A stretch of 64,000 nucleotides of DNA, taken from positions 124,001-188,000 of the IMG/VR virus record IMGVR_UViG_3300036770_004143; one strand, 5' to 3'. Positions within the stretch are counted from its first letter, which is position 1; each line of letters starts with the position of its first letter. Position numbers and translations under genes: made by a program. Positions 1-64,000 of the stretch are shown one piece after another. The notes beneath the pieces were generated by a model, which was given only the letters and a program-made list of their open reading frames with translations, was not told the origin of the DNA and searched no databases.

Positions 1-1098
1 ATCACCTTTTGTCATTTTATTATGTTCTTCAATTTCTAAAAAAACAGAGTTTTTGAAAATTAATTCAATTTTATTTTTAATATCTTTATTTGAAGAAATA
101 CAATTACTATAAACATTATTTTGTTCATAACAATTTTTATAAAATTCTTTAATATTTTTACTTGATAACATTATTTTAATTGTGTCAGCATAAGCTAAAT
201 AAACTTTATTTTTTACTGTATTCTCACTATTTGCTTCACCTACTGCTTCAATATACAAAGCACCATTCAAATCAGCTAATGTGCTTATTTGGTAATTAAC
301 ATTACCTTTATATGATATAAATTGATTTGAATGTTCAAATCTTTTTTCAAATTTAAAAGCATCAGTTGTCTCTCTTTTATGTGTCAATCCACAAAGTAAT
401 TTATCAATTGGTGTTGTTTTTTCGGTACAATCGTAAGAATAACTTGTACTTTTAGGTAATTCTTCTGAATCAAAATTTATTTGATAATCCACATATGTAT
501 TATATATTAAATTTTTTTCCTTACCTGCTTCAAGACTCATTAAACTTGTTTTATCATTTAGATAAAAAGAATCATCATACATATTAACTAAATTCCTATA
601 TGAATAAAAATTAGGTTCATTTATTGATATCTTTCTTTCTCTATTTATAAAGAAATTTGTAAATATATCAATATGAAGTGATACAAAATCATCAAACAAA
701 CCATCATCTCTTTTTTCTACACTTAATAGATTAGTAAAAATTTGACTAATATATATATTCATAAATTTAGGAAGACTACTACAATAAAATTCAGCATTTA
801 ATTGGATTGATTCATTATCTAAATTTGATTTTTTTGATTTTTTTGATTTTTTTAATTGCTCTGTTGCTTTATCACAATCACTAAAATTTTTAAAATCAAT
901 AGATTTTAACTCAACATTTGGCTCTAAATATGATATAATTCTATTTTCTAATTTAGTTTTACTATTATTTGGTACTATATCTTTAAATTTACCTTGTACA
1001 CAATCATATACAAATTGAAACTCATCTGGTGTAATATATTTATGTTTCACACGTTTGCTATTACCCTCATCTAATCTAAATAAATTAAAACTATTCAT
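1..1098 (-). CDS. hypothetical protein, runs off the window (MNSFNLFRLDEGNSKR...)
   Basis: Absent from the ORF track. ATG at 1098; translation by eye continues to position 1; TATTTAT motif about 25 bp upstream. Confidence 0.8.
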   Translation of the reverse strand, partial: MNSFNLFRLDEGNSKRVKHKYITPDEFQFVYDCVQGKFKDIVPNNSKTKLENRIISYLEPNVELKSIDFKNFSDCDKATEQLKKSKKSKKSNLDNESIQLNAEFYCSSLPKFMNIYISQIFTNLLSVEKRDDGLFDDFVSLHIDIFTNFFINRERKISINEPNFYSYRNLVNMYDDSFYLNDKTSLMSLEAGKEKNLIYNTYVDYQINFDSEELPKSTSYSYDCTEKTTPIDKLLCGLTHKRETTDAFKFEKRFEHSNQFISYKGNVNYQISTLADLNGALYIEAVGEANSENTVKNKVYLAYADTIKIMLSSKNIKEFYKNCYEQNNVYSNCISSNKDIKNKIELIFKNSVFLEIEEHNKMTKGD

Positions 1099-1117
1099 AA
1101 ATTTTTACAATTTTTTA

Positions 1118-1133
1118 TATATTTATAAATATA
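1118..1133. promoter_or_regulatory. palindromic bidirectional putative late promoter TATATTTATAAATATA
   Basis: Perfect 16-bp palindrome with TATTTAT on both strands, between divergent genes starting at 1098(-) and 1176(+). Confidence 0.6.
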
Positions 1134-1175
1134 ACAATATTGTTATATCTAAACATTTTTTTAAAAAAAAACAAA

Positions 1176-1397
1176 ATGACAAAAGAACAAATCTTAGGAG
1201 TTGTTAGGCATTTACTTACATTCTTTGGTGGTATTTTGGTTACAAAAGGTCTTATTGATGAAACAATTGTAACAGAAATAATTGGTGGTCTTTCCACTTT
1301 AATTGGTGCTATATGGTCTTTTATTGCTAAGACGCCAATTTTAGCACCTACTGAAACACCTGTTGAAACTCCAAAAGTTGCAAAAAAAGGTAAATAA
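1176..1397 (+). CDS. putative two-TM holin-like membrane protein
   Basis: MTKEQILGVVRHLLTFFGGILV... two hydrophobic helices and a basic C-terminus; ATG 1176 preferred over the track's TTG. Confidence 0.6.
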   Translation: MTKEQILGVVRHLLTFFGGILVTKGLIDETIVTEIIGGLSTLIGAIWSFIAKTPILAPTETPVETPKVAKKGK

Positions 1398-1415
1398 TCA
1401 AATTTACCAAAATAG

Positions 1416-1448
1416 AAAAGGGCTTATATCACTATAAGCCCTTTTTTT
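1416..1448. terminator. bidirectional intrinsic terminator
   Basis: AAAAGGGCTTATA-loop-TATAAGCCCTTTTTTT between convergent genes. Confidence 0.85.
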
Positions 1449-2160
1449 ATAAGTTAAATGCTTTTAAGGAGTATTTAAATGGATTCCCAGGTATTTGCTT
1501 AATCTCATTAAGCATCTGTTCAACAACATCACCAATTTCATATTGTGATGGTGAATCTAAACATCTTTTCTTATATATCTGTACAAACCCATCAAATGAT
1601 AGAAATTTATTGCTATTTAATTGTGAATTATACATCTTGAAGAACCTAGATGATTCTTTTGCCCTTGCTTTTGACATCCCTGCCTCAACCAAATCTTTAA
1701 AGCAATTATGATACATTTTATTTAACTTCTCACTTTGAGCATTTAATGTATCATACCAGAATTTACCCTTATCACCAAATTCAAGCCAATCTTTTGGTAA
1801 GTAGAATTTATCCTCTTTCAATTCCTTGTATCTTGCTGACTCTGCATTCTCAGCTAATAATGCCACAGAATGCTTCAAAAATTGAATGTGAGTGGCTATC
1901 TCTGTTGTGGTGACAAAGTGTAGGGAACTAAATCTAAATGGTGAATTATGCCCTTCCTGTCCCAAATAAAATAATAGTTGTTCCACATTCCTAATCTTCT
2001 TTGAATTGTTCACAATGTAGTCAACAATTGCATCCACTCTTTCATCAATATTTTCTGGCATTGGTATTTCTAAATCTAAGAAAGTTGAACTCCATGCCGC
2101 CAAACTATGTGTATTATCTCCACCATAGTGTCCAATCAAAATTGCCTTGTTGTCTGTCAT
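1447..2160 (-). CDS. thyX: FAD-dependent thymidylate synthase
   Basis: HxSPF motif and ThyX-like signature (QFLKH...NAESARY). Confidence 0.85.
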   Translation of the reverse strand: MTDNKAILIGHYGGDNTHSLAAWSSTFLDLEIPMPENIDERVDAIVDYIVNNSKKIRNVEQLLFYLGQEGHNSPFRFSSLHFVTTTEIATHIQFLKHSVALLAENAESARYKELKEDKFYLPKDWLEFGDKGKFWYDTLNAQSEKLNKMYHNCFKDLVEAGMSKARAKESSRFFKMYNSQLNSNKFLSFDGFVQIYKKRCLDSPSQYEIGDVVEQMLNEIKQIPGNPFKYSLKAFNL

Positions 2161-2214
2161 ATTTTTAGTTTTTGTTTTAATAATAGTAAAATTTAAACAT
2201 CATTCAAATAACAA

Positions 2215-3120
2215 TTAAAATCTTTTGGTGATTTTTTGTTGGGTAGGTTTCTGTTTTGGTTGGTATTGTGCAGGATCTGTTGAATCTTGTGCATTCATTG
2301 GTATATTTGATGGGGAATAAACATTTGGATTAGTTTCTACTTTTGGATTAGGACTTGTTAAGATTGTTTCTACACCACTTTTCAAATTTTCAGCGTTTTG
2401 ACCAGAAAAATAAACATTTGCACTAGATTCAGCTTTTTTCAAAACACCACCCCCTACTGTTTTCATATATTCAACCATTTTTAAAAACCAAGAACTTATA
2501 GCGTCAAATTTATCTAAAAGAAACTTACATATATTTGCCAATAAATCAAAATTTCTTTCTGAAAAGAAAACAAACATATCATTTAATGATTTATTAATAG
2601 TTTTAAAATGGTCTTCTATTTTTCTCCAAAATGGAGTAAATATACTATTAACTTTATCTATTGATTGAACAAGTGGTTGATTCACTATAGTATCTTTCCA
2701 TTTTGCAACTGGTGTCAATTCAGCAAAACCTGGCACAGCCAATACTAATTCAATAACACCAAGTATAAATTTTTTGGTTTTTTCCTCATTAGTTTCAGGT
2801 AAATTTAAACCCTCATAAAACCAATAAAGTGAATGTAATAAACCAATATAATTATCTGCAACACCACCAGTTGCAAATGCTGCTGTAAGTTGTGCATCAT
2901 TTAATAAATTATGGATACCATTTGATGTACTAACATCATATCTAGTGATAACATTATTATATGTGTTTATTAATTTTTTTGTTTCTTTTTCATTATACCC
3001 AGAATATTGGGTAGAATCCATAAAAGACCTAGGGGAATCAGCAGAACCTTGCTCATTTATATTCTTAGTATAATATAATGACCTTATGTATTTTTTTTCA
3101 TTTTTGTTTATATATAACAT
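2215..3120 (-). CDS. hypothetical, leader-bearing (..KNINEQ) putative virion protein
   Basis: 301-aa ORF; TATTTAT motif at 3137-3143(-). Confidence 0.65.
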   Translation of the reverse strand: MLYINKNEKKYIRSLYYTKNINEQGSADSPRSFMDSTQYSGYNEKETKKLINTYNNVITRYDVSTSNGIHNLLNDAQLTAAFATGGVADNYIGLLHSLYWFYEGLNLPETNEEKTKKFILGVIELVLAVPGFAELTPVAKWKDTIVNQPLVQSIDKVNSIFTPFWRKIEDHFKTINKSLNDMFVFFSERNFDLLANICKFLLDKFDAISSWFLKMVEYMKTVGGGVLKKAESSANVYFSGQNAENLKSGVETILTSPNPKVETNPNVYSPSNIPMNAQDSTDPAQYQPKQKPTQQKITKRF

Positions 3121-3152
3121 ATTTTATATTTTATATATAAATACATAAAAAT

Positions 3153-3473
3153 TTATTTTAATCCACTAACCAAACCCTCCAATTCAGAAATACTTGGCAA
3201 CCCAACAATTGTTTCATTTTCTTTTGAATTTAAGTAACTTTTTATTGTTGGCACACCCCTAACTCCAACTTCATTAACTGCATAATTTACATCATTCTGC
3301 ACATTAAATGTATATAATGACACATCTGAATTATTCTCTTTCAATTTATTGGCCAATTGCTCAAATATAGGTTTAAGCATTCTGCATGGTCCACAAGTTG
3401 TGGAGTAGAAATCAACAACCATTTTTTCACCAGCATTGATTTTTGACACTAATTGTTCTTTTGTAAGTTCCAT
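3153..3473 (-). CDS. trxA: thioredoxin
   Basis: DFYSTTCGPC active site, GVPT cis-Pro motif; start MELTKEQ. Confidence 0.9.
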   Translation of the reverse strand: MELTKEQLVSKINAGEKMVVDFYSTTCGPCRMLKPIFEQLANKLKENNSDVSLYTFNVQNDVNYAVNEVGVRGVPTIKSYLNSKENETIVGLPSISELEGLVSGLK

Positions 3474-3522
3474 ATTTTTTTTTCTAAATATAATATAATA
3501 TTGTATAATGTATTTAATAATT

Positions 3523-4494
3523 TTATGATTTTTTTGTACAGAGATTTTGTACTGCTGTTTTTGTGTTAATAAGAATACCTGGCCTATTTTCTGTTTTATT
3601 ATCACCAATATTAAATTTAAATGTAAAATAACCTTTATCTAAATTTGGACCACATTCTGTATAAAATAATATTTTACTCTTTTCATTTTTTATCTGTATA
3701 GTGTTATTATATTTTTCAGCAATAAAACTATTACCTACATTGATATTAACTTTATACTTTTTTCCCAAAGTAATTAAATCACTTTTAACTGCATTAGTCA
3801 CACTAATTCTATTTGTATTTTTACAAAAATAATTATATACATTAGATATAAAGTTAGAATCTGTTGTGTCAGTAATAGATTTAACAAACCCAGTTGCATT
3901 TAAATCTTTAAATTCACGTGGTTTTTTCATTAATGATTCACAGTTAGTACTATAAATTGGTTGATTTTGTTTATTTCTAAAAAATATTTGCCCCCATTGA
4001 GTGTAAGCATCCTTAACAAATCCAAGTGACTTTGTTTCTTGGTTTATTTTTCTAACAAGACCAGCTGTTGATAATTGTTGATTGGTTGTGGCTTGAGCAT
4101 TAGACACAGCACTAGCAGGAGGTGTTTTTGCATTAGGTGCAATAGTTTTAATATCCCCATCAGTTACTGATATTTTTCCAAATTTAGCAAAAACAGCTCT
4201 TAATGTGTTTGTACCAAATTTACCATCAGGATTAACCTTCAATGCCTGTTGTAAGGGTTTGATATTTTCGCTTTCTGAACATACGAAATAAGGGCCACTA
4301 TTTACTTTTTGATAACCATATGGACAATAGTTTGCAGATTGTTGTTGGGTTGATGCTGCTGGTTGTTGTTGTGGAGCAGTTTGTTGTTGTCTTTGTGCTA
4401 AAGTTTCTGGAGTGTCCATATCATCTTGTTCTAACAACACCCTTTTTATTAATGAAATAAGATTATTTTCACTTAAACGTAATTTATTTTTCAT
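3523..4494 (-). CDS. leader-bearing protein with peptidoglycan-binding domain
   Basis: MKNKLRLSENNLISLIKRVLLEQ leader, Q-rich linker, LQQALKVNPDGKFGTNT (PG_binding_1-like). Confidence 0.65.
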   Translation of the reverse strand: MKNKLRLSENNLISLIKRVLLEQDDMDTPETLAQRQQQTAPQQQPAASTQQQSANYCPYGYQKVNSGPYFVCSESENIKPLQQALKVNPDGKFGTNTLRAVFAKFGKISVTDGDIKTIAPNAKTPPASAVSNAQATTNQQLSTAGLVRKINQETKSLGFVKDAYTQWGQIFFRNKQNQPIYSTNCESLMKKPREFKDLNATGFVKSITDTTDSNFISNVYNYFCKNTNRISVTNAVKSDLITLGKKYKVNINVGNSFIAEKYNNTIQIKNEKSKILFYTECGPNLDKGYFTFKFNIGDNKTENRPGILINTKTAVQNLCTKKS

Positions 4495-4604
4495 AAAATA
4501 TTTTATATATAAATATACCAATAATAAGTTATTTATATTTTTATAAACAAATTGCTATATAGTTTTTTATAAACAAATATTTATTAAACATAACAATAAA
4601 CAAT

Positions 4605-4688
4605 ATGAAAATATCAAACATGTTATGTCTTTTTGAGAGAAATTGGATAATGAATTTGAACACACGGCTTCAAGCCATAAACTTATAA
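4605..4688 (+). CDS. 27-aa mini-ORF (possible leader peptide)
   Basis: MKISNMLCLFERNWIMNLNTRLQAINL between TATTTAT (4578) and a terminator. Confidence 0.45.
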   Translation: MKISNMLCLFERNWIMNLNTRLQAINL

Positions 4689-4690
4689 TT

Positions 4691-4727
4691 AAAAAGGGTT
4701 GCCAAAATACTTGCAACCCTTTTTTTA
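4691..4727 (+). terminator. intrinsic terminator / possible attenuator
   Basis: AAGGGTTGC-loop-GCAACCCTTTTTTTT. Confidence 0.8.
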
Positions 4728-4753
4728 TTTTATTATATTTTTAATAAAAACAG

Positions 4754-5242
4754 ATGGAAACAATATTAGTTCTAAATTCAGATTATACCCCCCTAAATAT
4801 CACAACGTTTAAAAGAGCAATCATATTGGTGATTAAGGGGAAAGCAGAAATTATAAAAAATGATGTGGATTTTATAAGAACAGAAACAATAAATTATGAA
4901 AAACCATTGATAATTAGACTTCTTAAATATATTTCACATAAGATGAAGAATTTAAGGGTTAATAGACAAAGATTATATAAAAGAGATAACCATGAATGTG
5001 CATATTGTGGTTCAAAAAAGGAATTAACCATTGATCATATAATACCAAAATCAAGAGGGGGTAAGAACTCTTGGGGAAATCTTATAACTTGCTGTTTACC
5101 TTGCAACCTAAAGAAGGGTGATAAGACACCAGATGAGGCAAGAATGCCTTTAAGGTTTGCACCAAAAACACCATCATTCCTATCAAATGATTCATCCATC
5201 ATAAAAATATGGGAAGATTATAAATCATCATTTGCCTATTAA
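4754..5242 (+). CDS. HNH endonuclease (McrA/COG1403-like)
   Basis: RDxxxCAYCG...TIDHIIPKSRGG...CxxCNxxK; LVLNxDYxPL N-terminus. Confidence 0.9.
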   Translation: METILVLNSDYTPLNITTFKRAIILVIKGKAEIIKNDVDFIRTETINYEKPLIIRLLKYISHKMKNLRVNRQRLYKRDNHECAYCGSKKELTIDHIIPKSRGGKNSWGNLITCCLPCNLKKGDKTPDEARMPLRFAPKTPSFLSNDSSIIKIWEDYKSSFAY

Positions 5243-5277
5243 TTTGTTTTTTATTATATTTTCAAAAAAAGGATAAT

Positions 5278-5946
5278 ATGAAGAATGAATTTAAATCTTA
5301 TTATGTGGGTCATTTGGGAAAGCCATCATCCCATTTGGATTATTTTGAAAAAAATGTATCTGCATCTATGACACCTTATATCCTTGAAGAAAGGGAAATG
5401 AGGGCAACACAAATTGATATCTTCTCAAGATTAATGAGAGATAGGTTAATATGGGTGGCTGGTCCAGTTGAAGATAGAATGTCCACCATAATCCAAGCTC
5501 AACTTATGTTCTTGGATTCAGCAGATTCATCTGATGTAACATTACACATAGATAGCCCTGGTGGCTCTGTGAAGGCAGGTTTATCAATTGTTGATGTTAT
5601 GGATTACATTAAGTGTGATGTAGCCACAGTGAACACAGGAATGGCAGCATCAATGGGTTCAATATTGCTTGGTGCTGGAACAAAAGGAAAAAGGTCTTCA
5701 TTAAGATTTTCCAAAACAATGTTACACCAGAGTTCTGGGGGTGCAGTTGGTAATATTCAAGATGCAGAAATAACAATGAAAGAATGGCAAAAAACAAATG
5801 ATATTTTGTTTAATTTGTTGGGTCAATATTGTGGAAAAGACCCAGAGGTTGTTAAAACAGATGCTAGTAGAGATTTGTGGTTGGATGCAAATGAGTCTTT
5901 GGCTTATGGTATAATTGATAAGGTTATTGTGTCTAAGAAGGGTTAA
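5278..5946 (+). CDS. clpP: ATP-dependent Clp protease proteolytic subunit
   Basis: DIFSRLM, IDSPGGSV, GMAASMG (catalytic Ser), MLHQ. Confidence 0.95.
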   Translation: MKNEFKSYYVGHLGKPSSHLDYFEKNVSASMTPYILEEREMRATQIDIFSRLMRDRLIWVAGPVEDRMSTIIQAQLMFLDSADSSDVTLHIDSPGGSVKAGLSIVDVMDYIKCDVATVNTGMAASMGSILLGAGTKGKRSSLRFSKTMLHQSSGGAVGNIQDAEITMKEWQKTNDILFNLLGQYCGKDPEVVKTDASRDLWLDANESLAYGIIDKVIVSKKG

Positions 5947-5950
5947 AAAA

Positions 5951-5979
5951 GAAAAGGTTGGCTAAACACCAACCTTTTC
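5951..5979 (-). terminator. intrinsic terminator (strong on -, weak on +)
   Basis: GAAAAGGTTGG-loop-CCAACCTTTTC with a long T-tract on the minus strand. Confidence 0.8.
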
Positions 5980-6052
5980 CAAATTTTGAACACCTCCTCT
6001 TTTTTTAAAATCCGATTTATAATCAACAGATGCTATCTGTATGATTCAATTA

Positions 6053-6706
6053 TTATGCAAAAAATTTACTCTTTAATTGACCCCAAGCAGTAGATAAGAA
6101 TTTACAAATAATAGGGGTTAATGCTTTCATCATAATTTTCTTTGTTTCATTATTTTGTAAAAATTCTGCAATTGTATTTCTAAACACTCCTCCCAATAAA
6201 GTTCCAAAAAAACCATTTTTAAAAATACTATCTTGTGCTTTACCTAGGATAACTGTTTCAGCAATAGCATCTATAAGTTTTTCAGTAAACACATTACAAT
6301 CACCTGACAATGCTTTTACTAAGGAAGCTGGATCATCTAATAAAAAGTTAATAATTGTTTTTAATAACCAACCATCTGGAATTTTCAAATATTTAGTTAA
6401 AATTAATTTTAAGAAATATTCTAATATTGTTTGCCCAACACCTGAACCAACTGTGGAAGATGCCATATTTGCAAGATTTCCAGGGTTTAAAAAACTACCA
6501 ATACTATTCATAGTATTAGCATTCAAAAATTCTCTTAATACTTTTGTATTATTTAACTTATTAAGTTCATTTATATAATGAACTGACACATATAGTTTTT
6601 TCTTTTCTGAAAATGAGTTAAATTCTCTTATAGTTAAATTAGAAAATTTATTTTCAAATTTTTTCTGTTCTCTTATTAATTCTAATATGTTTCTTTTAGT
6701 TATCAT
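6053..6706 (-). CDS. hypothetical helical/membrane-associated protein, leader-like N-terminus
   Basis: 217-aa ORF, last gene of a minus-strand operon. Confidence 0.65.
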   Translation of the reverse strand: MITKRNILELIREQKKFENKFSNLTIREFNSFSEKKKLYVSVHYINELNKLNNTKVLREFLNANTMNSIGSFLNPGNLANMASSTVGSGVGQTILEYFLKLILTKYLKIPDGWLLKTIINFLLDDPASLVKALSGDCNVFTEKLIDAIAETVILGKAQDSIFKNGFFGTLLGGVFRNTIAEFLQNNETKKIMMKALTPIICKFLSTAWGQLKSKFFA

Positions 6707-6709
6707 TTT

Positions 6710-7810
6710 TTATCTTTTTATTTTAAAGAAATCAGGAACATTTGCATAATCACCAATAACATCTAATGCTTCCAAATTTTTACCAAATTTTTTATCTTTA
6801 TATGTATTATAACAAACTTGAATTTTATTTTTTAACCCTAATAAACTTGGTGGTATTCCTGTTGTATCATTCTTATACCTATATAAAGCATTTGTGAACT
6901 TTTCTAAATCAAGATTACATTGTCTATATGAAGCATCACTAATATTTAGTGATCCATAATCATCTTCCTTTGATTTACCTGTTTTCTTTGGTTGAAAAAG
7001 AATATAATCATATGAAAATATATTTGGATATAAATCCTTTAAATTAGTTTTAACATAATTAGCCTCCTGAGTATAGTCAAATTTAGCATCAGTTACCCAA
7101 CCATTTTTTTCCAAAGTTGCAATAACTTGCTTTTGTTGGGGTGTTATACCACCAACATTTGCCCCAGTTGCTGGTTTATAGAAAAATTGGTCTTGTGTGC
7201 TTGGATATAATTTTGGATTGAAATTTGGTTCATTTGATAGGAATTCAAATATTTGTGTGATACTTAATTTTTCATATTGTTCAGGTGAATTTAAAAATCT
7301 CCTTTCTTGAACCGGAAATTGTGAAGCACCTTTAAATCCATAACTAGCAACTGATTCATTAACTTTTTTTATTGTTTCAGAAATCTTTTGACTTAATCCA
7401 GAACAAGTAAATGGTTGTGAACTTGTGAAATATTTTTGCCCATTATTATTACCAATAAGATAGGTGTTTAAAGTTCCATCACTATTTATATTCTCCAAAT
7501 CAAAGAAAACAGCACTATCAACAGCATAATTATTATTAGTTTCATTAAGCCCTAAAATGCCAATTCTACCTAATTGTTTTGATGGTCTAGGTTTTCCTGT
7601 TATTTCTTTAGTGTTTGGATTCCAACCTTTAAATCCAGTGAAATCACAAAGATTTTGATTAACTATTTGATTAGCTAATGATTGAGTGTGATTTGGTGTG
7701 AAACTCTTTGTTGGATCAAAAGTATTATTTGTTGCCTGCTCTTTTAGAGCATTATGCATATATAATATTCTTTTCTTTTCAGAATTTTCAATATTTAAGT
7801 TAATTTTCAT
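6710..7810 (-). CDS. hypothetical, leader-bearing (..ALKEQ)
   Basis: 366-aa ORF. Confidence 0.7.
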   Translation of the reverse strand: MKINLNIENSEKKRILYMHNALKEQATNNTFDPTKSFTPNHTQSLANQIVNQNLCDFTGFKGWNPNTKEITGKPRPSKQLGRIGILGLNETNNNYAVDSAVFFDLENINSDGTLNTYLIGNNNGQKYFTSSQPFTCSGLSQKISETIKKVNESVASYGFKGASQFPVQERRFLNSPEQYEKLSITQIFEFLSNEPNFNPKLYPSTQDQFFYKPATGANVGGITPQQKQVIATLEKNGWVTDAKFDYTQEANYVKTNLKDLYPNIFSYDYILFQPKKTGKSKEDDYGSLNISDASYRQCNLDLEKFTNALYRYKNDTTGIPPSLLGLKNKIQVCYNTYKDKKFGKNLEALDVIGDYANVPDFFKIKR

Positions 7811-7821
7811 ATCTTTTTTTT

Positions 7822-9381
7822 TTAAAAATTTTCAATAGATAAATCCTCCCCACCTAACCAATCAAATTTATTTTTTGCTGGTTGTGTAACAACTGGTGGC
7901 ACAACAACATTACTTTGACATAAAGTAGCCAAATCTTGTTCAGTAAATTGTGTAACCCTTTTTTGTGATTGAAGTGCATTAAATGTGTTTGGCCCAAAAA
8001 ACCCATCAACAGTAACACCTAAACATTGTTGTAACTTTTTAACAGGTTCACCTTTTGAACATTTTTTATAAACACCATCAGAAGGGAATTGAAAACCATT
8101 TGGACAAAATCTTGTTACTCCACCTCCACCAGTAGTTGCTCCTCCACCACCTATTGTTGTTTCATTTTTCTTATTTTTATTCTTTTCATAGCAAGAATGA
8201 ATATAGAAAGTTTTACCACTAGTATTAATAAATTTTATACAACCATCATCATCACAAACAGTCTTTCCATAAGAACTTCTATCTTTAAAATACCAGTTAG
8301 TACCATATGTTGTGGAAGGGTAATATAATTTCAAAACAATACCACCATGTTTCTCCACTTCTGGATTCTGTGTTGAATTAATAAGGATACCTTCCCTAGG
8401 TAGGGGTGCATTTGGTTGAATACCATAATTATTATACAAGAAATTACTAATACATTTTGGTGCAGCATTTTTACCCCCAAAGCATTTGCCAGTGTAATAA
8501 GATTTACCATTTTTATCAGTAAATTTAACACAACCATTTGCATCACAACTAGTAAACCCATAAACTGAATTATCACCAAAATGCCAATTATAACCAGTTC
8601 TTGGATCAGGATATAATGATGTTAATACAATTCCACCACGTTGTTGAATTTCAGGGTTATTTGTTGTTATTTTATAACCTCCACTTGGGAAGGGGTCAGT
8701 TTCTTTCTTATTAAATTGATTTTTTATTAAATTAACAATACAAGGAACTTCTTTGGTTGCCATTTTTTTGGTATAGTTATCTAATAACTTACCAATCATT
8801 TGATTTACTTGGGATAACTCCTCTGCCTTTACATGTTCTTTTTTCATTACAGTATATAACTGTATGTTATTTTCATCCCAATATGTTTGTTTTGTTAGGC
8901 AAAAATCATTGAAAGTTTTCAATTCTTTTAAAGCCCCATAAACTCTTTCTAATATTTTACCTTCAATTAAACCTTGTGCTGGATCTGTAAGAGTATCCCA
9001 AAAAACGCCAGGTGAAAAACTTGAAGTTGGATTATACGCATTTTTTAATTTGGATGCTACACTACTAGCAATATCACTAGAACCTTTCTTTGTTATATTT
9101 GGAATTCTATCACACATTGCAAAATAACTATAAAGTTCATCTAAAGGTCTATTTCTACCTCTAGCATCAATAGCTTGTTTTGCCCAATAAGCAGCTGTCA
9201 AACCCCCTATAACATAACCAGCTGCTTTTAAAAAAGGCCAAATTAAAAAACCTGCCTCATTTAACAATTCCTTACTTTCTGATGCTTTTTGAATATTTTC
9301 CTTTAAGTTAAAACTTGGATCATATCCCATCAATAATTTCTGTCTTAATATTATATCTATTTTGTTATCAATATCTTTCAT
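7822..9381 (-). CDS. membrane-segment protein with two internal Cys repeats and C-terminal peptidoglycan-binding domain
   Basis: Hydrophobic segment after LLNE; duplicated PxCI...GGIVL...NWxF...YGxTxCDxxGCxKF domain; VKKLQQCLGVTVDGFFGPNT. Confidence 0.65.
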   Translation of the reverse strand: MKDIDNKIDIILRQKLLMGYDPSFNLKENIQKASESKELLNEAGFLIWPFLKAAGYVIGGLTAAYWAKQAIDARGRNRPLDELYSYFAMCDRIPNITKKGSSDIASSVASKLKNAYNPTSSFSPGVFWDTLTDPAQGLIEGKILERVYGALKELKTFNDFCLTKQTYWDENNIQLYTVMKKEHVKAEELSQVNQMIGKLLDNYTKKMATKEVPCIVNLIKNQFNKKETDPFPSGGYKITTNNPEIQQRGGIVLTSLYPDPRTGYNWHFGDNSVYGFTSCDANGCVKFTDKNGKSYYTGKCFGGKNAAPKCISNFLYNNYGIQPNAPLPREGILINSTQNPEVEKHGGIVLKLYYPSTTYGTNWYFKDRSSYGKTVCDDDGCIKFINTSGKTFYIHSCYEKNKNKKNETTIGGGGATTGGGGVTRFCPNGFQFPSDGVYKKCSKGEPVKKLQQCLGVTVDGFFGPNTFNALQSQKRVTQFTEQDLATLCQSNVVVPPVVTQPAKNKFDWLGGEDLSIENF

Positions 9382-9393
9382 GATAGTTATTTT

Positions 9394-9618
9394 TTAATTT
9401 AAAGGATTAGCCTTGCCCCTACTTGCACCAGATTCCCACTTTGACTTGCTATCTATTGGGTTTGCTTTACCTCTTGTTGCACCAGACTCCCATTTTGACT
9501 TGCTATCTATTGGGTTTGCTTTGCCTCTTGTTACACCAGACTCCCATTTTGATGATGATGTCCCACCATTTGATGCTGGTGCTTCTTCTTGTTCACCAAA
9601 TTGTTTCTTAAATTTCAT
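9394..9618 (-). CDS. 74-aa peptide with three 16-aa repeats
   Basis: (SKWESGxxRGKANPID)x3; co-oriented with the operon. Confidence 0.75.
   Translation of the reverse strand: MKFKKQFGEQEEAPASNGGTSSSKWESGVTRGKANPIDSKSKWESGATRGKANPIDSKSKWESGASRGKANPLN
9400..9552. repeat. 48-bp coding tandem repeat x3
   Basis: ACCAGAxTCCCAxTTTGA recurs at 48-bp spacing, mostly with synonymous differences. Confidence 0.85.
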
Positions 9619-9620
9619 AA

Positions 9621-9923
9621 TTAATAATTTTGTGGTTTTGGTAATAAATTTGGATTAACTGTATAATATTCAGTTAAGAAATTTATTAATTCTATTTTAT
9701 CAACATCAATATCTTCAAATTCATCAATATCAGTATCAATTAACTCATCATCTGGGATTGATAGGTGATTTGGAACTATTGAATAGCCATACTCTTCTGC
9801 TAAATCATAATCAATTTGATCCTGTCTAATAATATCATCAGAATCATCAATCAATCTAAATGTGACATCAAGTATGTTTGTTTCTTTATCAACAAAAAAT
9901 GCTGTAAGTTCTTTAATTTCCAT
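9621..9923 (-). CDS. small acidic hypothetical protein
   Basis: 100 aa, D/E-rich. Confidence 0.7.
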   Translation of the reverse strand: MEIKELTAFFVDKETNILDVTFRLIDDSDDIIRQDQIDYDLAEEYGYSIVPNHLSIPDDELIDTDIDEFEDIDVDKIELINFLTEYYTVNPNLLPKPQNY

Positions 9924-9926
9924 TTT

Positions 9927-10478
9927 TTAATATTTTGCAATTCTATGCATAAAGTTTTTGATTTCAACTAATTTATCATTAACAGGATTATTTTTTATAT
10001 AATTTTCATTAATAATTTTTGCTGTTTTATTTTTTCTTGATTCAGATAAAATCAACTTTTTTGCTTGCCTAACAAATGATTCCACCATTGGGCTCATCTC
10101 ATCATATTCATCATATTCAAATTCATAAATGGTTTCATCATCATCATCATAAGACATTTCATCCATTTCAATAAAATCCATTTTATTTTCATTGTCAATG
10201 TCTTCAGTATTCCAGTTCTCATTCATTGAACCACATTCCATACATTCACCTTCATACATACCACCACCACATTCAGAACACATTCCACCTGTGTTTTCTT
10301 TTATTAAATCTGAATTCTTTAAAGTAAATCCTTGTTTATCTGAAATATCATCATAAGTTGATATTCTTGTTGGATTGTTTTTTTGTTGCATTGAAAGATA
10401 ACCATTATACAATTCCTTATGCTTTCTTAAAATGTCATTTTGCTCTTCTTCTGTTATTTTGAAAAAATATGAGTTCAT
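9927..10478 (-). CDS. acidic hypothetical with CxxC...CxxC motif, leader-like N-terminus
   Basis: CSECGGGMYEGECMECG; TATTTAT at 10495-10501(-). Confidence 0.7.
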   Translation of the reverse strand: MNSYFFKITEEEQNDILRKHKELYNGYLSMQQKNNPTRISTYDDISDKQGFTLKNSDLIKENTGGMCSECGGGMYEGECMECGSMNENWNTEDIDNENKMDFIEMDEMSYDDDDETIYEFEYDEYDEMSPMVESFVRQAKKLILSESRKNKTAKIINENYIKNNPVNDKLVEIKNFMHRIAKY

Positions 10479-10524
10479 AATTTTTGATTTTATTATAAAT
10501 ATTACAAACTATCCAAAATTTTTA

Positions 10525-10532
10525 TATCTTTG
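10525..10532 (+). promoter_or_regulatory. Bacteroidota sigma-A -7 element TAnnTTTG (representative)
   Basis: TATCTTTG; also at 11789, 31713, 32990, 33131, 35722, 44329, 45389, 47240, 48518 (+) and 23307, 55680 (-), nearly all just upstream of starts. Confidence 0.75.
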
Positions 10533-10544
10533 CAAAAAAAAAAG

Positions 10545-11015
10545 ATGAACATATTCTTCTTGGATGAAAATCCCCAACTAAACGCCCAATATCATTGTGA
10601 CAAACACGTGGTTAAGATGATATTGGAAACAGCACAATTGCTATGTTCTGTGCATCATATGTGTGATGAGATTGATGTACCATATAAATTGGCGCATAAG
10701 AACCATCCATGTTCCATCTGGTGTAGAACATCATTAAGTAATTATTTTTCATTATGTGAATTGGGTCTTGAATTATCAAAAGAATACACCCATAGATATG
10801 GAAAGCACCATAAATCAACAGATGTGATTCATTGGTGCTTAGATAATCTTCCAAATATTAAAGATATTGGGTTCACCAAACCCCCACTTGCAATGCCAGA
10901 ACAATATAAAGTAGATGATTATGTCCAATCATATAGGAACTATTATATTGGGGATAAAAAAAGATTTGCAACCTGGAAAAATAGAGATGTTCCTTCTTGG
11001 TTTAAGGACATTTGA
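10545..11015 (+). CDS. pyrimidine dimer DNA glycosylase / DenV-like protein
   Basis: MNIFFLD...HCDKHVVKMILETAQLL...HxNHPC...EYTxRYGKxH. Confidence 0.8.
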   Translation: MNIFFLDENPQLNAQYHCDKHVVKMILETAQLLCSVHHMCDEIDVPYKLAHKNHPCSIWCRTSLSNYFSLCELGLELSKEYTHRYGKHHKSTDVIHWCLDNLPNIKDIGFTKPPLAMPEQYKVDDYVQSYRNYYIGDKKRFATWKNRDVPSWFKDI

Positions 11016-11745
11016 TGTTTTTTACTGTACCAAACCTTTTTATTAATTGTATATTTTGCATTAATTTATCTATATTACGCCTATAAACAGTAATTTGCAA
11101 ACACACTTTTACTGAGTCTTTTCCTACTGGTATTGGTACAAAATCTATTTCACCTCCAGTCAAATATGGCTTTCTTAAAGTACTAGTATTATCTATTGGT
11201 GGTTGTTTTACTTGCATATTTTCTGTTGAAGAATATCTTATATTAACAAATTGTTCAGCATTTGCTTCTGGGCTATTAGGTACATTATTCTTACCAACAA
11301 GTGTTGCTTGTATTGAAAATTGTGTTTGCAAATTAGGTATTGCATTTTTCAAAGCAGCAATAAAAGACTTGGCTCTATTTTGACCCAAAGCAATATTTTT
11401 AGAACCATATGTGTCCTCACCTCTATATGTTACTGCTGAAACACCAGGTGTGATAATAGCACTACTTACTTTATTATTTGAAAATAAATCCATAGCTCTC
11501 CTAAACTCATTAGAATTTGTATCAACAATACTAGAACCTAATTTAAATAATGCTTTACCTAATTGTGTTTCTTGTGTCATTTGTGCATCTTGTGAAACAT
11601 CTCCTCTATCTCTAACAGCATATGGATCAAATTCACCCCTCTCACGATTTGGGCTCAAATCTCTAGGTGGTAGTGCTTGCTCATATATTATTCTTTTTAC
11701 TAATTTATTTAAACCAGATTCTGTTAATTTGTATTTTTTTTCCAT
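11002..11745 (-). CDS. leader-bearing protein with OmpA-C-like domain
   Basis: MEKKYKLTESGLNKLVKRIIYEQ leader; NIALGQNRAKS resembles the OmpA-like NxxLSxxRA motif. Confidence 0.55.
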   Translation of the reverse strand: MEKKYKLTESGLNKLVKRIIYEQALPPRDLSPNRERGEFDPYAVRDRGDVSQDAQMTQETQLGKALFKLGSSIVDTNSNEFRRAMDLFSNNKVSSAIITPGVSAVTYRGEDTYGSKNIALGQNRAKSFIAALKNAIPNLQTQFSIQATLVGKNNVPNSPEANAEQFVNIRYSSTENMQVKQPPIDNTSTLRKPYLTGGEIDFVPIPVGKDSVKVCLQITVYRRNIDKLMQNIQLIKRFGTVKNIKCP

Positions 11746-11818
11746 TTTATTTTTTTCTATAAATATATCATTATTTGATTTTTTTTTGTATATTTGTACT
11801 CCACAAAACACAAAACAA

Positions 11819-12472
11819 ATGAAATTAAAATTAAAAAAAGAAAGGCAAATCTGGGTATTTAGTGATCCCCACTACAACCACAAGAATATATGTAGGGGTA
11901 CAACAAATTGGAGAACCAAAAATAATGAAGTCCCCACAGACAATACCAGGGATTTTGAAACATTAGACAAAATGAATGCTGCAATTGTGAATAATATCAA
12001 TGCAGTTGTTAATCAAGATGATATATTAATATGCTTGGGTGACTGGTCTTTTGGGGGATTTGATTCAATACAAGAGTTCTATGATAAACTAATATGCAAG
12101 AACATACACTTGGTATTAGGAAATCATGACGACCACATTGAGAAAAACAAGTCTGACATACAGAGGCTGTTTATGAGCGTTAATTCCTATGTTGAACTTG
12201 AAGTTGATGGTAATAAGTTTGTATTGTGCCACTACCCCATAGCATCCTGGAATGGCTTAAATAAGGGCATAATGCACCTACACGGACACTGCCACCTTCC
12301 AACCAATAAAAGGTTCGGAAAAGGGAAAAGAATTGACGTGGGGATGGATGGACACCCAGAATTTAGACCATACAATTTGACAGAGGTTGTTGCATTACTA
12401 AACAAACAACCTATTGCATCAGATATGGGGTTTGACCACCATACTGAAGAACTTTTAAATGTTGTGGGATGA
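11819..12472 (+). CDS. calcineurin-like metallophosphoesterase
   Basis: SDPH, LGD, GNHD, HYP, HGHCH motifs. Confidence 0.9.
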   Translation: MKLKLKKERQIWVFSDPHYNHKNICRGTTNWRTKNNEVPTDNTRDFETLDKMNAAIVNNINAVVNQDDILICLGDWSFGGFDSIQEFYDKLICKNIHLVLGNHDDHIEKNKSDIQRLFMSVNSYVELEVDGNKFVLCHYPIASWNGLNKGIMHLHGHCHLPTNKRFGKGKRIDVGMDGHPEFRPYNLTEVVALLNKQPIASDMGFDHHTEELLNVVG

Positions 12473-12921
12473 TACTAATTAGATATAAAGATAATGAATA
12501 TTACATAGCCAAACCAATATCAAATATTGATGTTGGTAGCTATGTATTCATTTCTGGGTATGAAACATTTGGTGAAATATTGGGATATGCAAATACAGAG
12601 CATAATCTAATTAAAATTAAAGGTTCATCAACATATTTGTCTGTATCCCAAAATAAATTATATGAAATTGTTGGTTCAACAAAGCCTGGATTTAAATACT
12701 CTTTAAATAGGAAAGATTTGGATTTTCAGTTTGGGGCGTTCACCCCAAAAGAAGTAATTCAATATTATTTGAATTATTGTGAAAAACATAAAGATGCAAC
12801 CATTGATGATTTCAATAGGTTTTTCTTAAATAAGAATAGAAATGTGATAAACATTGAGGAAGTAACTATTGATTCAAATTTTGAGTTGGTTTTTGGAAAT
12901 GTAATACCATTGTTATATTGA
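12469..12921 (+). CDS. hypothetical protein
   Basis: ATGA overlap with the upstream gene. Confidence 0.7.
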   Translation: MILIRYKDNEYYIAKPISNIDVGSYVFISGYETFGEILGYANTEHNLIKIKGSSTYLSVSQNKLYEIVGSTKPGFKYSLNRKDLDFQFGAFTPKEVIQYYLNYCEKHKDATIDDFNRFFLNKNRNVINIEEVTIDSNFELVFGNVIPLLY

Positions 12922-12993
12922 TTTTATTAAAAAAGTGCATATCTTTACATTAAGACAAATATGTCAAACATAAACATTTAAAAACAAAACAAA

Positions 12994-13206
12994 ATGCAGA
13001 CATTACTTTTCAACACAACAGAAAAAACTGTAAGACTTTATGAGGGGCCAAAACCAGAAGGCACTATCATTTGTAAATTCAACTCAATTCCAACCGTTAA
13101 AATCTATGATGGGTATTATGAGGTTAAACAGAAAGATGAGGATGAAAAAACTTACCCTGTTGCACGATTTCCAGTAAATGGAACAAATATGTTTATTGAA
13201 AAATAA
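12994..13206 (+). CDS. small hypothetical protein
   Basis: 70 aa; own promoter-like TATCTTTA and terminator. Confidence 0.7.
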   Translation: MQTLLFNTTEKTVRLYEGPKPEGTIICKFNSIPTVKIYDGYYEVKQKDEDEKTYPVARFPVNGTNMFIEK

Positions 13207-13210
13207 ATCT

Positions 13211-13245
13211 AAAAACCCCCTACTTTATTACGGTAGGGGGTTTTT
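13211..13245. terminator. bidirectional terminator
   Basis: AAAAACCCCCTAC-loop-GTAGGGGGTTTTT. Confidence 0.9.
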
Positions 13246-13248
13246 TAT

Positions 13249-15174
13249 TTATACCTCTTCTGCATCACTATTATTCAAAAATAGGTCTAATTTATAATTA
13301 AACATATTATTATATAATTCATCAACAGGCATATTTCCAGTATATTTATTTTTTGTCTTTTTATCAATCAATATTACTTTAACATCCGCATCATCAAAAT
13401 CAATTTCTGGATTTAAATATATCTTCACAAGTGAACCATCAAAAACTTTTGGGTAATCTCTATATTCCCAATTGTATTCATCATTATTCTTATAATACTT
13501 TTCAAGTATATCAAACAACTTCATTCTAATTTTTAAATTTTCAGGATTTGGCTCATCCAAATCACCAAATTCTTCCATAATGAAATCTTCTAATACATCT
13601 GCAATAACTGGGTGCATATCTCCATATGATGGATATACAGTATCATATTCAACATACCATTCATCAGTTACAATATCAACATGATTAATATAATTTCCAA
13701 ATAGTTCACAAAAATCATCTATTTCAGTAAGTCTTTGCCTATTAACATATTGTATAAACTCATAAGAATTCACACTCAAAACTTGTGTCCTTGAATAATA
13801 TCCTGTTTCAGTTATAAATGCGTATTTTTTTATATCATCTAAATCTCTTTCTATTGCCCCATTATAATTTGATATGGTTGCATCATATGTTTTGTTTGAA
13901 TGTGCGTCAAATATTTTATCAAAATATTTTGATTTTTTATTATTTATATGTTGTAAGAAATATTTTTTAAATTTATCTAATGTTGCAAAATTATAATTCA
14001 TATATTTTATAGAATTACTATTTTTTTCAAAATAATCATCTACATAATTTTCTAATGTTTCATTAAAATCATATCTTTCCTCATATATTGATTCACTTAA
14101 ATTATTATTCCTTTTTTCACCTTCTAGGTATGAAATATGATTTTCTAAATTACCTATTGAAGGATAGTTTTTACTTATCTTTGAACATGATGTTCTAAGT
14201 TCAAAATCAATGTCTGACCCATCATATGTGATATCATCAATATTACTATCAGTAATAAGTGCCATACTCTCATCATCATCTTCATCATACTCTGTCATTT
14301 GGTCATAAGTTTGATTTTCAGCAAAAGCCAAAGCAATTTTGTTGCTTATACCAGCTTCAATTAATCTTTGAATTCTAATATAATTTAATTTACCTGCAAA
14401 CTTTTCTGATAATGCATCTATTCTGTCAAATTGCACATCCTCACTAAAAATACCTTCTTTATTCACTAATAATGGAAAATAAAACTCCCTTAATTCTTCA
14501 TGTTTAATAAAAAATCCTTTAACATTTATCATACCATCTCTAATATCTCTAAACTCATTCTTTTTAAACTGAAATTGGTATTTGTGTTTTTCATCACTCT
14601 TATCAATCATAATATATATTGGAGCATAATTATATGTTGTAAATAAATTACCCCTACTTTTGTATGCTGGGTCTAAACTGTATTTACCCCAAGTTGTACA
14701 CCAGGATGAACCAACTCCAAGCCAGGCTGCTGCCTTCTCTGTTTTTGGCCTAAATACAACCCATTTTTCACCATTGTGAAGAAGTTCATATGAATCTTTT
14801 GGCAATTCTTTTAAGATTTCTCTTATTGGTGTATTAATAGATACAATATAATCTTTTACAACATTATACAAATCTGATATTTGCTTGATAGACTTCAAAT
14901 CAATGCTCAAATTTTTTGCATAAACAATTTTCAAGTATCTTGTGGCTTCAACCAAGTTCTCAAGATTTGGCATATTGCCAATCTTGTAGATGTTCAATAA
15001 TACTTTGGCATATTTCCCTATAAGAATGACATTATCATTCTGTACTTTTGTTTTGGGATCTGCTTTCACAATTCTATCAAATATATTCCTTGGAATATCA
15101 TTATAATATTTGGTATAAATGTCATCCACCCTGGATTCAATGATTAATTGCTCTAATGATTTTAATAATCTCAT
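13249..15174 (-). CDS. large leader-bearing hypothetical protein with acidic C-terminal half
   Basis: ..QLIIE leader; WCT...KYQFQF...EFRD domain shared with 18612-19361. Confidence 0.75.
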   Translation of the reverse strand: MRLLKSLEQLIIESRVDDIYTKYYNDIPRNIFDRIVKADPKTKVQNDNVILIGKYAKVLLNIYKIGNMPNLENLVEATRYLKIVYAKNLSIDLKSIKQISDLYNVVKDYIVSINTPIREILKELPKDSYELLHNGEKWVVFRPKTEKAAAWLGVGSSWCTTWGKYSLDPAYKSRGNLFTTYNYAPIYIMIDKSDEKHKYQFQFKKNEFRDIRDGMINVKGFFIKHEELREFYFPLLVNKEGIFSEDVQFDRIDALSEKFAGKLNYIRIQRLIEAGISNKIALAFAENQTYDQMTEYDEDDDESMALITDSNIDDITYDGSDIDFELRTSCSKISKNYPSIGNLENHISYLEGEKRNNNLSESIYEERYDFNETLENYVDDYFEKNSNSIKYMNYNFATLDKFKKYFLQHINNKKSKYFDKIFDAHSNKTYDATISNYNGAIERDLDDIKKYAFITETGYYSRTQVLSVNSYEFIQYVNRQRLTEIDDFCELFGNYINHVDIVTDEWYVEYDTVYPSYGDMHPVIADVLEDFIMEEFGDLDEPNPENLKIRMKLFDILEKYYKNNDEYNWEYRDYPKVFDGSLVKIYLNPEIDFDDADVKVILIDKKTKNKYTGNMPVDELYNNMFNYKLDLFLNNSDAEEV

Positions 15175-15183
15175 ATCTTTTTT

Positions 15184-16737
15184 TTATTTTTTTATTGGTA
15201 TATTATTTTCTGAACATATTTCATAAAAATTATCTACAAACTCACTTGTACTAATATATGCATTACTATCAAGATATAACCTAGGTTTGCTTATCCTTTC
15301 TTCTTCATATACTAAATTATATAACTCATCTTTAACCTCTCCTGCTGTGGATAAAACTTTAGCAGAATCAATATCATCTTTAAAATCTAAAATATTAACT
15401 CTTATTAATGCACCCTCATAATTCAATTTTAAAACCTCACCATAATCAGAAAATGCTTTTTCAATACATTTATTGATATCATCATAGTAAGAACTTTCAT
15501 AAGCACGATCCATTGCCTGTCTAATAACATCAGTAAGTTCATCTATTTCTAATTCTTTAATTTTATCAACTAATTTTAAATCCTGAAAATATTCATCATC
15601 ATCATTTGAGTCATTTAAATCATTTATTTCCTCTTTAAAGTTATTTATCAAATATTCCTCAATTTTATCCTCTAATTCACTACTTGAATAATAAGTGAAA
15701 TCTTTCCAATTATTATCAAAATCAAAATAATCCAACCCATTTTCAAGGAAGTTTTCAATATAATTAATATATTCTGAACTACCATTTTTTAATCGCCTTC
15801 TACTATCATAGTCATCTGAATTAATATATTGATACATTTCATCAGGTTTTATAAAAATATCAAAAATTACCTGTGGTTCTTTATTAATCAATCCTTTTTT
15901 GTATGCAGAATATAGGGCAATAGTTCCAAATAATTTTTCATTATGTTTCATAACAAGTTTAAATAAATCATCATTTAAATCTGCTAATTTAAAATCACTA
16001 GCTGAATCATATTCAGAACCAAATCCAACAATATCAACTTTTGGGTCTATAAGTAATTGAGCAATATATTTATGATATTTTTCTGCTGGTTTTGAATTCT
16101 TCTGACCTTTTAGTTGTAATATTTTAAAACCCTCACTTTGTTCTTCTATGGCTGCTGTTAAATGACTTTTATTTATTGTGAATTTATCATTTATTCTTCT
16201 TGCTTCACGCAATGAAAATAAAGTATCACCACGAGTTGAAGCGCAATGTCCCATTCTTTTCTGTTCATCATTACAATATGAAGTCTGCAAATCTATCCAA
16301 TAAAATCCCATACCATCCTCATCCCTAAAATCAAGAATGATATTATCTTCATCCTCTTCATAATTATATATACCAGAACCAACCTCTAATTCATCATGCC
16401 ATTTTTTAGATTCCCTAACTAATGTTAAGTAATCATCATTTTTATGAGTTCCCAAATTACCATTTAAACCTACCCTAATCCAGTCCATAATGGATACTAA
16501 ATTTTCACTAAATATTCTATAATCTTTATTTAGCAAAATAATTGCTTGTTCTGTTGTGACTTTTGGGTTGTTCTTTACAATAATTTCAATAACTTTATTA
16601 GCCATTATAATTGCCAATTTACCACATTTTTCAACAAAGAAATCTGCGGCTTTATCACTTAATTTTAACTTATTCACCAAAACATCTTTTGCAGATGCTT
16701 CTAGTATTAAACTTTTTGTAACATTAATTAATTTCAT
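15184..16737 (-). CDS. large leader-bearing hypothetical protein (RMGHC domain), acidic C-terminus
   Basis: ..SLILE leader; N-terminal half paralogous to 36560-38116. Confidence 0.75.
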   Translation of the reverse strand: MKLINVTKSLILEASAKDVLVNKLKLSDKAADFFVEKCGKLAIIMANKVIEIIVKNNPKVTTEQAIILLNKDYRIFSENLVSIMDWIRVGLNGNLGTHKNDDYLTLVRESKKWHDELEVGSGIYNYEEDEDNIILDFRDEDGMGFYWIDLQTSYCNDEQKRMGHCASTRGDTLFSLREARRINDKFTINKSHLTAAIEEQSEGFKILQLKGQKNSKPAEKYHKYIAQLLIDPKVDIVGFGSEYDSASDFKLADLNDDLFKLVMKHNEKLFGTIALYSAYKKGLINKEPQVIFDIFIKPDEMYQYINSDDYDSRRRLKNGSSEYINYIENFLENGLDYFDFDNNWKDFTYYSSSELEDKIEEYLINNFKEEINDLNDSNDDDEYFQDLKLVDKIKELEIDELTDVIRQAMDRAYESSYYDDINKCIEKAFSDYGEVLKLNYEGALIRVNILDFKDDIDSAKVLSTAGEVKDELYNLVYEEERISKPRLYLDSNAYISTSEFVDNFYEICSENNIPIKK

Positions 16738-16749
16738 TTTATAAATTTT

Positions 16750-17457
16750 TTAAGTCCAGTAATCATATGATTTTTTAAAAAACTCCGGATTATTTCTATT
16801 AAAGAAAGATTTGAGTAACATCTTACCCATATAATAAATACCCTTTGATTCAAATCTTCTATTTAAGGTGTAAACATTGTAATTGCTAACCTTAAATTTC
16901 CTTGGCTCAATCTTTTTGCTCAATTCATAATCTTCTGCAAACACACACTCATTATTGAAACCCCCCAACTCACGCAATTTTAATGTTCTAAACAACATAA
17001 AACCGCCAAGACAGAATGGAGATATTTTTGAAACCATTTTTCTTAAAAAATCCAACATAATATATGCAAAATCATATTTACCATTTATGGTCTTGAATTT
17101 TACAGTCTGCAAATCTAAATAATAATCAAGAGAAATCCTCATACAGTTTGTTAATAAATTCTTATCAGTTAAAAAAACATCAGCATCCAAAAATAACGTA
17201 TATATTGTTTTTGAATGCTTAAACCCAATATTCCTTGCTTTTGCTGGTAAGCCACCACCTAATATTTCAATATCCAAGTTTTTAAATTCATTTAATTTTA
17301 TCAATGGTTTAGTTAGCCTATCATTTGATGAATCACAAATATAAACTTTTGTTCCTTTGATGTTATTCTGTCTATCTAAATAATTCAAACAATCTATAAT
17401 GACATTTTTTTCATTTTTGCATGGAATGACAACTGTTAAATATTCATTAAGTTTCAT
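16750..17457 (-). CDS. family 2 glycosyltransferase
   Basis: VVIPCKNE, ARNIG, FLDAD, LGGF, AEDYEL. Confidence 0.9.
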   Translation of the reverse strand: MKLNEYLTVVIPCKNEKNVIIDCLNYLDRQNNIKGTKVYICDSSNDRLTKPLIKLNEFKNLDIEILGGGLPAKARNIGFKHSKTIYTLFLDADVFLTDKNLLTNCMRISLDYYLDLQTVKFKTINGKYDFAYIMLDFLRKMVSKISPFCLGGFMLFRTLKLRELGGFNNECVFAEDYELSKKIEPRKFKVSNYNVYTLNRRFESKGIYYMGKMLLKSFFNRNNPEFFKKSYDYWT

Positions 17458-17563
17458 TTTGTTTTATTTTATAAATATCCAAAAATGATATAATTAAACA
17501 ATTAATAACAAATATATTGATATATTCCAAAAAAAATCAATATTTATAAATAAACCTAATATT

Positions 17564-18301
17564 ATGAATAAATTAATTTTCTTACTACTAATGCCTATTA
17601 TTGGCCTTTCTCAAAACATTGAGAACAAACAAATGACACTAAATAAAGAAAGTGAAGAAAAACAGAAATTAAGAACAGAAAAATATGCCCCAAAAACTAA
17701 TACTGTAATTGTTAGAGATATTGAACCAATATTTGACCAAGGTTATGGATTATTTAATCCTAGGGTTATGTATTATCGTAATATGCGTTACGGTAATCCA
17801 TATTACTATAATCCTACAACATTAGCCCCAAGACAATTTAGAGGAACAATTGGGTTAAGCAAAAGTGTTAGATTAATTGGTTTATTTTTTACATTAGGGG
17901 AAGATAAATTCTTGGTTGGAGATTTGATGTTTAGACCAAACATAGATAATAGTGAATTTTATTCCAATATAAACATCCAGAATGCTATCCAGTGGAATGA
18001 TGAACGTTTAAAGGATATAGAGAAGGGTTATAGGATTTATGTTGGTTATGGTCAACGTATAGGTCTTGTATCCCCATTTGTTTCAGTAGGGATTGGAAGC
18101 AGGGTTGTGAATTATCAGTTTATTGATGATTTGGTTATTTTGAATGGAAGTAAATCATATTCATTTCCAAAATTTGGAAGGAGTTTTGTTGGAATTAAAA
18201 TTGGAGGATTATTTGACTTTAAAAAATTTGTTTTTAAGTTTGATTTAGATCCAATAAACCCTGATTTCTCAATTGGGGCTGGATTTAGAATATCCAAATA
18301 A
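17564..18301 (+). CDS. putative outer-membrane beta-barrel protein
   Basis: Bacteroidota-type signal peptide, amphipathic beta-strands, C-terminal FSIGAGFRI. Confidence 0.6.
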   Translation: MNKLIFLLLMPIIGLSQNIENKQMTLNKESEEKQKLRTEKYAPKTNTVIVRDIEPIFDQGYGLFNPRVMYYRNMRYGNPYYYNPTTLAPRQFRGTIGLSKSVRLIGLFFTLGEDKFLVGDLMFRPNIDNSEFYSNINIQNAIQWNDERLKDIEKGYRIYVGYGQRIGLVSPFVSVGIGSRVVNYQFIDDLVILNGSKSYSFPKFGRSFVGIKIGGLFDFKKFVFKFDLDPINPDFSIGAGFRISK

Positions 18302-18576
18302 TGATTATTGATTATATTTTAATTTTTATATTCCAGATTGTTTTTAACATATTTAAGACATTTGAGATAAAATACACATATGAAGATAAATTAAAAGAGT
18401 TATTAGTTAATTCTATTTGGATTAATTTAACTTCTTTATGTGTTGCTTATTATTCATTAGATAACCTATTTAACCATAATTACTTTGTAATCCCTGTTTA
18501 TATTGCAGGTAGCATTATTGGAAAATGGTTGAGTATGAGGGGCTTTGGTATGTTAATAAAAAAAAGGGAACCATAA
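18301..18576 (+). CDS. small 3-TM membrane protein
   Basis: Three hydrophobic segments. Confidence 0.65.
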   Translation: MIIDYILIFIFQIVFNIFKTFEIKYTYEDKLKELLVNSIWINLTSLCVAYYSLDNLFNHNYFVIPVYIAGSIIGKWLSMRGFGMLIKKREP

Positions 18577-18593
18577 TGTATGATTCCCTTTTT
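18561..18593. terminator. bidirectional terminator
   Basis: AAAAAGGGAA-loop-TTCCCTTTTT between convergent genes. Confidence 0.75.
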
Positions 18594-18611
18594 TATATAT
18601 TTTAATTTTAC

Positions 18612-19361
18612 TTAAAATACATCTGCATCTTTTCTATCCTTGAATTGGTTTGATTCATAGTGAAATTGGTATGGTGATAATGGGTCATTTTGGTTGAATA
18701 TCACATAGTATGAAGAACCTGGATGTTTTTCCAAGTAGTTCTTAAAGTGTGAGTATCCTGCAATTGTACATATATGTATTGAAGCACCTTCTTTACATTT
18801 ACCCAAGATAGTTCTATACACCTCCCAAGTTTGCTTGTCCATATTGGATACTTTGAATATTTGATACCCAGCAACTAAACCAATTAATTTAATGCCAACA
18901 TCTTGTAATTTCAAGATATCTGATTTTGATACCAAAACTGAATCTGAATCCATTTCTTCCTCATCACCTTCAACAGAACCAACTTCTTGAAACTGAATGG
19001 CAGCATCAATAAATGCTCTAACATCTGAAGATGATTTTATTTGGTTGATATCTAGGATAGGGAACATTGCTTTTCCTCTTGGAGTTTTCTTTGCTTTTTC
19101 AAATGCATCAATATACCCTTCAAATTTGTAGATATCCTCATCCTTAATTTTCTTTTCAGCAACTCTTGCTGCCAACCATTTCACATAAGCACCTTTGCCT
19201 TTGGAAACTTCAACAATCTCATCAAATACTTCTCCTGATAATTTACCAGAATCAACAAATATCTTTCTATAGTTTGAAATTGTTGCTTCATTTTGCTCTC
19301 TAATAACCCTCTTGATGATTATAGATAAGTCATGTTCTGTTAGTCTTATAGTCTTTGCCAT
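18612..19361 (-). CDS. leader-bearing hypothetical protein
   Basis: MAKTIRLTEHDLSIIIKRVIREQ; ICT...YQFHYESNQFKD. Confidence 0.75.
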   Translation of the reverse strand: MAKTIRLTEHDLSIIIKRVIREQNEATISNYRKIFVDSGKLSGEVFDEIVEVSKGKGAYVKWLAARVAEKKIKDEDIYKFEGYIDAFEKAKKTPRGKAMFPILDINQIKSSSDVRAFIDAAIQFQEVGSVEGDEEEMDSDSVLVSKSDILKLQDVGIKLIGLVAGYQIFKVSNMDKQTWEVYRTILGKCKEGASIHICTIAGYSHFKNYLEKHPGSSYYVIFNQNDPLSPYQFHYESNQFKDRKDADVF

Positions 19362-19456
19362 ATTTTTTTTAGTTTTTATTTATAAATATCAAAGATATTA
19401 AAAAAAAAATAGTAATCAAAATAATTTTAGGAATATTTATAATAAACTTTTATAAA

Positions 19457-19990
19457 ATGATAATTAATGAAAAATTTATTACTGAAAGACCTAATAAAAA
19501 ATTAAAGAAATTAAAAGGAATTATAGTCCATTGGACAGCAAATACACGATCTGGGGCAGGGGCTGCCTCTCATTTGAATTATTTTAAAAATAATTGGAAA
19601 ATAGGTTGTACTCATTATGTTGTTGATGATAAAGAAATTATTTACTTAATTCCAGATGATGAAGTTGCCTACCATGTTGGTGATAGGGAAAGAAAAAGCA
19701 ATCTACCCATTAGAAAAGCATTAGTACCCCAAGGTGGAAGTCCAAATGATTATTTCATTGGGATTGAAATGTGTGTAAATATAGACAATAATTGGGGAAA
19801 AACCATCAATAATGTAAAAGAATTATTACACCATTTATTTGAGAAATATAATTTAACAGTTGATGATGTTCATCGCCATTTTGATATATCTGGAAAAGAT
19901 TGCCCTTTTATGTATCAACCACAACTTGTGAATGAAAGGTATTTTGATTGGGGCTGGATTACCTTTAAAGAATTTATAAAAGCAAAATAG
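19457..19990 (+). CDS. N-acetylmuramoyl-L-alanine amidase (Amidase_2)
   Basis: IIVHWTA, HYVVD, AYHVG, IGIEMC, RHFDISGKDCP. Confidence 0.9.
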   Translation: MIINEKFITERPNKKLKKLKGIIVHWTANTRSGAGAASHLNYFKNNWKIGCTHYVVDDKEIIYLIPDDEVAYHVGDRERKSNLPIRKALVPQGGSPNDYFIGIEMCVNIDNNWGKTINNVKELLHHLFEKYNLTVDDVHRHFDISGKDCPFMYQPQLVNERYFDWGWITFKEFIKAK

Positions 19991-20004
19991 CCCCAACCAA
20001 ATTA

Positions 20005-21054
20005 TTATTTAAATAAACTATCAAATTTTGGATAACCCCAACCATACCAATCATCACGACCAGGCTTACCTCCATCTGTAAGATTTTTTGTTAGATATTC
20101 TTTTAAGTCATTTTGGGTTTTAATTTCTGGGTTATATTTTAGCAATAGACCAACTGCAGCTGTGCCATGTGGTGTTGCCATAGATGTTCCATCCCAACTT
20201 ACATAAGAACCATTATCTTTAAAACAAGACCAAATCTGGACTCCTGGTGCAATACCTACCAAATTACTACCATATTGAGAAAAGGATGCTTTATTACCTC
20301 TAACATCATGAGCACCCCAAGAGATGACATTTGGTAATGCACCTGGGAATGACAATATTCCAGTTCCATTATTACCGGCAGCAGCATTAACAAATGCACC
20401 ATTATTCACAGCATCATTTATTGCACTTGTTATTGTCTTATTTTCAGTGGGTGCACCCCATGAGAAATTAAACACCAATAAATAATCTTTAAAGTTATCT
20501 TTCCATACATTCATTGCATGATTAATTGAATTAACCAAACTTTCTGTGGATCCGCCTCCATTACCACCCAAACCTTTTTGAGCCATAATTAAATCCCCAT
20601 GATTAACACCATTCACATAACCAACGCCTAATTTATATTGGGGGTGCTTACCTAATATAATACCAGCAACGTGATGACCATGTCCATGTCCATCATTTTG
20701 GTTAGAATCAGTTGTAAAGTCTTTGCAATATTTCTTATCCACAAATTGGTTGTCTGACGTTAATGCCGTATGAGTTGGATATGCCATTGTATCAATAACA
20801 CAATAAAGAATCTTACGTTTAAACTTCTCCCCTAATTTTAATTTATTATCAAGAAATTGACTTTGTAAAAAAACCCATCCCCAACTTGGTTGATTATTTA
20901 AGGATGATTCTGTTGATAAAGCCTGTATTTGGGTTGGGGGCAAATCAAGAATAACATCATTACCTTCTTCCAATGCTTTGAAATGTTTTGCAATTAAATC
21001 AAAATTAATTTTCTTTGCAAGAGCAACGTCTTTTGATGAAAAATTTAAATTCAT
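20005..21054 (-). CDS. S8 subtilisin-like serine protease
   Basis: VIDT, HGHHVAG, AAGN, GTSMATP. Confidence 0.92.
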   Translation of the reverse strand: MNLNFSSKDVALAKKINFDLIAKHFKALEEGNDVILDLPPTQIQALSTESSLNNQPSWGWVFLQSQFLDNKLKLGEKFKRKILYCVIDTMAYPTHTALTSDNQFVDKKYCKDFTTDSNQNDGHGHGHHVAGIILGKHPQYKLGVGYVNGVNHGDLIMAQKGLGGNGGGSTESLVNSINHAMNVWKDNFKDYLLVFNFSWGAPTENKTITSAINDAVNNGAFVNAAAGNNGTGILSFPGALPNVISWGAHDVRGNKASFSQYGSNLVGIAPGVQIWSCFKDNGSYVSWDGTSMATPHGTAAVGLLLKYNPEIKTQNDLKEYLTKNLTDGGKPGRDDWYGWGYPKFDSLFK

Positions 21055-21139
21055 ATAATTATATTTTTAGATAAATAGTATTTTTATTTATTTTTTTTGA
21101 ATAAATATATATTTATTGTATATAAATACAAATAACAAT

Positions 21140-21637
21140 ATGAGCATAAAGTTTAATATCACAAATGAAGATAAGATTAGAATTAAAAATCTTTATCTTA
21201 ATGAGAAATCAAAAGAAGAAAACAAGCGTTTTTGTCATAAGAAAAATATCAAATCATTAGAAGAAATTGTTGGTGAGGATGACCAAGATGATTATATTGA
21301 AGGTATTAAAATTAGAAAGTCTGGAATTAATTCATTGACTGATATGATTGAAACATTGAAAACAATGAGAACTAGACCTAACTTAACAGATAAAGGTGAA
21401 GACTTATGTTATAAAGTTTCAAATACAATTAACCAGTTTAAACCATATAATTACTTTGATGAAACAAGTAATCAATGTGTTTCTGCTATGGAAAAAATAA
21501 TTGAATTATACAAGGAAAATAAACATGGTGAGGAATTAGTTAAAGATTTAGAAAAAATATATAGTGATGAAAGTGTCTCACCAAGAGGTAGAGAATATAT
21601 TAAGCACTGTCTAGGTGTTATCAAAGGTAAGAACTAA
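21140..21637 (+). CDS. leader-bearing hypothetical protein
   Basis: MSIKFNITNEDKIRIKNLYLNE; TATTTAT at 21110. Confidence 0.7.
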   Translation: MSIKFNITNEDKIRIKNLYLNEKSKEENKRFCHKKNIKSLEEIVGEDDQDDYIEGIKIRKSGINSLTDMIETLKTMRTRPNLTDKGEDLCYKVSNTINQFKPYNYFDETSNQCVSAMEKIIELYKENKHGEELVKDLEKIYSDESVSPRGREYIKHCLGVIKGKN

Positions 21638-21828
21638 GTTCTTACCTTTTTTGTTTTGCTAACTTCTTTATTTAAGGCATCCTCATAAGCCTTTTTGTAT
21701 TTTGTAACAACTTCTATTGGTCCTCTAGTTGTTATTGCCTCATCATAATACCAGGTTGTTGTTGAATTCTCATCAACAAATACTCTTGTGTATTTCTTTG
21801 CTGTGTTGGTTGGGGTTTCTTTTTTCAT
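21634..21828 (-). CDS. small hypothetical protein
   Basis: 64 aa; promoter-like TATCTTTA upstream. Confidence 0.65.
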   Translation of the reverse strand: MKKETPTNTAKKYTRVFVDENSTTTWYYDEAITTRGPIEVVTKYKKAYEDALNKEVSKTKKVRT

Positions 21829-21858
21829 CTTTTTTTTTGTAAAGATAATGAAAAATAA

Positions 21859-22155
21859 TTAATGCTGGTTAGATTTTAATGTTTTATTTTCTTCTTCTAA
21901 AAACTGTACTTTAACAGTTAAAGCTGAAACTTGCTCAACTAATTTAAGGATTGTATCTCTCATTTGATCCTTTTCTTCTGAACTTTTTAATAATAGAACT
22001 TCTAATTTTGCAATTCTATCTCTACAATCTTCACGGATAAAATTATCCTCATTCCTTTTACGTTCTTCTCTTTTTTCATAAAACCTCCAAGCACTTGCTG
22101 AACCTAAAACTGTTATTGCTGTAATTAAAACAGTTGCTATTGTATTTTCATCCAT
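21859..22155 (-). CDS. single-TM coiled-coil protein (possible lysis accessory)
   Basis: N-terminal TM followed by heptad coiled coil; TATTTAT at 22172(-). Confidence 0.6.
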   Translation of the reverse strand: MDENTIATVLITAITVLGSASAWRFYEKREERKRNEDNFIREDCRDRIAKLEVLLLKSSEEKDQMRDTILKLVEQVSALTVKVQFLEEENKTLKSNQH

Positions 22156-22197
22156 TTATTTTTCTTTTATTATAAATATGCTAAATAGTGTAAATAG

Positions 22198-22230
22198 GAA
22201 AAGTTTGGGACACAAAATCCCAAACTTTTC
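22198..22230 (-). terminator. intrinsic terminator
   Basis: GAAAAGTTTGGGA-loop-TCCCAAACTTTTC. Confidence 0.7.
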
Positions 22231-22249
22231 AATAAAAAGCATTTACATC

Positions 22250-22915
22250 TTAAATAAAGATAATTTCCTTTGATTCTATATTATATTCTATATTAATTGG
22301 ATTGTTTGCTAACTTATAATTCTCCCCCAAGACAGCAGCATTGAAATACTGAACACCATCGGCATATTTCTCACCATAACCAGAATGGATATGACCAAAG
22401 CAATGTATTTTTGGTTTAACGACCTCAACACGTTTTGTTAATTCCTCACAACCAACATTGGCCCCAATAGGCAACACATCTAGTATGTATTTTGGTGGAC
22501 CATGTGTAATAAGGACATCCAGATTATTAGGTATTTTATCCCAGTAGTATTTTAAGTCCTTGCTTGTGTGCAAATTAAAAGCCCAGTTAAAAAATGCTGG
22601 TTGCCAAGGGGATCCATATACATTCAAACCATCTATATTCACAAAATGGTCAAATAAATAAACAACACCTTTGTCTTTATATTTTTGTTCAATATCAAAG
22701 GCTTTCTCAAACCAGAAATCATGATTACCAGCAATGAATATTTTGTGAGTGTAATTCAAATCTTGAAACCAATCTAAAAAATCAGTTATTTCATGCTCAT
22801 AACCCCGACCTGAAATATCTCCACTATGAATAATAACATCGCCACCAGGCAATAAGTTATTATCCGTTAATTCTTTGTGTTTGTTATGTGTGTCTGAAAT
22901 AAATGTTATTTTCAT
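22250..22915 (-). CDS. metallophosphoesterase (MPPED-like)
   Basis: ISDTH, HSGD, AGNHD, THGPP, FGHIH. Confidence 0.9.
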   Translation of the reverse strand: MKITFISDTHNKHKELTDNNLLPGGDVIIHSGDISGRGYEHEITDFLDWFQDLNYTHKIFIAGNHDFWFEKAFDIEQKYKDKGVVYLFDHFVNIDGLNVYGSPWQPAFFNWAFNLHTSKDLKYYWDKIPNNLDVLITHGPPKYILDVLPIGANVGCEELTKRVEVVKPKIHCFGHIHSGYGEKYADGVQYFNAAVLGENYKLANNPINIEYNIESKEIIFI

Positions 22916-22926
22916 TGTTTTTGTTT

Positions 22927-23277
22927 TTATGTCCACCAGGCTTTTACGCCATATTTTGCAATTTCTTTGTTCCCTTTAAATATCTCACATAATTCATTCC
23001 ATTCTTTTTCTTCTAAAGCCACTGCTTCTTTAACATCATTAGGGGTTTTTAAGTTTAAAAAATAATCATCATTTAGCTGATTTTCTAATAATTGAATAAA
23101 TCTTTTTAATTCTTGGATATTTTCTGAAGATGCCTCATTCTCAATATAAGACTTTAACATAAGTTCAGTTGATGCTTTCATATTTGCCAACATAAAAGTA
23201 TAATCCCAGTGTGCATAATTCCAAAATATGGGAATAAATTTAAAAAGTTTAATAAAAAATTCAAAAAGTTTGTTCAT
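22927..23277 (-). CDS. hypothetical protein
   Basis: 116 aa behind a TATATTTG promoter. Confidence 0.7.
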   Translation of the reverse strand: MNKLFEFFIKLFKFIPIFWNYAHWDYTFMLANMKASTELMLKSYIENEASSENIQELKRFIQLLENQLNDDYFLNLKTPNDVKEAVALEEKEWNELCEIFKGNKEIAKYGVKAWWT

Positions 23278-23317
23278 AGTGTTAATTGATTAGTTAGTTG
23301 ATAGTACAAATATAGTC

Positions 23318-23412
23318 AAAAAAATAGACCCAACAAGTTTTTTGTTAGGTCTCTTTGAAAGAAATCGGATATATAAAAAATTCCAAAGAAGAGGAATGAT
23401 TTTTAAAAATAA
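23318..23412 (-). ncRNA. candidate ~90-nt small RNA
   Basis: Apparently ORF-free unit between TATTTAT (23416-23422 -) and a hairpin + U-tract (23352-23318). Confidence 0.4.
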
Positions 23413-23446
23413 TCAATAAATATCATTACTTAAATAAAAATCCAAA

Positions 23447-25252
23447 CTATCTATCTTTTTTTATGAATATTTTTTTATAAAACTCTCCATTTCTTGTTAA
23501 GAAATACAACCCAGTTTCAAATATACTTTCCCCCTCATTTAAATTAAATGGTCCAATTCCTTCTAAGACCTTTTGACCCAGAAAATTAAATAAAGCCCAT
23601 CTATCAGATGGTAATATGCTAACATAAACATTGTTATCCCTATTAGTATTATGGATAACTCTATCAGTATATTTTTTATCTTCAATATTTGGACAAATTG
23701 TTATTGTGTCATTGATAATATAAACATTATTTACTTGAAATAAAGTATCAAAACCATTTAATATTCTAAAATTAATCTTATTAAGATAAGGTGATTTTGC
23801 ATTATGCTTCAATGTTAGAGTAAAACAAGAATCTGTTTTTAAACATATAATTGTATCAGTTGATAACTTTTTTACATTCTTATTATATTCAACAACTGTA
23901 ACACCATCTTGTTTTATACTATAATAAAAATCTTCAAAGAACTTATTCTTATCAATTTCTATTTTTATTTTTGAATATGTTGAATCATTTGCATTACAAT
24001 CTCTAGGTGCATCAACAAGTGGCAAACAAATGGCTTCTGAAATGTTTCTTCTTATTTTATTCCCAGGTTGTTCCCCAAACCCCCACTTATAGTTTATACC
24101 CACCTTTGGATTCAAATGACAATATGACATAATAGTTCCCTTTGTATCAGGAGTAACTTCTAACTCTGGACATTTTACTGGTCCAGACTGTTCAACAAAC
24201 CAACAACCATCTAAAGCAGTTCCATTACCATTCCACCAACAAGCATGAGTGTGGGGTGAACCAAGTAAATGACCAATTTCATGGGTCATTACTGTTGTAT
24301 TCCAAGAATAGTTTGGAAATACACCTGTTTCCATATCCAAGCCAGAATAACTTGTTCTCCATTTTGCAATATCACAAAGAGAATGAAGAAAAGCAACACC
24401 TAATCCACTTCTTAAAGAAACTAATTGTCCAAATGTTTCAGGTAATTGATCCTCAGATTTAAATTGGTTGGCAAAGGAATATAACATATTAACTCCATCA
24501 TAATTATAACCACTTGGCCTATCCCATAATTTAAACCTTGCAATTTTAATGTTAACCCCCTCTTTTAAATAAATTAAATGAGTTTGTGCAAATATGTTTT
24601 CAATAAATTTAATAACTTCTTTTCCTGACCCAAGTTTTTCAATCATATCATAATCTGCCTCAAAATACATTGTTATGACTTTGATTTTATTTGATTTTTC
24701 TTGTACATACTCAAACATTGGGGTTTCCTTAAAAAACTCTTCCTCATTTGGTAAAACACATTTAAATTCTTTTGTTTGTTTCACATCTAATTCATGCCAA
24801 ACACCATGAAACCCCTTCTCTACTGGACCAAAAATCCAACCTTCACCATCACCCATAATATAGGTCTGAAAGCTATTATCATTGATTACAATAGATGCAA
24901 ATCCGCTATCATTACCTTGAACCTTTCCAGAATAAATAAGCGATTGTGGTTCATATATAGTATTACATTCAGAATATATTTTGGGGTTATCCACATATAT
25001 TTCCATTTTGGTTAAGTTAAGGATTTTAACACCCTCTGGTGTTGGCAATTGTATTGTTAGAGAATCCAAATCATTATTTATGATTTCCCTAATAATATTT
25101 TTGTTCAATATGAGGGGGGTTGCATAATTGTGTGATGTTGTTCTCAACTCCTTTGAATTTGTTTCAAAGAAAATGGATATAGGTTTATTATTCTGTGAGA
25201 ATAATGAGAATGTTAATATTGAATAAATCAATATTAATTTTAATTTTTTCAT
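23447..25252 (-). CDS. secreted M12/reprolysin-like zinc metalloprotease with T9SS-like C-terminal tail
   Basis: Signal peptide, prodomain, HEIGHLLGSPH, Met-turn TIMSY, FNFLGQKV...GLYFL...KKIFIK tail. Confidence 0.85.
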   Translation of the reverse strand: MKKLKLILIYSILTFSLFSQNNKPISIFFETNSKELRTTSHNYATPLILNKNIIREIINNDLDSLTIQLPTPEGVKILNLTKMEIYVDNPKIYSECNTIYEPQSLIYSGKVQGNDSGFASIVINDNSFQTYIMGDGEGWIFGPVEKGFHGVWHELDVKQTKEFKCVLPNEEEFFKETPMFEYVQEKSNKIKVITMYFEADYDMIEKLGSGKEVIKFIENIFAQTHLIYLKEGVNIKIARFKLWDRPSGYNYDGVNMLYSFANQFKSEDQLPETFGQLVSLRSGLGVAFLHSLCDIAKWRTSYSGLDMETGVFPNYSWNTTVMTHEIGHLLGSPHTHACWWNGNGTALDGCWFVEQSGPVKCPELEVTPDTKGTIMSYCHLNPKVGINYKWGFGEQPGNKIRRNISEAICLPLVDAPRDCNANDSTYSKIKIEIDKNKFFEDFYYSIKQDGVTVVEYNKNVKKLSTDTIICLKTDSCFTLTLKHNAKSPYLNKINFRILNGFDTLFQVNNVYIINDTITICPNIEDKKYTDRVIHNTNRDNNVYVSILPSDRWALFNFLGQKVLEGIGPFNLNEGESIFETGLYFLTRNGEFYKKIFIKKDR

Positions 25253-25256
25253 TTTT

Positions 25257-25883
25257 TTAATTTAGTTTTTTATAAAATTTATTGAAATAGGAAATCCTTG
25301 AATCTAACCCGTGTGTTCCACCATTTACTCTTTTTGTAATTCTTGTAATAATATCTCTTGTTGCACCAAGATCTGCAATCTCATTCAATTTGTTTTTATC
25401 AAAAAACCAACCAGCAGATGCCAATGGATATGTTGTTGCAACTAAATCTGGATTGCCAATTATATCAACATCCATACCTGCCTCATTTAATGATTTATTA
25501 AATAATAAGTAATTATTTTTACCAGTCAATTGTATGTAACCCCTACCTCTGTATTTATACCCTTCAATGCTATCTTCATCACCATTTCCCATTCTATTTG
25601 CATAAACAAGACTTGCAATCTTGGATGGTTTCCTTTCATATAACAATGCTTTTGCGTGTGTGGTAAAATACTTGCCAAAAACCTCTTGTAATCTTTTTGC
25701 TGAATAGTTTAAATTCTCTTGTACAGCAGTAAAATTTCCTGATTCATGAGCGCATTGTGCTAAGAAATGTGCTAACCTTAATTGTGTGTTTATATCATAT
25801 TTTTCATAGATTAAATCAATCTGATTGATGATTGATTCTGGAATAATTCCAATTAATTTTTGCTTGGCACTTGACTGATCCAT
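25257..25883 (-). CDS. GH19 chitinase-like endolysin
   Basis: AHFLAQCAHES, ENLNYS, YRGRGYIQLTG, TKRVNGG. Confidence 0.92.
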   Translation of the reverse strand: MDQSSAKQKLIGIIPESIINQIDLIYEKYDINTQLRLAHFLAQCAHESGNFTAVQENLNYSAKRLQEVFGKYFTTHAKALLYERKPSKIASLVYANRMGNGDEDSIEGYKYRGRGYIQLTGKNNYLLFNKSLNEAGMDVDIIGNPDLVATTYPLASAGWFFDKNKLNEIADLGATRDIITRITKRVNGGTHGLDSRISYFNKFYKKLN

Positions 25884-25959
25884 AATATTTTTATATTTTT
25901 GTTATATATTAGTTATTATTGTATAAATACTGTATTTATTGTTATAAATTATAACAAAT

Positions 25960-26580
25960 ATGGATAATATTACAAAATTAATTAAAGAGAATTTAGAAAA
26001 ATTCACTAATAGAACATTGGTATTAAAGAAAAATGTAAATATATCAGAAGAACTTGAATACCATATTAATGAAAACTTAACATTAACTAATAATGTTTTT
26101 ATGGTTTATTCCAAAAAATACTTTGACTTGATTAATGAGGTTAGAGATTTATGGATGAGAGATTTAATCCAACTAAATGAAGAAGATGAACAAATGGTAA
26201 TGTCAGATACTGGCAAAGTTGCATTATTTGAAGGTGAAATGGTTTATCTTGATGCACCTGTACTTGAAAGTGATGATTTTGATTTCTTAAATGAGGCTGA
26301 ACATAGGGGTAAAAAAGTTAATATAGGAAAACCATTTAGAACTCCTGGTGGACCAAAGAAATTTGCAGTTTATGTTAAAACACCAGGTGGGGGCGTTAAA
26401 AAGGTTACATTTGGTGATCCAAATTTAAAGGTGAGAAATAAAAACAAAGGTGCAGCCAAATCATTTAGAGCAAGACATAAGTGTGACCAAAAGAAAGATA
26501 GAACCACAGCAGGATACTGGTCATGTAATGTGGGCAGATATTCAAAACAACTTGGATTAAAATCTTCAAATAGTTGGTAA
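25960..26580 (+). CDS. leader-bearing phage protein with basic C-terminal domain
   Basis: KKVTFGDP...SFRARHKC...AGYWSC; first gene of the LRR operon; TATTTAT at 25933. Confidence 0.75.
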   Translation: MDNITKLIKENLEKFTNRTLVLKKNVNISEELEYHINENLTLTNNVFMVYSKKYFDLINEVRDLWMRDLIQLNEEDEQMVMSDTGKVALFEGEMVYLDAPVLESDDFDFLNEAEHRGKKVNIGKPFRTPGGPKKFAVYVKTPGGGVKKVTFGDPNLKVRNKNKGAAKSFRARHKCDQKKDRTTAGYWSCNVGRYSKQLGLKSSNSW

Positions 26581-27170
26581 TGGAAAAAGAAGCATTAAAA
26601 AGAATATTTGATTTTCTTGAAGAAAAAGGAGAACATAGGGGTCCATTATTTTGGAAGCATAAAAATAATATACCATTAACAGATGAAGAATTAAATATTG
26701 AAGGTAATTTGGATTTAAGTGATACAAATATAACCTCTTTACCAAAAGGATTGAAAGTTGGTGGTGATTTGGATTTATCATTTTTAAACATAACCTCATT
26801 ACCAGATGGATTGAAAGTTGGTGGTTATTTAAATTTATCATATTCAAACATAACTTCATTACCAGATGAATTGAAAGTTGATGGTAATTTAGGGTTAGCT
26901 TTTTCGCCAATACAAACATTACCAAAAGGATTGAAAGTTGGTGGAACTTTGAATTTGAATAATTGTGATGATATAACCTCATTACCAGAAGGATTAAAAG
27001 TTGGGAAATGGTTCAGTTTATCCGGTTCTAAAATAACTTCCTTACCAAAAGGATTGGAAGTTGGTGATGATTTATTTATAAGTTGGACAACTTTAACCAA
27101 ATACACAGATGATGAATTAAAAAAAATGATTAAACCTGGATTTATAAAAGGTGAGATAGTAAGAAAATAA
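26580..27170 (+). CDS. capped leucine-rich-repeat protein LRR-1 (6 LPxGL-type units)
   Basis: 21-aa repeats; ATG overlaps the upstream TAA. Confidence 0.9.
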   Translation: MEKEALKRIFDFLEEKGEHRGPLFWKHKNNIPLTDEELNIEGNLDLSDTNITSLPKGLKVGGDLDLSFLNITSLPDGLKVGGYLNLSYSNITSLPDELKVDGNLGLAFSPIQTLPKGLKVGGTLNLNNCDDITSLPEGLKVGKWFSLSGSKITSLPKGLEVGDDLFISWTTLTKYTDDELKKMIKPGFIKGEIVRK

Positions 27171-27694
27171 TGAAAAAAGAAACCCTAAAAAGAATATTTG
27201 ATTTTCTTGAAGAAAAGGAAGGGAAATCATCTATTAAATGGAAATTAATTAATGATATACCATTAACAGAAGAAGACTTAAATTTTGAAGGTGATTTATT
27301 TTTAAGAAATTCAAAAATAACCTCATTACCAGAAGGTTTGAAAGTTGGGGGGACATTAAATTTATTCAAATCAAAAATAAAATCATTGCCAGAAGGATTG
27401 AAAGTTGGTGATGATTTGGATTTAAGTGAATCTGATATAGAGTTTTTACCAAAAGGATTGGAAGTTGGGGGTGATTTGTATTTACTTGATACACCCATAA
27501 CTTTTTTACCAGAAGGTTTGAAAGTTGGTGGTTATTTGGATATAAGAGATACAAAAATAACTTCCTTGCCAAAAGGATTGGAAGTTGGGGGTAATTTGTA
27601 TATCTATAGAACACCATTAAAAAAATACACAGATGAACAAATAAGAGAAATGATAAAATCTGGATTTATAAAAGGAAGAATATTTAGGCAATGA
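27170..27694 (+). CDS. LRR-2 (5 units)
   Basis: Same caps and repeats; TAATG coupling. Confidence 0.9.
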   Translation: MKKETLKRIFDFLEEKEGKSSIKWKLINDIPLTEEDLNFEGDLFLRNSKITSLPEGLKVGGTLNLFKSKIKSLPEGLKVGDDLDLSESDIEFLPKGLEVGGDLYLLDTPITFLPEGLKVGGYLDIRDTKITSLPKGLEVGGNLYIYRTPLKKYTDEQIREMIKSGFIKGRIFRQ

Positions 27695-28518
27695 ACAAAG
27701 AAATAGTAAAAAGAGTATTTGATTTTATTGAAAAAGAGGAAGGGCATAAAGTACCATTTTTATGGAAATTATTTAATAATATACCATTAACAAAAGAAGA
27801 TTTAATTGTTAAAGGGGATTTGAATTTAGAAGATTCAGAAATAACCTCATTACCAGAAGGCTTAACAATTGAAGGTGATTTCTTTTTTTATCATACACCT
27901 GTTGAACTACCAAAAGGGTTGAAAGTTGGTGGTAATTTATCTTTAATTGGTCCAAATGTAACCTCATTGCCAAAAGGATTGGAAGTTGGTGGTAGTTTGT
28001 TTGTATCAGATACAGAAATAACCTCACTACCAGAAGGATTGAAAGTTGGGGGTGATTTAGATTTAGCAGATACACAAATAACCTCATTACCAGAAGGATT
28101 TAAAGTTGGGGGTAATTTAAACTTATCACATTCAGAAATAACACGATTACCAAATGATTTGGAAGTCAATGGCAATTTGACTTTAAGTTTTTCAAATATA
28201 ACCACATTACCAAAAGGATTAAAAGTTGGAGGTGATATTAAGTTGTTGGGTTCAAAAATAAGATCCTTACCAGAAGGATTGAAAGTTGTGGGTCGGTTGG
28301 ATTTAAGAGATACCACTATAGGTTCATTACCAAAAGGCTTGGAAGTTGGTGAGAAATTAGCTTTAAATGATTGCAAAAAATTAACTTCATTACCAAAAGG
28401 ATTGAAAGTTGGGGGTGATTTAATTATAATTCGGACAAATTTAACCAAATACACAGATGATGAATTAAAAAAAATGATTGGTTCGGGTTTTATAAATGGT
28501 GAGATAATAAGAATATAA
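27691..28518 (+). CDS. LRR-3 (10 units)
   Basis: ATGA coupling. Confidence 0.9.
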   Translation: MNKEIVKRVFDFIEKEEGHKVPFLWKLFNNIPLTKEDLIVKGDLNLEDSEITSLPEGLTIEGDFFFYHTPVELPKGLKVGGNLSLIGPNVTSLPKGLEVGGSLFVSDTEITSLPEGLKVGGDLDLADTQITSLPEGFKVGGNLNLSHSEITRLPNDLEVNGNLTLSFSNITTLPKGLKVGGDIKLLGSKIRSLPEGLKVVGRLDLRDTTIGSLPKGLEVGEKLALNDCKKLTSLPKGLKVGGDLIIIRTNLTKYTDDELKKMIGSGFINGEIIRI

Positions 28519-28922
28519 TGGAAAAAGAAACATTAAAAAGAATATTTGAATTCCTTGAAGCAAAAGGAGAACAGAGAATACCATTCTTGTGGAAATGGAA
28601 AAATGAAATACCATTAACAGAAGAAGACTTAAATGTTCAAGGTGATTTGGATTTAAGTAATTCAAACATAACCTTATTGCCAGAAGGTTTGAAAGTTAGT
28701 GGTACTTTTGATTTAGGATATTCAAATATAACATCATTATCAGAAGGATTGAAAGTTGGTGATGATTTGTATTTAAGTAATTCAAACCTATCCTCATTAC
28801 CAAAAGGATTGGAAGTTGGGGGTTTTATATTTATATATAATACACCATTAACAGAATACACAAATAATGAATTAAGAGAAATGATTAAGCCTGGATTTAT
28901 AAAAGGAAGAATAATTAGATAA
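28518..28922 (+). CDS. LRR-4 (3 units)
   Basis: TAATG coupling. Confidence 0.9.
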   Translation: MEKETLKRIFEFLEAKGEQRIPFLWKWKNEIPLTEEDLNVQGDLDLSNSNITLLPEGLKVSGTFDLGYSNITSLSEGLKVGDDLYLSNSNLSSLPKGLEVGGFIFIYNTPLTEYTNNELREMIKPGFIKGRIIR

Positions 28923-29395
28923 TGAATATAGAACAACTAAAAAGAATATTTAATTTCCTTGAAGAAAAAGGAGAACAGAGAATACCATTCTTGTGGAAAT
29001 GGAAAAATGAAATACCATTAACTGAAGAAGACTTAAATGTTCAAGGGGACTTGGATTTTTCACAATCAGAAATAGAATCTTTACCAGAAGGATTAAAAAT
29101 TAGTGGTGATTTGGATTTATCCTACACATATATAAGGTCATTACCAAAAGGATTGAAAGTTGGTGGTCATTTGGATTTAACTGAAACAGATATAGAGTTT
29201 TTACCCAAAGGATTGGAAGTTGGGGGTGATTTAATATTAGATGGTTGTGCCAATATAAAAACCTTACCCAAAGGCTTGAAAGTTGGGGGTAATTTGGAAT
29301 TAACAGGTATAACATTAGGTGAAGATTATGATGATGATGAACTAAGAAAAATGATTAAACCTGGATTTATAAAAGGAAGAATTAATGCAGAATGA
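28922..29395 (+). CDS. LRR-5 (4 units)
   Basis: N-cap nearly identical to LRR-4. Confidence 0.9.
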   Translation: MNIEQLKRIFNFLEEKGEQRIPFLWKWKNEIPLTEEDLNVQGDLDFSQSEIESLPEGLKISGDLDLSYTYIRSLPKGLKVGGHLDLTETDIEFLPKGLEVGGDLILDGCANIKTLPKGLKVGGNLELTGITLGEDYDDDELRKMIKPGFIKGRINAE

Positions 29396-29859
29396 AAAAA
29401 GAAGTACTAAAAAGGATATTTGAGTTCCTTGAAGAGAAGGAAGGACATAATTTACCATTCTTATGGAAGTTGATGTCTAATGAACCATTAACAGAAGAAG
29501 AATTAAATGTTAAAGGTCATTTGACTTTAAGTAATAAAGGAATAGAAACATTACCAAAAGGATTGAAAGTTAGAGGTGATTTGGATTTGCAAGATTCCTC
29601 TATAAAATCATTACCAGAAGGATTGAAAGTTAGGGGTAATTTGATTTTAATTGATACACCCATAACTTTTTTACCAAAAGGGTTAGAAGTTGGCGGTTAT
29701 TTGGATATAAGATATACAAAAATAACCTCCTTACCAAAAGGATTGGAAGTTGGTGCTACTTTATATATTAAAAATACAGCATTATTAGAATACACAGATG
29801 AAGAATTAAAAGAAATGGTTAAACCTGGAATTTTAGCAAGAAGAATATATAGAGAATGA
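29392..29859 (+). CDS. LRR-6 (4 units)
   Basis: ATGA coupling. Confidence 0.9.
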   Translation: MKKEVLKRIFEFLEEKEGHNLPFLWKLMSNEPLTEEELNVKGHLTLSNKGIETLPKGLKVRGDLDLQDSSIKSLPEGLKVRGNLILIDTPITFLPKGLEVGGYLDIRYTKITSLPKGLEVGATLYIKNTALLEYTDEELKEMVKPGILARRIYRE

Positions 29860-30260
29860 AAAAAGAAGTACTAAAAAGGATATTTGAGTTCCTTGAAGAG
29901 AAGGAAAATAAAAATCCACCATTTATATGGAAATATGAAAATAATCTACCATTAACAAAAGAAGAATTAAATGTTGAAGGTGATTTGAGTTTGGTTCAAT
30001 CAAATATAGAATCATTACCAGAAGGATTGAAAGTTGGGCGTGATTTGGATATTTTTGGTTCAAAAATAACCTCATTACCAAAAGGATTAGAAGTTGGGCG
30101 TTTTTTGGATATAAGAGATACAAAAATAACCTCCTTGCCAAAAGGACTAGAACTTGGTAGTAGTTTGTATATTAGACATACAGCATTAGTAAAATATTCA
30201 GATGAAGAATTACAAGATATGGTTAAACCTGGATTTATAAATGGAATAATACATAGATAA
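29856..30260 (+). CDS. LRR-7 (3 units)
   Basis: First 17 codons identical to LRR-6. Confidence 0.9.
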   Translation: MKKEVLKRIFEFLEEKENKNPPFIWKYENNLPLTKEELNVEGDLSLVQSNIESLPEGLKVGRDLDIFGSKITSLPKGLEVGRFLDIRDTKITSLPKGLELGSSLYIRHTALVKYSDEELQDMVKPGFINGIIHR

Positions 30261-30535
30261 TGGAAAAAGAAACATTACCATTCAAACAAGAAAATAAAGA
30301 AGGGAAATTGATTAGAGAGTTTAGTCAATTTGTTGATATTGAAGAATTACATTGGCATAGAGATAGAACAAATAGAGAGGTTAAGATAATCCAGGGTGGA
30401 GGATGGAAATACCAAAGCTGGGATGCTTTACCTATTAAACTAAAAAATAATGACACTATATCCATACCAAAAGGGTTATGGCATAGAGTTATTAAGGGTG
30501 ACGAACCCCTAATTGTAGAAATAACTGAATTATGA
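30260..30535 (+). CDS. cupin-fold protein
   Basis: WHRD...IPKGLWHRVIKG; starts MEKETL like LRR-4. Confidence 0.75.
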   Translation: MEKETLPFKQENKEGKLIREFSQFVDIEELHWHRDRTNREVKIIQGGGWKYQSWDALPIKLKNNDTISIPKGLWHRVIKGDEPLIVEITEL

Positions 30536-31701
30536 AAAAACAAATGAATGAGGCTAGGGGTGTCCCAGCAGGCATCACTAATTATGCCACAAAAATATTT
30601 AATGATGTATTAGAAAAATTAAAAAGTAATAAATTTAAAAGACAATCTCCATTTGATACGTATAGTGCAGTTGTAGATGCACCAGGTAAATTCTTAAAAG
30701 ATGATAAACCAGTTCAAATTAGTAAAATAAAGGTTAATATAAATTTTGACTTTTATCCTAGTTCTGATATAAAAAAAATAATAGCAGCCAACCCCAAAGT
30801 TAAAACAAAAACAGATAAATTATTATTGACTGGTTTGGGTATGGAGTTTTTTTTAACAAAAGACTTAACAAAAAATTATAACTTAAAAGTTGCTTCAACT
30901 GAAAACCCAATTTTACATATTAATTTTGTAGCAAGTGAAGATTTAAATGATATTGAAAATAATGTGTATAAGTTATTAAATGATAATTATGATACTTTTT
31001 TAAGTACATTTGGTCATGAAATTCAACATCATATTAATATGGAGGCAAAAGGGGAAGATGATATAGCATTACGAACAAAATATAGAGTAGTTTCAAATCC
31101 AAGTGATGTTACAGAGTATAAATCATTAAGTGATTTTGTATTTAATTTATATTATCTTTCACTAATTGAAAATATTGTTAGACCTACTGAGTTAAAAACT
31201 ACATTAGATAATAAAAAGGTAACAAAAAAACAATTTCAACAAGTTTATTATGATTCTGAAATGTATCATAAATTTGAGATATGTGAGAATACAACATATG
31301 AAAAATTATGCAATGAATTGCTAAAAGATTTAGAAAAATCTTTACCGCCTATAATATTTAAACATAAAACTAAATCTGAGATTATAGAAATAATGTTAAC
31401 AAAAACCTTTATTAATATGATTGATGAAGGTGCAAGTTTTTTGAAAATGGCTATTTTTGATAAAATGCCTAATGCTCCCATAGATGAAATAGATAGTGTT
31501 TTTAACAACAAATTTGAAGTTTTTTTGAAAAAACATATGTTTATCAAATACAAACCAAGTAAGGATATATATGGTGAAAAGGATTTAGATGTTGAAAAAA
31601 CATATAGATCCTTAATAAAAGACATGAATATTACAGCAACTAAAATGAAGAAAAAAATTGCTAAATTATATGAAGATTTACCATATGAGTATGAGAATTA
31701 A
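30532..31701 (+). CDS. HExxH zincin-like protein (paralog A)
   Basis: FGHEIQHH...IENIVRPTE; MKKQMNE N-terminus. Confidence 0.65.
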   Translation: MKKQMNEARGVPAGITNYATKIFNDVLEKLKSNKFKRQSPFDTYSAVVDAPGKFLKDDKPVQISKIKVNINFDFYPSSDIKKIIAANPKVKTKTDKLLLTGLGMEFFLTKDLTKNYNLKVASTENPILHINFVASEDLNDIENNVYKLLNDNYDTFLSTFGHEIQHHINMEAKGEDDIALRTKYRVVSNPSDVTEYKSLSDFVFNLYYLSLIENIVRPTELKTTLDNKKVTKKQFQQVYYDSEMYHKFEICENTTYEKLCNELLKDLEKSLPPIIFKHKTKSEIIEIMLTKTFINMIDEGASFLKMAIFDKMPNAPIDEIDSVFNNKFEVFLKKHMFIKYKPSKDIYGEKDLDVEKTYRSLIKDMNITATKMKKKIAKLYEDLPYEYEN

Positions 31702-31737
31702 AAAATAAATTGTATTTTTGCAAAAAAAACAAAAGAT

Positions 31738-31863
31738 ATGTACATTGTTAACATTAGAATACCAGATGATTTGAAAGGTAAAGTAAAGATAAACTTACCT
31801 GAACAAATAAAGATAAGAGAAACTAAAGAAAAAAGTTTGAAAGTAGAAATAACCAAATCATGA
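31738..31863 (+). CDS. 41-aa peptide (paralog of 33010-33126)
   Basis: MYIVNIRIPDDLKGKVKINLPEQIKIRETKEKSLKVEITKS; TATTTTTG promoter. Confidence 0.6.
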   Translation: MYIVNIRIPDDLKGKVKINLPEQIKIRETKEKSLKVEITKS

Positions 31864-32978
31864 GAAAACAAATGAATGAGGCTAGGGGAGTTCCAGAGGG
31901 ACTTACTAGTTATGCAAAAAAAATATTAGATAAATTTTTAGAAGATTTAAATAGCCCTTTTCCTAATAAAACCACAGTTGTTAATATACCAGGTACTTTT
32001 TTTAAAAATGATAAAACACTTCAAATTAATGATGTAAGTGTTCTTATAAATTTAAAATTTTATACTAGCCAGCAAATTAAGGCAATTGTAAAGGCTAACC
32101 CCCATATTAAAGAAAAAAGTGATGAATTACTGTTGAGTAGTTTAGGTATGCGGTTTGACATAGACAATAACCTAACAAAAAATTATAATTTAAAAATTTT
32201 CAAGAGTGAAAGTCCAACTATTACTATTAATTTTTTAGCAAGTAGAGATATACAAGAAGTTTATAAAAAGATATACATAATATTAAAAGATAATTACGCT
32301 AGATTTTTAGATTCATTTGGACATGAACTTAAGCATTTTATTGATAACCAATTAAAAGTTGAAAAGGATATAGCATTAAGCGCAAAGTATCAAGTAGTTT
32401 CACAGGCAAGAAATTTTACTGATAGTCAAACATTAATTGATTTTTTCTTTGATGTATATTACCTTTCATCAATTGAAAATCTTGTTAGACCTTCTGAGTT
32501 AAAAACAAAATTGGATAATGAGAATATAACAAAAAAAGATTTTAAGGAAATTTATTATAATTCTAAAATGTATAAAAAGTTTGATTTTTGTCAAAATATG
32601 ACATATGAAAAATTATACAATAATTTGGGGGAAGAGTTAGCAACAAAAGTATCCCCTGAAAAATTTAGTAAATCTAAAGATAAACTTATATCAAATGAAT
32701 TAAGTAAAACCATAAGAAAAATGATTGCTAGTGGTAAAGATTACTTAAAAACAATGATTCCTATCTCAAAAGGGGATATATCTATAACAAATGCTTATTT
32801 AAGCAAGTTTAAGAGTTTTTTAAAAAATCATTTATTTATTAAATATGCTTCAAATCAGGTTATAGATACAGAAAAAACATATAGAGCAATAATAAAAGAT
32901 ATGAATGCTACAGCAATTAAAATGAAGAAAAAAATTGCTAAATTATATGAAGATGTGCCAGATAATTATGAATCATAA
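31860..32978 (+). CDS. HExxH zincin-like protein (paralog B)
   Basis: FGHELKHF...IENLVRPSE; alignable end-to-end with paralog A. Confidence 0.65.
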   Translation: MRKQMNEARGVPEGLTSYAKKILDKFLEDLNSPFPNKTTVVNIPGTFFKNDKTLQINDVSVLINLKFYTSQQIKAIVKANPHIKEKSDELLLSSLGMRFDIDNNLTKNYNLKIFKSESPTITINFLASRDIQEVYKKIYIILKDNYARFLDSFGHELKHFIDNQLKVEKDIALSAKYQVVSQARNFTDSQTLIDFFFDVYYLSSIENLVRPSELKTKLDNENITKKDFKEIYYNSKMYKKFDFCQNMTYEKLYNNLGEELATKVSPEKFSKSKDKLISNELSKTIRKMIASGKDYLKTMIPISKGDISITNAYLSKFKSFLKNHLFIKYASNQVIDTEKTYRAIIKDMNATAIKMKKKIAKLYEDVPDNYES

Positions 32979-33009
32979 AAAATAAATTATATCTTTGTCA
33001 AAAAAAAAT

Positions 33010-33126
33010 ATGGATATCAATAACATTAAAATTCCTGATGCTTTGAAAGGTAAAATAAAGATAAACTTACCTGATGAAATCAAGATAAAAGAAACTGAAG
33101 AAAAAACTTTGAAAGTAAAAAAATAG
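33010..33126 (+). CDS. 38-aa peptide
   Basis: MDINNIKIPDALKGKIKINLPDEIKIKETEEKTLKVKK; TATCTTTG promoter. Confidence 0.6.
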   Translation: MDINNIKIPDALKGKIKINLPDEIKIKETEEKTLKVKK

Positions 33127-33170
33127 TCTGTATCTTTGCTTAAACTTAATCACTAAATAAAACCACAACT

Positions 33171-34229
33171 ATGAGATATGATTTAGATGTTTTGAACAAG
33201 TATGTGGAAGATGGGTTGTTAATGAGAGCAAAACACAAATTATACCCATTGTATATCTATAATTATACTAGAACTGTTCAGTATGGTAATTTGTGGGATG
33301 ATGTTACCATAAATTTTAGAGGAACTATATTGGATGAAGATGGTAATTTAGTTGCTAAAAGTTTCCCAAAATTTAAAAACTTTGAGGAACACTCTGCTGA
33401 TGAATTACCAAATGAAGATTTCAACATCTATGAGAAAATGGATGGATCTTTGGGTATAGTATATTTCTATGACAACAAGTGGAATATGGCAACTAGGGGA
33501 TCTTTTAACTCTGACCAGGCTATAAAAGGTTTGGAAATATTGAATAGATATGACTTATCCTTGTTGGATGTAAATTATACTTACTTATTTGAAATATTAT
33601 ATCCTGAAAATGTTATAGTTGTCCGCTACAATGAAGAGAAATTAGTTTTATTAGCAAAATACAATGTTATAACTGGTGAAGAAGGTGATGTTCAAACTGA
33701 ATATTACAAAGCAAATTTTGATGTTGTTAATTGCTATAATAATTTACCAAATAACTTTGCAGATTTAAAGAGGGGTATAGAGGACAACAAAGAAGGTTAT
33801 GTATTACGCTTCAAAAATGGAATGAGGGTTAAGATAAAGGGTGAACAATATGTTAGACTTCACAAAATATTAACTAATATATCTAATATGGATATATGGT
33901 TATCTTTGAAAAATGGTGAAGATTTATCTTTATTATTGGATGCTATACCAGATGAAATGGACAATAATGTTAGGGATTTTGTTGACTTCTTGAAAATAAA
34001 CTATAATGTTGTATATGATACTGCATTAGATTTTTATGAGAACTTGTTAAATGAAAATGAAATAAATTCCAAAAAAGATTTTGCTTTATTAATAAAGGAT
34101 TTAGACCCAAAAAATAAATCTTTGTTGTTTGCATTTTGGGATAAAAAAAGATATGAGGATATAATATGGAATATAGTAAAACCAGATGAATATTCTTTAT
34201 TGTCTAAATTAGAACTTAATGAATCATAA
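33171..34229 (+). CDS. T4 Rnl1-like RNA ligase
   Basis: EKMDGSLG (motif I), ATRGSF, FE, EGYV, RVKIK. Confidence 0.88.
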   Translation: MRYDLDVLNKYVEDGLLMRAKHKLYPLYIYNYTRTVQYGNLWDDVTINFRGTILDEDGNLVAKSFPKFKNFEEHSADELPNEDFNIYEKMDGSLGIVYFYDNKWNMATRGSFNSDQAIKGLEILNRYDLSLLDVNYTYLFEILYPENVIVVRYNEEKLVLLAKYNVITGEEGDVQTEYYKANFDVVNCYNNLPNNFADLKRGIEDNKEGYVLRFKNGMRVKIKGEQYVRLHKILTNISNMDIWLSLKNGEDLSLLLDAIPDEMDNNVRDFVDFLKINYNVVYDTALDFYENLLNENEINSKKDFALLIKDLDPKNKSLLFAFWDKKRYEDIIWNIVKPDEYSLLSKLELNES

Positions 34230-34346
34230 AATACCAGAGTTTAAGGTCTTAGTTGTAAGAAGTTGGTTTACCAAAGACAATGCTAATTCTAATATATCTG
34301 ATTTAGTATCTGTCTTTGGTTTTAGATTAATAAAAAATGAAATATA

Positions 34347-34982
34347 ATGGCTTATTTGAATGCAAACATACCAACTATTACTTGTCTAATTAGGAATGAA
34401 TTTTTATTCAATCATAAATCAGGCTTTAATGAATATACCCCAGCTGATGTACATTCAGTTGCATCTATTCAAAAGAGAGTTCCATTATTTGAAGCATTTT
34501 TAGACAACGGAGTAAATTGGACCCGTAGGCCTATTCACTCCTTTGTATGGAAGGAAGGGGCAGAAGTATTACCTTTATCTGAACATATGTATTGGGATTG
34601 TTTCTCGTCATATATAGATGTAAATGTAAGAGAAAGGTTAGCAGGTCTTAGAGCTGACTTAATATCAATAACTGGTGTTAAACGTTTAGGAACATATATG
34701 TTTACACTTGATTGGTCACATGAAAATAGAAATGTTATTGATACTAATTTTTCTGAAACCCCAGAACATAAATGTGGGCATCTTTTTAAGATGGATAATG
34801 GGAACTATTTCATATATCCAAACAATAGAATTATTTGGATGGATACCGCTTGGACTTATAATAGGATAGACAAAAATCCTGGGTATAAGATAGATATGAA
34901 TGTCTATTCAGTAGAAAATATGAGTGGATATGCAACAGATTATAATTATATAACTAATTTTACAAAAGATGGAAAAGACTGA
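34347..34982 (+). CDS. conserved hypothetical phage protein
   Basis: YWDCFS, YMFTLDW, EHKCGH, YPNNRI motifs; function unknown. Confidence 0.75.
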   Translation: MAYLNANIPTITCLIRNEFLFNHKSGFNEYTPADVHSVASIQKRVPLFEAFLDNGVNWTRRPIHSFVWKEGAEVLPLSEHMYWDCFSSYIDVNVRERLAGLRADLISITGVKRLGTYMFTLDWSHENRNVIDTNFSETPEHKCGHLFKMDNGNYFIYPNNRIIWMDTAWTYNRIDKNPGYKIDMNVYSVENMSGYATDYNYITNFTKDGKD

Positions 34983-35376
34983 TATTATATATAATATATT
35001 AAATAATACAAAATTAAAATTAAAACCATCTAAGGTATGCAATGGAGTTGGTGTATTTAGTATTTGCAAAATAAAAAAAGATGAGAAACTATTTTCAGAT
35101 GTAACTGTTGATACAATGTATATATCTTGGGATGATCTTAAAGGTATTCCTAAATCTACTGAATCCTATTTAAGAACTATAGCAAACGTTGCTGATGGGG
35201 GGATTTATTTGTCAAGAACACCTAATAACATAAATCTATCATATTATGTAAATCATTCAAATAAGCCAAATGTTTTTCACAACTTAGATACAGATGAATT
35301 TTATGCTATATGTGATATTGATGAAGATGAAGAAATTTTATGCACTTACACTGATTTAGAAATTGATTGGGAATAG
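34969..35376 (+). CDS. SET-domain protein (lysine methyltransferase fold)
   Basis: GVGVFS...YVNHSNKPN...EEILCTY. Confidence 0.85.
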   Translation: MEKTDIIYNILNNTKLKLKPSKVCNGVGVFSICKIKKDEKLFSDVTVDTMYISWDDLKGIPKSTESYLRTIANVADGGIYLSRTPNNINLSYYVNHSNKPNVFHNLDTDEFYAICDIDEDEEILCTYTDLEIDWE

Positions 35377-35410
35377 GTATTATGATATTTAACACAAAAA
35401 AACTAAAAAT

Positions 35411-35689
35411 ATGGATAACTTTAGATTAGGTAAGGAAATAAATATAACTGGATTAAGCAAGAAAAGCACAATTAGTGTTCCTTATCATATTCTTGAACAT
35501 ACCTTTGGAGTGCCAACCATTATTGAAGATAATAATTATGCAATCTGGAAATTAAGGTTTGAGGATACAGAAGAATCTATTGCAATACTAAATGATAATG
35601 AGAATTATCTTGAAACAAATAAATGGTTTGTTAAAGCACATAATTCAAAGGGTATTGAAAGAGTAAAAAACATTTTATCAAGTATTTAA
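35411..35689 (+). CDS. hypothetical protein
   Basis: 92-aa ORF. Confidence 0.65.
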   Translation: MDNFRLGKEINITGLSKKSTISVPYHILEHTFGVPTIIEDNNYAIWKLRFEDTEESIAILNDNENYLETNKWFVKAHNSKGIERVKNILSSI

Positions 35690-35752
35690 TGGTATAAGTT
35701 GTTTTTTTAAAAAAACATTCTTATCTTTGTAGAGTAATAAAAAAGCAAACAT

Positions 35753-35911
35753 ATGAAGAATCCATTAAAAGTTTGTACATGCACACAGTGCAAAGCAAGT
35801 AAGCAGAGAATGAATAGTGCTTATAAAAAAAAGATGAGAATTTTATTAAATAAAAAATTAAGAAGAATGGACTTTGAAAATCCAAAGTACATAAACTTCT
35901 ACTACGCATAG
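35753..35911 (+). CDS. 52-aa basic CxCxxC peptide
   Basis: MKNPLKVCTCTQCKASKQRMNSAYKKKMRILLNKKLRRMDFENPKYINFYYA; TATCTTTG promoter at 35722. Confidence 0.65.
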   Translation: MKNPLKVCTCTQCKASKQRMNSAYKKKMRILLNKKLRRMDFENPKYINFYYA

Positions 35912-35920
35912 AAGAGACAT

Positions 35921-35995
35921 CGCAGGGTCGTATAAGGGTTAGTATATTGGGCTCATAACCCAGAGATATAGGTTCGAGTCCTATCTCTGCAACCA
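35921..35995 (+). tRNA. tRNA-fMet (CAT)
   Basis: C1:A72 mismatch, GGG/CCC anticodon stem, GTTCGAG T-loop, encoded CCA. Confidence 0.9.
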
Positions 35996-36002
35996 GTTAA
36001 AA

Positions 36003-36076
36003 TAGGATGTGGCGCAATCCGGTAGCGCACTTGCTTTGGGAGTAAGTAGTTGCAGGTTCAAATCCTGTCATCCTAA
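36003..36076 (+). tRNA. tRNA-Pro (TGG)
   Basis: TAGGATG/CATCCTA acceptor stem; CTTGC-TTTGGGA-GTAAG anticodon arm. Confidence 0.9.
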
Positions 36077-36095
36077 CAAATGTCCCCTAACCTAA

Positions 36096-36506
36096 TTATG
36101 GTTGGGGGTTTTTTATTTCATCACCATTTTTTAAATGCGAGTTTGGGAAGAAGTTAAATCTTGTCTTTTTTGAAATCCATATTAATGTGGGCAATATTGG
36201 TAAAGGTAGTGGGACAAACCTGGTGCATATTAGAAAGAATACCTTAACAAGATCCAGGGATTGGTTTTTTAGGAAGGTTAACTCCTTTACAGTTACACCT
36301 TGATTTAAAATGTATTTTTTTAAGATGGAAAATGCAATTATTGTTTCTTCTTTTTCTAACTTTGTTGAGTCTTGTAATTTCTCCCAATTTTCTTGGATAA
36401 AGAAAATGGTTTTATTAAACCAATTTTTTAGTTTTTTTAAACTATCCAAATCATTGATTGATTTTACCAAAACATCTAATTGTTTCTTACTAACAATTAA
36501 CTTCAT
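36096..36506 (-). CDS. hypothetical protein with leader-like N-terminus and hydrophobic segment
   Basis: MKLIVSKKQL..; TATTTAT at 36545-36551(-). Confidence 0.7.
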   Translation of the reverse strand: MKLIVSKKQLDVLVKSINDLDSLKKLKNWFNKTIFFIQENWEKLQDSTKLEKEETIIAFSILKKYILNQGVTVKELTFLKNQSLDLVKVFFLICTRFVPLPLPILPTLIWISKKTRFNFFPNSHLKNGDEIKNPQP

Positions 36507-36559
36507 ATTTTCTTTTGTTTTTGAAATGTATTATATTTATAATAATAAATACATATTTT

Positions 36560-38116
36560 ATGAAAATAATTATAACAGAAAGTCAATTTGGTATCTTAAC
36601 TGAAAATAAGGCTACTATTGATAATCTTGTGAAAATTGCCAAGCTATCCCAATCTGATGCTGAATTATTATATTCAGTTGCTGGTAAATTATCTATGTGG
36701 TTGGCAAAGAAAATTAAAGACAAAAGGATAAGGTCAAAAATTGAGGATATAACTGGGATAATTGATTGGATTAAAACTGGATTAAATGGTAATATACAAA
36801 CCATTAAGAATGTTGAATTCAATGAATTGGTTAATATGCAAGATAGATGGCACAAATCATTGAAAGCAAAAGATTATGATTTTGAATATTTTGATGAAAA
36901 CATACCTGTATTGGATTTTAGGGATGATTCTGGGTTGGGGTATTATTGGGTCAAGTTAAAAACCAATCCTTGCACAGAGGAGGCTGAAAGGATGGGGCAT
37001 TGTGGTAGATCTGGAAAAGGTGATTTATATTCTCTTAGAGTCAATGAGTTAAAAGGTCAAACTGGTAAAGTTAGTAATAAATCACTTATCACAGCATCAA
37101 TTAAGGATGGGGTTGTTTATCAAATGAAGGGTAGATTCAACAAGAAACCAAGTGAAGAATATTATGATTACATTATAAAACTTCTATTAAAGAAGAACCC
37201 AGATGGAGATTATATGATAAAATCATTTGGTTCAGAATATGCTTCAAAGGAAGATTTTAATGTTATGGATCTTGATTTCTCAAAGTATGTTGATTTTTTC
37301 AAAACTAGAATTGATTTGTTAATATCAGATGAAGTTCTTGAAAATAATGAAAAAAGATTAGATAGTTTAGAAAGTGGAACATTGTTTTATGAAAATGAAG
37401 ATTGTGTTAGACAAGCTGTTTATCAATTCTTGACTAGTTATGAAAAAATGGAAATAAGAGATGAGAATAGTAATTTAGAATATGCTAATATTATTTTTAA
37501 ATTATATGAAGAATCTAATGTTTTACCAAATGAAGAATTTATTGATTTATTAAATAGATATTTTGAGTTAAAGAATGATAAAGTTGATTTTTTTGATATG
37601 AAAATTGAAGAAAGATATGGGGGACATGTTTTTCATTTTGTAAATGAAAATGGTGTAAAAGAGGAATATGAAATCTTTAAAGAAGAAGATGCAAGAGAAA
37701 GAGCAATAACCTCAATTCATGATATTTATGATAATATAGCAGAGTTATTTAGAAATAGAACATATTATGAAAATCGTGGAATTGATTTGGATAGTTTTGT
37801 TGAAATATCTAAAGATGAAATGATGGAATATATTTCATCTATGGTTTGGGATGATCCCAAACATTTTTTGGATAAAGATGATTATACAGATAAAGAAGTT
37901 TATGAATATATTGATAATGAAGTAAATGATTATGAGGAAAATCCAAAAAGTTTTATTCGTGATTTTGATATCGATGAAACTAGTTATTTTAATAGAGATA
38001 AATTTGATGAAGCCATTTTTGAACATGATGGGTATTCCACATTAGCATATTATGATGGTGAATGGGTAGAAATAAGAGTTTGTGATGAAACATATATAAC
38101 ATATAGAACTGAATAA
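36560..38116 (+). CDS. leader-bearing RMGHC-domain protein with very acidic C-terminal domain
   Basis: MKIIITESQFGILTE; paralog of 15184-16737. Confidence 0.75.
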   Translation: MKIIITESQFGILTENKATIDNLVKIAKLSQSDAELLYSVAGKLSMWLAKKIKDKRIRSKIEDITGIIDWIKTGLNGNIQTIKNVEFNELVNMQDRWHKSLKAKDYDFEYFDENIPVLDFRDDSGLGYYWVKLKTNPCTEEAERMGHCGRSGKGDLYSLRVNELKGQTGKVSNKSLITASIKDGVVYQMKGRFNKKPSEEYYDYIIKLLLKKNPDGDYMIKSFGSEYASKEDFNVMDLDFSKYVDFFKTRIDLLISDEVLENNEKRLDSLESGTLFYENEDCVRQAVYQFLTSYEKMEIRDENSNLEYANIIFKLYEESNVLPNEEFIDLLNRYFELKNDKVDFFDMKIEERYGGHVFHFVNENGVKEEYEIFKEEDARERAITSIHDIYDNIAELFRNRTYYENRGIDLDSFVEISKDEMMEYISSMVWDDPKHFLDKDDYTDKEVYEYIDNEVNDYEENPKSFIRDFDIDETSYFNRDKFDEAIFEHDGYSTLAYYDGEWVEIRVCDETYITYRTE

Positions 38117-38120
38117 AGTA

Positions 38121-38717
38121 ATGAAATTAATAGAAATTTTTAAAACACTAATTAATGAGGAAACTGATGGTATTACTATTTTTTTAAATAAAATACAAAA
38201 AGAGTATGATATATCAGATTCCTTATATACTGAATTGATGAATTTCATTGAGAAATCTAATTGTCAAAAAATAGAGTTTGCAAAATTCAATTATCCTGCC
38301 CTTGGATTGGCCTTACATAATGGTGTTATGATAAACTCAACTATGGTTGGTGGGAGTTTAAATTTTTTGGTTTTTGTTATTTTCCATGAGATAGCACATC
38401 AATTCCAGTTTAAGAAATATGGTGATAAGATTATGTATGGTGTTTATTCTGGTGATGTTAGTATTGATGAGGCTGCCAAATTTATGAAACACACAGAAGA
38501 GGTTGCTGATGAATTTGCTATGAGGAAGATAAGGGAGTTGCAGAAAAAAGGATTAATAGATGATAAGTATAAACCAGCATCACAATATAAGAATGTATCA
38601 ATTCACTCAATAAAAAGTATGATAAGTGGTTTTAGAAAACAATTAGAAAATCAAAACTTATCATCCCCTACTGAAATTAGTAAATTTTTCTATAATCTAG
38701 TTAAAAGTAAAATGTAA
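38121..38717 (+). CDS. leader-bearing HExxH metallopeptidase-like protein
   Basis: ..TLINE; FHEIAH...EEVADEFA. Confidence 0.7.
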   Translation: MKLIEIFKTLINEETDGITIFLNKIQKEYDISDSLYTELMNFIEKSNCQKIEFAKFNYPALGLALHNGVMINSTMVGGSLNFLVFVIFHEIAHQFQFKKYGDKIMYGVYSGDVSIDEAAKFMKHTEEVADEFAMRKIRELQKKGLIDDKYKPASQYKNVSIHSIKSMISGFRKQLENQNLSSPTEISKFFYNLVKSKM

Positions 38718-38721
38718 TAAT

Positions 38722-39024
38722 ATGCTTAATGTATTTAAATTTTTCAATCAAAAAAATAATAACATAATCTTAAATGATTACATTGGTGAATATAAAGCTG
38801 ATGATGGTAGAACTGGAAAATTATATGTGGAGGGTGATAAAATAAAGTTCACATATGATGGAAAGACAATAACCTTCAATCCAGAAGCTGAAGCAGACAC
38901 TTTTAAAATAAGTTATTTCCCCTTTAAAGGGTTGGCAATATTCTCAAGGGATGGTAAGGGTAAAATAAAAGAGGTTAAGGCTGAATTGGCAGGGTATATC
39001 ATAAATGCCAAAAAGATTGCTTAA
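38722..39024 (+). CDS. small beta-rich hypothetical protein
   Basis: DYIGEY... 100 aa. Confidence 0.65.
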   Translation: MLNVFKFFNQKNNNIILNDYIGEYKADDGRTGKLYVEGDKIKFTYDGKTITFNPEAEADTFKISYFPFKGLAIFSRDGKGKIKEVKAELAGYIINAKKIA

Positions 39025-39099
39025 ATTTAATTTATGTGCCAAATTAGTTGTGTTTTTGATTAATGTTTCTTATCATTGTTAAGAACAAAATAATCAAAG

Positions 39100-39960
39100 A
39101 TGAAAAGTGAAGGCATTAATGTTTTAAGTTTATTTGATGGAATGTCTTGTGGACAAATTGCATTAAATAGGCTTGGTATAAAGATATCAAAGTATTATGC
39201 ATCTGAAATAGATAAAGCACCAATAAAGGTGACACAGCATAATTATCCAGACACAATCCAGGTTGGGGATGTTACCAAAGTAAAGGGTGATGATTTACCG
39301 CAAATTGATTTGTTAATTGGGGGTAGTCCATGTCAAGGGTTCTCTTTTGCTGGAAAGAAACTTAATTTTGAGGATCCAAGAAGTATTCTATTCTTTGAGT
39401 TTGTTAGGTTGCTTGATGAATGTAAACCTACATATTTTCTATTGGAGAATGTGAAGATGAAGAAAGAATGGCAAGATGTCATTAGTGATTTGTTGGGGGT
39501 TCAACCAATGAGGATTAATAGTTCAAAATTTACAGCAGCAAAGAGAGATAGGTTATATTGGACAAATATCCCAAATATTTCTGAACCTATTGATAAGGAA
39601 ATATCATTTGATGATATTAATTCAAATATTGATGAATGGATTGAACCTGAAAGGATTGAAAAAATTGCTGCCTGGAAGGCACAACAAAAACCTTTAAAAA
39701 ATGCCACATTTATTGGAAGAAAATCAAAATTGCCTTGTTTGACAGCAAGGGGATATAACCAATATCATAGTGGAATGATATTGATAACAGATGGTGAGAA
39801 GTATAGGTATTTAACCAATGAAGAAGCAGAGATGGCACAAGGTGTTCCTGTTGGCTACACATCTATATGTAATGATAGAGAAAGAAGCCATATGCTTGGG
39901 AATGGGTGGACAGTTGATGTAATTGCTCATATATTTTCACCACTAAAAAATGAATTATGA
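39100..39960 (+). CDS. C5-cytosine DNA methyltransferase 1
   Basis: SLFDG, GGSPCQGFS, ENV, RxRxYW, LGNGW. Confidence 0.93.
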   Translation: MKSEGINVLSLFDGMSCGQIALNRLGIKISKYYASEIDKAPIKVTQHNYPDTIQVGDVTKVKGDDLPQIDLLIGGSPCQGFSFAGKKLNFEDPRSILFFEFVRLLDECKPTYFLLENVKMKKEWQDVISDLLGVQPMRINSSKFTAAKRDRLYWTNIPNISEPIDKEISFDDINSNIDEWIEPERIEKIAAWKAQQKPLKNATFIGRKSKLPCLTARGYNQYHSGMILITDGEKYRYLTNEEAEMAQGVPVGYTSICNDRERSHMLGNGWTVDVIAHIFSPLKNEL

Positions 39961-40595
39961 ATATATTAGAATTATTTGCTGGAAGTAGATCCATTGGTAA
40001 AGTTGGTGATAAATTGGGAATGAATGTTTTTTCTGTTGATTGGGAGAAATATGAAGATATTGATTTATGTATTGATGTTGCAAAATTGAAGAAAGAGGAT
40101 ATTCCCTTTATACCTGATTTAATCTGGGCATCTCCCGACTGCACAACATATAGTATTGCTGCTATTTCAACCCATAGAAACAATACTGAACCAAAAAGTG
40201 AATATGCCAAAAAATGTGATGCGACAAATCAGCATTTCATATCCTTAATTAAGGAGTGGTTGGAGATTAATCCTGATATGGTTTTCTTTATTGAGAATCC
40301 AAGGGGTATGTTAAGAAAGATGCCCTGGATGCAGGAATTTAAAAGACACACCATATGGTATTGTGTTTATGGTGATGAAAGAGCTAAGCCAACCGATATA
40401 TGGACAAATTCAGATAAATGGATTCCAAGACCAGTATGTCATAATGGAAATAAGGAATGTCATCATGCACCTGCTCCTAGGGGGTCAAAAACTGGAACAC
40501 AAGGCAGAAAAGGGTCATATGAAAGGAGTAAAATACCTGAACAATTATGTTATGAGGTATTAGAATCTCTCAATAAACCTAATATTACACAATAA
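39957..40595 (+). CDS. short divergent C5-type DNA methyltransferase
   Basis: ELFAGS, ASPDCT, IENP. Confidence 0.75.
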   Translation: MNILELFAGSRSIGKVGDKLGMNVFSVDWEKYEDIDLCIDVAKLKKEDIPFIPDLIWASPDCTTYSIAAISTHRNNTEPKSEYAKKCDATNQHFISLIKEWLEINPDMVFFIENPRGMLRKMPWMQEFKRHTIWYCVYGDERAKPTDIWTNSDKWIPRPVCHNGNKECHHAPAPRGSKTGTQGRKGSYERSKIPEQLCYEVLESLNKPNITQ

Positions 40596-40630
40596 AGTAA
40601 TTAAGTTTATTGTGCAAAAACAACTTTATT

Positions 40631-41455
40631 ATGGAAATAAAAGGTCCTTTTTCATATAGTGGGAACAAATATAAGATATATAAGGCTCATTTAAAGCCCA
40701 TTTTTGATGAATTTGACCAAGTTATTGAGCCATTTGCTGGTTCTGCGCCCCTATTATACAATGCAAAGGGGGGTGGAATTGGCTCTGACACCAATAAAGC
40801 GGTTGTTTTTATGCATAATTCACTAAAAATTGATGAAATTGACAAGAAAATGGAGGAAATTTACCATTTTTACTTCAAAAATGGGCTAAATAAGGACTCT
40901 TATATGGAATTAAGGTCATTTTTCAATGAAAAGTGGAAAATATTTGGGTTTTTTGATGAAATTGCACCACATTTTCTATTATTATGCCAATTATCCTTCA
41001 ATTCTTTGGTTAGATTTAGCAAAAATGGGTATAATGTACCATTTGGAATGAAAAAACCTGACTTTAATAGGGTTTTAGTGCATTCAAACATCTCAAAATC
41101 AAGAAATATCACCATATTTGAGTTAGAATATGATAAATTGGACATTTCTTTGTGTAAAGATGCCATAATTTACTTAGATCCACCATATATTGCATCAAAA
41201 TACCAATATAATGGGTGGAATGTTGAAGATGAGGTTAAATTATTGGAATATATTGATAATTTGCACAAAATTGGGAGGAAATTTGTATTATCCAACACAT
41301 TATATCATAGAGGAGTTAAAAATGAACACCTAAATGCCTGGATTTCCAAGTATAATGTTAAATATATTGATAAAAACTACAATTCTTGGTCTGCGGCAGT
41401 CAAATCTGTTAAAAATGACTATAAAACATGTGAAATTATTGTAGATAATCTATAG
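40631..41455 (+). CDS. Dam-like (D12 class) adenine methyltransferase
   Basis: YSGNK, EPFAGS, YNVPFG, DPPY, LSN. Confidence 0.88.
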   Translation: MEIKGPFSYSGNKYKIYKAHLKPIFDEFDQVIEPFAGSAPLLYNAKGGGIGSDTNKAVVFMHNSLKIDEIDKKMEEIYHFYFKNGLNKDSYMELRSFFNEKWKIFGFFDEIAPHFLLLCQLSFNSLVRFSKNGYNVPFGMKKPDFNRVLVHSNISKSRNITIFELEYDKLDISLCKDAIIYLDPPYIASKYQYNGWNVEDEVKLLEYIDNLHKIGRKFVLSNTLYHRGVKNEHLNAWISKYNVKYIDKNYNSWSAAVKSVKNDYKTCEIIVDNL

Positions 41456-41465
41456 AATTAAGAAT

Positions 41466-42620
41466 ATGAATGTATTAAGTTTGTTTGATGGGATGAGTTG
41501 TGGCCAAATTGCTTTAAATAAAGCAAATATTCCATATAATAACTACTATGCTGCTGAAATAGACAAGTATGGTATGCAAATAACAAAGAAAAACTACCCC
41601 AACACAGTTCATTTGGGTGATGTAACTCAAATAAGGGGTAATAATTTGCCAAAAATTGACTTATTGATTGGTGGTAGTCCTTGCCAGGGGTTTTCATTTG
41701 CTGGGAAACAACTTAATTTTGATGATCCAAGGAGTAAATTGTTCTTTGAGTATGTTAGAATACTAAATGAGGTTAGAGAAACTAATCCAAATGTTAAATT
41801 TTTGCTTGAGAATGTGAAAATGAAGAAAGAATTCTCTGATATAATATCAGAACATCTTGGAGTTGAACCTATTAAGATAAATAGTTCATTAGTTTCTGCC
41901 CAAAATAGACTTAGGTTATATTGGACAAATATTGAAGGTGTTGAACAACCAGAAAATAGGAAAATATATCTAAAAGATGTTTTAGAACCTATTGTGGATG
42001 ACAAATATTACATATCACAGATTGCTGTTGAAAAACTAAATAGACATGGTAATAAAGTAATTAAGGAATTGGGCATTCCTAAAAAATCTGGAACAATACA
42101 TGCTGGATATTATAAGATGGGAGGTAGAGATCAGCAGTATGTCAAGGATATTCCAGATTTACAACCATCATTGCAAGATAGGATTTATTCAGATGATGGT
42201 AAATTTGTTGCAATAACCCCCTCCTTTATGCCATATGTTATTACAATTGATAATCATCATTCAGATTCTGAATTAAAATGTGTTGGTGCATTGGGTAAGA
42301 ATAAAAAATGGCTTGATAATGGTAAAAACTTGCAAAGAAACTTTTCACAAGGGGAGAGAATATATTCAACTGATGGTAAATCACCTTGTTTGTCTGCAAA
42401 TAGTGGTGGTAGTGCTGGGGTTGGTAATACATTGATAACAGATGATATAAAAGATGAATACAAAATTAGGAAATTGACACCTATTGAATGTGAAAGGTTG
42501 CAAACAGTTCCAGATAATTATACAGAGGGGGTTTCAAACACTCAAAGGTATAAAATGTTGGGTAATGGATGGACAGTTGATGTTATTACACATATATTTG
42601 AAAAATTAAAAAGTTTATAA
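41466..42620 (+). CDS. C5-cytosine DNA methyltransferase 2 (long variable region)
   Basis: Same motifs as MTase 1; TPIECERLQ. Confidence 0.93.
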   Translation: MNVLSLFDGMSCGQIALNKANIPYNNYYAAEIDKYGMQITKKNYPNTVHLGDVTQIRGNNLPKIDLLIGGSPCQGFSFAGKQLNFDDPRSKLFFEYVRILNEVRETNPNVKFLLENVKMKKEFSDIISEHLGVEPIKINSSLVSAQNRLRLYWTNIEGVEQPENRKIYLKDVLEPIVDDKYYISQIAVEKLNRHGNKVIKELGIPKKSGTIHAGYYKMGGRDQQYVKDIPDLQPSLQDRIYSDDGKFVAITPSFMPYVITIDNHHSDSELKCVGALGKNKKWLDNGKNLQRNFSQGERIYSTDGKSPCLSANSGGSAGVGNTLITDDIKDEYKIRKLTPIECERLQTVPDNYTEGVSNTQRYKMLGNGWTVDVITHIFEKLKSL

Positions 42621-42642
42621 CTATATTTATATAATAAAAAGT

Positions 42643-43131
42643 ATGGATAAATTATATAAACAAATTAATAGGGTTAAATTTTTAATGGAAGACCATAAAA
42701 ATTTTGGGGATGAAAGATTTGGTATTGGAAACTCCATTGATTTACTTAAAAATAATTATAACATACACAAAGAAGATAAATTACCAGAAGAACTAATTAA
42801 TGTACATGATTCTGCAACACATTCTGAATACTGGGAAGATACGTTAAAATATGTTTCATTAAAAAAAAAGAAATTAAGTAATAACAAAAAATTATATACA
42901 ACTCAAAGTTATTTATCAAAATCATTTATTGATACAATAGATAATAATGTTTATAATTATTCTGATATAATTGTTGCAACTGCAAATGATGATAAATTAT
43001 GGATTTTAAATGGTCATCATAGAATTTACTATGATAGATTAAATGATAGAAATTCTATAGCATATATTTTATCAAAAAATGATGTAAAAGAAATTGACAA
43101 TGTGTTTTACACAAGTGAAGATGATGAATAA
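42643..43131 (+). CDS. leader-bearing ParB/Srx-like protein
   Basis: TTQSYL...ILNGHHR; TATTTAT at 42624. Confidence 0.65.
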   Translation: MDKLYKQINRVKFLMEDHKNFGDERFGIGNSIDLLKNNYNIHKEDKLPEELINVHDSATHSEYWEDTLKYVSLKKKKLSNNKKLYTTQSYLSKSFIDTIDNNVYNYSDIIVATANDDKLWILNGHHRIYYDRLNDRNSIAYILSKNDVKEIDNVFYTSEDDE

Positions 43132-43144
43132 TAAATATTGAAAT

Positions 43145-44050
43145 ATGAATGTATTAAGTTTGTTTGATGGGATGTCTTGTGGCCAAATTGCATTGAATAG
43201 GGCTAATATTCAATACAACAATTATTTTGCATCAGAGATAGATAAGAATGCCATAAAAGTTACACAGCATCATTACCCTAACACAGTTCAATTGGGTGAT
43301 GTGACAAAAATTGAGTTTATTGCTTCAAAGATTGATTTGTTAATTGGGGGAAGCCCCTGCCAGGGTTTTTCATTTGCTGGGAAGCAACTTAATTTTGATG
43401 ATCCAAGGAGCAAGTTATTTTTTGAGTTTGTTAGATTAATTGATGAGTGTAAACCAACATATTTCTTATTGGAGAATGTTGTGATGAAAAAAGAATATGA
43501 GGATGTTATTACCCAATATTTGGGAGTAGAACCAATCAAAATTAATAGTTCGTTGGTTTCAGCACAAAATAGAATTAGATTATATTGGACAAATATACCA
43601 AACGTTAAAGAGCCAGAGGATAGGAACATTTCATTGAGTGATATTCTTGAGGATGATTCTATTATAAATCCTGGTGCAATTAGGGGTAGGAGATTAAATA
43701 AAGCAACCATAATTGGTAGAAGGTTAAATTTTGATGGAAAGAGAAAAGATTATGACAAAGATATACCCATTACCCAATGCTTGGAAGTAAGAGCAACCAA
43801 TACAAATAAGAGCAATTGCCTCACCACTGTTGATAAGGACAATGTATTGACCACAATGCCCATTGGAAGGCATCCAAATGCTTTTAAAGATAAGTTACCA
43901 TTTAGATACTACACATTAAAAGAGTATGAGAGGCTTCAAACAATACCAGAAGGTTATACAAGTGTTGTATCTACATCACAAGCAAAAAAAATGATTGGTA
44001 ATGCTTGGACAGTAGATGTTATTTCACATATTTTCTCTTACTTAAAATAA
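43145..44050 (+). CDS. C5-cytosine DNA methyltransferase 3
   Basis: Same motifs; 5' end nearly identical to MTase 2. Confidence 0.93.
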   Translation: MNVLSLFDGMSCGQIALNRANIQYNNYFASEIDKNAIKVTQHHYPNTVQLGDVTKIEFIASKIDLLIGGSPCQGFSFAGKQLNFDDPRSKLFFEFVRLIDECKPTYFLLENVVMKKEYEDVITQYLGVEPIKINSSLVSAQNRIRLYWTNIPNVKEPEDRNISLSDILEDDSIINPGAIRGRRLNKATIIGRRLNFDGKRKDYDKDIPITQCLEVRATNTNKSNCLTTVDKDNVLTTMPIGRHPNAFKDKLPFRYYTLKEYERLQTIPEGYTSVVSTSQAKKMIGNAWTVDVISHIFSYLK

Positions 44051-44106
44051 GTAAAATTTGGTTCACACCAAAAAGTTCACTATCATTGTATATAAGAAAT
44101 ACAACT

Positions 44107-44301
44107 ATGACAAATCAATGCATTGAGTTTGAAAAACTTCCAGACAACAATTTTTTTATGCTTGATGGTATAACATATTGCAAATTTGGAAGATATGGAT
44201 TAGGGTTTAATGATGGTGAAAAAGCCTTCAAAATAGTCAATCCCAAAACATTGGTTGAGCAATTAGATTTAAAAGATGTTTTTTCTAAAAAAAATACATA
44301 A
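44107..44301 (+). CDS. small hypothetical protein
   Basis: MTNQCIEF; TATCATTG upstream. Confidence 0.6.
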   Translation: MTNQCIEFEKLPDNNFFMLDGITYCKFGRYGLGFNDGEKAFKIVNPKTLVEQLDLKDVFSKKNT

Positions 44302-44359
44302 TTATACCTTTCTTATCAAAAATATATTTATCTTTGCACTGTTATAAAGATGATGAGTT

Positions 44360-44617
44360 ATGGAAAAAGATGTAGCCAAAATACTTAGAGAATTACAATA
44401 CTTAGCAACAGCTTCTAAGGACTTTAAGACAAATTACCACAACCTAATAATTGTGTCCACTCTAATACGTGGTAATTTGAATGAATACTACCTGCCAGAT
44501 CATAATGGCAAACTAAGTATTGTATCTAAGGAAATGGCAATTGATTATATAAAGTCAATATCCGCTTTGCCTCAAAATGAAACTAGGGGCAAAGCGGAAA
44601 AAAGTGAAAACAATTAA
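44360..44617 (+). CDS. small hypothetical protein
   Basis: TATCTTTG at 44329. Confidence 0.65.
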   Translation: MEKDVAKILRELQYLATASKDFKTNYHNLIIVSTLIRGNLNEYYLPDHNGKLSIVSKEMAIDYIKSISALPQNETRGKAEKSENN

Positions 44618-44897
44618 ATTATTTATTATGATGATAATCTTTTTATTTGTATATATATCTCTTACAGTTCATTTATTATTTTATGAGTTTGATGATAAAC
44701 ATCTTAAAATATTTAGATTACTAGGCAAAGTTATGGGTACTACAATAACATTATTTATTCTATTTATTTTAATGTCATCAGTAATTGGAAGATTTGTTGA
44801 TAATCTTGAAGTTAATTACACCATTTTATTATTTATCTTACTTTTAACATTCCTTATTATTTTCTGGACTATAAAAGTTATAAAATTCTTTGAATAA
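44577..44897 (+). CDS. 3-TM membrane protein
   Basis: Three hydrophobic helices; start uncertain. Confidence 0.6.
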   Translation: MKLGAKRKKVKTIKLFIMMIIFLFVYISLTVHLLFYEFDDKHLKIFRLLGKVMGTTITLFILFILMSSVIGRFVDNLEVNYTILLFILLLTFLIIFWTIKVIKFFE

Positions 44898-44950
44898 TTT
44901 CTTTTTTTTGATTTAGTTTTATTATCTTTACAGACCAAAACAAAAGAACA

Positions 44951-45358
44951 ATGAAACTCTTAACAAAAACAGAAAACCTAAGTTTTGCAGATAGTACAGG
45001 ATTAGCAAATGCTGTTATTGACTGGTGTGAAAAAAATATTGGAACTAATTGGAGATATCCAAGACCCAGGTTAAGTTTATTGGGTGGTATAGCAGATGAT
45101 ATGTCAAGAGACACATACGGGGAGTATGATGTTGAAAATAATCTTATCAATATTAATTTAGAACGTAATGTGTATGTTAGGTGTCTTATAAAAACCATCA
45201 TACACGAATATACACACTACCTTCAACCAGTTAGAACAAAGTATTGGAAACTGGCTAAAAAGCATGGATACTATGACAATCCATTAGAGGTTGAAGCAAG
45301 GTTTAATGAAAACACAAAGTATAGAGATTGTTTCAAGGACTTAAAAAAAATATTATGA
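44951..45358 (+). CDS. small HExxH metallopeptidase-like protein
   Basis: YGEY...IIHEYTHYLQ...NPLEVEA. Confidence 0.75.
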   Translation: MKLLTKTENLSFADSTGLANAVIDWCEKNIGTNWRYPRPRLSLLGGIADDMSRDTYGEYDVENNLININLERNVYVRCLIKTIIHEYTHYLQPVRTKYWKLAKKHGYYDNPLEVEARFNENTKYRDCFKDLKKIL

Positions 45359-45483
45359 AAATTATTAGGTTTTTAGGAAAATTATCATTATATTTGCTAA
45401 CCATTTTGATATTGAGTTTCCTTGTATATCAAGGGATATTAATGGGGATAGTTTTGTATTACTTTTTAAAAATATTTGCATGA
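45355..45483 (+). CDS. 42-aa membrane peptide
   Basis: MKIIRFLGKLSLYLLTILILSFLVYQGILMGIVLYYFLKIFA; ATGA overlaps at both ends. Confidence 0.55.
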   Translation: MKIIRFLGKLSLYLLTILILSFLVYQGILMGIVLYYFLKIFA

Positions 45484-45665
45484 AAGAAATAAAACAAGAA
45501 AAAGACAAGTGTGTTCTTTGTGGTAAAGAAACACCATATTTAATAACTACTCATATTGATTATAGAGTTGGGTATATTGAAGGTGGGGGACAAGGCTGCT
45601 TCCAGCCCCAGACATGTAATGATGAGAAATTTTATCAAACAACTAAAAATAAGAAAAATGACTAA
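45480..45665 (+). CDS. small Cys-containing hypothetical protein
   Basis: CVLCG...YIEGGGQGC. Confidence 0.65.
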   Translation: MKEIKQEKDKCVLCGKETPYLITTHIDYRVGYIEGGGQGCFQPQTCNDEKFYQTTKNKKND

Positions 45666-45975
45666 AACACAATTTATTTCCATTCTTGAGAGATATAAAA
45701 CTATTAATGATAAATTTTCAGAGTTGGCTAATATTGGGTTTGACTTTTTTGAGAATGCAAAATTTCCATTGATTGAATTAACTGAAAGACAGTTTGATGC
45801 TTTTATGGAGACAAGATATAACAAAGAAGGTATTGAATGGATTTCTTGGTTTATTTTTGACTATAACTGGGGTGAAACTGGACAGCCTAGTGCTTGGGAT
45901 AAGGATAATAATCCAATTTGCACAGACATTGAATCCCTATATGATTATATAGAGGCAAATTGTAGAGTGGAGTAA
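45658..45975 (+). CDS. hypothetical protein
   Basis: MTKTQF..; WISWFIFD. Confidence 0.7.
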   Translation: MTKTQFISILERYKTINDKFSELANIGFDFFENAKFPLIELTERQFDAFMETRYNKEGIEWISWFIFDYNWGETGQPSAWDKDNNPICTDIESLYDYIEANCRVE

Positions 45976-45986
45976 TTTTTTTATTA

Positions 45987-46060
45987 GGATCTGTAGCTCA
46001 GTTGGTAGCAGCAAAACGCTCATAACGTTGAGGTCGCAAGTTCAAGTCTTGCCAGATCCA
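45987..46060 (+). tRNA. tRNA-CAT (Ile2/lysidine or elongator Met)
   Basis: GGATCTG/CAGATCC acceptor stem, CTCATAA loop; lacks initiator hallmarks. Confidence 0.85.
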
Positions 46061-46074
46061 CAACATTATTAATT

Positions 46075-46149
46075 TGGCATATAGCTCAAAGGTGGAGCAC
46101 AATTCTGATAAGATTGAGGTTGCTGGTTCAAGTCCAGCTATGCCAACCA
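46075..46149 (+). tRNA. tRNA-Ile (GAT)
   Basis: TGGCATA/TATGCCA acceptor stem, CTGATAA loop, CCA. Confidence 0.9.
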
Positions 46150-46161
46150 AAAAACAAAACA

Positions 46162-46395
46162 ATGGCAGAATATAGCAAGGAGTATTGTATTGAAAGAAAT
46201 ATGGGATTTCAAGGAGACTTTTCCATAGAAGAAGAGTTTAATAAACTTGAAAAAGACAATGATATTGGTATAGTTTGTGAAGGTTATGGTTTTATTGCCA
46301 TAGCCAGAAACCAAGAGGATCAATGTCTGGTTGCATATAGAGATGCTGATGATGGTATTATCTGGGATGAATTTTTATTTACACAAAAAAATTAA
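46162..46395 (+). CDS. small acidic hypothetical protein
   Basis: MAEYSKE start after the tRNA. Confidence 0.65.
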   Translation: MAEYSKEYCIERNMGFQGDFSIEEEFNKLEKDNDIGIVCEGYGFIAIARNQEDQCLVAYRDADDGIIWDEFLFTQKN

Positions 46396-46400
46396 AATAT

Positions 46401-46661
46401 ATGGGAATTTTAAATTATGTTTATGTTGTTGTTTGTGATGGTAGGCCAATATTAGCAGCACATAATAAAGCTGAGATTGAAAGTATGCTATATGAGTATA
46501 TATTTGGATCCAGAGAGGTTAATAAAGACCAGTTGACATACCAACCTTATGATAGCAAATATCCCTCTATAAACGACTTGGAGGGTATCTATTACTACAA
46601 GGATGAAATGGGGGATGTGGATGAGTTTAGAGTTTATGGAACTGAATATTCAAATAAATAA
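46401..46661 (+). CDS. hypothetical protein
   Basis: 86 aa. Confidence 0.65.
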   Translation: MGILNYVYVVVCDGRPILAAHNKAEIESMLYEYIFGSREVNKDQLTYQPYDSKYPSINDLEGIYYYKDEMGDVDEFRVYGTEYSNK

Positions 46662-46937
46662 ATGACTAAAATGAAATTGGAAGAAGTTATTTCAAAATAT
46701 GGTGATGTCAAATTAAAGTTTGAGTTTTACCATAAACATACCTTCAAATTTGAAGGCACAGCACCTGATGGTACAGATATAGGTGCGTATTGTGGGGGTG
46801 ATGCCCAGGCTATATTTAATAAAGAGATTTTTAATGATAGCACTGATACACTTGGCAATATAATTGGAAAGTGGTATTATGTACAATTGGTTAGACAAGG
46901 TGAAACTATTTTTGAATTGGAAGATTTCTCAAAATAA
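46662..46937 (+). CDS. hypothetical protein
   Basis: 91 aa. Confidence 0.65.
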   Translation: MTKMKLEEVISKYGDVKLKFEFYHKHTFKFEGTAPDGTDIGAYCGGDAQAIFNKEIFNDSTDTLGNIIGKWYYVQLVRQGETIFELEDFSK

Positions 46938-46945
46938 TAAAAAAA

Positions 46946-47221
46946 ATGAAAACATTTAAAGATTTGGTTTTTGAACCATCAGAAGCACCATTAAATGGTA
47001 TTAGATCCACAATTGATTTTGATAATGGCTATGGAGTAAGTGTTATTAAGAATTCATTCTCATATGGAGGATCTGCTGGTTTCTATGAACTTGCAGTTGT
47101 TAAAGATGGTCAAATTAATTATGATAATCCAGTTGCCAATGGAGATGTTGTTGGATGGCTTAATGAGGAAGAAGTTTCTGAATTATTGATTGAAATCCAA
47201 AATTTTGAAGATAAATTTTGA
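46946..47221 (+). CDS. conserved small phage protein
   Basis: FDNGYGVSV...SYGG...YELAV...DVVGWL. Confidence 0.7.
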   Translation: MKTFKDLVFEPSEAPLNGIRSTIDFDNGYGVSVIKNSFSYGGSAGFYELAVVKDGQINYDNPVANGDVVGWLNEEEVSELLIEIQNFEDKF

Positions 47222-47271
47222 TATTTAGAAAATAAGATGTATATTTGAACCATAATCAAAAACAAAAACAA

Positions 47272-47736
47272 ATGAACAGACTAATTTTAACAATTCTTGT
47301 TGCTCTACCCCTAGTTGGGTTTTCACAATCTACGATTGACACATTATGCTTTGAACTTCCTTATAGGAAACAAGCACCAGCTCCTTGCAGTATTGAAGAT
47401 ACTACCACATCTGAAACCAGATTATATATGGTTAAAGTTGGGTTATATGACAGGAATATTGAAGCTAGGGAATACATCATAAAGATTGACCTTGGATCAC
47501 AATATCACTACTTCTATAACCAATTATTTAGAAGCAGGGATAAAGCAACTAATGCTATGAAGAATTTAAGGGGATTGGGCTACTGTGATGCTTATGTTGT
47601 TGAATTACCTAGTTTTATTATGGGGTTTGAATTTAATGAACCAAAACAAACAACCTCACTTGCTAACCCAAATCAACTTCCAACATCGCTTAGTAAACAA
47701 CCACAAAGTGGGGCAAAGGTTACTTGGGTGAATTGA
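47272..47736 (+). CDS. secreted SPOR-like protein
   Basis: Signal peptide; YMVKVG...FRSRDKA...LRGLGYCDAYVV. Confidence 0.6.
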   Translation: MNRLILTILVALPLVGFSQSTIDTLCFELPYRKQAPAPCSIEDTTTSETRLYMVKVGLYDRNIEAREYIIKIDLGSQYHYFYNQLFRSRDKATNAMKNLRGLGYCDAYVVELPSFIMGFEFNEPKQTTSLANPNQLPTSLSKQPQSGAKVTWVN

Positions 47737-47819
47737 CACAACCATTTGAATCTTAAAAAGAGGCATATGCATTTTGTGTATGCCTTTTTTAATAAACATT
47801 TTTTAATAAACAAAAAAAC

Positions 47820-48443
47820 ATGAAGAATTTAATTTTATTAATTTTTACAATTTTAACCACATCATTAAATGCACAGTTTATCACAACTGGTATTAGAGGG
47901 GGTTTAAGTAGTTCTATGAGTTTGGATGAAATTCAACTCATTAACACATCAAGCAAGGAGGAATTCTTGTTGTCTATGAGTAACAAAACATTTGGATACC
48001 ACTTTGGTGCATTGTTAAGAGTTAAACTTGGACCATTATTTGTGCAACCAGAGGTTGTTTTCAATTCAAACTCATTTGATATATCTTTCCAGGATATAAA
48101 TAAGTTAACAACAAATATTGGAAAACAAAAATTTCAATACATTGATATCCCTGTCTTGGTTGGAATTAAATTTGGTCCATTAAGAGTTAATGCAGGACCA
48201 ACTGGTCATTTATTTCTAAATAACACAAAGGATTTATTTGATGTAAATAATTATGCAGCAACTTTTGAAAAAGTTAGTATTGCTTACACAACAGGTGTAG
48301 GGTTGGATTTGGGTGCATTTATGCTTGATGTGAGGTATGATGGTAATTTATCTGATAATAATCCCCTAATTCAATTTACAGAAGGATTTACCTTATCAAA
48401 TAGACCACCAAGATTCTCTGCTAGTATTGGTTTTAAGTTTTAA
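47820..48443 (+). CDS. PorT-like outer-membrane beta-barrel protein
   Basis: Signal peptide (..LNAQ), GIRGG, FVQPE, YIDIPVLVG, terminal GFKF. Confidence 0.8.
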   Translation: MKNLILLIFTILTTSLNAQFITTGIRGGLSSSMSLDEIQLINTSSKEEFLLSMSNKTFGYHFGALLRVKLGPLFVQPEVVFNSNSFDISFQDINKLTTNIGKQKFQYIDIPVLVGIKFGPLRVNAGPTGHLFLNNTKDLFDVNNYAATFEKVSIAYTTGVGLDLGAFMLDVRYDGNLSDNNPLIQFTEGFTLSNRPPRFSASIGFKF

Positions 48444-48555
48444 AACTAAATGAAAATTTTAATACCCCAATCTGAATAATAATTTAGGTTGGGGTTTTTT
48501 TATTCAAGTATTATGTGTATATTTGCATATCAATTAATCACAAAAAATAAATCAC

Positions 48556-49320
48556 ATGTTTGTATCACAGAATATCCAGAAGCCAATTGAGAATGAGTTG
48601 GATTTATTTGAAAGAGCCTTAGAAGGTAAGGACAAAGATGCTATTAAATTATACATCAAGAAAGAATTTTTTGAGGAGGAAAATTTGTATAATTTCCTCA
48701 ATGAAAGGTTGAAAGATTTGGAGATTAAATCAAAGAGGGCAACAAAGTTTAAGAATTTTGAGGCAATGATTAGATCTGGGTTAAAATCTTTGGCTGGAAA
48801 AGATGATTTTAGACCTGCTATGATGACAGCATACTTCTGTTTTGATAGAAAGGAAATTGCTATTACAGATGCACATAAAATGGTTGTTATTCCTGCACCA
48901 GATTTAGAATTTACAGAAGACACTTATTTCTCTGTTGATAAATTAAAAAATCTAATTGCTCAAAATGAGGAGGAGTTTGTAAATAAGTTTCCAAGATACT
49001 ATAATGTTATTCCAGAGTTATCTGATGAGAATGCTTTTGATGTTGATATTACCCAAAGGGATATTGATGTGATGAGGAAGTTTGTGGAAGTTTGCAAATT
49101 GTTGGGAATGAAGCATATGAAGGTTAAAATTGGACCATCATTATTTGATCCAATTAAAGTGTTGGAAGTAATTGATTTTGCTAGAAGCATTGACCCAAAA
49201 TGGGCAATCAATTTTAAAGCCAAGACATTATCACATCCTCATATTATGGTATCAAATGGTTATACCTTTTTGATTATGCCATTATTGCAATCTGAGGATG
49301 ATAAATTCTTCAAGGTTTAG
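48556..49320 (+). CDS. protein with a DNA sliding-clamp (DnaN)-like domain
   Basis: DDFRPAM...AITDAHKM...KFPRYYNVIP...LIMP echoes beta-clamp motifs. Confidence 0.5.
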   Translation: MFVSQNIQKPIENELDLFERALEGKDKDAIKLYIKKEFFEEENLYNFLNERLKDLEIKSKRATKFKNFEAMIRSGLKSLAGKDDFRPAMMTAYFCFDRKEIAITDAHKMVVIPAPDLEFTEDTYFSVDKLKNLIAQNEEEFVNKFPRYYNVIPELSDENAFDVDITQRDIDVMRKFVEVCKLLGMKHMKVKIGPSLFDPIKVLEVIDFARSIDPKWAINFKAKTLSHPHIMVSNGYTFLIMPLLQSEDDKFFKV

Positions 49321-49873
49321 TATTAAATCCCAATATATTGTACCCCCCAATCTTATGGTTGGGGGTTTTTTATTTATTAATATATTTATATATAAAAAAA
49401 TGAAAGATTTGAATAAACTCATTAAAGAAAATATACACAAGTATATTCTTTTAAAAGAGAGCCAGGAAAAAACACTAAATGAACTTTTGGGTATATTATC
49501 TAAATATGAACTTCCAGATGGGGATTATGCAATTTTTGGTTCAGCACCACTTATGGTATCAGGTATGATTGATTCAGTAAATGATTTAGATGTTATCATT
49601 AGACCATCAAAATGGCCTTTTCCTAGCAAAGGAGAATATAGAACAGATGACATTGAATTTTTTGATAATTGGCCTGGATTTGATGTTGATGATTTAATTG
49701 ATAATCATACCTTTGAATATAATGGTTTTTTATTTGTTAATTCTAGTGAGGTTATAAAATATAAAAGAAAATTAAAAAGAGAAAAAGATAAAAATGTTTG
49801 GATGTTTAAATCTGATAATAATTAAACATAGTGTTCATTGTCAATGAACGTTCAAATATAATGAACACAATAA
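49313..49873 (+). repeat. duplicated unit ends (copy 1)
   Basis: 49313-49390 resembles 49883-49958; 49786-49873 resembles 50689-50795. Confidence 0.85.
49400..49825 (+). CDS. leader-bearing nucleotidyltransferase-fold protein
   Basis: ..ILLKE leader; AIFGSAPL...NDLDVII (GS...DxD). Confidence 0.65.
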   Translation: MKDLNKLIKENIHKYILLKESQEKTLNELLGILSKYELPDGDYAIFGSAPLMVSGMIDSVNDLDVIIRPSKWPFPSKGEYRTDDIEFFDNWPGFDVDDLIDNHTFEYNGFLFVNSSEVIKYKRKLKREKDKNVWMFKSDNN

Positions 49874-49954
49874 TTTCTTACAGGTTTAGTATTAAATCCC
49901 AATATATTGCACCCCCCCAATCTTATGGTTGGTTTTTTTAGTTATTAACATATT

Positions 49955-50011
<57 letters not shown>

Positions 50012-50068
50012 TAACTTGTTTTAAAACCTGGAGGGTTATTAAAATATAACTTGATTAAAAAAAATATA

Positions 50069-50665
50069 ATGGAAAAAGAAGCATTAAAAAGAATGTTAGA
50101 GTTCTTTGAAAAAAAAGAAAATTATAGAATACCACTTAGTTTTAAACTTAAAAACAATGAACCAATAACAAAAGAAGATTTATATGTTAAAGGTGATTTG
50201 AAAATTGTCAATGGTTTTAATTTAACATCATTACCAGAAGGATTAAATGTTGGTGCTTTGCGGTTATTAAATTGCAATAATTTAACCTCATTACCAAAAG
50301 ATTTAAATGTTCGTGGTGATTTGTATTTATCAGATATGCCTATAACCTCATTACCAGAAGGATTGAAAAAAGTTTTTAGTTTATCTCTAGTTAGTTGCCC
50401 TAATTTTTCCTCATTACCAAAAGGTTTGGAAATTGAGGGTCCTTTTATTTTATTGATGTGTCCAAATTTAATATCATTACCGGAAAGATTTAGAGTTGGT
50501 CATAATTGTTTATTATCTTCTTCAAATATAACTTCATTACCAAAAGGCTTGGAAGTTTATGGTGATTTATTTATTAAGAATACAGCATTAACAAAATACA
50601 CAGATGAAAAATTAAGAGAAATGATTAAGCCTGGGTTTATAGGTGGAAAAATAATTAGACAATGA
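50069..50665 (+). CDS. LRR-8, displaced member of the LRR family (6 units)
   Basis: Same N-cap MEKEALKR.. and C-cap LTKYTDEKLREMIKPGFI. Confidence 0.9.
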   Translation: MEKEALKRMLEFFEKKENYRIPLSFKLKNNEPITKEDLYVKGDLKIVNGFNLTSLPEGLNVGALRLLNCNNLTSLPKDLNVRGDLYLSDMPITSLPEGLKKVFSLSLVSCPNFSSLPKGLEIEGPFILLMCPNLISLPERFRVGHNCLLSSSNITSLPKGLEVYGDLFIKNTALTKYTDEKLREMIKPGFIGGKIIRQ

Positions 50666-50730
50666 AAAAAGAAGCATTAAAAAGATACAAAGATAAAAAT
50701 ATTTGGATGTTTAAATCTGATAATAATTAA
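50662..50730 (+). pseudogene. chimera: LRR start fused to the duplicated 3' end of the 49400 gene
   Basis: MKKEALKRY + KDKNIWMFKSDNN. Confidence 0.7.
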
Positions 50731-50810
50731 ACATACTGTTCAATATTTATTAATGTTCATTGTCATTGAACATTCAAATACACTGAACATAATATTAAAA
50801 TAAAAATTAT

Positions 50811-51374
50811 ATGAATTTACAAGAGAACATCCAGAGAATTATGGAGGTGATGAGCCTAAATGAGGTTAAAAATATGGGATTACTATACCATTACACATCA
50901 ATGGAATTTGCAGAAGATATTATGAAGTCAAATAAACTTCTTGGATCTTTAAATGATTTTGAGGATAGAACATACAAGGTTGTATCTTTAACTAGGGATA
51001 GGAATTTCCATAACACACAATATCACAAAATGGTTGGTAAAAGTTATTTTGTTAGATTTGCATTAGATTCAGAAAAATTAAGTCAACGTTATAAGATGAG
51101 GCCAATATTTAGTTACTTTGAAAAACAAAAAGGTAAACAAAATTTATTTGGGGCAGAAGAAGGTGTTATTACAGATGAAATATTTCCATTAACAAGATAT
51201 TTGGTAAAGATTGAAATAATAAAACCATTTATGGATGCATCATTAAAAATGTATAAGAATGATTTGGAACATTATAATCTTGATAAGATGGATGAGTTTA
51301 TAAAAAAGTATGATGTAAGGCTTATAGATTTGAATAATAGGGAAGTTAAGAATGATAACATAAATGAGGATTAA
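50811..51374 (+). CDS. leader-bearing protein, possible ADP-ribosyltransferase fold
   Basis: MNLQENIQRI leader; LYHYT...VSLTRD...AEE. Confidence 0.5.
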   Translation: MNLQENIQRIMEVMSLNEVKNMGLLYHYTSMEFAEDIMKSNKLLGSLNDFEDRTYKVVSLTRDRNFHNTQYHKMVGKSYFVRFALDSEKLSQRYKMRPIFSYFEKQKGKQNLFGAEEGVITDEIFPLTRYLVKIEIIKPFMDASLKMYKNDLEHYNLDKMDEFIKKYDVRLIDLNNREVKNDNINED

Positions 51375-51398
51375 TTTGGGGGTATTAAATTTTATAAT

Positions 51399-51854
51399 AT
51401 GAATTTACAAGAGAACATCCAGAGAATTATAGAGGTAATGAATATAAATCAATACAAAGACATCCAGGCATATAGGGGTATTGGCAAAAGAATAAATGCA
51501 ACATATGGTGGGAATGATGATGGTATTGGTGTATTCTGGACTGACAATATGACAATGGCAAAATGGTTTGCTGGGTTAATTGAATATGATGTTGATACGG
51601 ATCAATATGAAACCATTTCAGAAGATGGAAAGGTTATTGAAAAAACATTAAACTTTAATAACCCATATGTAATTACAACAGATGATGAGGATTATGACGC
51701 ATTCCAGCAATATATGGATGAGATTAAAGAAACTGGTGGTGTGGAGGCCTACAAATCAAATTTAATTGATAAAGGCTATGATGGCATTATATTAGAAGAC
51801 AACAACACCAATTATTATGAAGATGGTACATACAACATCTATATAGAATTTTAA
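51399..51854 (+). CDS. leader-bearing ADP-ribosyltransferase-like protein
   Basis: AYRG...GVFWTDN..MAKWFA...NPY...GYDGII. Confidence 0.6.
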   Translation: MNLQENIQRIIEVMNINQYKDIQAYRGIGKRINATYGGNDDGIGVFWTDNMTMAKWFAGLIEYDVDTDQYETISEDGKVIEKTLNFNNPYVITTDDEDYDAFQQYMDEIKETGGVEAYKSNLIDKGYDGIILEDNNTNYYEDGTYNIYIEF

Positions 51855-51978
51855 AAAAAGGCAAAGAGGGGGGGGGGATATATAAAAGAAATTTTTTTAT
51901 TTTAGCCCCCCCCTCTCCAAATCAACCAAAACTTGATGCAATAAATTATATTTAATATATTTATATAAAAAATTGAAT

Positions 51979-52446
51979 ATGAAAAAAAATAGATTTAATC
52001 AATTATTGGAAGCAACAATGGGTGATGTTAAACCCTTGTTAATTGAATCCGAAGGTTCTCAAAATTTTGTCATTACTAATGAAACAACAGTTCAAGAATT
52101 AGAAGATTATTTATACGAAAAAATTCAGAATAGGTATAATTATGGAGAGGATAGAACTTTTAATTTTATTATTGAAGAATTAGTAGAGAATATTCTTGAA
52201 GCATCTGGCAAATCAGAACAAGAAGCAGGGTCTGTGGCTACAAAATTTGTTGAAGACAATATGACTAATAATCAAGCAAATATTCCAAATGAATATTCTG
52301 ACTATGGATTTGATGTAGAGGGTGAAAATCTATATAAAGGGAAGACTATTTTTGAATTTACTGCTGGGGGAGATGGATATGGATATGGTGGAACCCTTAG
52401 TAATTTAAATGAGTTACTAAATGATTTAAAAAAATTAAGTCAATAA
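51979..52446 (+). CDS. leader-bearing acidic hypothetical protein
   Basis: MKKNRFNQLLE..PLLIE; TATTTAT at 51958. Confidence 0.7.
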   Translation: MKKNRFNQLLEATMGDVKPLLIESEGSQNFVITNETTVQELEDYLYEKIQNRYNYGEDRTFNFIIEELVENILEASGKSEQEAGSVATKFVEDNMTNNQANIPNEYSDYGFDVEGENLYKGKTIFEFTAGGDGYGYGGTLSNLNELLNDLKKLSQ

Positions 52447-52491
52447 GGTACTATTAATGAGGAGTGAAATATTTATAATAATAAATAAAAT

Positions 52492-53172
52492 ATGAAAAAA
52501 ATAATATTAACAGAATCTGAATTAAACTTTTTGATTAAAAACATACTAAATGAAAATTTAATATTGGAATCAAATAGAAGGGGGTTAAATGTGGATAATT
52601 TAGAAAGAACTTTTGCACATTACAATCAGCTTGAATCTCGTGGAACATTCAATGAAATATTCAAGTATGAAAGGGAAAATGGAATAGAACCTATGAAATC
52701 TTTCACAAATGGTTGTGCTACCAAAGTTTCTTTGGCATTAAATTCTGCTGGACAATCATTAAACCCAACTTTTAGGGTATCAAATGGACCATTTAAAGGT
52801 AAATATGTACAAACAAGTGCTAAAGGACTTAAAGACGAATTGATGCAAAAATGGGGGCAACCAGATGTATTTATAAAAAAAGTAGAATCTCTTAAACAAG
52901 TTCAAGATAAAATTGGTCCTGGTAAGAGTGGGGTTTATATTTGCACACCATGTGGATTTAAAACATGTACAGGACATGCTGCTATTTGGTCTTGGAAACT
53001 AAATGGTAATAAAGGTGGTCCTATGGACAACACAACATATCCAGAAGTTAAAGGTGGAACAATATATTTTTGGCAAGTTGGAGAAACTGTTACTAATTTA
53101 TATGGTTGGGATGTTAATAAAGATAACATGTTAAAAACAAAGAATCAATCCAATTTTCCCCTAAATATCTAG
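52492..53172 (+). CDS. leader-bearing Tae4-like peptidoglycan amidase
   Basis: NGCATKVSLALN...TGHAAIW...IYFW. Confidence 0.65.
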   Translation: MKKIILTESELNFLIKNILNENLILESNRRGLNVDNLERTFAHYNQLESRGTFNEIFKYERENGIEPMKSFTNGCATKVSLALNSAGQSLNPTFRVSNGPFKGKYVQTSAKGLKDELMQKWGQPDVFIKKVESLKQVQDKIGPGKSGVYICTPCGFKTCTGHAAIWSWKLNGNKGGPMDNTTYPEVKGGTIYFWQVGETVTNLYGWDVNKDNMLKTKNQSNFPLNI

Positions 53173-53197
53173 GTTTTAATAAAAAAATTAATAAATT

Positions 53198-53413
53198 ATG
53201 AAAAGAATATTTAAATTAACAGAAAGTGATGTTGCAAGAATCATTAAAAAAGTTGTAAAAGAAGCCGACCCTGGTGATGGAACACCAGATGATTTTTCTG
53301 AATATGAAGGAAGAACTAACATTTATGCAAATAGTGTTAATAATCCTAAACATCTATTTAATAAAAAAAGTAAAAAACCTTTAGTTTACAACACAAAAAA
53401 CCAAAATATTTAA
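53198..53413 (+). CDS. small leader-bearing protein
   Basis: MKRIFKLTESDVARIIKKVVKE. Confidence 0.65.
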   Translation: MKRIFKLTESDVARIIKKVVKEADPGDGTPDDFSEYEGRTNIYANSVNNPKHLFNKKSKKPLVYNTKNQNI

Positions 53414-53415
53414 AT

Positions 53416-53448
53416 AAAAAACCCCCACAATAAATGTGGGGGTTTTTT
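53416..53448. terminator. bidirectional terminator
   Basis: AAAAAACCCCCACA-loop-TGTGGGGGTTTTTT. Confidence 0.9.
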
Positions 53449-53449
53449 A

Positions 53450-54256
53450 TTAAAAACTTTTTAATGTTGATTTATTAAAAGTGAATTCTGAACTATATAA
53501 ATATTCACCAAAATTTAAATCATACCAAGGTGATTCTCTATCATCACCAACAAGAATTTGAATATCTTGTGCAGGCATATAACTTTGTGCTAACATAAAT
53601 TTAACCTCACCATTTTTATTAAAACATTTATCCACAACAATTACAGCATGACCTGGAAATCCACCAACAATGAATACATCTCCAATTTGCAAATCATTTA
53701 TTGGTTTTGATTTAAGTTGTTTGCTCAATGAATATGTGTTGGCATAAGAGAAAACTCCACACATATATTTCCATAAATTATTGGTTGATGGATTTCTACC
53801 TTCTAAGAAATTAATATAATTTGATTTAAATCCACTTACATAGAAAAATTCAATTTCATTATACTTTTTTTGGGAAAACAAATATTCAGCACGTAATCTC
53901 ATAATGGCATCAGCACACTGGTGGTTAGGATTCCCCTTAAATGGCAAATTAACAACAGCACAATAGGCAGATGTGTTGGTTTTTAATGATCCATCAAAAT
54001 GTTTAACTTTTGATCCATTTGGTAGCAAAGGTAAATTTTGTAGATATTCACCAAATGAATTTTTTTTAGATTTTACTCTTACAAAACCTTCTGGTGTGTT
54101 AAACCTTGTTTTCACTACAAATCCATCTTCATTTAAGATTTGTTTTGATTTAACAATAATAGTTTCATTTTGTGCAGAACTATTACTACAAGAGTTATGT
54201 ACAAGTAAACCAATTAATACAAAAATGATTAACAAATAATTTTTTAATATTTTCAT
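53450..54256 (-). CDS. DUF4846-like lipoprotein
   Basis: Lipobox-like NSC; QCADAIMRLRAEYL, GGFPGHAVIVVD, LAQSYMPAQ. Confidence 0.75.
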   Translation of the reverse strand: MKILKNYLLIIFVLIGLLVHNSCSNSSAQNETIIVKSKQILNEDGFVVKTRFNTPEGFVRVKSKKNSFGEYLQNLPLLPNGSKVKHFDGSLKTNTSAYCAVVNLPFKGNPNHQCADAIMRLRAEYLFSQKKYNEIEFFYVSGFKSNYINFLEGRNPSTNNLWKYMCGVFSYANTYSLSKQLKSKPINDLQIGDVFIVGGFPGHAVIVVDKCFNKNGEVKFMLAQSYMPAQDIQILVGDDRESPWYDLNFGEYLYSSEFTFNKSTLKSF

Positions 54257-54321
54257 AGTTTTTTTTATAAAGATAAGTAGTCTTATTTAGATTAGCAAAT
54301 ATTGGAAAAGAGTAATTAGGA

Positions 54322-54903
54322 TTAATCATACTTATTCTTGACAGGTATTGCCAATTCCGGATAGAATATTGCAATATCCTTTCCTGTAAATATTTCATCT
54401 CTATGATTAATCTTATAATGTGGTGAATTATCAATATATATTGAATCAAAACCTTTCTCTTTTAGGGCTTCAATAAATGGTCTTGATTCCAGAACAGACC
54501 AATCGCCATCATAAAGGGCTTCTGATGCTGCTTCCTCATAATCTCTAATTCCTCCCCTTTGATGTTGGATAGTAGAGAAATCCCCAGTATCTGCTAAAAG
54601 TTCAATATACTCTGGGTCATCAGAATATTGTTCTGGGTCAAATGTATTCTTTACATTTAGATGGTAAGATAGGATTCTAACATGACCATAGTCTGGTTCA
54701 GACTTTTCAGGGTAATCAAAATTCATTGCATATCTATATGCAATTTCTTTATGTTTGGTAAAAAAGATTAATCCCCTTTCATTGATTTTTAATTCATCAT
54801 CATTAAAATTTGGGTTATCTGTTCCATGATAGTATGTATCAGAACTATCAACATTAGCTTCCATAAGGACTATAATCCTATTAATATTTTCTTGCAAGTT
54901 CAT
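54322..54903 (-). CDS. leader-bearing ADP-ribosyltransferase-like protein
   Basis: MNLQENINRI; YYHGT...IFFT...AYRYA...GFDSI. Confidence 0.6.
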   Translation of the reverse strand: MNLQENINRIIVLMEANVDSSDTYYHGTDNPNFNDDELKINERGLIFFTKHKEIAYRYAMNFDYPEKSEPDYGHVRILSYHLNVKNTFDPEQYSDDPEYIELLADTGDFSTIQHQRGGIRDYEEAASEALYDGDWSVLESRPFIEALKEKGFDSIYIDNSPHYKINHRDEIFTGKDIAIFYPELAIPVKNKYD

Positions 54904-54957
54904 AACTTATAATTTATATATAAATATTGTTAATTTAAAAAACTTGTTGCTTGGGGG

Positions 54958-55665
54958 TTATATATGATATATTAACTTTGCTTTTTGATATGCTTCTGCT
55001 GCTTCACCTGGGGTGTCAAACAAACCAAGGTGTATTATTTTTTTATTAATTTGTATTTTTGCAAGCCATTTTTTACTTGGTTTATTAAAGTAATAACCTT
55101 TAACCCCTTTTTTATTTCTATGAGTTTCACTCATTTTCTGTTTTGTTTCTTCTGAATGTGTTTTACCAAACATGTTAGTGTTACCTTTCATTGCTTCACT
55201 CAATTTCTGTTTTGTTTCTTCTGAAAAAGTTCTACCTTTCAGTGCTTCACTCAATTTCTGTCTTGTTTCTTCTGAAAGAGTGTTACCTTTCAGTGCTTCA
55301 CTTATTTTCTGTTTTACTTCTTCTGAAACAGTTTTACCTTTATTTCCTTCACTCATTTTCTGTCTAGTTTCTTCTGAGCATATTAAACCCAAACAACCTT
55401 CACCCCCATCTGTCATATTAACCAAATTCCCCAAACCCAAATCTTTCCTTCCATACTTTTCTATTAATAATATTTCAATCTTTTTTGCTTCATCATGTTC
55501 AATATCCTCATAAACAATATTCACAGTATATCCAGCTTTATTAACAATATTATGCCAATGTTTATTTCTATTATGTTTATCAAAAGCCCTTCCCTCTTCT
55601 TTACCAATACCAACATAAAACACCTCATTGGTGTCATTTCTTAAATGTTCATATACAATTGCCAT
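54958..55665 (-). mobile_element. free-standing GIY-YIG-like homing endonuclease with NUMOD3 repeats and AP2-like domain
   Basis: VYEH...FYVGIG; five SEETxQKxSE repeats (about 51 bp); KW.AKI...HLGLFDT..EAAEAY. Confidence 0.8.
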
Positions 55666-55735
55666 ATTCTTTTTTTTTGCAAATATAATTAAAATTAATT
55701 TGGTTGCAAAGCATATTTATAATTAAAAATATAGA

Positions 55736-57097
55736 ATGAAAATATTAATCAATGAGAATCAATTAAGTGATATCATAAATGAAGCAATACCTTATAAAAT
55801 TGCAAAAAAATATTTAGAATTAAATAGGAATCCAAGCATAAAAAAACATATTGATAATATGTTTAATAAGTTAAAAGAAATGCCAGGAGCAAGAGTATTG
55901 GATAAAGCTGGGGATAGGGTTGCATTCCCTTATAAACAAATTGATTTGGAAAATGAGATTAGCAAGATGCTTAAAAATAATAAATATAAATTAGTAGATT
56001 TCAATAATAATGAGGCATTAAGTGTTAAAGATATCATTGGGGAAAAACCTCAACCAATCAAAATAAGCAAAGCATTAACAATAATATCAAAAAAAAGTGC
56101 TGAGGCGGGTAGATTATTAAAATTATATAATTATACTAGAAGCCAGAGTATTAAAGACGAGGATATTGAATTTATGATTGTATTTTCAAGAAAAAAATAT
56201 GATCTTGCTGGAATGACATATGGAAGGAGTTGGCCATCAAACTGTATGCACTTGACAGATGGGGTTAATAAGGATTTCATTTTAAAAGATGTTGAAAGTG
56301 GAACAATAATATGTTATTTGATAACCAAAGATGATATAAATATAGATGATCCAATTGGTAGAATTTTAATAAAACCATTTGTTAATGTTGATGATGAATC
56401 TGATGTGATTTTATATCCAGAAACAAAAACATATGGCAATATAAAAGACACATTTAAATTTGTTAAAGATATTGATAAATATATGGATGCTGCTCAATCC
56501 ATTAAATGGAAATATGATTTAAAAAAAGGTTTATATTGTGATGGAAGGAGGAAGACTGTGTTTGGTAAAGATGCATTAAGACTTGAAGTATTAAAAAGTA
56601 TGGAACAGGGTTATTTAACAAGAGATGAAAATGAATTGGCATTGTTAACATCAGAAGATTTATATAAATATGTTAATAAGAAGATTGATAAGTTTAAGGA
56701 TAGTCCATCAGCATATAAAGAATTAGAATATGAAGATTTTAAAGTAGCAACTTCAGAGCAAATAAATCAATATTTTGATATTATCAAACAAAATAATCTA
56801 ACTGTAAATATAAATAATATTAGATTTTTGAAAAAAAGTATAATAAAAGATTATTTAGATAATCAAATTTTAAAATATAAAAATAAACTTAGAAATAAAC
56901 TTGATGAAATTGAAATTTTCTTATTAACAGATAACCAGAAAAAAGAATATTCAAATAGTGTTATTGATAGAAATGAAATGTTAGATGATAAATTATTTGA
57001 TTTACTTTCATTTGATGAAAAGGTTGATTATTTTAAAAAAGGTAATAGTTTTTCTGGGCGTCAACGTGAATTTAGAAATAAAATATTAAATAATTAA
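55736..57097 (+). CDS. leader-bearing hypothetical protein (paralog of 58154)
   Basis: MKILINENQLSDIINE; YDLAGMTYGRSW.SNCMHL. Confidence 0.75.
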   Translation: MKILINENQLSDIINEAIPYKIAKKYLELNRNPSIKKHIDNMFNKLKEMPGARVLDKAGDRVAFPYKQIDLENEISKMLKNNKYKLVDFNNNEALSVKDIIGEKPQPIKISKALTIISKKSAEAGRLLKLYNYTRSQSIKDEDIEFMIVFSRKKYDLAGMTYGRSWPSNCMHLTDGVNKDFILKDVESGTIICYLITKDDINIDDPIGRILIKPFVNVDDESDVILYPETKTYGNIKDTFKFVKDIDKYMDAAQSIKWKYDLKKGLYCDGRRKTVFGKDALRLEVLKSMEQGYLTRDENELALLTSEDLYKYVNKKIDKFKDSPSAYKELEYEDFKVATSEQINQYFDIIKQNNLTVNINNIRFLKKSIIKDYLDNQILKYKNKLRNKLDEIEIFLLTDNQKKEYSNSVIDRNEMLDDKLFDLLSFDEKVDYFKKGNSFSGRQREFRNKILNN

Positions 57098-57108
57098 AAA
57101 CATATAGA

Positions 57109-58056
57109 ATGAAAATATTAATCAATGAGAATCAATTAAGTGATATCATAAATGAGGGGTCAATAAGATTAACACCAAGTGAGAGGCAGCAGGTGGAGGA
57201 TATTCTACCCAAAGCGATTGAAGTCATAGCAGGAAAAGACCTTGGAAGCAGCACAGGATGGTGGGGGGCTTTCAAGAAAATTGGCATAATAAGAGCAGTT
57301 TCAGCGGATGGGGAAAAAATATTGATAGATATATTTGTTGGAAATAATATAAGTGATGAAACAAAAACAGCACTAGGTTACTATAATCCAAGAGATCGAA
57401 AAAACCCAAATGATAATTTCATTGTATTGCAACAACGTAACTTATCAAGTTATTTTAAAGGTCCACTAGGTATAGATTCCAAAATAGATAAATTTGCACT
57501 GGGGATAGAAAATCCTGGCATTGAGGAAGTACGAGGGGTGTTGAAACATGAAATCATCCATGCAAAGGATCCAAATATGAATCAACATTTTAAGTTTAGA
57601 TATAAGAAAGAACCAAAAAATTCAAAGGAAGAGGAAAAACTTTATTATAGTTCATGGGAGGAGTTTAAAACAATGTCAGGACAACTACTTGAAGCAATAA
57701 TTGTATGTTCAGAAAAAGCACCAAAACTAGGGATGGAAAAAAAAGATATAATCAATGGTTTAGATAATATACTAATGTTATATGCTGGCAAAACTAAAAG
57801 TTTCAATCAAAATGCCAAGGATCTTATTCAAGGCAGTGGTAAAAGGAATATCTTCCAAAAGATAATAGTAAATAGCAATATATATCAAAAATATCTAATA
57901 TCAAGCAATTATACCCCAGTGGAAACATATCATGCTTATTTGCAAAAAATAAAAGAACACAACCCCAAGGGTTATAACAGATTTTTAAGGGAATTATATA
58001 GGACAATAAATGAGGCCAAAGATATGGCAAATAAACAAGAGGCATATAATGCTTAG
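57109..58056 (+). CDS. leader-bearing HExxH protein
   Basis: Leader identical to 55736; LKHEIIHAKD...YY..WEEF. Confidence 0.7.
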   Translation: MKILINENQLSDIINEGSIRLTPSERQQVEDILPKAIEVIAGKDLGSSTGWWGAFKKIGIIRAVSADGEKILIDIFVGNNISDETKTALGYYNPRDRKNPNDNFIVLQQRNLSSYFKGPLGIDSKIDKFALGIENPGIEEVRGVLKHEIIHAKDPNMNQHFKFRYKKEPKNSKEEEKLYYSSWEEFKTMSGQLLEAIIVCSEKAPKLGMEKKDIINGLDNILMLYAGKTKSFNQNAKDLIQGSGKRNIFQKIIVNSNIYQKYLISSNYTPVETYHAYLQKIKEHNPKGYNRFLRELYRTINEAKDMANKQEAYNA

Positions 58057-58077
58057 AATACAAAAAAGTTTTTTTTT

Positions 58078-58120
58078 TAAAACCCCCAACCTTCAATGTC
58101 ATAATGGTTGGGGGTTTTTT
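58078..58120 (+). terminator. terminator of a recurring CCCCAA..TGGTTGGGGG family
   Basis: Related hairpins at about 36084, 48465, 49343 and 49912. Confidence 0.8.
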
Positions 58121-58153
58121 ATTTCTGCAGATATTTATAATTAAAATTATATA

Positions 58154-59401
58154 ATGAGAATATTAATAAATGAAACCCAGTTAAGCAACATAATAAAAGA
58201 AGCAATTCCATATAGTATTGCAAAGGAATACATAACAAGGGAAAGGAGTGATGCTGCTATTAAGTTGATGGATAATGTATTTAATAAATTAAAGAATCTA
58301 CCCAATGCAAAAGTCCTTGATAGGAGGGGAGATAGAATTGCATTTCCTTATGGTGAAACACCTTTGGAAGATGATATAAAAATGTTATTGAAAAAATATG
58401 ATTATAATGTTTTAAATTTTAATAACAATGATGCTTTAAGAATTGCCAAAACTGAAAAAGGAAATAAGGCACAACCAATAAAAATAACCAAAGCATTGGC
58501 AAATATATCAAAATTAAAAGATAAGGATGGGAATGTTATTGAACCAAAGGCAAAAAACTTTGTGGATTTATTTGCTGATGCAAAAAGTAGGGAAGGAAAG
58601 GCAATGGAAAAAAAACTTGGGCTAATTATTATATTTGCAAGACACCCATATGATATTGCTGGAATGTCTTATGGTAGAACTTGGAGGAGTTGTATGCATC
58701 TAGTAGATGGGAAATTTAGAGAGTTTGTTAAGAAAGATATTGAAAATGGTACAATTGCTGTATATCTAACAAATGCAAATGATGAAACATTATCCAACCC
58801 CTTGGCAAGGATTTTGGTTAAACCTTATGTTAATATTAAAAATGACCAGGATGTTATATTATACCCAGAGGCTAAGACATATGGAGAAATTGATAACCCA
58901 AAAAAATTCATAGATTACCTGGATTATGTTTTGGAAAAAGTTCAAAATATGGATGGGGAATATAAGTTATTAAGTTGTTTAAATCCTGATAGCACAAGAA
59001 ATATAGTTACATCAAAAAATTCTGAAACAAGACAAACTATTTTGGCTAAATTAAATAGGGGGACAAAATTAAATAACATTGAAATTAATATGATAACAAA
59101 TTCTGAGAGGGAAGAATATATTGATAAACAAATTTCAAGATATTTTAATTGGAAACCAAACTTGGATGATACTGATTTGGAAGATGTTGCCTTAACAGAA
59201 GATGAATTTAATATTACCACACCTATTGAAAAGGAAGATTATCTTGATGAAAGGATTGAGGATTTTTATAGGACAGTATTTTTACCTAATACAACAAAAA
59301 GAAGGGTTTATGCAATACATGATTTTGAAATAGATCATATGACAAATCAACAATTGCATGATTATTATGAAATAATGCGTGAAAAAGAAAAAAATTATTA
59401 A
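58154..59401 (+). CDS. leader-bearing hypothetical protein (paralog of 55736)
   Basis: MRILINETQLSNIIKE; YDIAGMSYGRTWRSCMHL. Confidence 0.75.
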   Translation: MRILINETQLSNIIKEAIPYSIAKEYITRERSDAAIKLMDNVFNKLKNLPNAKVLDRRGDRIAFPYGETPLEDDIKMLLKKYDYNVLNFNNNDALRIAKTEKGNKAQPIKITKALANISKLKDKDGNVIEPKAKNFVDLFADAKSREGKAMEKKLGLIIIFARHPYDIAGMSYGRTWRSCMHLVDGKFREFVKKDIENGTIAVYLTNANDETLSNPLARILVKPYVNIKNDQDVILYPEAKTYGEIDNPKKFIDYLDYVLEKVQNMDGEYKLLSCLNPDSTRNIVTSKNSETRQTILAKLNRGTKLNNIEINMITNSEREEYIDKQISRYFNWKPNLDDTDLEDVALTEDEFNITTPIEKEDYLDERIEDFYRTVFLPNTTKRRVYAIHDFEIDHMTNQQLHDYYEIMREKEKNY

Positions 59402-59417
59402 TAATTAAAATTATAAT

Positions 59418-60326
59418 ATGAATTTACAAGAGAATATAAATAGAATAAAGCAAATGATGGGCATATTAAATGAACAAGAATTAAATTTTGATATACCAGA
59501 AGATATTAAAAAAGAGGCTGATGATATAACAAAAGTTTTATTTGATAAAGCCAAACAATATTATCTAAATCATTACTCAAAACCTGAAACCACTGCCAAG
59601 TTTGCATATCCAGAGAATGTTGATGGAATAAAAAAATATATACCAACAATTAAATATATATTTTATTCTGCAAATGATGGTAGATTTGGTTTTGTTCCAA
59701 ATATACCAAATGAGCCAATTAATTTGAATATAACTTATTTATTTAAAGAAGAGGGTGGAAAATTAGTTCCAATAAATGAACTCTATAATGTAATTATACA
59801 TGAAATGGCTCATGCTATTGAGTACACATTAAAAGCAAAACAAGAAAAAACAATCACCCCAACATATAATAAAGATAATGTATATGATACTCATACTAAA
59901 TATACTGAAAGTGATAATGAAACATATGCTAGAATTCAAAATTTGCGCAATCTATTAGATTTAACCCCAACCTCTAATGGCACAGACATTAAGAATAAAA
60001 TTATTGAATATTTTAATTCAGGGAAAATAACATTCCCCAATGTTAAATTATATATTGAAGGGCAGAGTAATTACTTAGGATTTACAACAATTGATAAGCG
60101 GAAAATTTTGCCAGATTTAACAAACCTTACATATTTTTTTGGTGATTTAAGAATTAATGGAACAAAGAATGATGACATTGCATTCTTATTTGCAAAATTC
60201 ACATATACCCCATTTGTTGAAGACCCTACCACTACCGTATTCATTGATTTAAATAAACTTGGTGAAGTAAATATTTCTGTTGTGGATGCCACAAAAAAAC
60301 CCAACAACACAACCCAAAGAGCATAA
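59418..60326 (+). CDS. leader-bearing HExxH protein
   Basis: MNLQENINRIKQMMGILNE; IIHEMAH...ETYARIQNLR. Confidence 0.7.
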   Translation: MNLQENINRIKQMMGILNEQELNFDIPEDIKKEADDITKVLFDKAKQYYLNHYSKPETTAKFAYPENVDGIKKYIPTIKYIFYSANDGRFGFVPNIPNEPINLNITYLFKEEGGKLVPINELYNVIIHEMAHAIEYTLKAKQEKTITPTYNKDNVYDTHTKYTESDNETYARIQNLRNLLDLTPTSNGTDIKNKIIEYFNSGKITFPNVKLYIEGQSNYLGFTTIDKRKILPDLTNLTYFFGDLRINGTKNDDIAFLFAKFTYTPFVEDPTTTVFIDLNKLGEVNISVVDATKKPNNTTQRA

Positions 60327-60391
60327 ATCTTTTGTGTATTATAAAACCCCCTATCTACATAATCTGGATGGGGGGGGGTTTTATTTGCCCC

Positions 60392-61129
60392 TTAAACCAT
60401 ATCAACCCTTGCCCCCTTCTTTAAGTTATCCATTGCCCATAGGGGTTGCAAATTGGTATAGTGAGATAAAGCAATTAACTCATCTTCTGATTTTGCAGAG
60501 GATAATGGAATAATATGATCAATATGCCATTCTAAACGATTATCCCAACTCATCCCATTAACAAATTTTGATTCCATATATATCTTAAACTCATTATAAC
60601 TAATCCCAACAATGCTTTCTGTCTTCATTGCAAAATTGGTATAGCCACTCTTTCTAAATGAACCCCTTATTAAAGTGCGTAGTCTCTTCTTTAATGCAAA
60701 TAAGGGGTCGTTTTTAAACTTATTCTTCCACCTCTCATATCTTCTAGCATTATCTTTATTCTTTTGTTCAACCTTATACTCATCTGTCTTCTTATAAGCA
60801 ATCATTCTATTCCTTTCTTCTTTTGCAAGTCTTTTCCTTTCTAACTCCTGGCTCTTCTTTTCCTTCTCAATGTTCAATAATATTAAAGCATCCTCCTTTA
60901 ACTTCTGCTTAATCAATCTATTCTCTAATGCTTTCTTTTTTTCATTCTTTCTCTTATTCTCTCTTATCTTTTCTCTATTAACAGGATTACTTAAATATTT
61001 TTCCATATATGTTTTATTTTTTTCACTTTTGCATTTTTTACATATATAATATAATCCATTCTTTCCTTTTTTATAATAATCTGTTATTGGCAAATCTATA
61101 TTGCAATTCTTACATACTTTTGTTTCCAT
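60392..61129 (-). CDS. HNH-type (homing) endonuclease with N-terminal zinc finger
   Basis: CKNC...CKKC, coiled coil, WHIDHIIP...HYTNLQPLW..DNLKK. Confidence 0.8.
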   Translation of the reverse strand: METKVCKNCNIDLPITDYYKKGKNGLYYICKKCKSEKNKTYMEKYLSNPVNREKIRENKRKNEKKKALENRLIKQKLKEDALILLNIEKEKKSQELERKRLAKEERNRMIAYKKTDEYKVEQKNKDNARRYERWKNKFKNDPLFALKKRLRTLIRGSFRKSGYTNFAMKTESIVGISYNEFKIYMESKFVNGMSWDNRLEWHIDHIIPLSSAKSEDELIALSHYTNLQPLWAMDNLKKGARVDMV

Positions 61130-61159
61130 AATATACTTTTACTTAATAATAATAAAAAC

Positions 61160-62590
61160 CATAGATTATGTAAATTTTTCCCAAAAATTTTATTTGAGAA
61201 ATTGGCAAATAAATTCCTTTACAACCTGTGTGGGGGAAATTGAAGTTTTATGTTGTATGGGGAGGGGGCAAATTTTACCACAAATTTTTTAATTGTCAAA
61301 CAGGCCATTAAAGCCCCTTTTGACCCCCACAAATGCATTATAAGGGGGGACACGGCTGGGGGAGGGGGCCCCACACAGGGGTATAACCCCATCCAGGGGG
61401 GCGTAGGGGTCCCGTTATGGTGGCTGACGTTATGGCAGTCCCCCCTTGTGTTGTAAGTGTTTGATTGTGAGTGTGTTGTGTGGGTTGCTAGTTAAGTGGT
61501 TGGTTTATAATACATTATAACATTAGTAAAACATTAACACCCCCTTAACTAGGATATATAAACCCTTGTAATACAGCCCCTTAACTAATGAGATAACATT
61601 AACTAAACTTTAATTGCCCCCACTGGTCGGGGGATGTGATCATGTGTAAGCCCCTAACATACAATATGTTATACCTGAAGGGACATTATGGTGGGAGGGG
61701 AACATTAACATAATATTAACCCCCTTAACTAGGGGGCTATGCAATAATCTATAATGCACTGATCATCCATTAGTTATGTGGAGGGACCCCCTAATTAAGG
61801 GGGAACAAACTTTAACATACCCCAGGCTAAAAAGTTACTAACACGACAGGATGTCAGTACGCCCCCTTAATTAGGGGGAACTGTCTATGTTATAAGCCAT
61901 TATGTGTGATTTAAATAGGGGGTGTTAATAACTTTTTATTTATCCCCACATAGTTAACCCCTTATAAATCACAACATTATATAGTGTGACATCTTGTCAC
62001 CAGGGGGAGTTTGGCACAGTTTTTGCACATAACAATACCCCTCCGGAGGGGGCAAAAATAGGGGATAATCCCCAAGCAAAACTGCCCCTACATACCCCCC
62101 ATACCATAATTGCCCCTCACATAGTTAAAAAGGGCAATTATGAACTAAAATTGCCCCTCACATACTCAAAAATACTATATACTTTTCCTAGCAAAAAATA
62201 ATGAGTTATGGAACAAGGTGGGGGTAGCGAATGTAATGAGCCTGTAATCCCCCATCACCACCCTTCAATTAGCCCATATATTACATATAATGAACCTTTA
62301 TTGTCAATATGATATGACACATAGGTATGTCATTATCTATTGTTAGAAATCAAATATGCCCCATTACAATCATATAGTAATTTATACAACCCCCTCTGGG
62401 GGTATAAAACAAATTAATACTTATGATATAGTTATAGGGTTTTAGGTGTCTATAATAGGGCAACCATTAAGCCATATGGCTTTTATTATGCCCACACCCA
62501 GACCATAATCAGTAGGGGAAATAAGTTTGAACGCAGCAACCCGCCAAACAGATGCGGTAGCATCGTGTGGGGGTGGGGGGATGTGAGAAA
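61160..62590. other. GC-richer non-coding control region (origin / terminus / injection-control candidate)
   Basis: No credible ORF; G/C runs, more than 10 hairpins, repeated motifs. Confidence 0.7.
62012..62027 (+). promoter_or_regulatory. sigma-54 (-24/-12) consensus site
   Basis: TGGCACAGTTTTTGCA with canonical GG-N10-GC spacing. Confidence 0.6.
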
Positions 62591-62629
62591 ACTTATTTCT
62601 TGATATATTTATGTAATAAAACATATAGT

Positions 62630-63406
62630 ATGAGAAATAGATTAAATGAGCAAGTGAATAGGTTCAAACAAATAATGAATGTCATTAGTGAGAATACAAA
62701 TGATAATGTTGATTTTGTTACATTAACTGGACAAGTGATAGATCAGTTAGAAGGTGGATATTACCATCCAGATATGAGGTATAGATTAAAAGGTGATTGG
62801 TCTAAGTATGGTAATTCTGGTGAAACTATGTTTGGGATTGATAGATTAAGAGGTGGTTCAATCAATACAACTTCTGCTGGTAGGGAGTTCTGGACTTTAA
62901 TTGATAATGCTAATGCAAAGAATACTTGGGATTGGAATTATAAAGGTGGTCAATTGGGTGATAGGTTAAAGGTATTGGCTGCACAAATGATGAAACCACA
63001 GTTTGATTTATATATGAGGAAATATCTTACACCAGAAGCACAGAAGATTGTTAATAGTAGTAAAGCATTGACATTTAATTTCATCTATGCCACTTGGAAT
63101 GGTCCAGGTTGGTTTAAGAAGTTTGCAAATAAGTTTAATGAAGATGTTAAAAAGAATTTAAGTATTGGAGAACTTGTTGGTAAAGTTCTTGAATATAGAA
63201 GAGATAGTGGTAATAGAATTATTGTTGATACTGGAAAGAAGTTAGAGAAGATATTACCAAATATTGAAAACATTAATATTTCTCCCCTATCAACAGGTTC
63301 ATCATCAGATACAGGTATTACATCAAGTGATAATAAACAACCAGGTTTTATTGATATGTTATATGATAAGTTCTTGGCTTCACAAAAGGCATCAAATAAG
63401 GCATAG
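62630..63406 (+). CDS. leader-bearing lysozyme-like (GH108-like) protein
   Basis: ..NVISE leader; VIDQLEGGY...GETMFGID...WNGPG. Confidence 0.6.
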   Translation: MRNRLNEQVNRFKQIMNVISENTNDNVDFVTLTGQVIDQLEGGYYHPDMRYRLKGDWSKYGNSGETMFGIDRLRGGSINTTSAGREFWTLIDNANAKNTWDWNYKGGQLGDRLKVLAAQMMKPQFDLYMRKYLTPEAQKIVNSSKALTFNFIYATWNGPGWFKKFANKFNEDVKKNLSIGELVGKVLEYRRDSGNRIIVDTGKKLEKILPNIENINISPLSTGSSSDTGITSSDNKQPGFIDMLYDKFLASQKASNKA

Positions 63407-63546
63407 AATTGCATTGTGCTTAACTTTATGATATGTTTTGCTATTGGTGCTTGTCTTTTATTATAGTGTGTCTTAAATTGCCTTAAAATAAGAAAACCCC
63501 CATATTGTTATATATGAGGGGTTCTTTGTTTAAATGAAAAAAGCAA

Positions 63547-63966
63547 TTAAAGAATAATAAATCCCTTGTTAATTAAATACTCCTGGTTCTCATAATGTTT
63601 CTGGATTTGTTCCTCCCTGGTTAAATTGTGATATGATACAGCTAGTTTGTTCTGAATCAATCCCTCATTAATGTTTAACCCATCCTTTGTGAATACAGTT
63701 GCCAATAATCTACCATACTTCTCACGCTTGTCAAGCACAGTCTTTATTGTAACCTTATCCCCAACCTTTAAATTATCAAACAAATACCTTGTGGCCATAA
63801 TTGCCTGTAATCTTAATAATGGATCCTCTGATGTCATCTCTGGTGTGTCCAATCCATACAACCTAATCTTGGTCTCATTCATAAACATGTAAAAACCCAA
63901 ATCAATGTCCAGGATTAAACTGTCCCCATCAATGATTCGCTTTACTGTTGCTTTGTATTCATACAT
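63547..63966 (-). CDS. thermonuclease (SNase-like)
   Basis: IIDGDS, IRLYGLDTPE, KYGRLLA. Confidence 0.92.
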   Translation of the reverse strand: MYEYKATVKRIIDGDSLILDIDLGFYMFMNETKIRLYGLDTPEMTSEDPLLRLQAIMATRYLFDNLKVGDKVTIKTVLDKREKYGRLLATVFTKDGLNINEGLIQNKLAVSYHNLTREEQIQKHYENQEYLINKGFIIL

Positions 63967-64000
63967 AATCTTATAGTTTATTATAAATATGTTTAGATGC

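Follow-up and report, generated by a model that had tools for sequence, protein, structure and literature searches.

A conserved extended Shine-Dalgarno sequence with no gene behind it in a large phage of Bacteroidota

In Bacteroidia the 3' tail of the 16S rRNA is sequestered by bS21, bS18 and bS6, and normal ribosomes of these bacteria cannot use a Shine-Dalgarno (SD) sequence (PMC7797042). The exception described so far is rpsU, the gene for bS21, which carries an extended SD of 9-13 pairs, is the only such gene in Flavobacterium johnsoniae and is translated preferentially by ribosomes lacking bS21 (PMC9976891). The 13-bp SD-ASD helix sterically excludes bS21 and forms only when bS21 is absent or released, and 65% of replete ribosomes lose bS21 on rpsU mRNA (PMC9976891, PMC13000457, PMC13000453); the result is bS21 autoregulation. 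Many aquatic phages of these hosts encode a bS21 of their own (PMC9723584). How host bS21 is displaced, and how the autoregulatory rebound of the host is overcome, is an open question raised in PMC9976891, whose authors speculated that such phages need a factor that facilitates bS21 exchange and that rpsU autoregulation would be the host's counter-measure.

Three further kinds of system are relevant. ORF-less SD-type mRNA stabilisers of Firmicutes (STAB-SD of cryIIIA and the polypurine stabiliser of phage SP82) bind 30S subunits without starting translation, and protect long mRNAs from 5' exonuclease when placed at their 5' end. Decoy or sponge RNAs (CsrB/RsmZ for CsrA, 6S RNA for RNA polymerase) titrate a cellular machine by presenting the recognition sequence of its natural target, and a decoy of this kind aimed at the 16S rRNA tail is not known to us. 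Leader-peptide attenuators and 'start-stop' mini-ORFs place an SD before a tiny or empty reading frame that overlaps a terminator stem. No gene-less extended SD in phages or in Bacteroidota was described in the papers searched.

The locus examined here lies in a 64,000-nt stretch (the window), bases 124001-188000 of a 270,075-bp IMG/VR virus record that has 30% G+C, uses all three stop codons, and carries 12 tRNA genes and a tmRNA gene. The sequence GAACACCTCCT is found at 5988-5998 on the plus strand, followed by C, a run of seven T (6000-6006), ATCCGATTT (6010-6018) and a hairpin (6021-6046). It is flanked on the left by a clpP-like protease gene (5278-5946, plus strand; Pfam CLP_protease, E = 2e-56) and on the right by a convergent, fast-evolving 217-aa ORF (6053-6706, minus strand). 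A sequence-only reading had reported this element as an exact copy of the 16S rRNA 3' end, and the observation and its coordinates are confirmed. That reading placed the element next to a late operon, which could not be verified: Pfam, PHROGs and Atlas return nothing for ORF 6053-6706 or for the next minus-strand ORF (6710-7810).

Read on the minus strand, the intergenic region comprises in order the small hairpin (6046-6021), a TATAAAT box (6021-6015), an A/U-rich leader that is unpaired in the predicted fold (6014-6001), the extended SD AGAGGAGGTGTTC (6000-5988), where the strand reads AGGAGGTGTTC, then four A, a TTG that opens a frame of 6 codons plus a stop (5982-5962), and a 13-bp hairpin (5980-5950; fold z = -3.15) followed by a T-run (5949-5941). 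The last hairpin is the only terminator-like site called between 5000 and 7000, and it is called on the minus strand. It could also serve clpP on the plus strand, but the U-tract there is poor. The sequence-only reading invoked this terminator, although it lies just to the left of the interval that reading had given (5980-6046). The extended SD can form 13 consecutive pairs (12 Watson-Crick and one G.U) with positions 1530-1542 of a GGAACACC-type 16S tail.

On its own, the match is suggestive rather than decisive. The exact 11-mer is unique in the window and in the whole genome, with about 0.008 copies expected per window from base composition; with up to one mismatch, 2 copies are found against 0.37 expected. 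Runs of 13 or more contiguous pairs with the tail occur twice in the genome against 0.3 in shuffled sequence. When bulges are allowed, the element is the best duplex partner of an AC-type tail in the genome, but only narrowly (-22.4 kcal/mol against -21.5 kcal/mol for a coding-region site), as G-rich coding sites then score well. The claim that no SD precedes other genes in the window holds genome-wide: upstream of 272 ORFs the sequence is 55-72% A at most positions from -15 to -5, G falls to 3-8%, and SD words are at or below background. AGGAGG occurs 13 times in the window against 13.1 expected. This is the Bacteroidia style of initiation region.

Conservation is what rules out chance. ClpP has more than 599 viral relatives in IMG/VR. 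In nearly all of the 80 best loci, and in most of 160 more found with two divergent ClpP queries, clpP is followed by the same arrangement: a hairpin that overlaps or follows the clpP stop codon, AGAYTT, [A/G]GAACACC[C/T]CCTTT, 8-15 T-rich bases, TTTAT and usually a second hairpin. Removal of duplicates leaves about 67 distinct versions. A hairpin is present at the terminator position in all 67, with different stem sequences, and the leader is A-rich throughout. The upstream hairpin varies in sequence, shows compensating changes among relatives and is absent where the convergent ORF ends close to the box. The element is single-copy in this genome and in five relatives' genomes, which excludes a repeated promoter or iteron. 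A search of 5700-6300 against Rfam 15 gave best hits of 14-22 bits against gathering thresholds of 35-115 (for example, GibS at 21.6 against 115).

Each version was aligned, in minus-strand sense, against the four 16S tail types found in Bacteroidota. Of the 67, 62 (this window included) form 13 to 15 contiguous pairs, and 45 form 15, spanning positions 1528-1542; pairing stops at 1543 and at 1527. Positions opposite tail A or C (1531, 1534, 1535, 1536, 1538 and 1539) are almost invariant. Positions opposite tail U or G vary freely, but almost only by transitions that keep a pair: at 1537 there are 59 G and 8 A, at 1540 and 1541 there are 7 or 8 G and the rest A, at 1530 there are 56 C and 11 U, and at 1529 there are 44 U, 15 C and, as the one exception, 8 non-pairing A. 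Transversions are concentrated at 1532/1533, where the classes are AC (52), AT (10), TT (3) and TC (2). These four classes are exactly the variants found in the 16S genes of 64 sampled Bacteroidota genomes with a readable tail, of which about 10 have GGAACACC, 12 GGAATACC, 3 GGATTACC and the rest GGATCACC; the earlier statement that the 16S of Bacteroidia ends in GGAACACCUCCUUU is therefore only partly right. A correspondence between motif class and the tail of each phage's own host is inferred, as the individual hosts have not been identified.

This pattern is what selection for pairing of a minus-strand transcript with the 16S tail would produce, and we consider it likely that such pairing is the selected property. 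It also speaks against the plus-strand 16S-tail mimic proposed in the sequence-only reading. Although the plus strand of this window matches the tail exactly over 11 of 11 nt, 59 of 67 relatives read CCCCC where 16S is invariably CCUCC, and the G at 1529/1530 is often A on the plus strand, so that the element would be a poor mimic for proteins that bind the tail. Every common departure from the tail sequence is of the kind that keeps a wobble pair only if the minus-strand RNA pairs with 16S. A related but unlikely alternative is a plus-strand anti-SD look-alike, as part of the clpP 3' UTR or as a small RNA ending at hairpin 6021-6046, which would pair with the extended SD of host rpsU mRNA and block bS21 synthesis, or soak up tail-binding proteins. 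In its favour, host rpsU SDs often read GGGGG, with which CCCCC would pair perfectly, and in some relatives (loci L024, L083 and L017; relatives' loci are designated by L and a number) the hairpin is followed by a T-run on the plus strand. The wobble pattern can also formally be mirrored by a plus-strand RNA pairing with an unidentified G-rich target. However, the conserved 5' part (T[A/G]GAAC) matches 16S positions 1528-1532 but has no counterpart in the host rpsU leaders examined, and the element does not always accompany clpP: five clpP loci lack it, and L181 appears to have it without clpP.

The element resembles the rpsU site of the hosts. Among the bS21 genes of 15 of the sampled Bacteroidota genomes, 13 have a strong SD about 10 nt before the ATG, which reads AAGG[A/G]GGTGT in genomes with an AC-type tail and AAGG[A/G]GGTAT in genomes with an AT-type tail; the GGGGG form, used by most of the phage elements, occurs in 5 of the 13. 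Both share very long complementarity to the tail, the core words AAGG[A/G]GGTGT, an A-rich leader and an otherwise SD-free genome. However, the helices are not the same, as that of the phage covers 1528-1542 and those of host rpsU about 1532-1544. A scan of viral contigs for TTRGAACACCYCCTTT also found its reverse complement directly before real start codons in unrelated contigs, in both the GGAGG and GGGGG forms (AAAGG[A/G]GGTGTTCYAA then ATG), showing that the word does act as an SD in this kind of phage.

Unlike rpsU, the phage element is followed by no conserved ORF. A terminator stem starts about 13-17 nt after the SD core in every version (about 13 nt here). A canonical start codon at SD spacing exists only in this phage and L007 (TTG), in L026, L034 and L041 (GTG) and in L308 (TTG). 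Elsewhere the position holds GTC, ATC or TTC, often followed by TAA; an NTC-TAA block occurs 8-9 nt after the core in about 27 of 48 sequences, but with non-start triplets (GTC, TTC), and is absent here, so that neither a conserved mini-ORF nor a 'start-stop' is supported. The 6-codon TTG frame (5982-5962, minus strand), which begins 9 nt after the SD core and overlaps the 5' arm of the terminator, is thus not a conserved feature and is probably not functional; no role for it is supported.

The same short distance bears on a second idea of that reading, a sensor that binds only bS21-lacking ribosomes and toggles the terminator. In this view, a 30S subunit with a free anti-SD would bind the nascent SD and cover the 5' arm of the terminator, which the P-site and entry channel of a bound subunit would overlap, and transcription would read through into the antisense of clpP, tying ClpP output to the pool of bS21-free ribosomes. 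The spacing is conserved, clpP lies antisense directly downstream in most relatives, and an extended SD is selective for bS21-free ribosomes (PMC9976891, PMC13000457). Nevertheless, this remains an unlikely rival. In L181 the gene beyond the terminator does not appear to be clpP, and in a second, unrelated phage group (L124, L189, L197, L164 and L223) a tRNA-like 3' end or an unrelated ORF lies there. The time for 30S binding before the hairpin forms is inferred to be very short, and there is no evidence of read-through RNA. Consensus folding of 48 aligned elements with RNAalifold, in which the terminator stems were misaligned, gave only a weak pairing between the SD and the 3' arm of the terminator (-3.15 kcal/mol), and no supported antiterminator pairing was found. 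With no conserved leader ORF or start codon, no mutually exclusive pairings and nothing downstream on that strand to regulate except antisense clpP, the element does not qualify as a leader-peptide attenuator.

Several features favour the minus strand as the one transcribed, although this is inferred. Besides the wobble pattern, the terminator of this window has a proper U-tract only on the minus strand. In L181 and in the L124 group the same architecture recurs (upstream hairpin, TAAAT, SD, about 10 nt, terminator), and there the hairpin is followed by a U-tract only in SD sense. As weak evidence, 48 of 67 terminator regions fold better in SD sense; an automated U-tract count selected wrong helices in many cases and is not relied on. 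In L181 the left neighbour is a 179-aa ORF with no similarity to the other neighbourhood proteins compared; ClpP itself was not in that comparison, but the C-terminus was judged unlike that of ClpP.

Assembled contigs from four lake-water metatranscriptomes, derived from a strain about 95% identical, cover clpP, and in two runs continue through the terminator and the SD to end at 6016 and 6018, inside the TATAAAT box, with coverage of 5637-6018 overall. This fits a minus-strand RNA of about 70 nt starting near 6017, but would equally fit a plus-strand 3' end just before hairpin 6021-6046 and continuous with clpP, as the contigs are unstranded and their ends imprecise. The absence of coverage over 6019-7116 may only reflect divergence of the fast-evolving ORF in the sampled strain. 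The box itself, of which ATAAA is conserved across relatives, lies 11-17 nt upstream of the SD core and may be a promoter or initiation region, or an A/U-rich ribosome-binding enhancer. A conserved stop codon does not explain it, because the convergent ORF stops anywhere from +13 to +79. No recognisable Bacteroidota promoter (TTTG ... TAnnTTTG) precedes the element, only weak partial matches being seen by eye, and in some relatives the ORF stops only 13-30 nt before the SD, leaving little room for one.

The RNA is either such a transcript of its own or the last part of the 3' UTR of ORF 6053-6706, and our preferred explanation allows both. A separate and unlikely reading is a 3'-UTR element that holds a 30S subunit, either stabilising the mRNA as SD-type stabilisers do in Firmicutes or capturing ribosomes that have just terminated on the ORF for local re-use. 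The element always lies downstream of a homologous, same-strand ORF (the homologues in L161 and L181 being weak), which in several relatives stops only 13-30 nt upstream. However, the Firmicutes stabilisers act at the 5' end against 5'-to-3' decay, whereas here a terminator hairpin already protects the 3' end and leaves no downstream message on that strand. Captured ribosomes would be the rare bS21-free ones, and the RNA contigs do not extend from the element into the ORF, though strain divergence could hide this.

Eight of ten relatives' records checked encode bS21, and the two without it are fragments of 35% and 47% estimated completeness. These are evidently the bS21-encoding phages of freshwater Bacteroidetes described in PMC9723584, which does not mention the element. 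Both phage bS21 and the element point to the bS21/anti-SD corner of the host ribosome as a phage target. In relatives the bS21 gene lies about 30 kb away, and the five copies whose upstream sequence was read have no SD, which rejects the element as the SD of a phage bS21 gene. The genome of this window, estimated to be 90% complete, has no bS21 gene by HMM or tblastn.

The interpretation given in the sequence-only reading is thus supported in part: the relation to the 16S tail, selection on the motif, the extended SD with no real gene behind it and the link to bS21 hold up. Our preferred explanation, to which we give about even odds as a whole, is an ORF-less, rpsU-type extended SD RNA that engages the host anti-SD. 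An SD of this class with nothing to translate would capture bS21-free 30S subunits, or help push bS21 off, starving host rpsU mRNA of the ribosomes that translate it and easing replacement of host bS21 by the phage's own, which most relatives encode. The analysis itself establishes the presence, uniqueness and conservation of the element, its base-pairing-type variation, the lack of an ORF, the terminator and the SD-less phage genome; the transcribed strand, binding to ribosomes, any preference for those lacking bS21 and the decoy or displacement role are inferences. The specific decoy or displacement role, which would answer both points raised in PMC9976891, is tentative and held at less than even odds, and its bS21-exchange part cannot apply to this genome as stated unless a bS21 gene lies in the missing ~10% of the record.

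In its strongest form, which is possible but doubtful, these phages would make a small non-coding RNA whose 13-15-bp helix with the 16S tail expels or keeps out host bS21 and outcompetes rpsU mRNA for bS21-free subunits, disabling the autoregulatory rebound and opening the ribosome to phage bS21. Unlike CsrB/RsmZ, it would present a single site rather than repeated motifs, and its partner would be the rRNA tail itself. It would then be categorically new, and the first described factor for bS21 exchange. The element is a concrete candidate for that missing piece, amenable to direct testing with existing tools for F. johnsoniae. Even if the decoy idea is wrong, it would be an independent natural read-out of 16S-tail pairing, may serve as a marker of host tail type for uncultured phages, and is an unannotated conserved feature of a large group of freshwater jumbo phages.

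A DNA-level site (protein binding, promoter or packaging signal), or the leftover SD of a lost gene, with no RNA-pairing role, is very unlikely. G5/C5-rich palindromes that look like protein-binding sites do occur elsewhere in the window (61150-62150), and an ancestral bS21 gene could once have sat here, as many relatives encode bS21 elsewhere. However, the single copy per genome and the fit of the variation to wobble pairing with 16S argue against a protein site, the phage bS21 genes read lack an SD, and a remnant would not remain intact in 62 of 67 lineages across a ClpP divergence of about 25%. The closest cellular homologues of the phage ClpP are from Bacteroidota (Psychroflexus and Olivibacter, 47-50% identity), and several phage-like contigs sit in Bacteroidetes, Saprospirales and Flavobacteriaceae bins.

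A second family, comprising the viral contigs L124, L189, L197, L164 and L223, which are unrelated to the clpP group, has the same architecture: a hairpin, TAAAT, AAAGGAGGTGTTCTAA, about 10 nt and then a terminator. In this family, the element lies downstream of a 348-aa minus-strand ORF, and in L197, L164 and L223 a tRNA-like 3' end with its own terminator is located just beyond it. ORF-less extended SDs therefore may not be confined to one phage lineage. In the relatives, a semi-conserved block [A/G/T]TCTAA is present 8-9 nt after the SD core (columns about 47-53 of A1, the alignment of 48 elements), and it puts a stop triplet right after the triplet that would occupy the P site. This block was found in about 27 of the 48 sequences and is absent from this window. 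In the same alignment, the purine run of the SD (AAAGGGG) resembles the 5' arm of the terminator (AAGAAGGG), and both can pair with the terminator's 3' arm, an alternative pairing that RNAalifold proposed only weakly (-3.15 kcal/mol).

The phage bS21 genes of five relatives (L227-L231) have no SD. Three of the five (L229-L231) share an upstream pattern composed of TTGTCA, about 20-24 nt, TATTTCT, and the ATG about 5 nt further on, which suggests a phage promoter with a very short leader.

The region at window positions 61150-62150, about 1 kb without long ORFs and richer in G+C, is packed with G5/C5 palindromes and repeats, for example CCCCCTTAACTAG twice, CCCCCTTAATTAGGGGGAAC, CCCCCTAATTAAGGGGGAAC and GGGGAGGGGGC twice. 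By its appearance, it resembles an iteron or origin-like array, or an array of regulator-binding sites. A repeated coding motif (aaatCACC[C/T]CCaacttYcaaNccttYtgg) recurs in several large genes at many sites genome-wide, for example on the minus strand at window positions 27467, 28048, 28228, 28411 and 29222. It probably encodes tandem repeat units of a protein family, and it inflates the counts of G-rich SD-like words.

An HNH homing-type endonuclease gene (window 4754-5242, plus strand; Pfam HNH_5/HNH; phrog_16726, E = 2e-40) sits directly upstream of clpP in this genome and may be a mobile insertion. A second protease-like gene (window 20005-21054, minus strand; phrog_3677, E = 4e-37) and a phosphoesterase (window 11411-12472, plus strand; phrog_547, E = 3e-47) lie among otherwise unannotatable neighbours. 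Moreover, the phage carries a tmRNA gene (genome positions 120765-121186, about 2.8 kb left of the window), with an unusual predicted tag peptide, and 12 tRNA genes, four of them in the window (Met, Pro, Met and Ile; window positions 35921-36077 and 45987-46149).

What the first reader, a model, noticed from the sequence alone, without database searches (positions are those of the whole stretch)
26580..30260. VLR-like repertoire: seven coupled, capped LRR genes built from shuffled 63-bp modules
Seen: seven genes are joined by TAATG/ATGA overlaps. Each has a conserved N-cap (MxKExLKRIFxFLEEK..PLTxExL), 3-10 units of a 21-aa repeat (6,5,10,3,4,4,3) and a conserved C-cap (YTDxELxxMIKPGFIxGxI). 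The scaffold core (TTACCAxAAGGATTGxAAGTTGG) is nearly invariant in DNA, while the residues around the LxL strand vary widely. The genes are mosaics. DIEFLPKGLEVGGDL is shared by genes 2 and 5; DTPITFLP..VGGYLDIR.TKITSLP by 2 and 6; LDIRDTKITSLPKGLE by 2 and 7; N-caps by 4/5 and 6/7; and LTKYTDDELKKMI by 1 and 3. Known: the LxxLxL strands form the concave ligand-binding face of LRR solenoids, and lamprey VLRs diversify by module assembly between fixed caps. Inference: the phage keeps a recombining library of small binders, for example against host defence proteins or receptors, using the invariant core as the recombination handle.
Basis: partly seen in the sequence, partly recalled or inferred. 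Interest (0 to 1): 0.85.

Follow-up and report, generated by a model that had tools for sequence, protein, structure and literature searches.

The report
Mosaic mini-LRR gene arrays in phage
A large uncultured T4-like phage carries at least 36 small leucine-rich-repeat "binder" genes in coupled arrays (seven of them here) that swap whole repeat cassettes and change quickly between related phages, but what they bind is still unknown.

Summary
The seven coupled, capped repeat genes are real. The unit is 20 aa/60 bp, not 21 aa/63 bp.

**Structure.** AlphaFold gives a confident LRR solenoid (pLDDT 91). The closest solved relative is Vibrio FlrP, then the IpaH/SspH1/SlrP LRR domains. VLRs match only distantly.

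**Scale.** The array is one of at least seven in a contig of at least 270 kb from a T4-like phage. At least 36 capped paralogs with 177 modules take up about 7% of that contig. About 1,500 related protein clusters exist in metagenomes. None turned up in 185,579 cellular genomes or in cultured phages.

**Mosaicism is shown.**
- N-cap and C-cap trees reject each other (AU p = 5e-12 and 5e-4).
- A close relative has a rearranged 5-gene array with chimeric genes.
- Ends of high-identity tracts cluster at gene junctions, not in the module core.

**Selection.** Hypervariable positions have dN/dS of about 0.95, against 0.35 for scaffold positions. That is unconstrained, not proven positive selection.

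**Not supported.** There is no evidence of VLR-type somatic assembly or DGR mutagenesis.

**Best reading.** This is a germline family of cytoplasmic mini-LRR binders evolving by birth-and-death and cassette recombination. They probably target variable host proteins. The function is untested.

The parts
25960..26580 (+). Upstream gene (206 aa, phrog_7595, function unknown). It is the first gene of the + strand unit, and its stop overlaps the start of LRR gene 1 (TAATG).
26580..27170 (+). LRR gene 1 (D1): 196 aa. N-cap of 41 aa, 6 modules (one of 21 aa), C-cap of 34 aa.
27170..27694 (+). LRR gene 2 (D2): 174 aa, 5 modules. AlphaFold model with pLDDT 91. Absent from relative L008.
27691..28518 (+). 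LRR gene 3 (D3): 275 aa, 10 modules (one of 19 aa, one of 21 aa). Its 3' half is kept at 97-100% in relative L008, inside a chimeric gene.
28518..28922 (+). LRR gene 4 (D4): 134 aa, 3 modules. Its N-cap is nearly identical to that of gene 5 (57 identical nt).
28922..29395 (+). LRR gene 5 (D5): 157 aa, 4 modules (one of 21 aa).
29392..29859 (+). LRR gene 6 (D6): 155 aa, 4 modules. Absent from L008, but found without differences in contigs of two other samples.
29856..30260 (+). LRR gene 7 (D7): 134 aa, 3 modules. 99% identical in L008.
30260..30535 (+). Downstream gene (91 aa, no family). Its start overlaps the stop of gene 7, and the same coupled operon continues.
50069..50665 (+). Eighth, solitary family member in the window (E1): about 198 aa, both caps, 4 modules. 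The start codon is uncertain (TTG at 50051 or ATG at 50069).

Best explanation
The seven genes are one array of a phage-restricted multigene family of small, cytoplasmic, capped leucine-rich-repeat proteins. Each protein has a helical N-cap, 3-10 or more copies of a 20-aa bacterial-type LRR unit (G-x-L-x-L-x-x-T/S-x-I-x-x-L-P-x-G-L-x-V-G) and a 34-aa C-cap.

**Shown**
- The fold.
- The family size: at least 36 copies in at least seven coupled arrays in a T4-like phage contig of at least 270 kb.
- The restriction to viral and metagenomic sequence.
- Variability concentrated at the positions flanking the LxL strand.
- An evolutionary mode of gene birth and death plus homologous recombination or gene conversion among paralogs. 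Whole repeat cassettes are exchanged preferentially at the conserved DNA around gene junctions (C-cap tail and N-terminal helix), and less often inside the repeat region.

**Inferred**
- The proteins are made together from long, translationally coupled operons.
- Each uses its variable strand face to bind a different, or a variable, host protein. The targets could be host takeover targets or defence proteins.
- The repertoire is re-assorted on evolutionary time scales, among co-circulating phages. It is not re-assorted by a programmed mechanism within one infection.
For: - **Fold.** AlphaFold2 pLDDT 91.2 and pTM 0.83, with two short strands per 20-aa turn.
- **Structure matches.** Foldseek and profile hits to FlrP (8z5u chain 0, E = 3e-35), SlrP, SspH1, IpaH and Leptospira LRRs.
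- **Family size.** About 1,492 protein clusters share both caps. There are 205 distinct capped genes in 76 viral loci. Atlas neighbours are unnamed clusters that are 97-100% viral.
- **Restriction to phages.** No capped relative in 185,579 cellular species genomes. No capped member in 50,697 GenBank phage records.
- **Copies in this genome.** 36 paralogs, 177 modules and 6,502 aa.
- **Cytoplasmic.** All N-termini are highly charged, Cys is rare and pI ranges from 4.4 to 9.4.
- **Variable positions.**
- **Selection.** dN/dS is 0.95 at variable positions, 0.35 at scaffold positions and 0.5-0.6 in the caps.
- **Recombination.** Mantel r = -0.13 between N-cap and C-cap distances, and only 1 of 36 genes has the same nearest neighbour at both ends. 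AU tests give 5e-12 and 5e-4, and 171 of 177 modules have their nearest relative in another gene.
- **Turnover.** The relative has chimeric genes, changed order and different gene numbers in all three syntenic arrays.
- **Exchange points.** Tract ends are enriched at gene junctions.
- **Operon structure.** No terminator-like sites in 25200-32000, and overlapping stops and starts.
- **Independent hint.** An uncapped homologue in phage Edno5 lies in the early-left accessory operon.
Against: - No binding partner, timing or phenotype is known.
- Expression evidence is limited to low-depth contigs in one RNA library that may contain DNA.
- dN/dS of about 1 fits relaxed constraint as well as diversifying selection.
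- The two phages compared are mosaic over their whole length. The arrays are therefore variable patches in a plastic genome, and not demonstrably faster than every other region.
- Arrays B and C lie near the capsid gene, so a virion role is not excluded.
- Cap segments are short (about 100-125 nt), and tract ends can only be placed to within about 20 nt.
Confidence: 0.6

Rival explanations
1. The proteins are virion-associated host-recognition or decoration proteins. The conserved caps dock the proteins onto the particle or onto each other, and the variable LRR faces bind host surface structures. This would resemble the paralogous DUF7941 'fibre cloud' proteins of phage Goslar, some of which carry LRR or beta-helix domains.
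For: - The Goslar study describes conserved-module paralogs with variable LRR or carbohydrate-binding parts in the virion.
- Arrays B and C flank the Gp23 capsid gene.
- Rapid turnover is also typical of receptor-binding proteins.
- The closest solved relative, FlrP, is a structural spacer bound to a large machine.
Against: - There is no anchor, trimerisation or fibre domain. The proteins are only caps plus 3-10 repeats.
- Other arrays sit among replication and metabolic genes: PolB, an SNF2 helicase, RNA ligase and a PfkB kinase.
- Caps never occur on non-LRR proteins in 76 loci.
- The pI spread of 4.4-9.4 is unusual for one shared docking site, though not decisive.
Confidence: 0.15
2. The proteins are packaged in the head and injected with the DNA, like T4 internal proteins. 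The conserved N-terminal amphipathic helix would act as a capsid-targeting sequence that the prohead protease removes, and the LRR body would neutralise host defences on entry.
For: - The phage is T4-like. It has a Gp23 capsid, and the related contig L002 has an S77 prohead protease.
- The first ~16 residues are the most conserved part of the protein, yet they are modelled with the lowest confidence (pLDDT 57-66).
- The helix contains L/I-x-E motifs. That T4 protease sites look like this is recalled from my own knowledge and was not tested.
Against: - The motif is short and common.
- The helix may simply be the structural N-cap.
- No cleavage or packaging data exist.
- 36 different cargo proteins would be unprecedented.
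Confidence: 0.1
3. Diversification is programmed: VLR-like copy-choice assembly, or DGR-type mutagenic retrohoming, acting during the phage life cycle.
For: - Fixed caps with variable modules resemble VLR architecture.
- Scaffold DNA is unusually uniform.
Against: - All genes are complete ORFs.
- The array is 100% identical in three contigs from different samples.
- Differences at the variable positions show no adenine bias: 71% involve A, the same as elsewhere.
- The 'joints' in laid contigs are explained by the 36 or more paralogs.
- Only 6 of 177 modules have their nearest relative in the same gene.
Confidence: 0.03
4. The family is a neutrally expanding repeat family with no specific targets. 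It would be selfish or filler DNA in the plastic periphery of a large phage genome.
For: - dN/dS is about 1 at many positions.
- Gain and loss are rapid.
- The whole genome is mosaic.
Against: - Scaffold positions are under purifying selection (dN/dS 0.35).
- No member in 205 distinct genes lacks the reading frame.
- Caps and fold are conserved across phages with about 45-60% identity.
- The family takes up about 7% of the coding capacity.
Confidence: 0.07

Closest known systems
FlrP of Vibrio alginolyticus (PDB 8z5u chain 0; bioRxiv 10.64898/2025.12.04.692373)
   Same: It has the same 20-aa repeat subtype (LPxGLxVGGxLxL). The profile E-value is 3e-35, and Foldseek gives about 35% identity over 164 columns. 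It acts as a protein-binding beta-solenoid.
   Different: FlrP is a cellular, Sec-exported periplasmic protein present as a single gene. It lacks the phage N- and C-caps (only repeat positions 42-151 align), and it is a structural spacer on the flagellar rod.
LRR domains of the bacterial NEL effectors IpaH, SspH1/2 and SlrP, and YopM-type short LRRs
   Same: They have a 20-residue bacterial LRR class and a similar fold (TM about 0.5, profile E-values 1e-8 to 1e-10). The LRR face is used to recognise target proteins of the attacked cell.
   Different: The phage proteins have no NEL ligase domain and no secretion signal. They end 34 aa after the last repeat. The second half of the repeat (LPxGLxVGG) differs from the LPxLPxx of those effectors.
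Variable lymphocyte receptors of lampreys and hagfish
   Same: They are capped LRR binders with a variable number of modules and variable strand residues. Weak profile and fold matches exist (E 1e-6, TM about 0.4-0.5).
   Different: VLRs are assembled somatically from cassettes into an incomplete gene. Their caps are disulfide-bonded, their modules have 24 aa, and they are secreted or membrane-bound. Here the genes are complete germline genes, the caps are cysteine-poor and helical, the modules have 20 aa, and the proteins are cytoplasmic.
Multigene families of repeat proteins in large eukaryotic viruses (poxvirus ankyrin/PRANC proteins; ankyrin, LRR and FNIP expansions in giant viruses, PMC5753266)
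   Same: There are many paralogs of a repeat-protein binder in tandem arrays. Copy number scales with genome size, turnover between strains is rapid, and a host-interaction role is presumed.
   Different: Those viruses infect eukaryotes, and their proteins often carry an adaptor domain such as an F-box. Giant-virus LRRs match this model only weakly (TM 0.4-0.5, E above 1e-3). No such family was found described for phages.
TAL effector repeat arrays (own knowledge, not tested here)
   Same: The repeat DNA is nearly identical apart from a few specificity codons, and repeats recombine to give new specificities.
   Different: TAL effectors have 34-aa helical repeats that bind DNA. They are single long proteins rather than many short capped genes.

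Membership tests
Leucine-rich repeat superfamily (short bacterial class) | Tandem units of 20-29 aa with the LxLxxN/TxLxxLP core | tested here: met
   35 units of 20 aa (three of 21, one of 19) with L3, L5, T/S8, I10, L13 and P14 conserved. TRF period is 60 bp.
Leucine-rich repeat superfamily (short bacterial class) | Curved solenoid with a parallel beta-sheet, similar to solved LRR structures | tested here: met
   AlphaFold2 pLDDT 91.2. Foldseek probability is 1.0 to many LRR structures. The profile search hits 50 PDB LRR sequences.
Leucine-rich repeat superfamily (short bacterial class) | Passes curated Pfam LRR thresholds | tested here: not met
   The best hit is LRR_1 at 19.1 bits against a cut-off of 20.6. 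All other hits are further below their cut-offs. This is why the family is mostly unannotated.
Variable lymphocyte receptors (VLR) | Incomplete germline gene completed by somatic insertion of flanking LRR cassettes | tested here: not met
   All seven genes are complete ORFs with start, both caps and stop. The same array is found in three independent contigs.
Variable lymphocyte receptors (VLR) | Cysteine-rich LRRNT/LRRCT caps and 24-aa LRRV modules | tested here: not met
   The caps are helical, most paralogs have 0-2 Cys per protein, and the modules have 20 aa.
Variable lymphocyte receptors (VLR) | AID/APOBEC-like deaminase-dependent assembly | not tested
   The rest of the genome was not searched for a deaminase.
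NEL E3-ligase effectors (IpaH/SspH/SlrP) | C-terminal NEL catalytic domain | tested here: not met
   Only 33-35 aa follow the last repeat. Matches to SlrP and SspH2 cover the LRR part alone, far below the cut-offs.
FlrP-type periplasmic LRR | Sec signal peptide and periplasmic location | tested here: not met
   All 36 paralogs have at least 6 charged residues in the first 20 aa. FlrP has a signal peptide at M1-A19.
DGR variable proteins | Variation restricted to adenine positions of a template repeat | tested here: not met
   71% of differences involve A, both at variable positions and elsewhere.
DGR variable proteins | Nearby reverse transcriptase and template repeat | not tested
   The Pfam and PHROGs scans of selected ORFs gave no RT hit. 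No systematic RT search was made.
T4-type internal proteins | Conserved N-terminal capsid-targeting sequence cleaved by the prohead protease, and presence in heads | not testable with these tools
   The conserved N-terminal helix contains L/I-x-E motifs. This is only a resemblance recalled from memory.

The most novel reading that the evidence does not exclude
The family is a germline combinatorial binder repertoire, the phage counterpart of an immune-receptor repertoire. Each mini-LRR would neutralise a different host defence or takeover target. Cassettes would be traded among co-infecting phages at the conserved gene-junction DNA. The extreme uniformity of scaffold codons (for example Val19 GTT in 661 of 661 modules) would be maintained because it keeps cassettes and modules exchangeable.
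Probability: 0.2. Interest if true: 0.9.

Novelty: new variant of a known kind. Interest (0 to 1): 0.66.

Why it matters
If these proteins bind host factors, this would be the first phage example of something known from poxviruses, giant viruses and bacterial effectors: a large, rapidly re-assorting family of repeat-protein binders aimed at the host.

It would also offer a natural library of very small (134-275 aa), cysteine-poor, cytoplasmically folding LRR scaffolds. The variable positions are known, which is useful for finding new anti-defence proteins and for binder engineering.

The family-wide conservation of synonymous codons gives a measurable case for studying concerted evolution against selection for recombinability. 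None of the roughly 1,500 protein clusters has a functional name, so one solved partner would annotate a large block of viral dark matter.

Tried and rejected
- **Laying contigs of four runs on the array.** Logan unitigs break inside the repeats, and the many 'joints' can all come from the 36 or more paralogs. There is no usable evidence on within-population rearrangement. The RNA evidence is too thin to call expression.
- **First breakpoint test at gene level.** It excluded ends within 45 nt of gene ends and found only 8 events. It was replaced by the locus-level test.
- **An earlier reading of mine, withdrawn.** I had read the 97-100% LRR blocks as more identical than the flanks, implying very recent exchange. 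A sliding-window comparison showed the flanks are mostly 94-100% identical with divergent patches.
- **Promoter and terminator scan.** Promoter-like sites are fewer than in shuffles and there are no terminators. It is uninformative beyond supporting one long operon.
- **PADLOC, NCBIfam and PHROGs.** No functional family. There are only sub-threshold matches to the LRR parts of effectors, plus one unknown PHROG.
- **Caps on non-LRR proteins.** None found, so the caps are not a portable tag.
- **DGR-type adenine bias.** Absent.
- **Literature searches for a described phage LRR multigene family.** Nothing found.
- **Model coordinates.** None are held. Assigning the variable positions to the concave face therefore rests on the DSSP string and general LRR geometry.

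Full report
**1. What is there**

The region holds seven + strand ORFs: 26580-27170, 27170-27694, 27691-28518, 28518-28922, 28922-29395, 29392-29859 and 29856-30260.
- Every junction is a TAATG or ATGA stop/start overlap.
- The gene before the array (25960-26580) and the gene after it (30260-30535) are joined in the same way.
- The unit is 20 aa/60 bp, not 21 aa/63 bp. Three units carry one extra residue in an 'xxC' loop variant, and one unit lacks a residue.
- All peptide strings said to be shared between gene pairs are present as stated.
- Antisense ORFs of up to 187 aa inside the array are a by-product of the periodic, stop-free repeat sequence.

**2. Fold and nearest relatives**

Pfam gives only sub-threshold LRR matches, which explains why the family is unannotated.
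- An AlphaFold2 model of gene 2, built on 21 homologues, is confident (pLDDT 91.2, pTM 0.83). It is a solenoid with two short strands per 20-aa turn, at module positions 3-4 and 18-19.
- The best solved match by fold and by profile is 8z5u chain 0 (E = 3e-35, about 35% identity). After it come the LRR domains of SlrP, SspH1 and IpaH, Leptospira LRRs and designed LRRs. VLRs and repebodies rank lower.
- 8z5u chain 0 is FlrP, a Sec-exported periplasmic LRR that binds the rod of the Vibrio polar flagellar motor. It shares the repeat subtype but not the caps.
- In the viral structure library the top hits are family members auto-named 'Leucine-rich repeat [uncultured Caudovirales phage]'. Giant-virus LRRs are far weaker.

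**3. Scale and distribution**

A search with gene 2 returned about 1,492 protein clusters covering the whole length, caps included. Almost none has a name.
- ESM Atlas neighbours are unnamed clusters that are 97-100% viral.
- A cap-pattern scan of 185,579 bacterial and archaeal species genomes confirmed no relative (sensitivity is limited to the two cap patterns used).
- Among 50,697 GenBank phage records, only uncapped LRR matches appeared. One is Edwardsiella phage Edno5, where the gene sits in the early-left accessory operon between CI and exo/recT.
- In IMG/VR the window is 100% identical to parts of contigs of 200.8 and 270.1 kb.
- In the parts of that genome that I fetched there are 36 capped paralogs in arrays of 8, 5, 3, 7 (this finding), 1 (window 50069-50665), 9 and 3 genes. 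Together they hold 177 modules and 6,502 aa, about 7% of the 270-kb contig, and this is a lower bound.
- The phage has a T4-type Gp23 capsid protein. The nearest cultured capsids are from Microcystis and Flavobacterium phages at about 42% identity, so the host is unknown.
- The arrays lie in mixed neighbourhoods: DNA polymerase B and an SNF2 helicase, the capsid gene, a PfkB kinase, and (for this array) an endolysin-like GH19, an M12B-like peptidase and an RNA ligase.

**4. Variable and constant positions**

Across the 35 local modules, L3, L5, I10, L13, P14, G16, L17 and V19 are nearly fixed. Positions 2, 4, 6, 7 and 9 have 2.5-3.1 bits of entropy, and positions 15 and 18 toggle between K and E. 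The 177 modules of the genome show the same pattern.

By standard LRR geometry and the DSSP string, positions 2, 4, 6 and 7 flank or lie on the LxL strand of the concave face. This assignment is an inference, because no coordinates were available.

On 54 independent pairs of close relatives, NG86 dN/dS is as follows:

| Partition | dN/dS |
|---|---|
| Hypervariable positions | 0.95 |
| Semi-variable positions | 0.92 |
| Scaffold positions | 0.35 |
| N-cap | 0.61 |
| C-cap | 0.52 |

The variable face is therefore unconstrained or diversifying. Positive selection is not demonstrated, and the estimate ignores recombination. The paralogs span pI 4.4-9.4, all have highly charged N-termini, and most have 0-2 cysteines. 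This fits cytoplasmic proteins with different surfaces.

**5. Mosaicism within the genome**
- Among the 36 paralogs, N-cap and C-cap distances are uncorrelated (Mantel r = -0.13, p = 0.88). Only one gene has the same nearest relative at both ends.
- For example, A4 and A7 differ by 1.6% in the N-cap but rank 29th-31st of 35 in the C-cap.
- The N-cap data reject the C-cap tree (AU p = 5e-12), and the C-cap data reject the N-cap tree (AU p = 5e-4).
- 171 of 177 modules have their nearest relative in another gene, and 121 of those are in another array.
- B2 and B5 share modules 1-2 at 100% although their N-caps differ by 8.9%.

**6. Comparison with a close relative**

Contig IMGVR_UViG_3300037502_002729 (L008) is syntenic on both sides of the array, but it has five genes of 155, 256, 196, 157 and 134 aa instead of seven. 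Painting them against the window shows the following:
- A gene-1 body whose first ~10 codons and C-cap tail come from elsewhere.
- A chimera of a novel 5' half with the 3' half of gene 3.
- A gene-5 body with a different N-cap.
- Gene 7, nearly unchanged.
- One gene with no close counterpart.
- Genes 2, 4 and 6 are missing, and the gene-3-like gene precedes the gene-1-like gene.

The retained junction 'gene-3 end / gene-4 start' in front of a gene-1 body is what an unequal crossover between the N-cap DNA of genes 1 and 4 would produce (inference).

Arrays B and C also differ in gene number and order. Only 9 of the relative's 19 members have a counterpart at 95% identity or more.

One caution applies. 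The flanks are themselves patchy: mostly 94-100% identical, with patches of 66-81% and replaced segments. The arrays are therefore variable patches in a generally mosaic genome, and the conserved LRR blocks are no more similar than the backbone.

**7. Where exchange happens**

Across all fetched loci I mapped 36 distinct ends of tracts that are at least 200 nt long and at least 97% identical and that fall inside family genes.
- 25 lie in the first ~15 codons of the N-cap or the last ~10 codons of the C-cap, against 14.6 expected from length.
- 10 lie in modules, against 19 expected (chi-square p = 0.0014).
- Whole repeat cassettes bounded by gene junctions are thus the favoured unit, and intra-repeat crossovers also occur.
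- Resolution is about 20 nt. Ends necessarily fall at the first variable site beyond a conserved stretch, so use of the module core is not excluded. It is not the main handle.

**8. Codon uniformity**

Scaffold codons are position-specific and conserved far beyond codon bias, including in members from other phages:

| Position | Codon | Share of modules | Background |
|---|---|---|---|
| Val19 | GTT | 100% (661 modules) | 63% |
| Ile10 | ATA | 93% | 35-39% |
| Pro14 | CCA | 96% | 58-65% |
| Leu3 | TTG | 67-74% | 18-25% |
| Gly16 | GGA | 59-69% | 23-27% |

Conserved cap residues behave the same way (Phe12 TTC 74%, Thr34 ACA 94%). The effect therefore runs through the whole family and is not a property of the core alone.

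The simplest account is concerted evolution. With about 180 modules and 36 caps per genome, conversion from the majority erases new synonymous changes. Selection on the DNA or mRNA itself cannot be excluded. This remains unexplained in detail.

**9. Mechanisms excluded or unlikely**
- VLR-type assembly fails every defining feature that could be tested (see the membership table).
- DGR mutagenesis is not supported. Differences involve adenine equally often (71%) at variable and other positions.
- Laid contigs gave no interpretable evidence of rearrangement within a population. They gave only faint presence in one RNA library: a 489-nt contig over gene 5 at 96% identity and depth about 4-5.

**10. 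Function**

Nothing tested here shows what the proteins bind. The following points favour a set of intracellular binders aimed at variable host proteins (host takeover or counter-defence):
- The lack of export signals.
- The minimal architecture of caps plus repeats.
- The diversity of surfaces.
- The placement in long coupled operons among non-structural genes.
- The early-operon position of the Edno5 homologue.
- The rapid turnover.

Rivals are a virion-surface recognition role, as proposed for conserved-module paralogs of phage Goslar, and packaging as injected internal proteins. Neither is excluded.

**11. Verdict**
- The VLR label, the 'core as handle' mechanism and positive selection are not supported.
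- I found no description of such a phage family in the literature searched.
- I rate it a new variant of a known kind (viral multigene families of repeat-protein binders), with interest 0.66.

Noticed in passing
window 35921-35995 and 45987-46061 (tRNA genes): ARAGORN calls two tRNA-Met(CAT) genes, plus tRNA-Pro and tRNA-Ile(GAT). One CAT tRNA could be a lysidine-type tRNA-Ile2 that reads ATA. ATA is the codon used at Ile10 in 93% of LRR modules, about 180 per genome. This is speculative.
   Followed up: no
window 50069-50665 (+): A solitary eighth member of the same capped LRR family lies about 20 kb downstream of the array. The finding does not mention it.
   Followed up: partly
window 23447-25252 (-) and 25257-25883 (-): A 601-aa protein with reprolysin-like (M12B) metallopeptidase domains sits next to a GH19 chitinase-like (endolysin-type) gene. 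Both are transcribed divergently from the LRR operon. An M12B peptidase is unusual in a phage.
   Followed up: no
window 30532-31701 (+): This 389-aa ORF has no family match. It is only about 66-81% identical between the window and relative L008, while its neighbours are 94-100% identical. It is another fast-evolving patch right after the array.
   Followed up: no
window 34454-35654 against L008: This segment is replaced or unalignable between the two related phages. L008 also has an insertion at about window 21854. Mosaicism is genome-wide and not confined to the LRR arrays.
   Followed up: partly
window 26465-28936 (- strand ORFs, e.g. 27891-28454): Long antisense ORFs of up to 187 aa run through the repeats with a periodic PPTFNPFGNEV-like translation. 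They are most likely artefacts of the stop-free periodic sequence, not genes.
   Followed up: no
L002/L003/L004 (contigs Ga0453895_0000190 and k141_435409) and L021: Contigs from other samples share the gene order around array B (ORFs of 680, 500 and 500 aa upstream, the Gp23 capsid downstream), but their LRR genes differ in number and length. They are further natural variants for comparing arrays.
   Followed up: partly
paralogs G3 and A4 of the same genome (L012 and L016): Two paralogs carry strongly acidic Asp/Glu/Tyr-rich C-terminal extensions (net charge -16). These are reminiscent of DNA-mimic tails.
   Followed up: no
BFVD hits A0A8S5TKP0, A0A8S5TLH1, A0A8S5TKI2 (Podoviridae sp. ctz6O13): These are phage proteins of 443-519 aa auto-named 'E3 ubiquitin-protein ligase' or 'SspH2'. 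Their LRR part resembles this family (27-31% identity over the aligned part, TMq 0.54-0.68). Whether they really carry a ligase domain was not checked.
   Followed up: no

What the first reader, a model, noticed from the sequence alone, without database searches (positions are those of the whole stretch)
61410..62030. Catalogue of apparent host DNA-binding-protein sites between the hairpins: possible DNA decoy array
Seen: a sigma-54 consensus TGGCAC-N5-TTGCA (62012) with no gene behind it. There are three TGACA-N3-TGTCA-type boxes (61424, 61843, and a perfect one at 61986) and an exact IHF-consensus match TAAGTGTTTGATT (61454). AACATTA/TTAAC direct repeats occur at 61518-61540, 61595-61612 and 61701-61720, and DnaA-box-like TGTTAATAA and TTATCCCCA at about 61923-61948. 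Known: the sigma-54, IHF and DnaA consensuses are established; assignment of the other boxes is not. Inference: so many different sites without a regulated gene suggests a sponge for host stress and replication regulators, or protein handles for DNA entry or replication; alternatively a sigma-54-driven ncRNA at 62040-62560.
Basis: partly seen in the sequence, partly recalled or inferred. Interest (0 to 1): 0.6.

Follow-up and report, generated by a model that had tools for sequence, protein, structure and literature searches.

The report
Conserved phage non-coding control region
The listed "host-factor sites" sit in a 1.5-kb non-coding control region that a family of large freshwater phages of Bacteroidota-type hosts conserves; some sites (a palindromic operator, a DnaA-box pair, a sigma-54-like element) are real and conserved, the IHF match looks like chance, and nothing specifically supports a protein decoy.

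Summary
They lie in a 1.5-kb non-coding region (61130-62632) of a 270-kb uncultivated phage, unique in that genome for G/C runs.

- **Chance level:** in the whole window each consensus occurs about as often as expected. Inside 61410-62030, the exact sigma-54 match and the TGACA-N3-TGTCA boxes exceed local shuffles.
- **Conserved in 13 related metagenomic loci:**
  - TGGCRCA-N-TTTTTG in all 14 sequences, though the -12 "GC" holds in only 7.
  - A TGACA-type palindrome 10-12 or 23 bp upstream of it.
  - The TGTTAATAA/TTATCCCCA pair, a decayed copy of a composite repeat that carries 1-4 perfect DnaA boxes in relatives.
- **Operator:** the same palindrome stands three times between the phage's hsp20 and clpC-like genes.
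- **IHF match:** at chance frequency window-wide, and lost in the two closest relatives.
- **Downstream:** a conserved block and an 87-nt hairpin with strong covariation suggest a rightward non-coding RNA.

Best reading: a cis-acting replication/transcription control region, origin-like. The closest analogue is the T5 injection-stop repeat region. The decoy idea is not excluded, but nothing specifically supports it.

The parts
60392..61129 (-). HNH/endonuclease VII-like gene bordering the non-coding region. It is present or absent between strains, so it is probably a mobile insertion and not part of the control region.
   Evidence: phrog_1035 E=2e-20 and a weak Pfam HNH match. A contig in run X5 joins 60375 to 61153 and skips 777 nt. 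The gene is present in L098, L100, L101 and L106 and absent or replaced in L014 and L015.
61130..62632 (.). The whole 1.5-kb non-coding control region. GC is 37-39% in a 30% GC genome, and G4/C4 runs are about ten times denser than elsewhere in the genome.
   Evidence: 22-26 G4/C4 runs per 500 bp against a genome mean of 2.35. No open frame is conserved in relatives. No Rfam family matches. The same architecture is found in 13 relatives.
61255..61450 (+). Block A: a conserved G-run/C-run-rich block starting with TATAAGGGGGGATACGGCT and ending in a TGACA-type box.
   Evidence: 66-77% identity in relatives. No supported consensus RNA fold. Single copy in the genome.
61425..61437 (.). Degenerate TGACA-type box (TGACGTTATGGCA).
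   Evidence: At the homologous position L104 and L106 carry a perfect TGACACATTGTCA, and L098 and L100 carry TGCCACATTGTCA.
61454..61466 (-). IHF-consensus match, judged to be chance.
   Evidence: 22 matches in the window against 18 expected. The closest relatives L010 and L097 read TTGGT instead of TTGAT. In more distant relatives this position holds a DnaA box, TGTGGATAA.
61517..61726 (+). Three AACATTAAC-type direct repeats (61517-61544, 61593-61620, 61699-61726). They are specific to the window's clade and share the TTAACA core of the TTATTAACA box.
   Evidence: Repeat family D3. 61527-61585 is 90% identical in L105, although the flanking protein is only 52% identical. ATTAACA is enriched in all relatives, 1-8 copies against 0.45 expected.
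61539..61878 (.). CCCCCTTAACTAGG repeat family (61539, 61575, 61719, 61861) with perfect 17-nt palindromes at 61720-61736, 61787-61803 and 61862-61878. These are the 'hairpins', and they differ between lineages.
   Evidence: They lack the T-run that follows the genome's terminator hairpins. Relatives carry other families here, of the CCCGC-N5-GCGGG kind. In strain X4, 61654-61820 and 61903-62003 are replaced by unlike sequence and the 61862 palindrome is partly deleted.
61828..61856 (+). AAAAAGTTACTAACA (a decayed TTATTAACA box) abutting the TGACA-type box CGACAGGATGTCA.
   Evidence: L010 and L097 keep GTTATTAACAC followed by CGACATAGTGTCA or CGTCATACTGTCA at the same place.
61922..61948 (+). 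Composite of a DnaA-like box (TGTTAATAA, the reverse complement of TTATTAACA), a T-rich spacer, and TTATCCCCA (one mismatch from the DnaA box).
   Evidence: Among relatives covering this position, most carry a perfect TTATCCACA there. The composite recurs up to 4 times, mostly inverted, further upstream.
61987..61999 (.). Perfect operator palindrome TGACATCTTGTCA.
   Evidence: Present with up to 2 mismatches in 13 of 13 relatives that reach it, 10-12 or 23 bp upstream of the TGGC element. The exact motif occurs only 4 times in the 270-kb genome; the other 3 are in tandem between hsp20 and clpC.
62012..62027 (+). Sigma-54-type -24/-12-like element TGGCACAGTTTTTGCA.
   Evidence: TGGC[AG]CA-N-TT[TA]TTG occurs once in each of 18 loci, 565-663 nt upstream of the gene. 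The -12 dinucleotide is GC in 7, GA in 6 and GT in 1. The -12 C is deleted in strain X4.
62049..62252 (+). Block B: the most widely conserved non-coding block. It holds GGGGATAATCCCC and two copies of AATTGCCCCTCACATA (62107 and 62148).
   Evidence: 73-84% identity in 13 relatives, with a 16-nt invariant word. No covariation. It has 1-2-nt indels, so it is not coding. Single copy in the genome.
62451..62456 (+). TATAAT hexamer inside an otherwise variable stretch. It is invariant or nearly so across the 14 sequences.
   Evidence: Alignment A5. Its function was not tested.
62514..62600 (+). Hairpin C: an 87-nt extended hairpin with a GGTA apical loop and strong covariation, most likely an RNA structure on the + strand.
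   Evidence: Folding z-scores of -4.9 to -8.2 in 13 sequences. 90.6% of cells are paired against 41-52% when the partners are slid. 12 pairs show changes on both sides. Covariation score is 0.295 against 0.127 in shuffles (0 of 500 reach it). The + strand scores 92.8 bits and the - strand 23.6 bits, and the frequent G-U pairs would be C-A on the other strand.
62605..62612 (+). Phage-type promoter box ATATTTAT, 24 nt before the ATG of the downstream gene.
   Evidence: The TATTTAT core was found at 75 sites upstream of predicted genes, most of them 17-30 nt before the ATG.
62633..63406 (+). Conserved 257-aa gene downstream. Predicted lysozyme-like fold; not part of the element itself.
   Evidence: 662 homologues and no Pfam or PHROG family. 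The AlphaFold model (pLDDT 76.6) aligns over residues 25-216 to VgrG3 peptidoglycan hydrolase, GH24 muramidase, and P22 and T4 lysozymes at Z 7-8.9.

Best explanation
The stretch is the centre of a conserved, cis-acting control region (61130-62632) of a jumbo phage that infects a Bacteroidota-type host.

**What the sequence and comparisons show**
- The left and central half is an ordered array of protein-binding sites:
  - TGACA-N3-TGTCA operators at three conserved positions. The same operator occurs in triplicate between the phage's own hsp20 and clpC-like genes.
  - DnaA-box / DnaA-like-box composites. They are decayed in this phage, but relatives carry 1-4 perfect TTATCCACA.
  - Lineage-specific GC-rich palindromes.
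- At its right edge a -24/-12-type element (62012-62027) lies one or two helical turns downstream of an operator.
- Downstream follow a conserved block (62049-62252) and an 87-nt hairpin with RNA-type covariation on the + strand (62514-62600).

**What I infer**
- Host DnaA and an operator-binding regulator assemble on the array.
- They control a rightward non-coding transcript that starts near 62038 and ends at or after the hairpin.
- Transcription-coupled, DnaA-assisted initiation or control of phage DNA replication (an origin-like locus) is the function I judge most likely.

**Rough odds**

| Claim | Probability |
|---|---|
| Functional, conserved protein-binding region | 0.9 |
| Rightward non-coding RNA | 0.6 |
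| The promoter is truly sigma-54-dependent | 0.35 |
| Origin or replication-control function | 0.35-0.4 |
For: **The region is unique and non-coding.**
- G/C-run density is about ten times the genome mean.
- No conserved ORF and no Rfam family.
- Blocks A, B and C are each single copy in the genome.

**The architecture is conserved.**
- It is found in 13 relatives whose flanking protein is 50-96% identical.

**DnaA boxes are enriched in relatives.**
- Perfect boxes run at 0.03 per kb in this genome and in about 1 Mb of other loci.
- Each relative has 1-4 within the 700 nt upstream of the -24/-12-like element.
- Among about 1 Mb of loci fetched through the downstream gene, clusters occur only in those that carry this region.
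- TTATTAACA and TTATCCACA replace each other at the same position next to an operator, comparing L098/L100 with L104/L106.

**The operator is real.**
- 4 exact copies in 270 kb, all intergenic. I estimate about 0.25 expected from base composition.
- The array is conserved between hsp20 and clpC in relatives with ClpC identity down to 68%.

**The -24/-12-like element is conserved.**
- It is present in all 14 sequences, and its gap to the operator is 10-12 or 23 bp.
- The exact match in 61410-62030 has P=0.0015 against local shuffles.

**Hairpin C covaries and is strand-specific**.

**The host type fits.**
- Canonical TTTG-N19-20-TAnnTTTG promoters precede several genes, and Shine-Dalgarno sequences are not used.
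- A Bacteroides control genome carries the sigma-54 DNA-binding domain.
Against: - **No expression or binding data.** The single read-laying run returned only contigs. An RNA-library contig touches 61281-61384 but shows no transcript.
- **Weak points of the origin reading.**
  - The region lies at a local maximum of cumulative GC skew, where two large gene blocks converge. It is not at a minimum.
  - There is no stretch of 85% A+T or more inside it that could serve as an unwinding element.
  - This phage has no perfect or relaxed-consensus DnaA box in the region.
- **Weak points of the sigma-54 reading.**
  - The -12 C is kept in only 7 of 14 sequences and is deleted in a strain about 98% identical.
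  - The phage encodes no enhancer-binding activator. Its only PF00158 hit is a ClpC-type chaperone.
  - The palindrome is too close to the element to be a classical upstream activating site.
- **The centre evolves fast.** It is replaced between strains that are 97-99% identical in the flanks.
- **Block B shows no covariation**.
Confidence: 0.4

Rival explanations
1. It is a transcription-control and non-coding-RNA locus with no role in replication. The operators and DnaA boxes only tune a promoter, either the -24/-12-like element or another one. Its product is a roughly 560-nt regulatory RNA, or a long leader for the lysozyme-like gene, ending in hairpin C.
For: - The promoter-like element, block B and the covarying + strand hairpin are all conserved.
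- The same operator controls the hsp20-clpC intergenic region, a clearly transcriptional context.
- DnaA acts as a transcription factor in other systems (established knowledge, for example at the lambda pR promoter).
- GC skew gives no hint of an origin here.
Against: - The downstream gene already has the phage's standard promoter box 24 nt before its ATG.
- Block B conservation is at the sequence level and shows no covariation.
- An array of up to four inverted DnaA-box composites plus many palindromes is more than a single promoter normally needs.
Confidence: 0.25
2. It is a DNA-entry checkpoint like the T5 injection stop signal. The DnaA and DnaA-like boxes and palindromes would arrest or pace genome injection at the border between an early-gene arm and the rest of the genome, for example by binding membrane-associated DnaA.
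For: **Shared with T5 Repeat Region 3** (bioRxiv 10.1101/866236):
- A 1.2-kb untranslated region.
- Consensus DnaA boxes plus the same variant boxes, TTATTAACA and TTATCCCCA.
- An HNH gene inserted in some members.
- Non-coding parts conserved better than neighbouring ORFs.

**In this phage:**
- The region borders the long minus-strand arm (genome 187-270 kb), which holds many small genes and the host-type promoters.
- L015 has composites about 51 nt apart, against a 52-bp spacer in T5.
Against: - No terminal repeat or physical end is known. The record is classed 'linear' with no end repeats, and the region is internal in three assemblies.
- Contig ends within the region are scattered over 61065-61990, not at one point.
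- The T5 model itself is an untested proposal.
- T5 box pairs are 3 bp apart, whereas here they are 6-8 bp apart and inverted.
- A1/A2-type genes were not looked for.
Confidence: 0.12
3. The array would be a decoy that titrates host DNA-binding proteins (DnaA, sigma-54 holoenzyme, a stress regulator) away from host targets as the phage genome multiplies, much as the E. coli datA locus titrates DnaA.
For: - In relatives, clusters of high-affinity DnaA boxes lie in a non-coding region and not directly in front of a gene.
- The operator is shared with chaperone genes, so a stress-type regulator is conceivable.
- The region's copy number would rise with replication (inference).
Against: - This phage has lost every perfect DnaA box.
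- The IHF match is at chance frequency window-wide and is lost in the two closest relatives.
- Order, orientation and helical spacing of the sites are conserved relative to a promoter-like element and a downstream RNA structure. A simple sponge does not need that.
- The operator cannot be assigned to a host protein. The known Bacteroidetes SOS operators are GGA-N5-TCC and CTAA-N5-TTAG (PMC8565304).
Confidence: 0.07
4. There is no specific function. The region would be a hypervariable junction that collects mobile GC-rich palindromes and a homing HNH gene, and the motif matches would be coincidences.
For: - The centre is replaced between near-identical strains, and assemblies often break here.
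- The HNH gene is present or absent between strains.
- The palindrome families are lineage-specific.
- At window level the motif counts equal chance.
Against: - The -24/-12-like element, the operators, the DnaA composite, and blocks A, B and C are conserved by position across lineages whose flanking protein has diverged to 50-70% identity.
- Hairpin C covaries.
- DnaA boxes are enriched far above background.
Confidence: 0.05

Closest known systems
Phage T5 untranslated Repeat Region 3 / injection stop signal (iss) in the left terminal repeat (Davison, bioRxiv 10.1101/866236)
   Same: - A non-coding region of 1.2-1.5 kb in a large lytic phage.
- A dense, ordered set of direct repeats, inverted repeats and palindromes.
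- Consensus DnaA boxes plus the same variant boxes, TTATTAACA and TTATCCCCA.
- An HNH endonuclease gene inserted in some members.
- Non-coding blocks conserved better than neighbouring ORFs.
   Different: - No terminal repeat or two-step transfer is known here.
- The phage lineage and host phylum are unrelated to T5.
- Box pairs are inverted and 6-8 bp apart, not 3 bp apart.
- This phage itself has no perfect box.
- This region adds a -24/-12-like element, a TGACA-N3-TGTCA operator and an RNA-type hairpin.
DnaA-dependent origins (bacterial oriC; plasmid and phage origins with DnaA boxes such as P1 oriR). Named from established knowledge.
   Same: - A cluster of TTATCCACA boxes in both orientations in relatives.
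- Additional repeated elements that resemble iterons.
- A non-coding location.
   Different: - No AT-rich unwinding element was found.
- It lies at a GC-skew maximum, not a minimum.
- No initiator gene is adjacent.
- The boxes have decayed in this phage.
Sigma-54 (RpoN) -24/-12 promoters
   Same: - An exact TGGCAC-N5-TTGCA in the window.
- The GG, the spacing and TTG are conserved in all relatives.
   Different: - The -12 C is variable.
- No enhancer-binding protein gene is present in the phage.
- The nearest palindrome is only 10-23 bp upstream, not about 100 bp.
- No transcript start has been shown.
E. coli datA-type DnaA-titrating locus. Named from established knowledge.
   Same: A non-coding cluster of DnaA boxes with no directly regulated gene, seen in the relatives.
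   Different: The sites are embedded in a fixed architecture with a promoter-like element and a structured RNA. Titration has not been tested, and this phage lacks perfect boxes.
Transcription-activated phage origins (T4 oriF/oriG, T7 primary origin, the ColE1 RNA II principle). Named from established knowledge.
   Same: A promoter-like element followed by a conserved, untranslated, structured transcript region inside a protein-binding array.
   Different: There is no evidence for an R-loop or a primer, and no sequence similarity to these origins.

Membership tests
Sigma-54-dependent promoter | GG at -24 and GC at -12 with fixed spacing (TGGCAC-N5-TTGCW) | tested here: met
   Exact match at 62012-62027. 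P=0.0015 in local shuffles.
Sigma-54-dependent promoter | The -24 GG and -12 GC are kept under selection in relatives | tested here: inconclusive
   GG, the spacing and TTG are invariant in 14 of 14 sequences. The -12 dinucleotide is GC in 7, GA in 6 and GT in 1, and the C is deleted in strain X4.
Sigma-54-dependent promoter | A cognate AAA+ enhancer-binding activator and an upstream activating site | tested here: not met
   The only PF00158 hit in the phage is a ClpC-type chaperone. There is no Sigma54_DBD. A host activator cannot be tested because the host is unknown.
Sigma-54-dependent promoter | A transcript start about 12 nt downstream of the -12 element that depends on RpoN | not testable with these tools
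   Only assembled contigs were available.
DnaA-box cluster / DnaA-dependent origin | Several 9-mers matching TTATCCACA or TTWTNCACA | tested here: not met
   The window has 0 perfect and 0 relaxed-consensus boxes in the 700 nt upstream of 62012, only TTATCCCCA and TTATTAACA. Relatives do meet the feature, with 1-4 perfect boxes against 0.02 expected.
DnaA-box cluster / DnaA-dependent origin | An adjacent AT-rich unwinding element and a strand-skew switch of origin polarity | tested here: not met
   No 40-nt stretch with 85% A+T or more lies between 61180 and 62590. The region is at a local maximum of cumulative GC skew.
DnaA-box cluster / DnaA-dependent origin | DnaA binding and replication initiation at the site | not testable with these tools
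   This needs EMSA or ChIP and marker-frequency analysis.
IHF binding site | A match to WATCAANNNNTTR that exceeds chance and is conserved | tested here: not met
   The match exists (61454-61466), but the window has 22 against 18 expected. It is lost in L010 and L097.
T5-type injection-stop repeat region | A large untranslated region with a conserved order of repeats and palindromes and paired DnaA/DnaA* boxes | tested here: met
   compared. The pairing geometry differs from T5.
T5-type injection-stop repeat region | A location at the inner end of a long terminal repeat / first-step-transfer DNA, with A1/A2-type genes | not testable with these tools
   The record has no end repeats and the region is internal. 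Raw-read coverage could not be examined, and A1/A2 homologues were not searched.
Known structured RNA family (Rfam) | A score above a family's gathering threshold | tested here: not met
   No hit in 61100-62660. The best E-value is 0.1, far below any gathering score.
Intrinsic terminator (for the C5-loop-G5 palindromes) | A GC-rich hairpin followed by a T-run | tested here: not met
   Genome-wide, hairpins of this type at gene ends are followed by TTTT+. Those at 61617, 61720, 61787, 61862, 62038 and 62390 are not.

The most novel reading that the evidence does not exclude
The region would be a multi-factor host-capture hub found in a family of Bacteroidota jumbo phages. It would recruit or sequester host DnaA, sigma-54 holoenzyme and a chaperone-gene regulator on one 1.5-kb non-coding module. 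Its role would be to pace genome entry or to switch the cell from host to phage replication. That would make it a functional counterpart of the T5 injection stop signal that arose independently in an unrelated phage lineage, with a dedicated non-coding RNA as its output.
Probability: 0.12. Interest if true: 0.8.

Novelty: new variant of a known kind. Interest (0 to 1): 0.5.

Why it matters
- **Model for cis-acting control.** Large uncultivated phages of Bacteroidota have almost no characterised cis-acting elements. Most large proteins tested in this window match no phage protein family. A conserved 1.5-kb non-coding module could therefore serve as a model. It offers testable protein sites (DnaA-type boxes, an operator shared with phage chaperone genes, a conserved sigma-54-like element) and a covarying RNA hairpin. 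With these, one could study how such phages start replication or time gene expression.
- **Parallel with T5.** The repeat region of T5 has had an unresolved function for decades. A second, unrelated example with the same box types would make comparison possible.
- **Rarity.** To my knowledge a phage promoter that depends on sigma-54 would be unusual, and two literature searches here found no described case.

Tried and rejected
- **Published phage genomes.** No DNA similarity to 50,697 phage records.
- **IMG/VR relatives.** The two hits were 100% identical and so uninformative. More distant homologues of the downstream gene (54% identity or less, L018-L095) share no DNA with the region and have no DnaA-box cluster.
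- **Rfam.** Nothing at gathering or E-value thresholds.
- **Small-protein hypothesis.** All frames hit relatives only because the DNA is conserved, and most hits contain stops or frame-breaking indels.
- **RNA structure in blocks A and B.** No covariation.
- **Phage-encoded sigma-54 activator.** Rejected, because the PF00158 hit is a ClpC-type chaperone.
- **Phage-encoded sigma-54 or DnaA.** None found.
- **TGACA-N3-TGTCA as the Bacteroidetes SOS operator.** Rejected, because the published motifs differ. A literature search for the motif with heat shock found nothing relevant.
- **Block B word AATTGCCCCTCACATA in viral contigs.** The other hits are unrelated coding DNA.
- **Composite DnaA repeat in 185,579 bacterial genomes.** One hit, in Clostridium arbusti beside a second DnaA box, so no host clue.
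- **Physical genome end.** Not supported. Three assemblies read through the region, and contig ends are scattered.
- **Canonical Bacteroidota promoter for the 62012 element.** Its two TTTG motifs are only 8 nt apart, not the 19-20 nt seen in this phage's canonical promoters.
- **Reads.** The single read-laying run returned only assembled contigs, so neither expression nor coverage steps could be judged.
Full report
**Setting**

The window is bases 124001-188000 of a 270,075-bp IMG/VR virus record. The record is 30% GC, estimated 90% complete, and has no end repeats. Near-identical DNA occurs in subsurface, freshwater, wastewater and aquaculture metagenomes from 14 studies.

The host is not known, but the genome carries two hallmarks of Bacteroidota.
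- Shine-Dalgarno sequences are not used: 23 of 269 starts have one against a 6% background. The region from -15 to -3 is A-rich.
- Several genes at genome 203-253 kb are preceded by the canonical TTTG-N19-20-TAnnTTTG promoter.

A second, phage-specific box is far more common. Its TATTTAT core was found at 75 sites upstream of predicted genes, most of them 17-30 nt before the ATG.

The finding lies in a 1.5-kb non-coding stretch, 61130-62632.
- On its left is a minus-strand HNH/endonuclease VII-like gene, 60392-61129.
- On its right is a plus-strand 257-aa gene, 62633-63406. Its model has a lysozyme-like fold, Z 7-8.9 against VgrG3 hydrolase, GH24, and P22 and T4 lysozymes.
- The stretch has 22-26 G4/C4 runs per 500 bp against a genome mean of 2.35, which is unique in the genome.

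**Check of the observation**

All strings are at the stated places.

Over the whole window each consensus occurs about as often as in shuffles:
- IHF: 22 against 18.0.
- DnaA with up to 1 mismatch: 35 against 32.5.
- TGACA-N3-TGTCA with up to 2 mismatches: 33 against 37.9.
- Sigma-54 with up to 1 mismatch: 1 against 1.28.

Against 2000 dinucleotide shuffles of 61410-62030 itself:
- The exact sigma-54 match has P=0.0015.
- The exact palindrome occurs in 0 of 2000 shuffles.
- Three TGACA-type boxes have P=0.0025.
- IHF has P=0.04, and DnaA with up to 1 mismatch has P=0.30.

These local values are post hoc, so I relied on conservation instead. The words most enriched in the stretch belong to the CCCCCTTAACTAGG palindrome family, not to any host-factor consensus.

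**Relatives**

- Published phage genomes have nothing similar, and the two IMG/VR hits are identical copies.
- Homologues of the downstream protein at 50-96% identity led to 13 distinct metagenomic loci that keep the non-coding region.
- Conserved parts are block A (61255-61450), a short element at 61917-61948, block B (62049-62252), and block C plus the promoter (62514-62632).
- The centre, 61450-61900, is not alignable outside the window's own clade.
- A strain 97-99% identical in the flanks has 61654-61820 and 61903-62003 replaced by unlike sequence.
- Another strain lacks the HNH gene, joining 60375 to 61153.
- Many contigs end inside 61065-61990, but at scattered points, and several assemblies read through. 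These are therefore assembly breaks, not genome ends.

**What the listed sites are**

*(1) The sigma-54-like element.*
- TGGC[AG]CA-N-TT[TA]TTG is found once in every locus, 565-663 nt before the gene.
- GG, the spacing and TTG never vary. The -12 dinucleotide is GC in 7, GA in 6 and GT in 1, and the C is deleted in strain X4.
- The phage has no sigma-54 gene and no enhancer-binding activator. The PF00158 hit is a ClpC-type chaperone.

*(2) The TGACA-N3-TGTCA boxes.*
- The perfect one at 61987 is kept, with up to 2 mismatches, in all 13 relatives that reach it.
- It lies 10-12 or 23 bp upstream of the TGGC element, a difference of one helical turn.
- The boxes at 61425 and 61844 are also conserved by position. 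L104 and L106 have a perfect TGACACATTGTCA at the first, and L010 and L097 have near-perfect boxes at the second.
- The exact motif occurs only four times in the genome. The other three are in tandem, 31 nt apart, between divergent hsp20 and clpC-like genes at genome 116.66 kb.
- That array is conserved in phages whose ClpC is only 68-88% identical.
- The motif is therefore a genuine operator of this phage group. Whether its binder is a phage or a host protein is open. It is not the published Bacteroidetes SOS operator.

*(3) The DnaA-like pair at 61922-61948.*
- It is the decayed copy of a composite, TGTTAATAA plus a T-rich spacer plus TTATCCACA.
- In most relatives that cover this position, the composite carries a perfect DnaA box there. 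It recurs, mostly inverted, up to four times further upstream.
- Perfect boxes run at 0.03 per kb in this genome and in about 1 Mb of other fetched loci. Relatives have 1-4 within 700 nt, and clusters occur only in loci that carry this region.
- TTATTAACA and TTATCCACA replace each other at the same place next to an operator. TTATTAACA therefore behaves as a variant DnaA box.
- The window's own clade has largely replaced the array with AACATTAAC-type repeats that share the TTAACA core.

*(4) The IHF match.* It is not conserved even in the closest relatives. It overlies what is a DnaA box in others.

*(5) The 'hairpins'.* These are lineage-specific families of short GC-rich palindromes. They lack the T-run that marks this genome's terminators.

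**Downstream of the finding**

- Block B is the most widely conserved part. It has a 16-nt invariant word present twice, but it shows no covariation and has frame-breaking indels.
- Block C is different. All relatives fold into the same 85-90-nt hairpin, with z-scores of -4.9 to -8.2.
- On a structure-aware alignment of block C:
  - 90.6% of cells pair, against 41-52% when the partners are slid.
  - 12 pairs carry changes on both sides.
  - The covariation score is 0.295, against 0.127 in shuffles (0 of 500 reach it).
- The plus strand scores 92.8 bits and the minus strand 23.6 bits. Frequent G-U pairs would be C-A on the other strand.
- This points to an RNA read rightward. The hairpin lies upstream of the downstream gene's own promoter box (62605), so it must be transcribed from inside the non-coding region.

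**Mechanism**

*Shown:* an ordered, conserved array of operator sites and DnaA-type boxes, then a conserved -24/-12-like element, a conserved block, and an RNA-type hairpin.

*Inferred:* DnaA and an operator-binding regulator assemble on the array and control a rightward non-coding transcript.

I rate an origin-like, transcription-coupled role in replication as the single most likely function, at about 0.35-0.4. Three points weigh against it:
- The region sits where two large gene blocks converge, at a local GC-skew maximum.
- It has no AT-rich unwinding element.
- This phage has lost its perfect DnaA boxes.

The rivals are:
- A purely transcriptional or ncRNA locus (0.25).
- A T5-like DNA-entry checkpoint (0.12).
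- The decoy (0.07).
- No function (0.05).

**Comparison with known systems**

The closest described thing is the untranslated Repeat Region 3 of T5-like phages, which contains the injection stop signal. Shared features:
- A 1.2-kb non-coding region.
- A conserved order of repeats and palindromes.
- Consensus DnaA boxes plus the same variant boxes, TTATTAACA and TTATCCCCA.
- An HNH insertion in some members.

The defining context of that system is a terminal repeat and two-step transfer. It could not be tested here, so I claim resemblance, not membership.

The element matches the sigma-54 consensus, but it fails or leaves open the other defining features of such promoters. It is not a member of any Rfam family.

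**Verdict**

- The decoy interpretation is not supported.
- It is a new variant of a known kind, a phage cis-acting control region, and is moderately interesting.

Noticed in passing
genome 116664-116738 (outside the window, about 7.3 kb before its start; L176:173-247): Three TGACA-N3-TGTCA palindromes, 31 nt apart, lie between a divergent small heat-shock protein gene (Hsp20-type, 143 aa) and a 670-aa ClpC/ClpB-type AAA+ chaperone gene. The array is conserved in related phages (L187-L189).
   Followed up: yes
window 60375-61153: The HNH/endonuclease VII-like gene is absent in a variant in run X5, which skips 777 nt and has 29 other letters in between. Relatives have different left neighbours. 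This looks like a free-standing homing endonuclease insertion.
   Followed up: partly
whole genome, e.g. window 62605-62612; genome 203-253 kb: There are two promoter classes. Canonical Bacteroidota TTTG-N19-20-TAnnTTTG promoters precede several genes of the long minus-strand arm. A phage-specific ATATTTATA box (75 sites with the TATTTAT core) mostly lies 17-30 nt before the ATG, which implies very short leaders and possibly a phage-directed polymerase specificity.
   Followed up: partly
window 62633-63406: The 257-aa protein has 662 metagenomic homologues but no Pfam or PHROG family. Its predicted fold over residues 25-216 is lysozyme-like (VgrG3 hydrolase, GH24, P22 and T4 lysozymes, chitosanases; Z 7-8.9), with an invariant LEGGYYH ... 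SGETMFGIDR motif.
   Followed up: partly
window 61340-61445: Block A has six G-runs of 4-6 on the plus strand within about 100 nt of a 30% GC genome, so a G-quadruplex is possible. The G-run and C-run blocks are rearranged between relatives without a consistent hairpin.
   Followed up: partly
window 62451-62456: A TATAAT hexamer is invariant or nearly so in all 14 relatives, inside an otherwise poorly conserved stretch between block B and hairpin C.
   Followed up: no
window 60347-60378 and 63497-63521; many sites genome-wide: Intrinsic terminators in this phage have a stereotyped form: C4-5, a loop, G4-5, then a T-run. Several share the loop core AACC-N-TAATTA/GATT.
   Followed up: no
window 35921-36077 and 45987-46149: Four tRNA genes lie in two pairs (Met-CAT + Pro-TGG; Met-CAT + Ile-GAT).
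   Followed up: no
window 7822-38116 (several ORFs of 350-640 aa): Seven of the ten large proteins tested have no PHROG family at E<=1e-5. The three exceptions are a DNA methyltransferase (41466-42620), a protease-like protein (20005-21054) and an RNA ligase-like protein (33171-34229). The phage is very distant from characterised ones.
   Followed up: no
window 59396-59477: Contigs from two studies diverge here, with loose ends at the start of gene 59418-60326. This is a second mosaic junction, about 1.7 kb left of the non-coding region.
   Followed up: no
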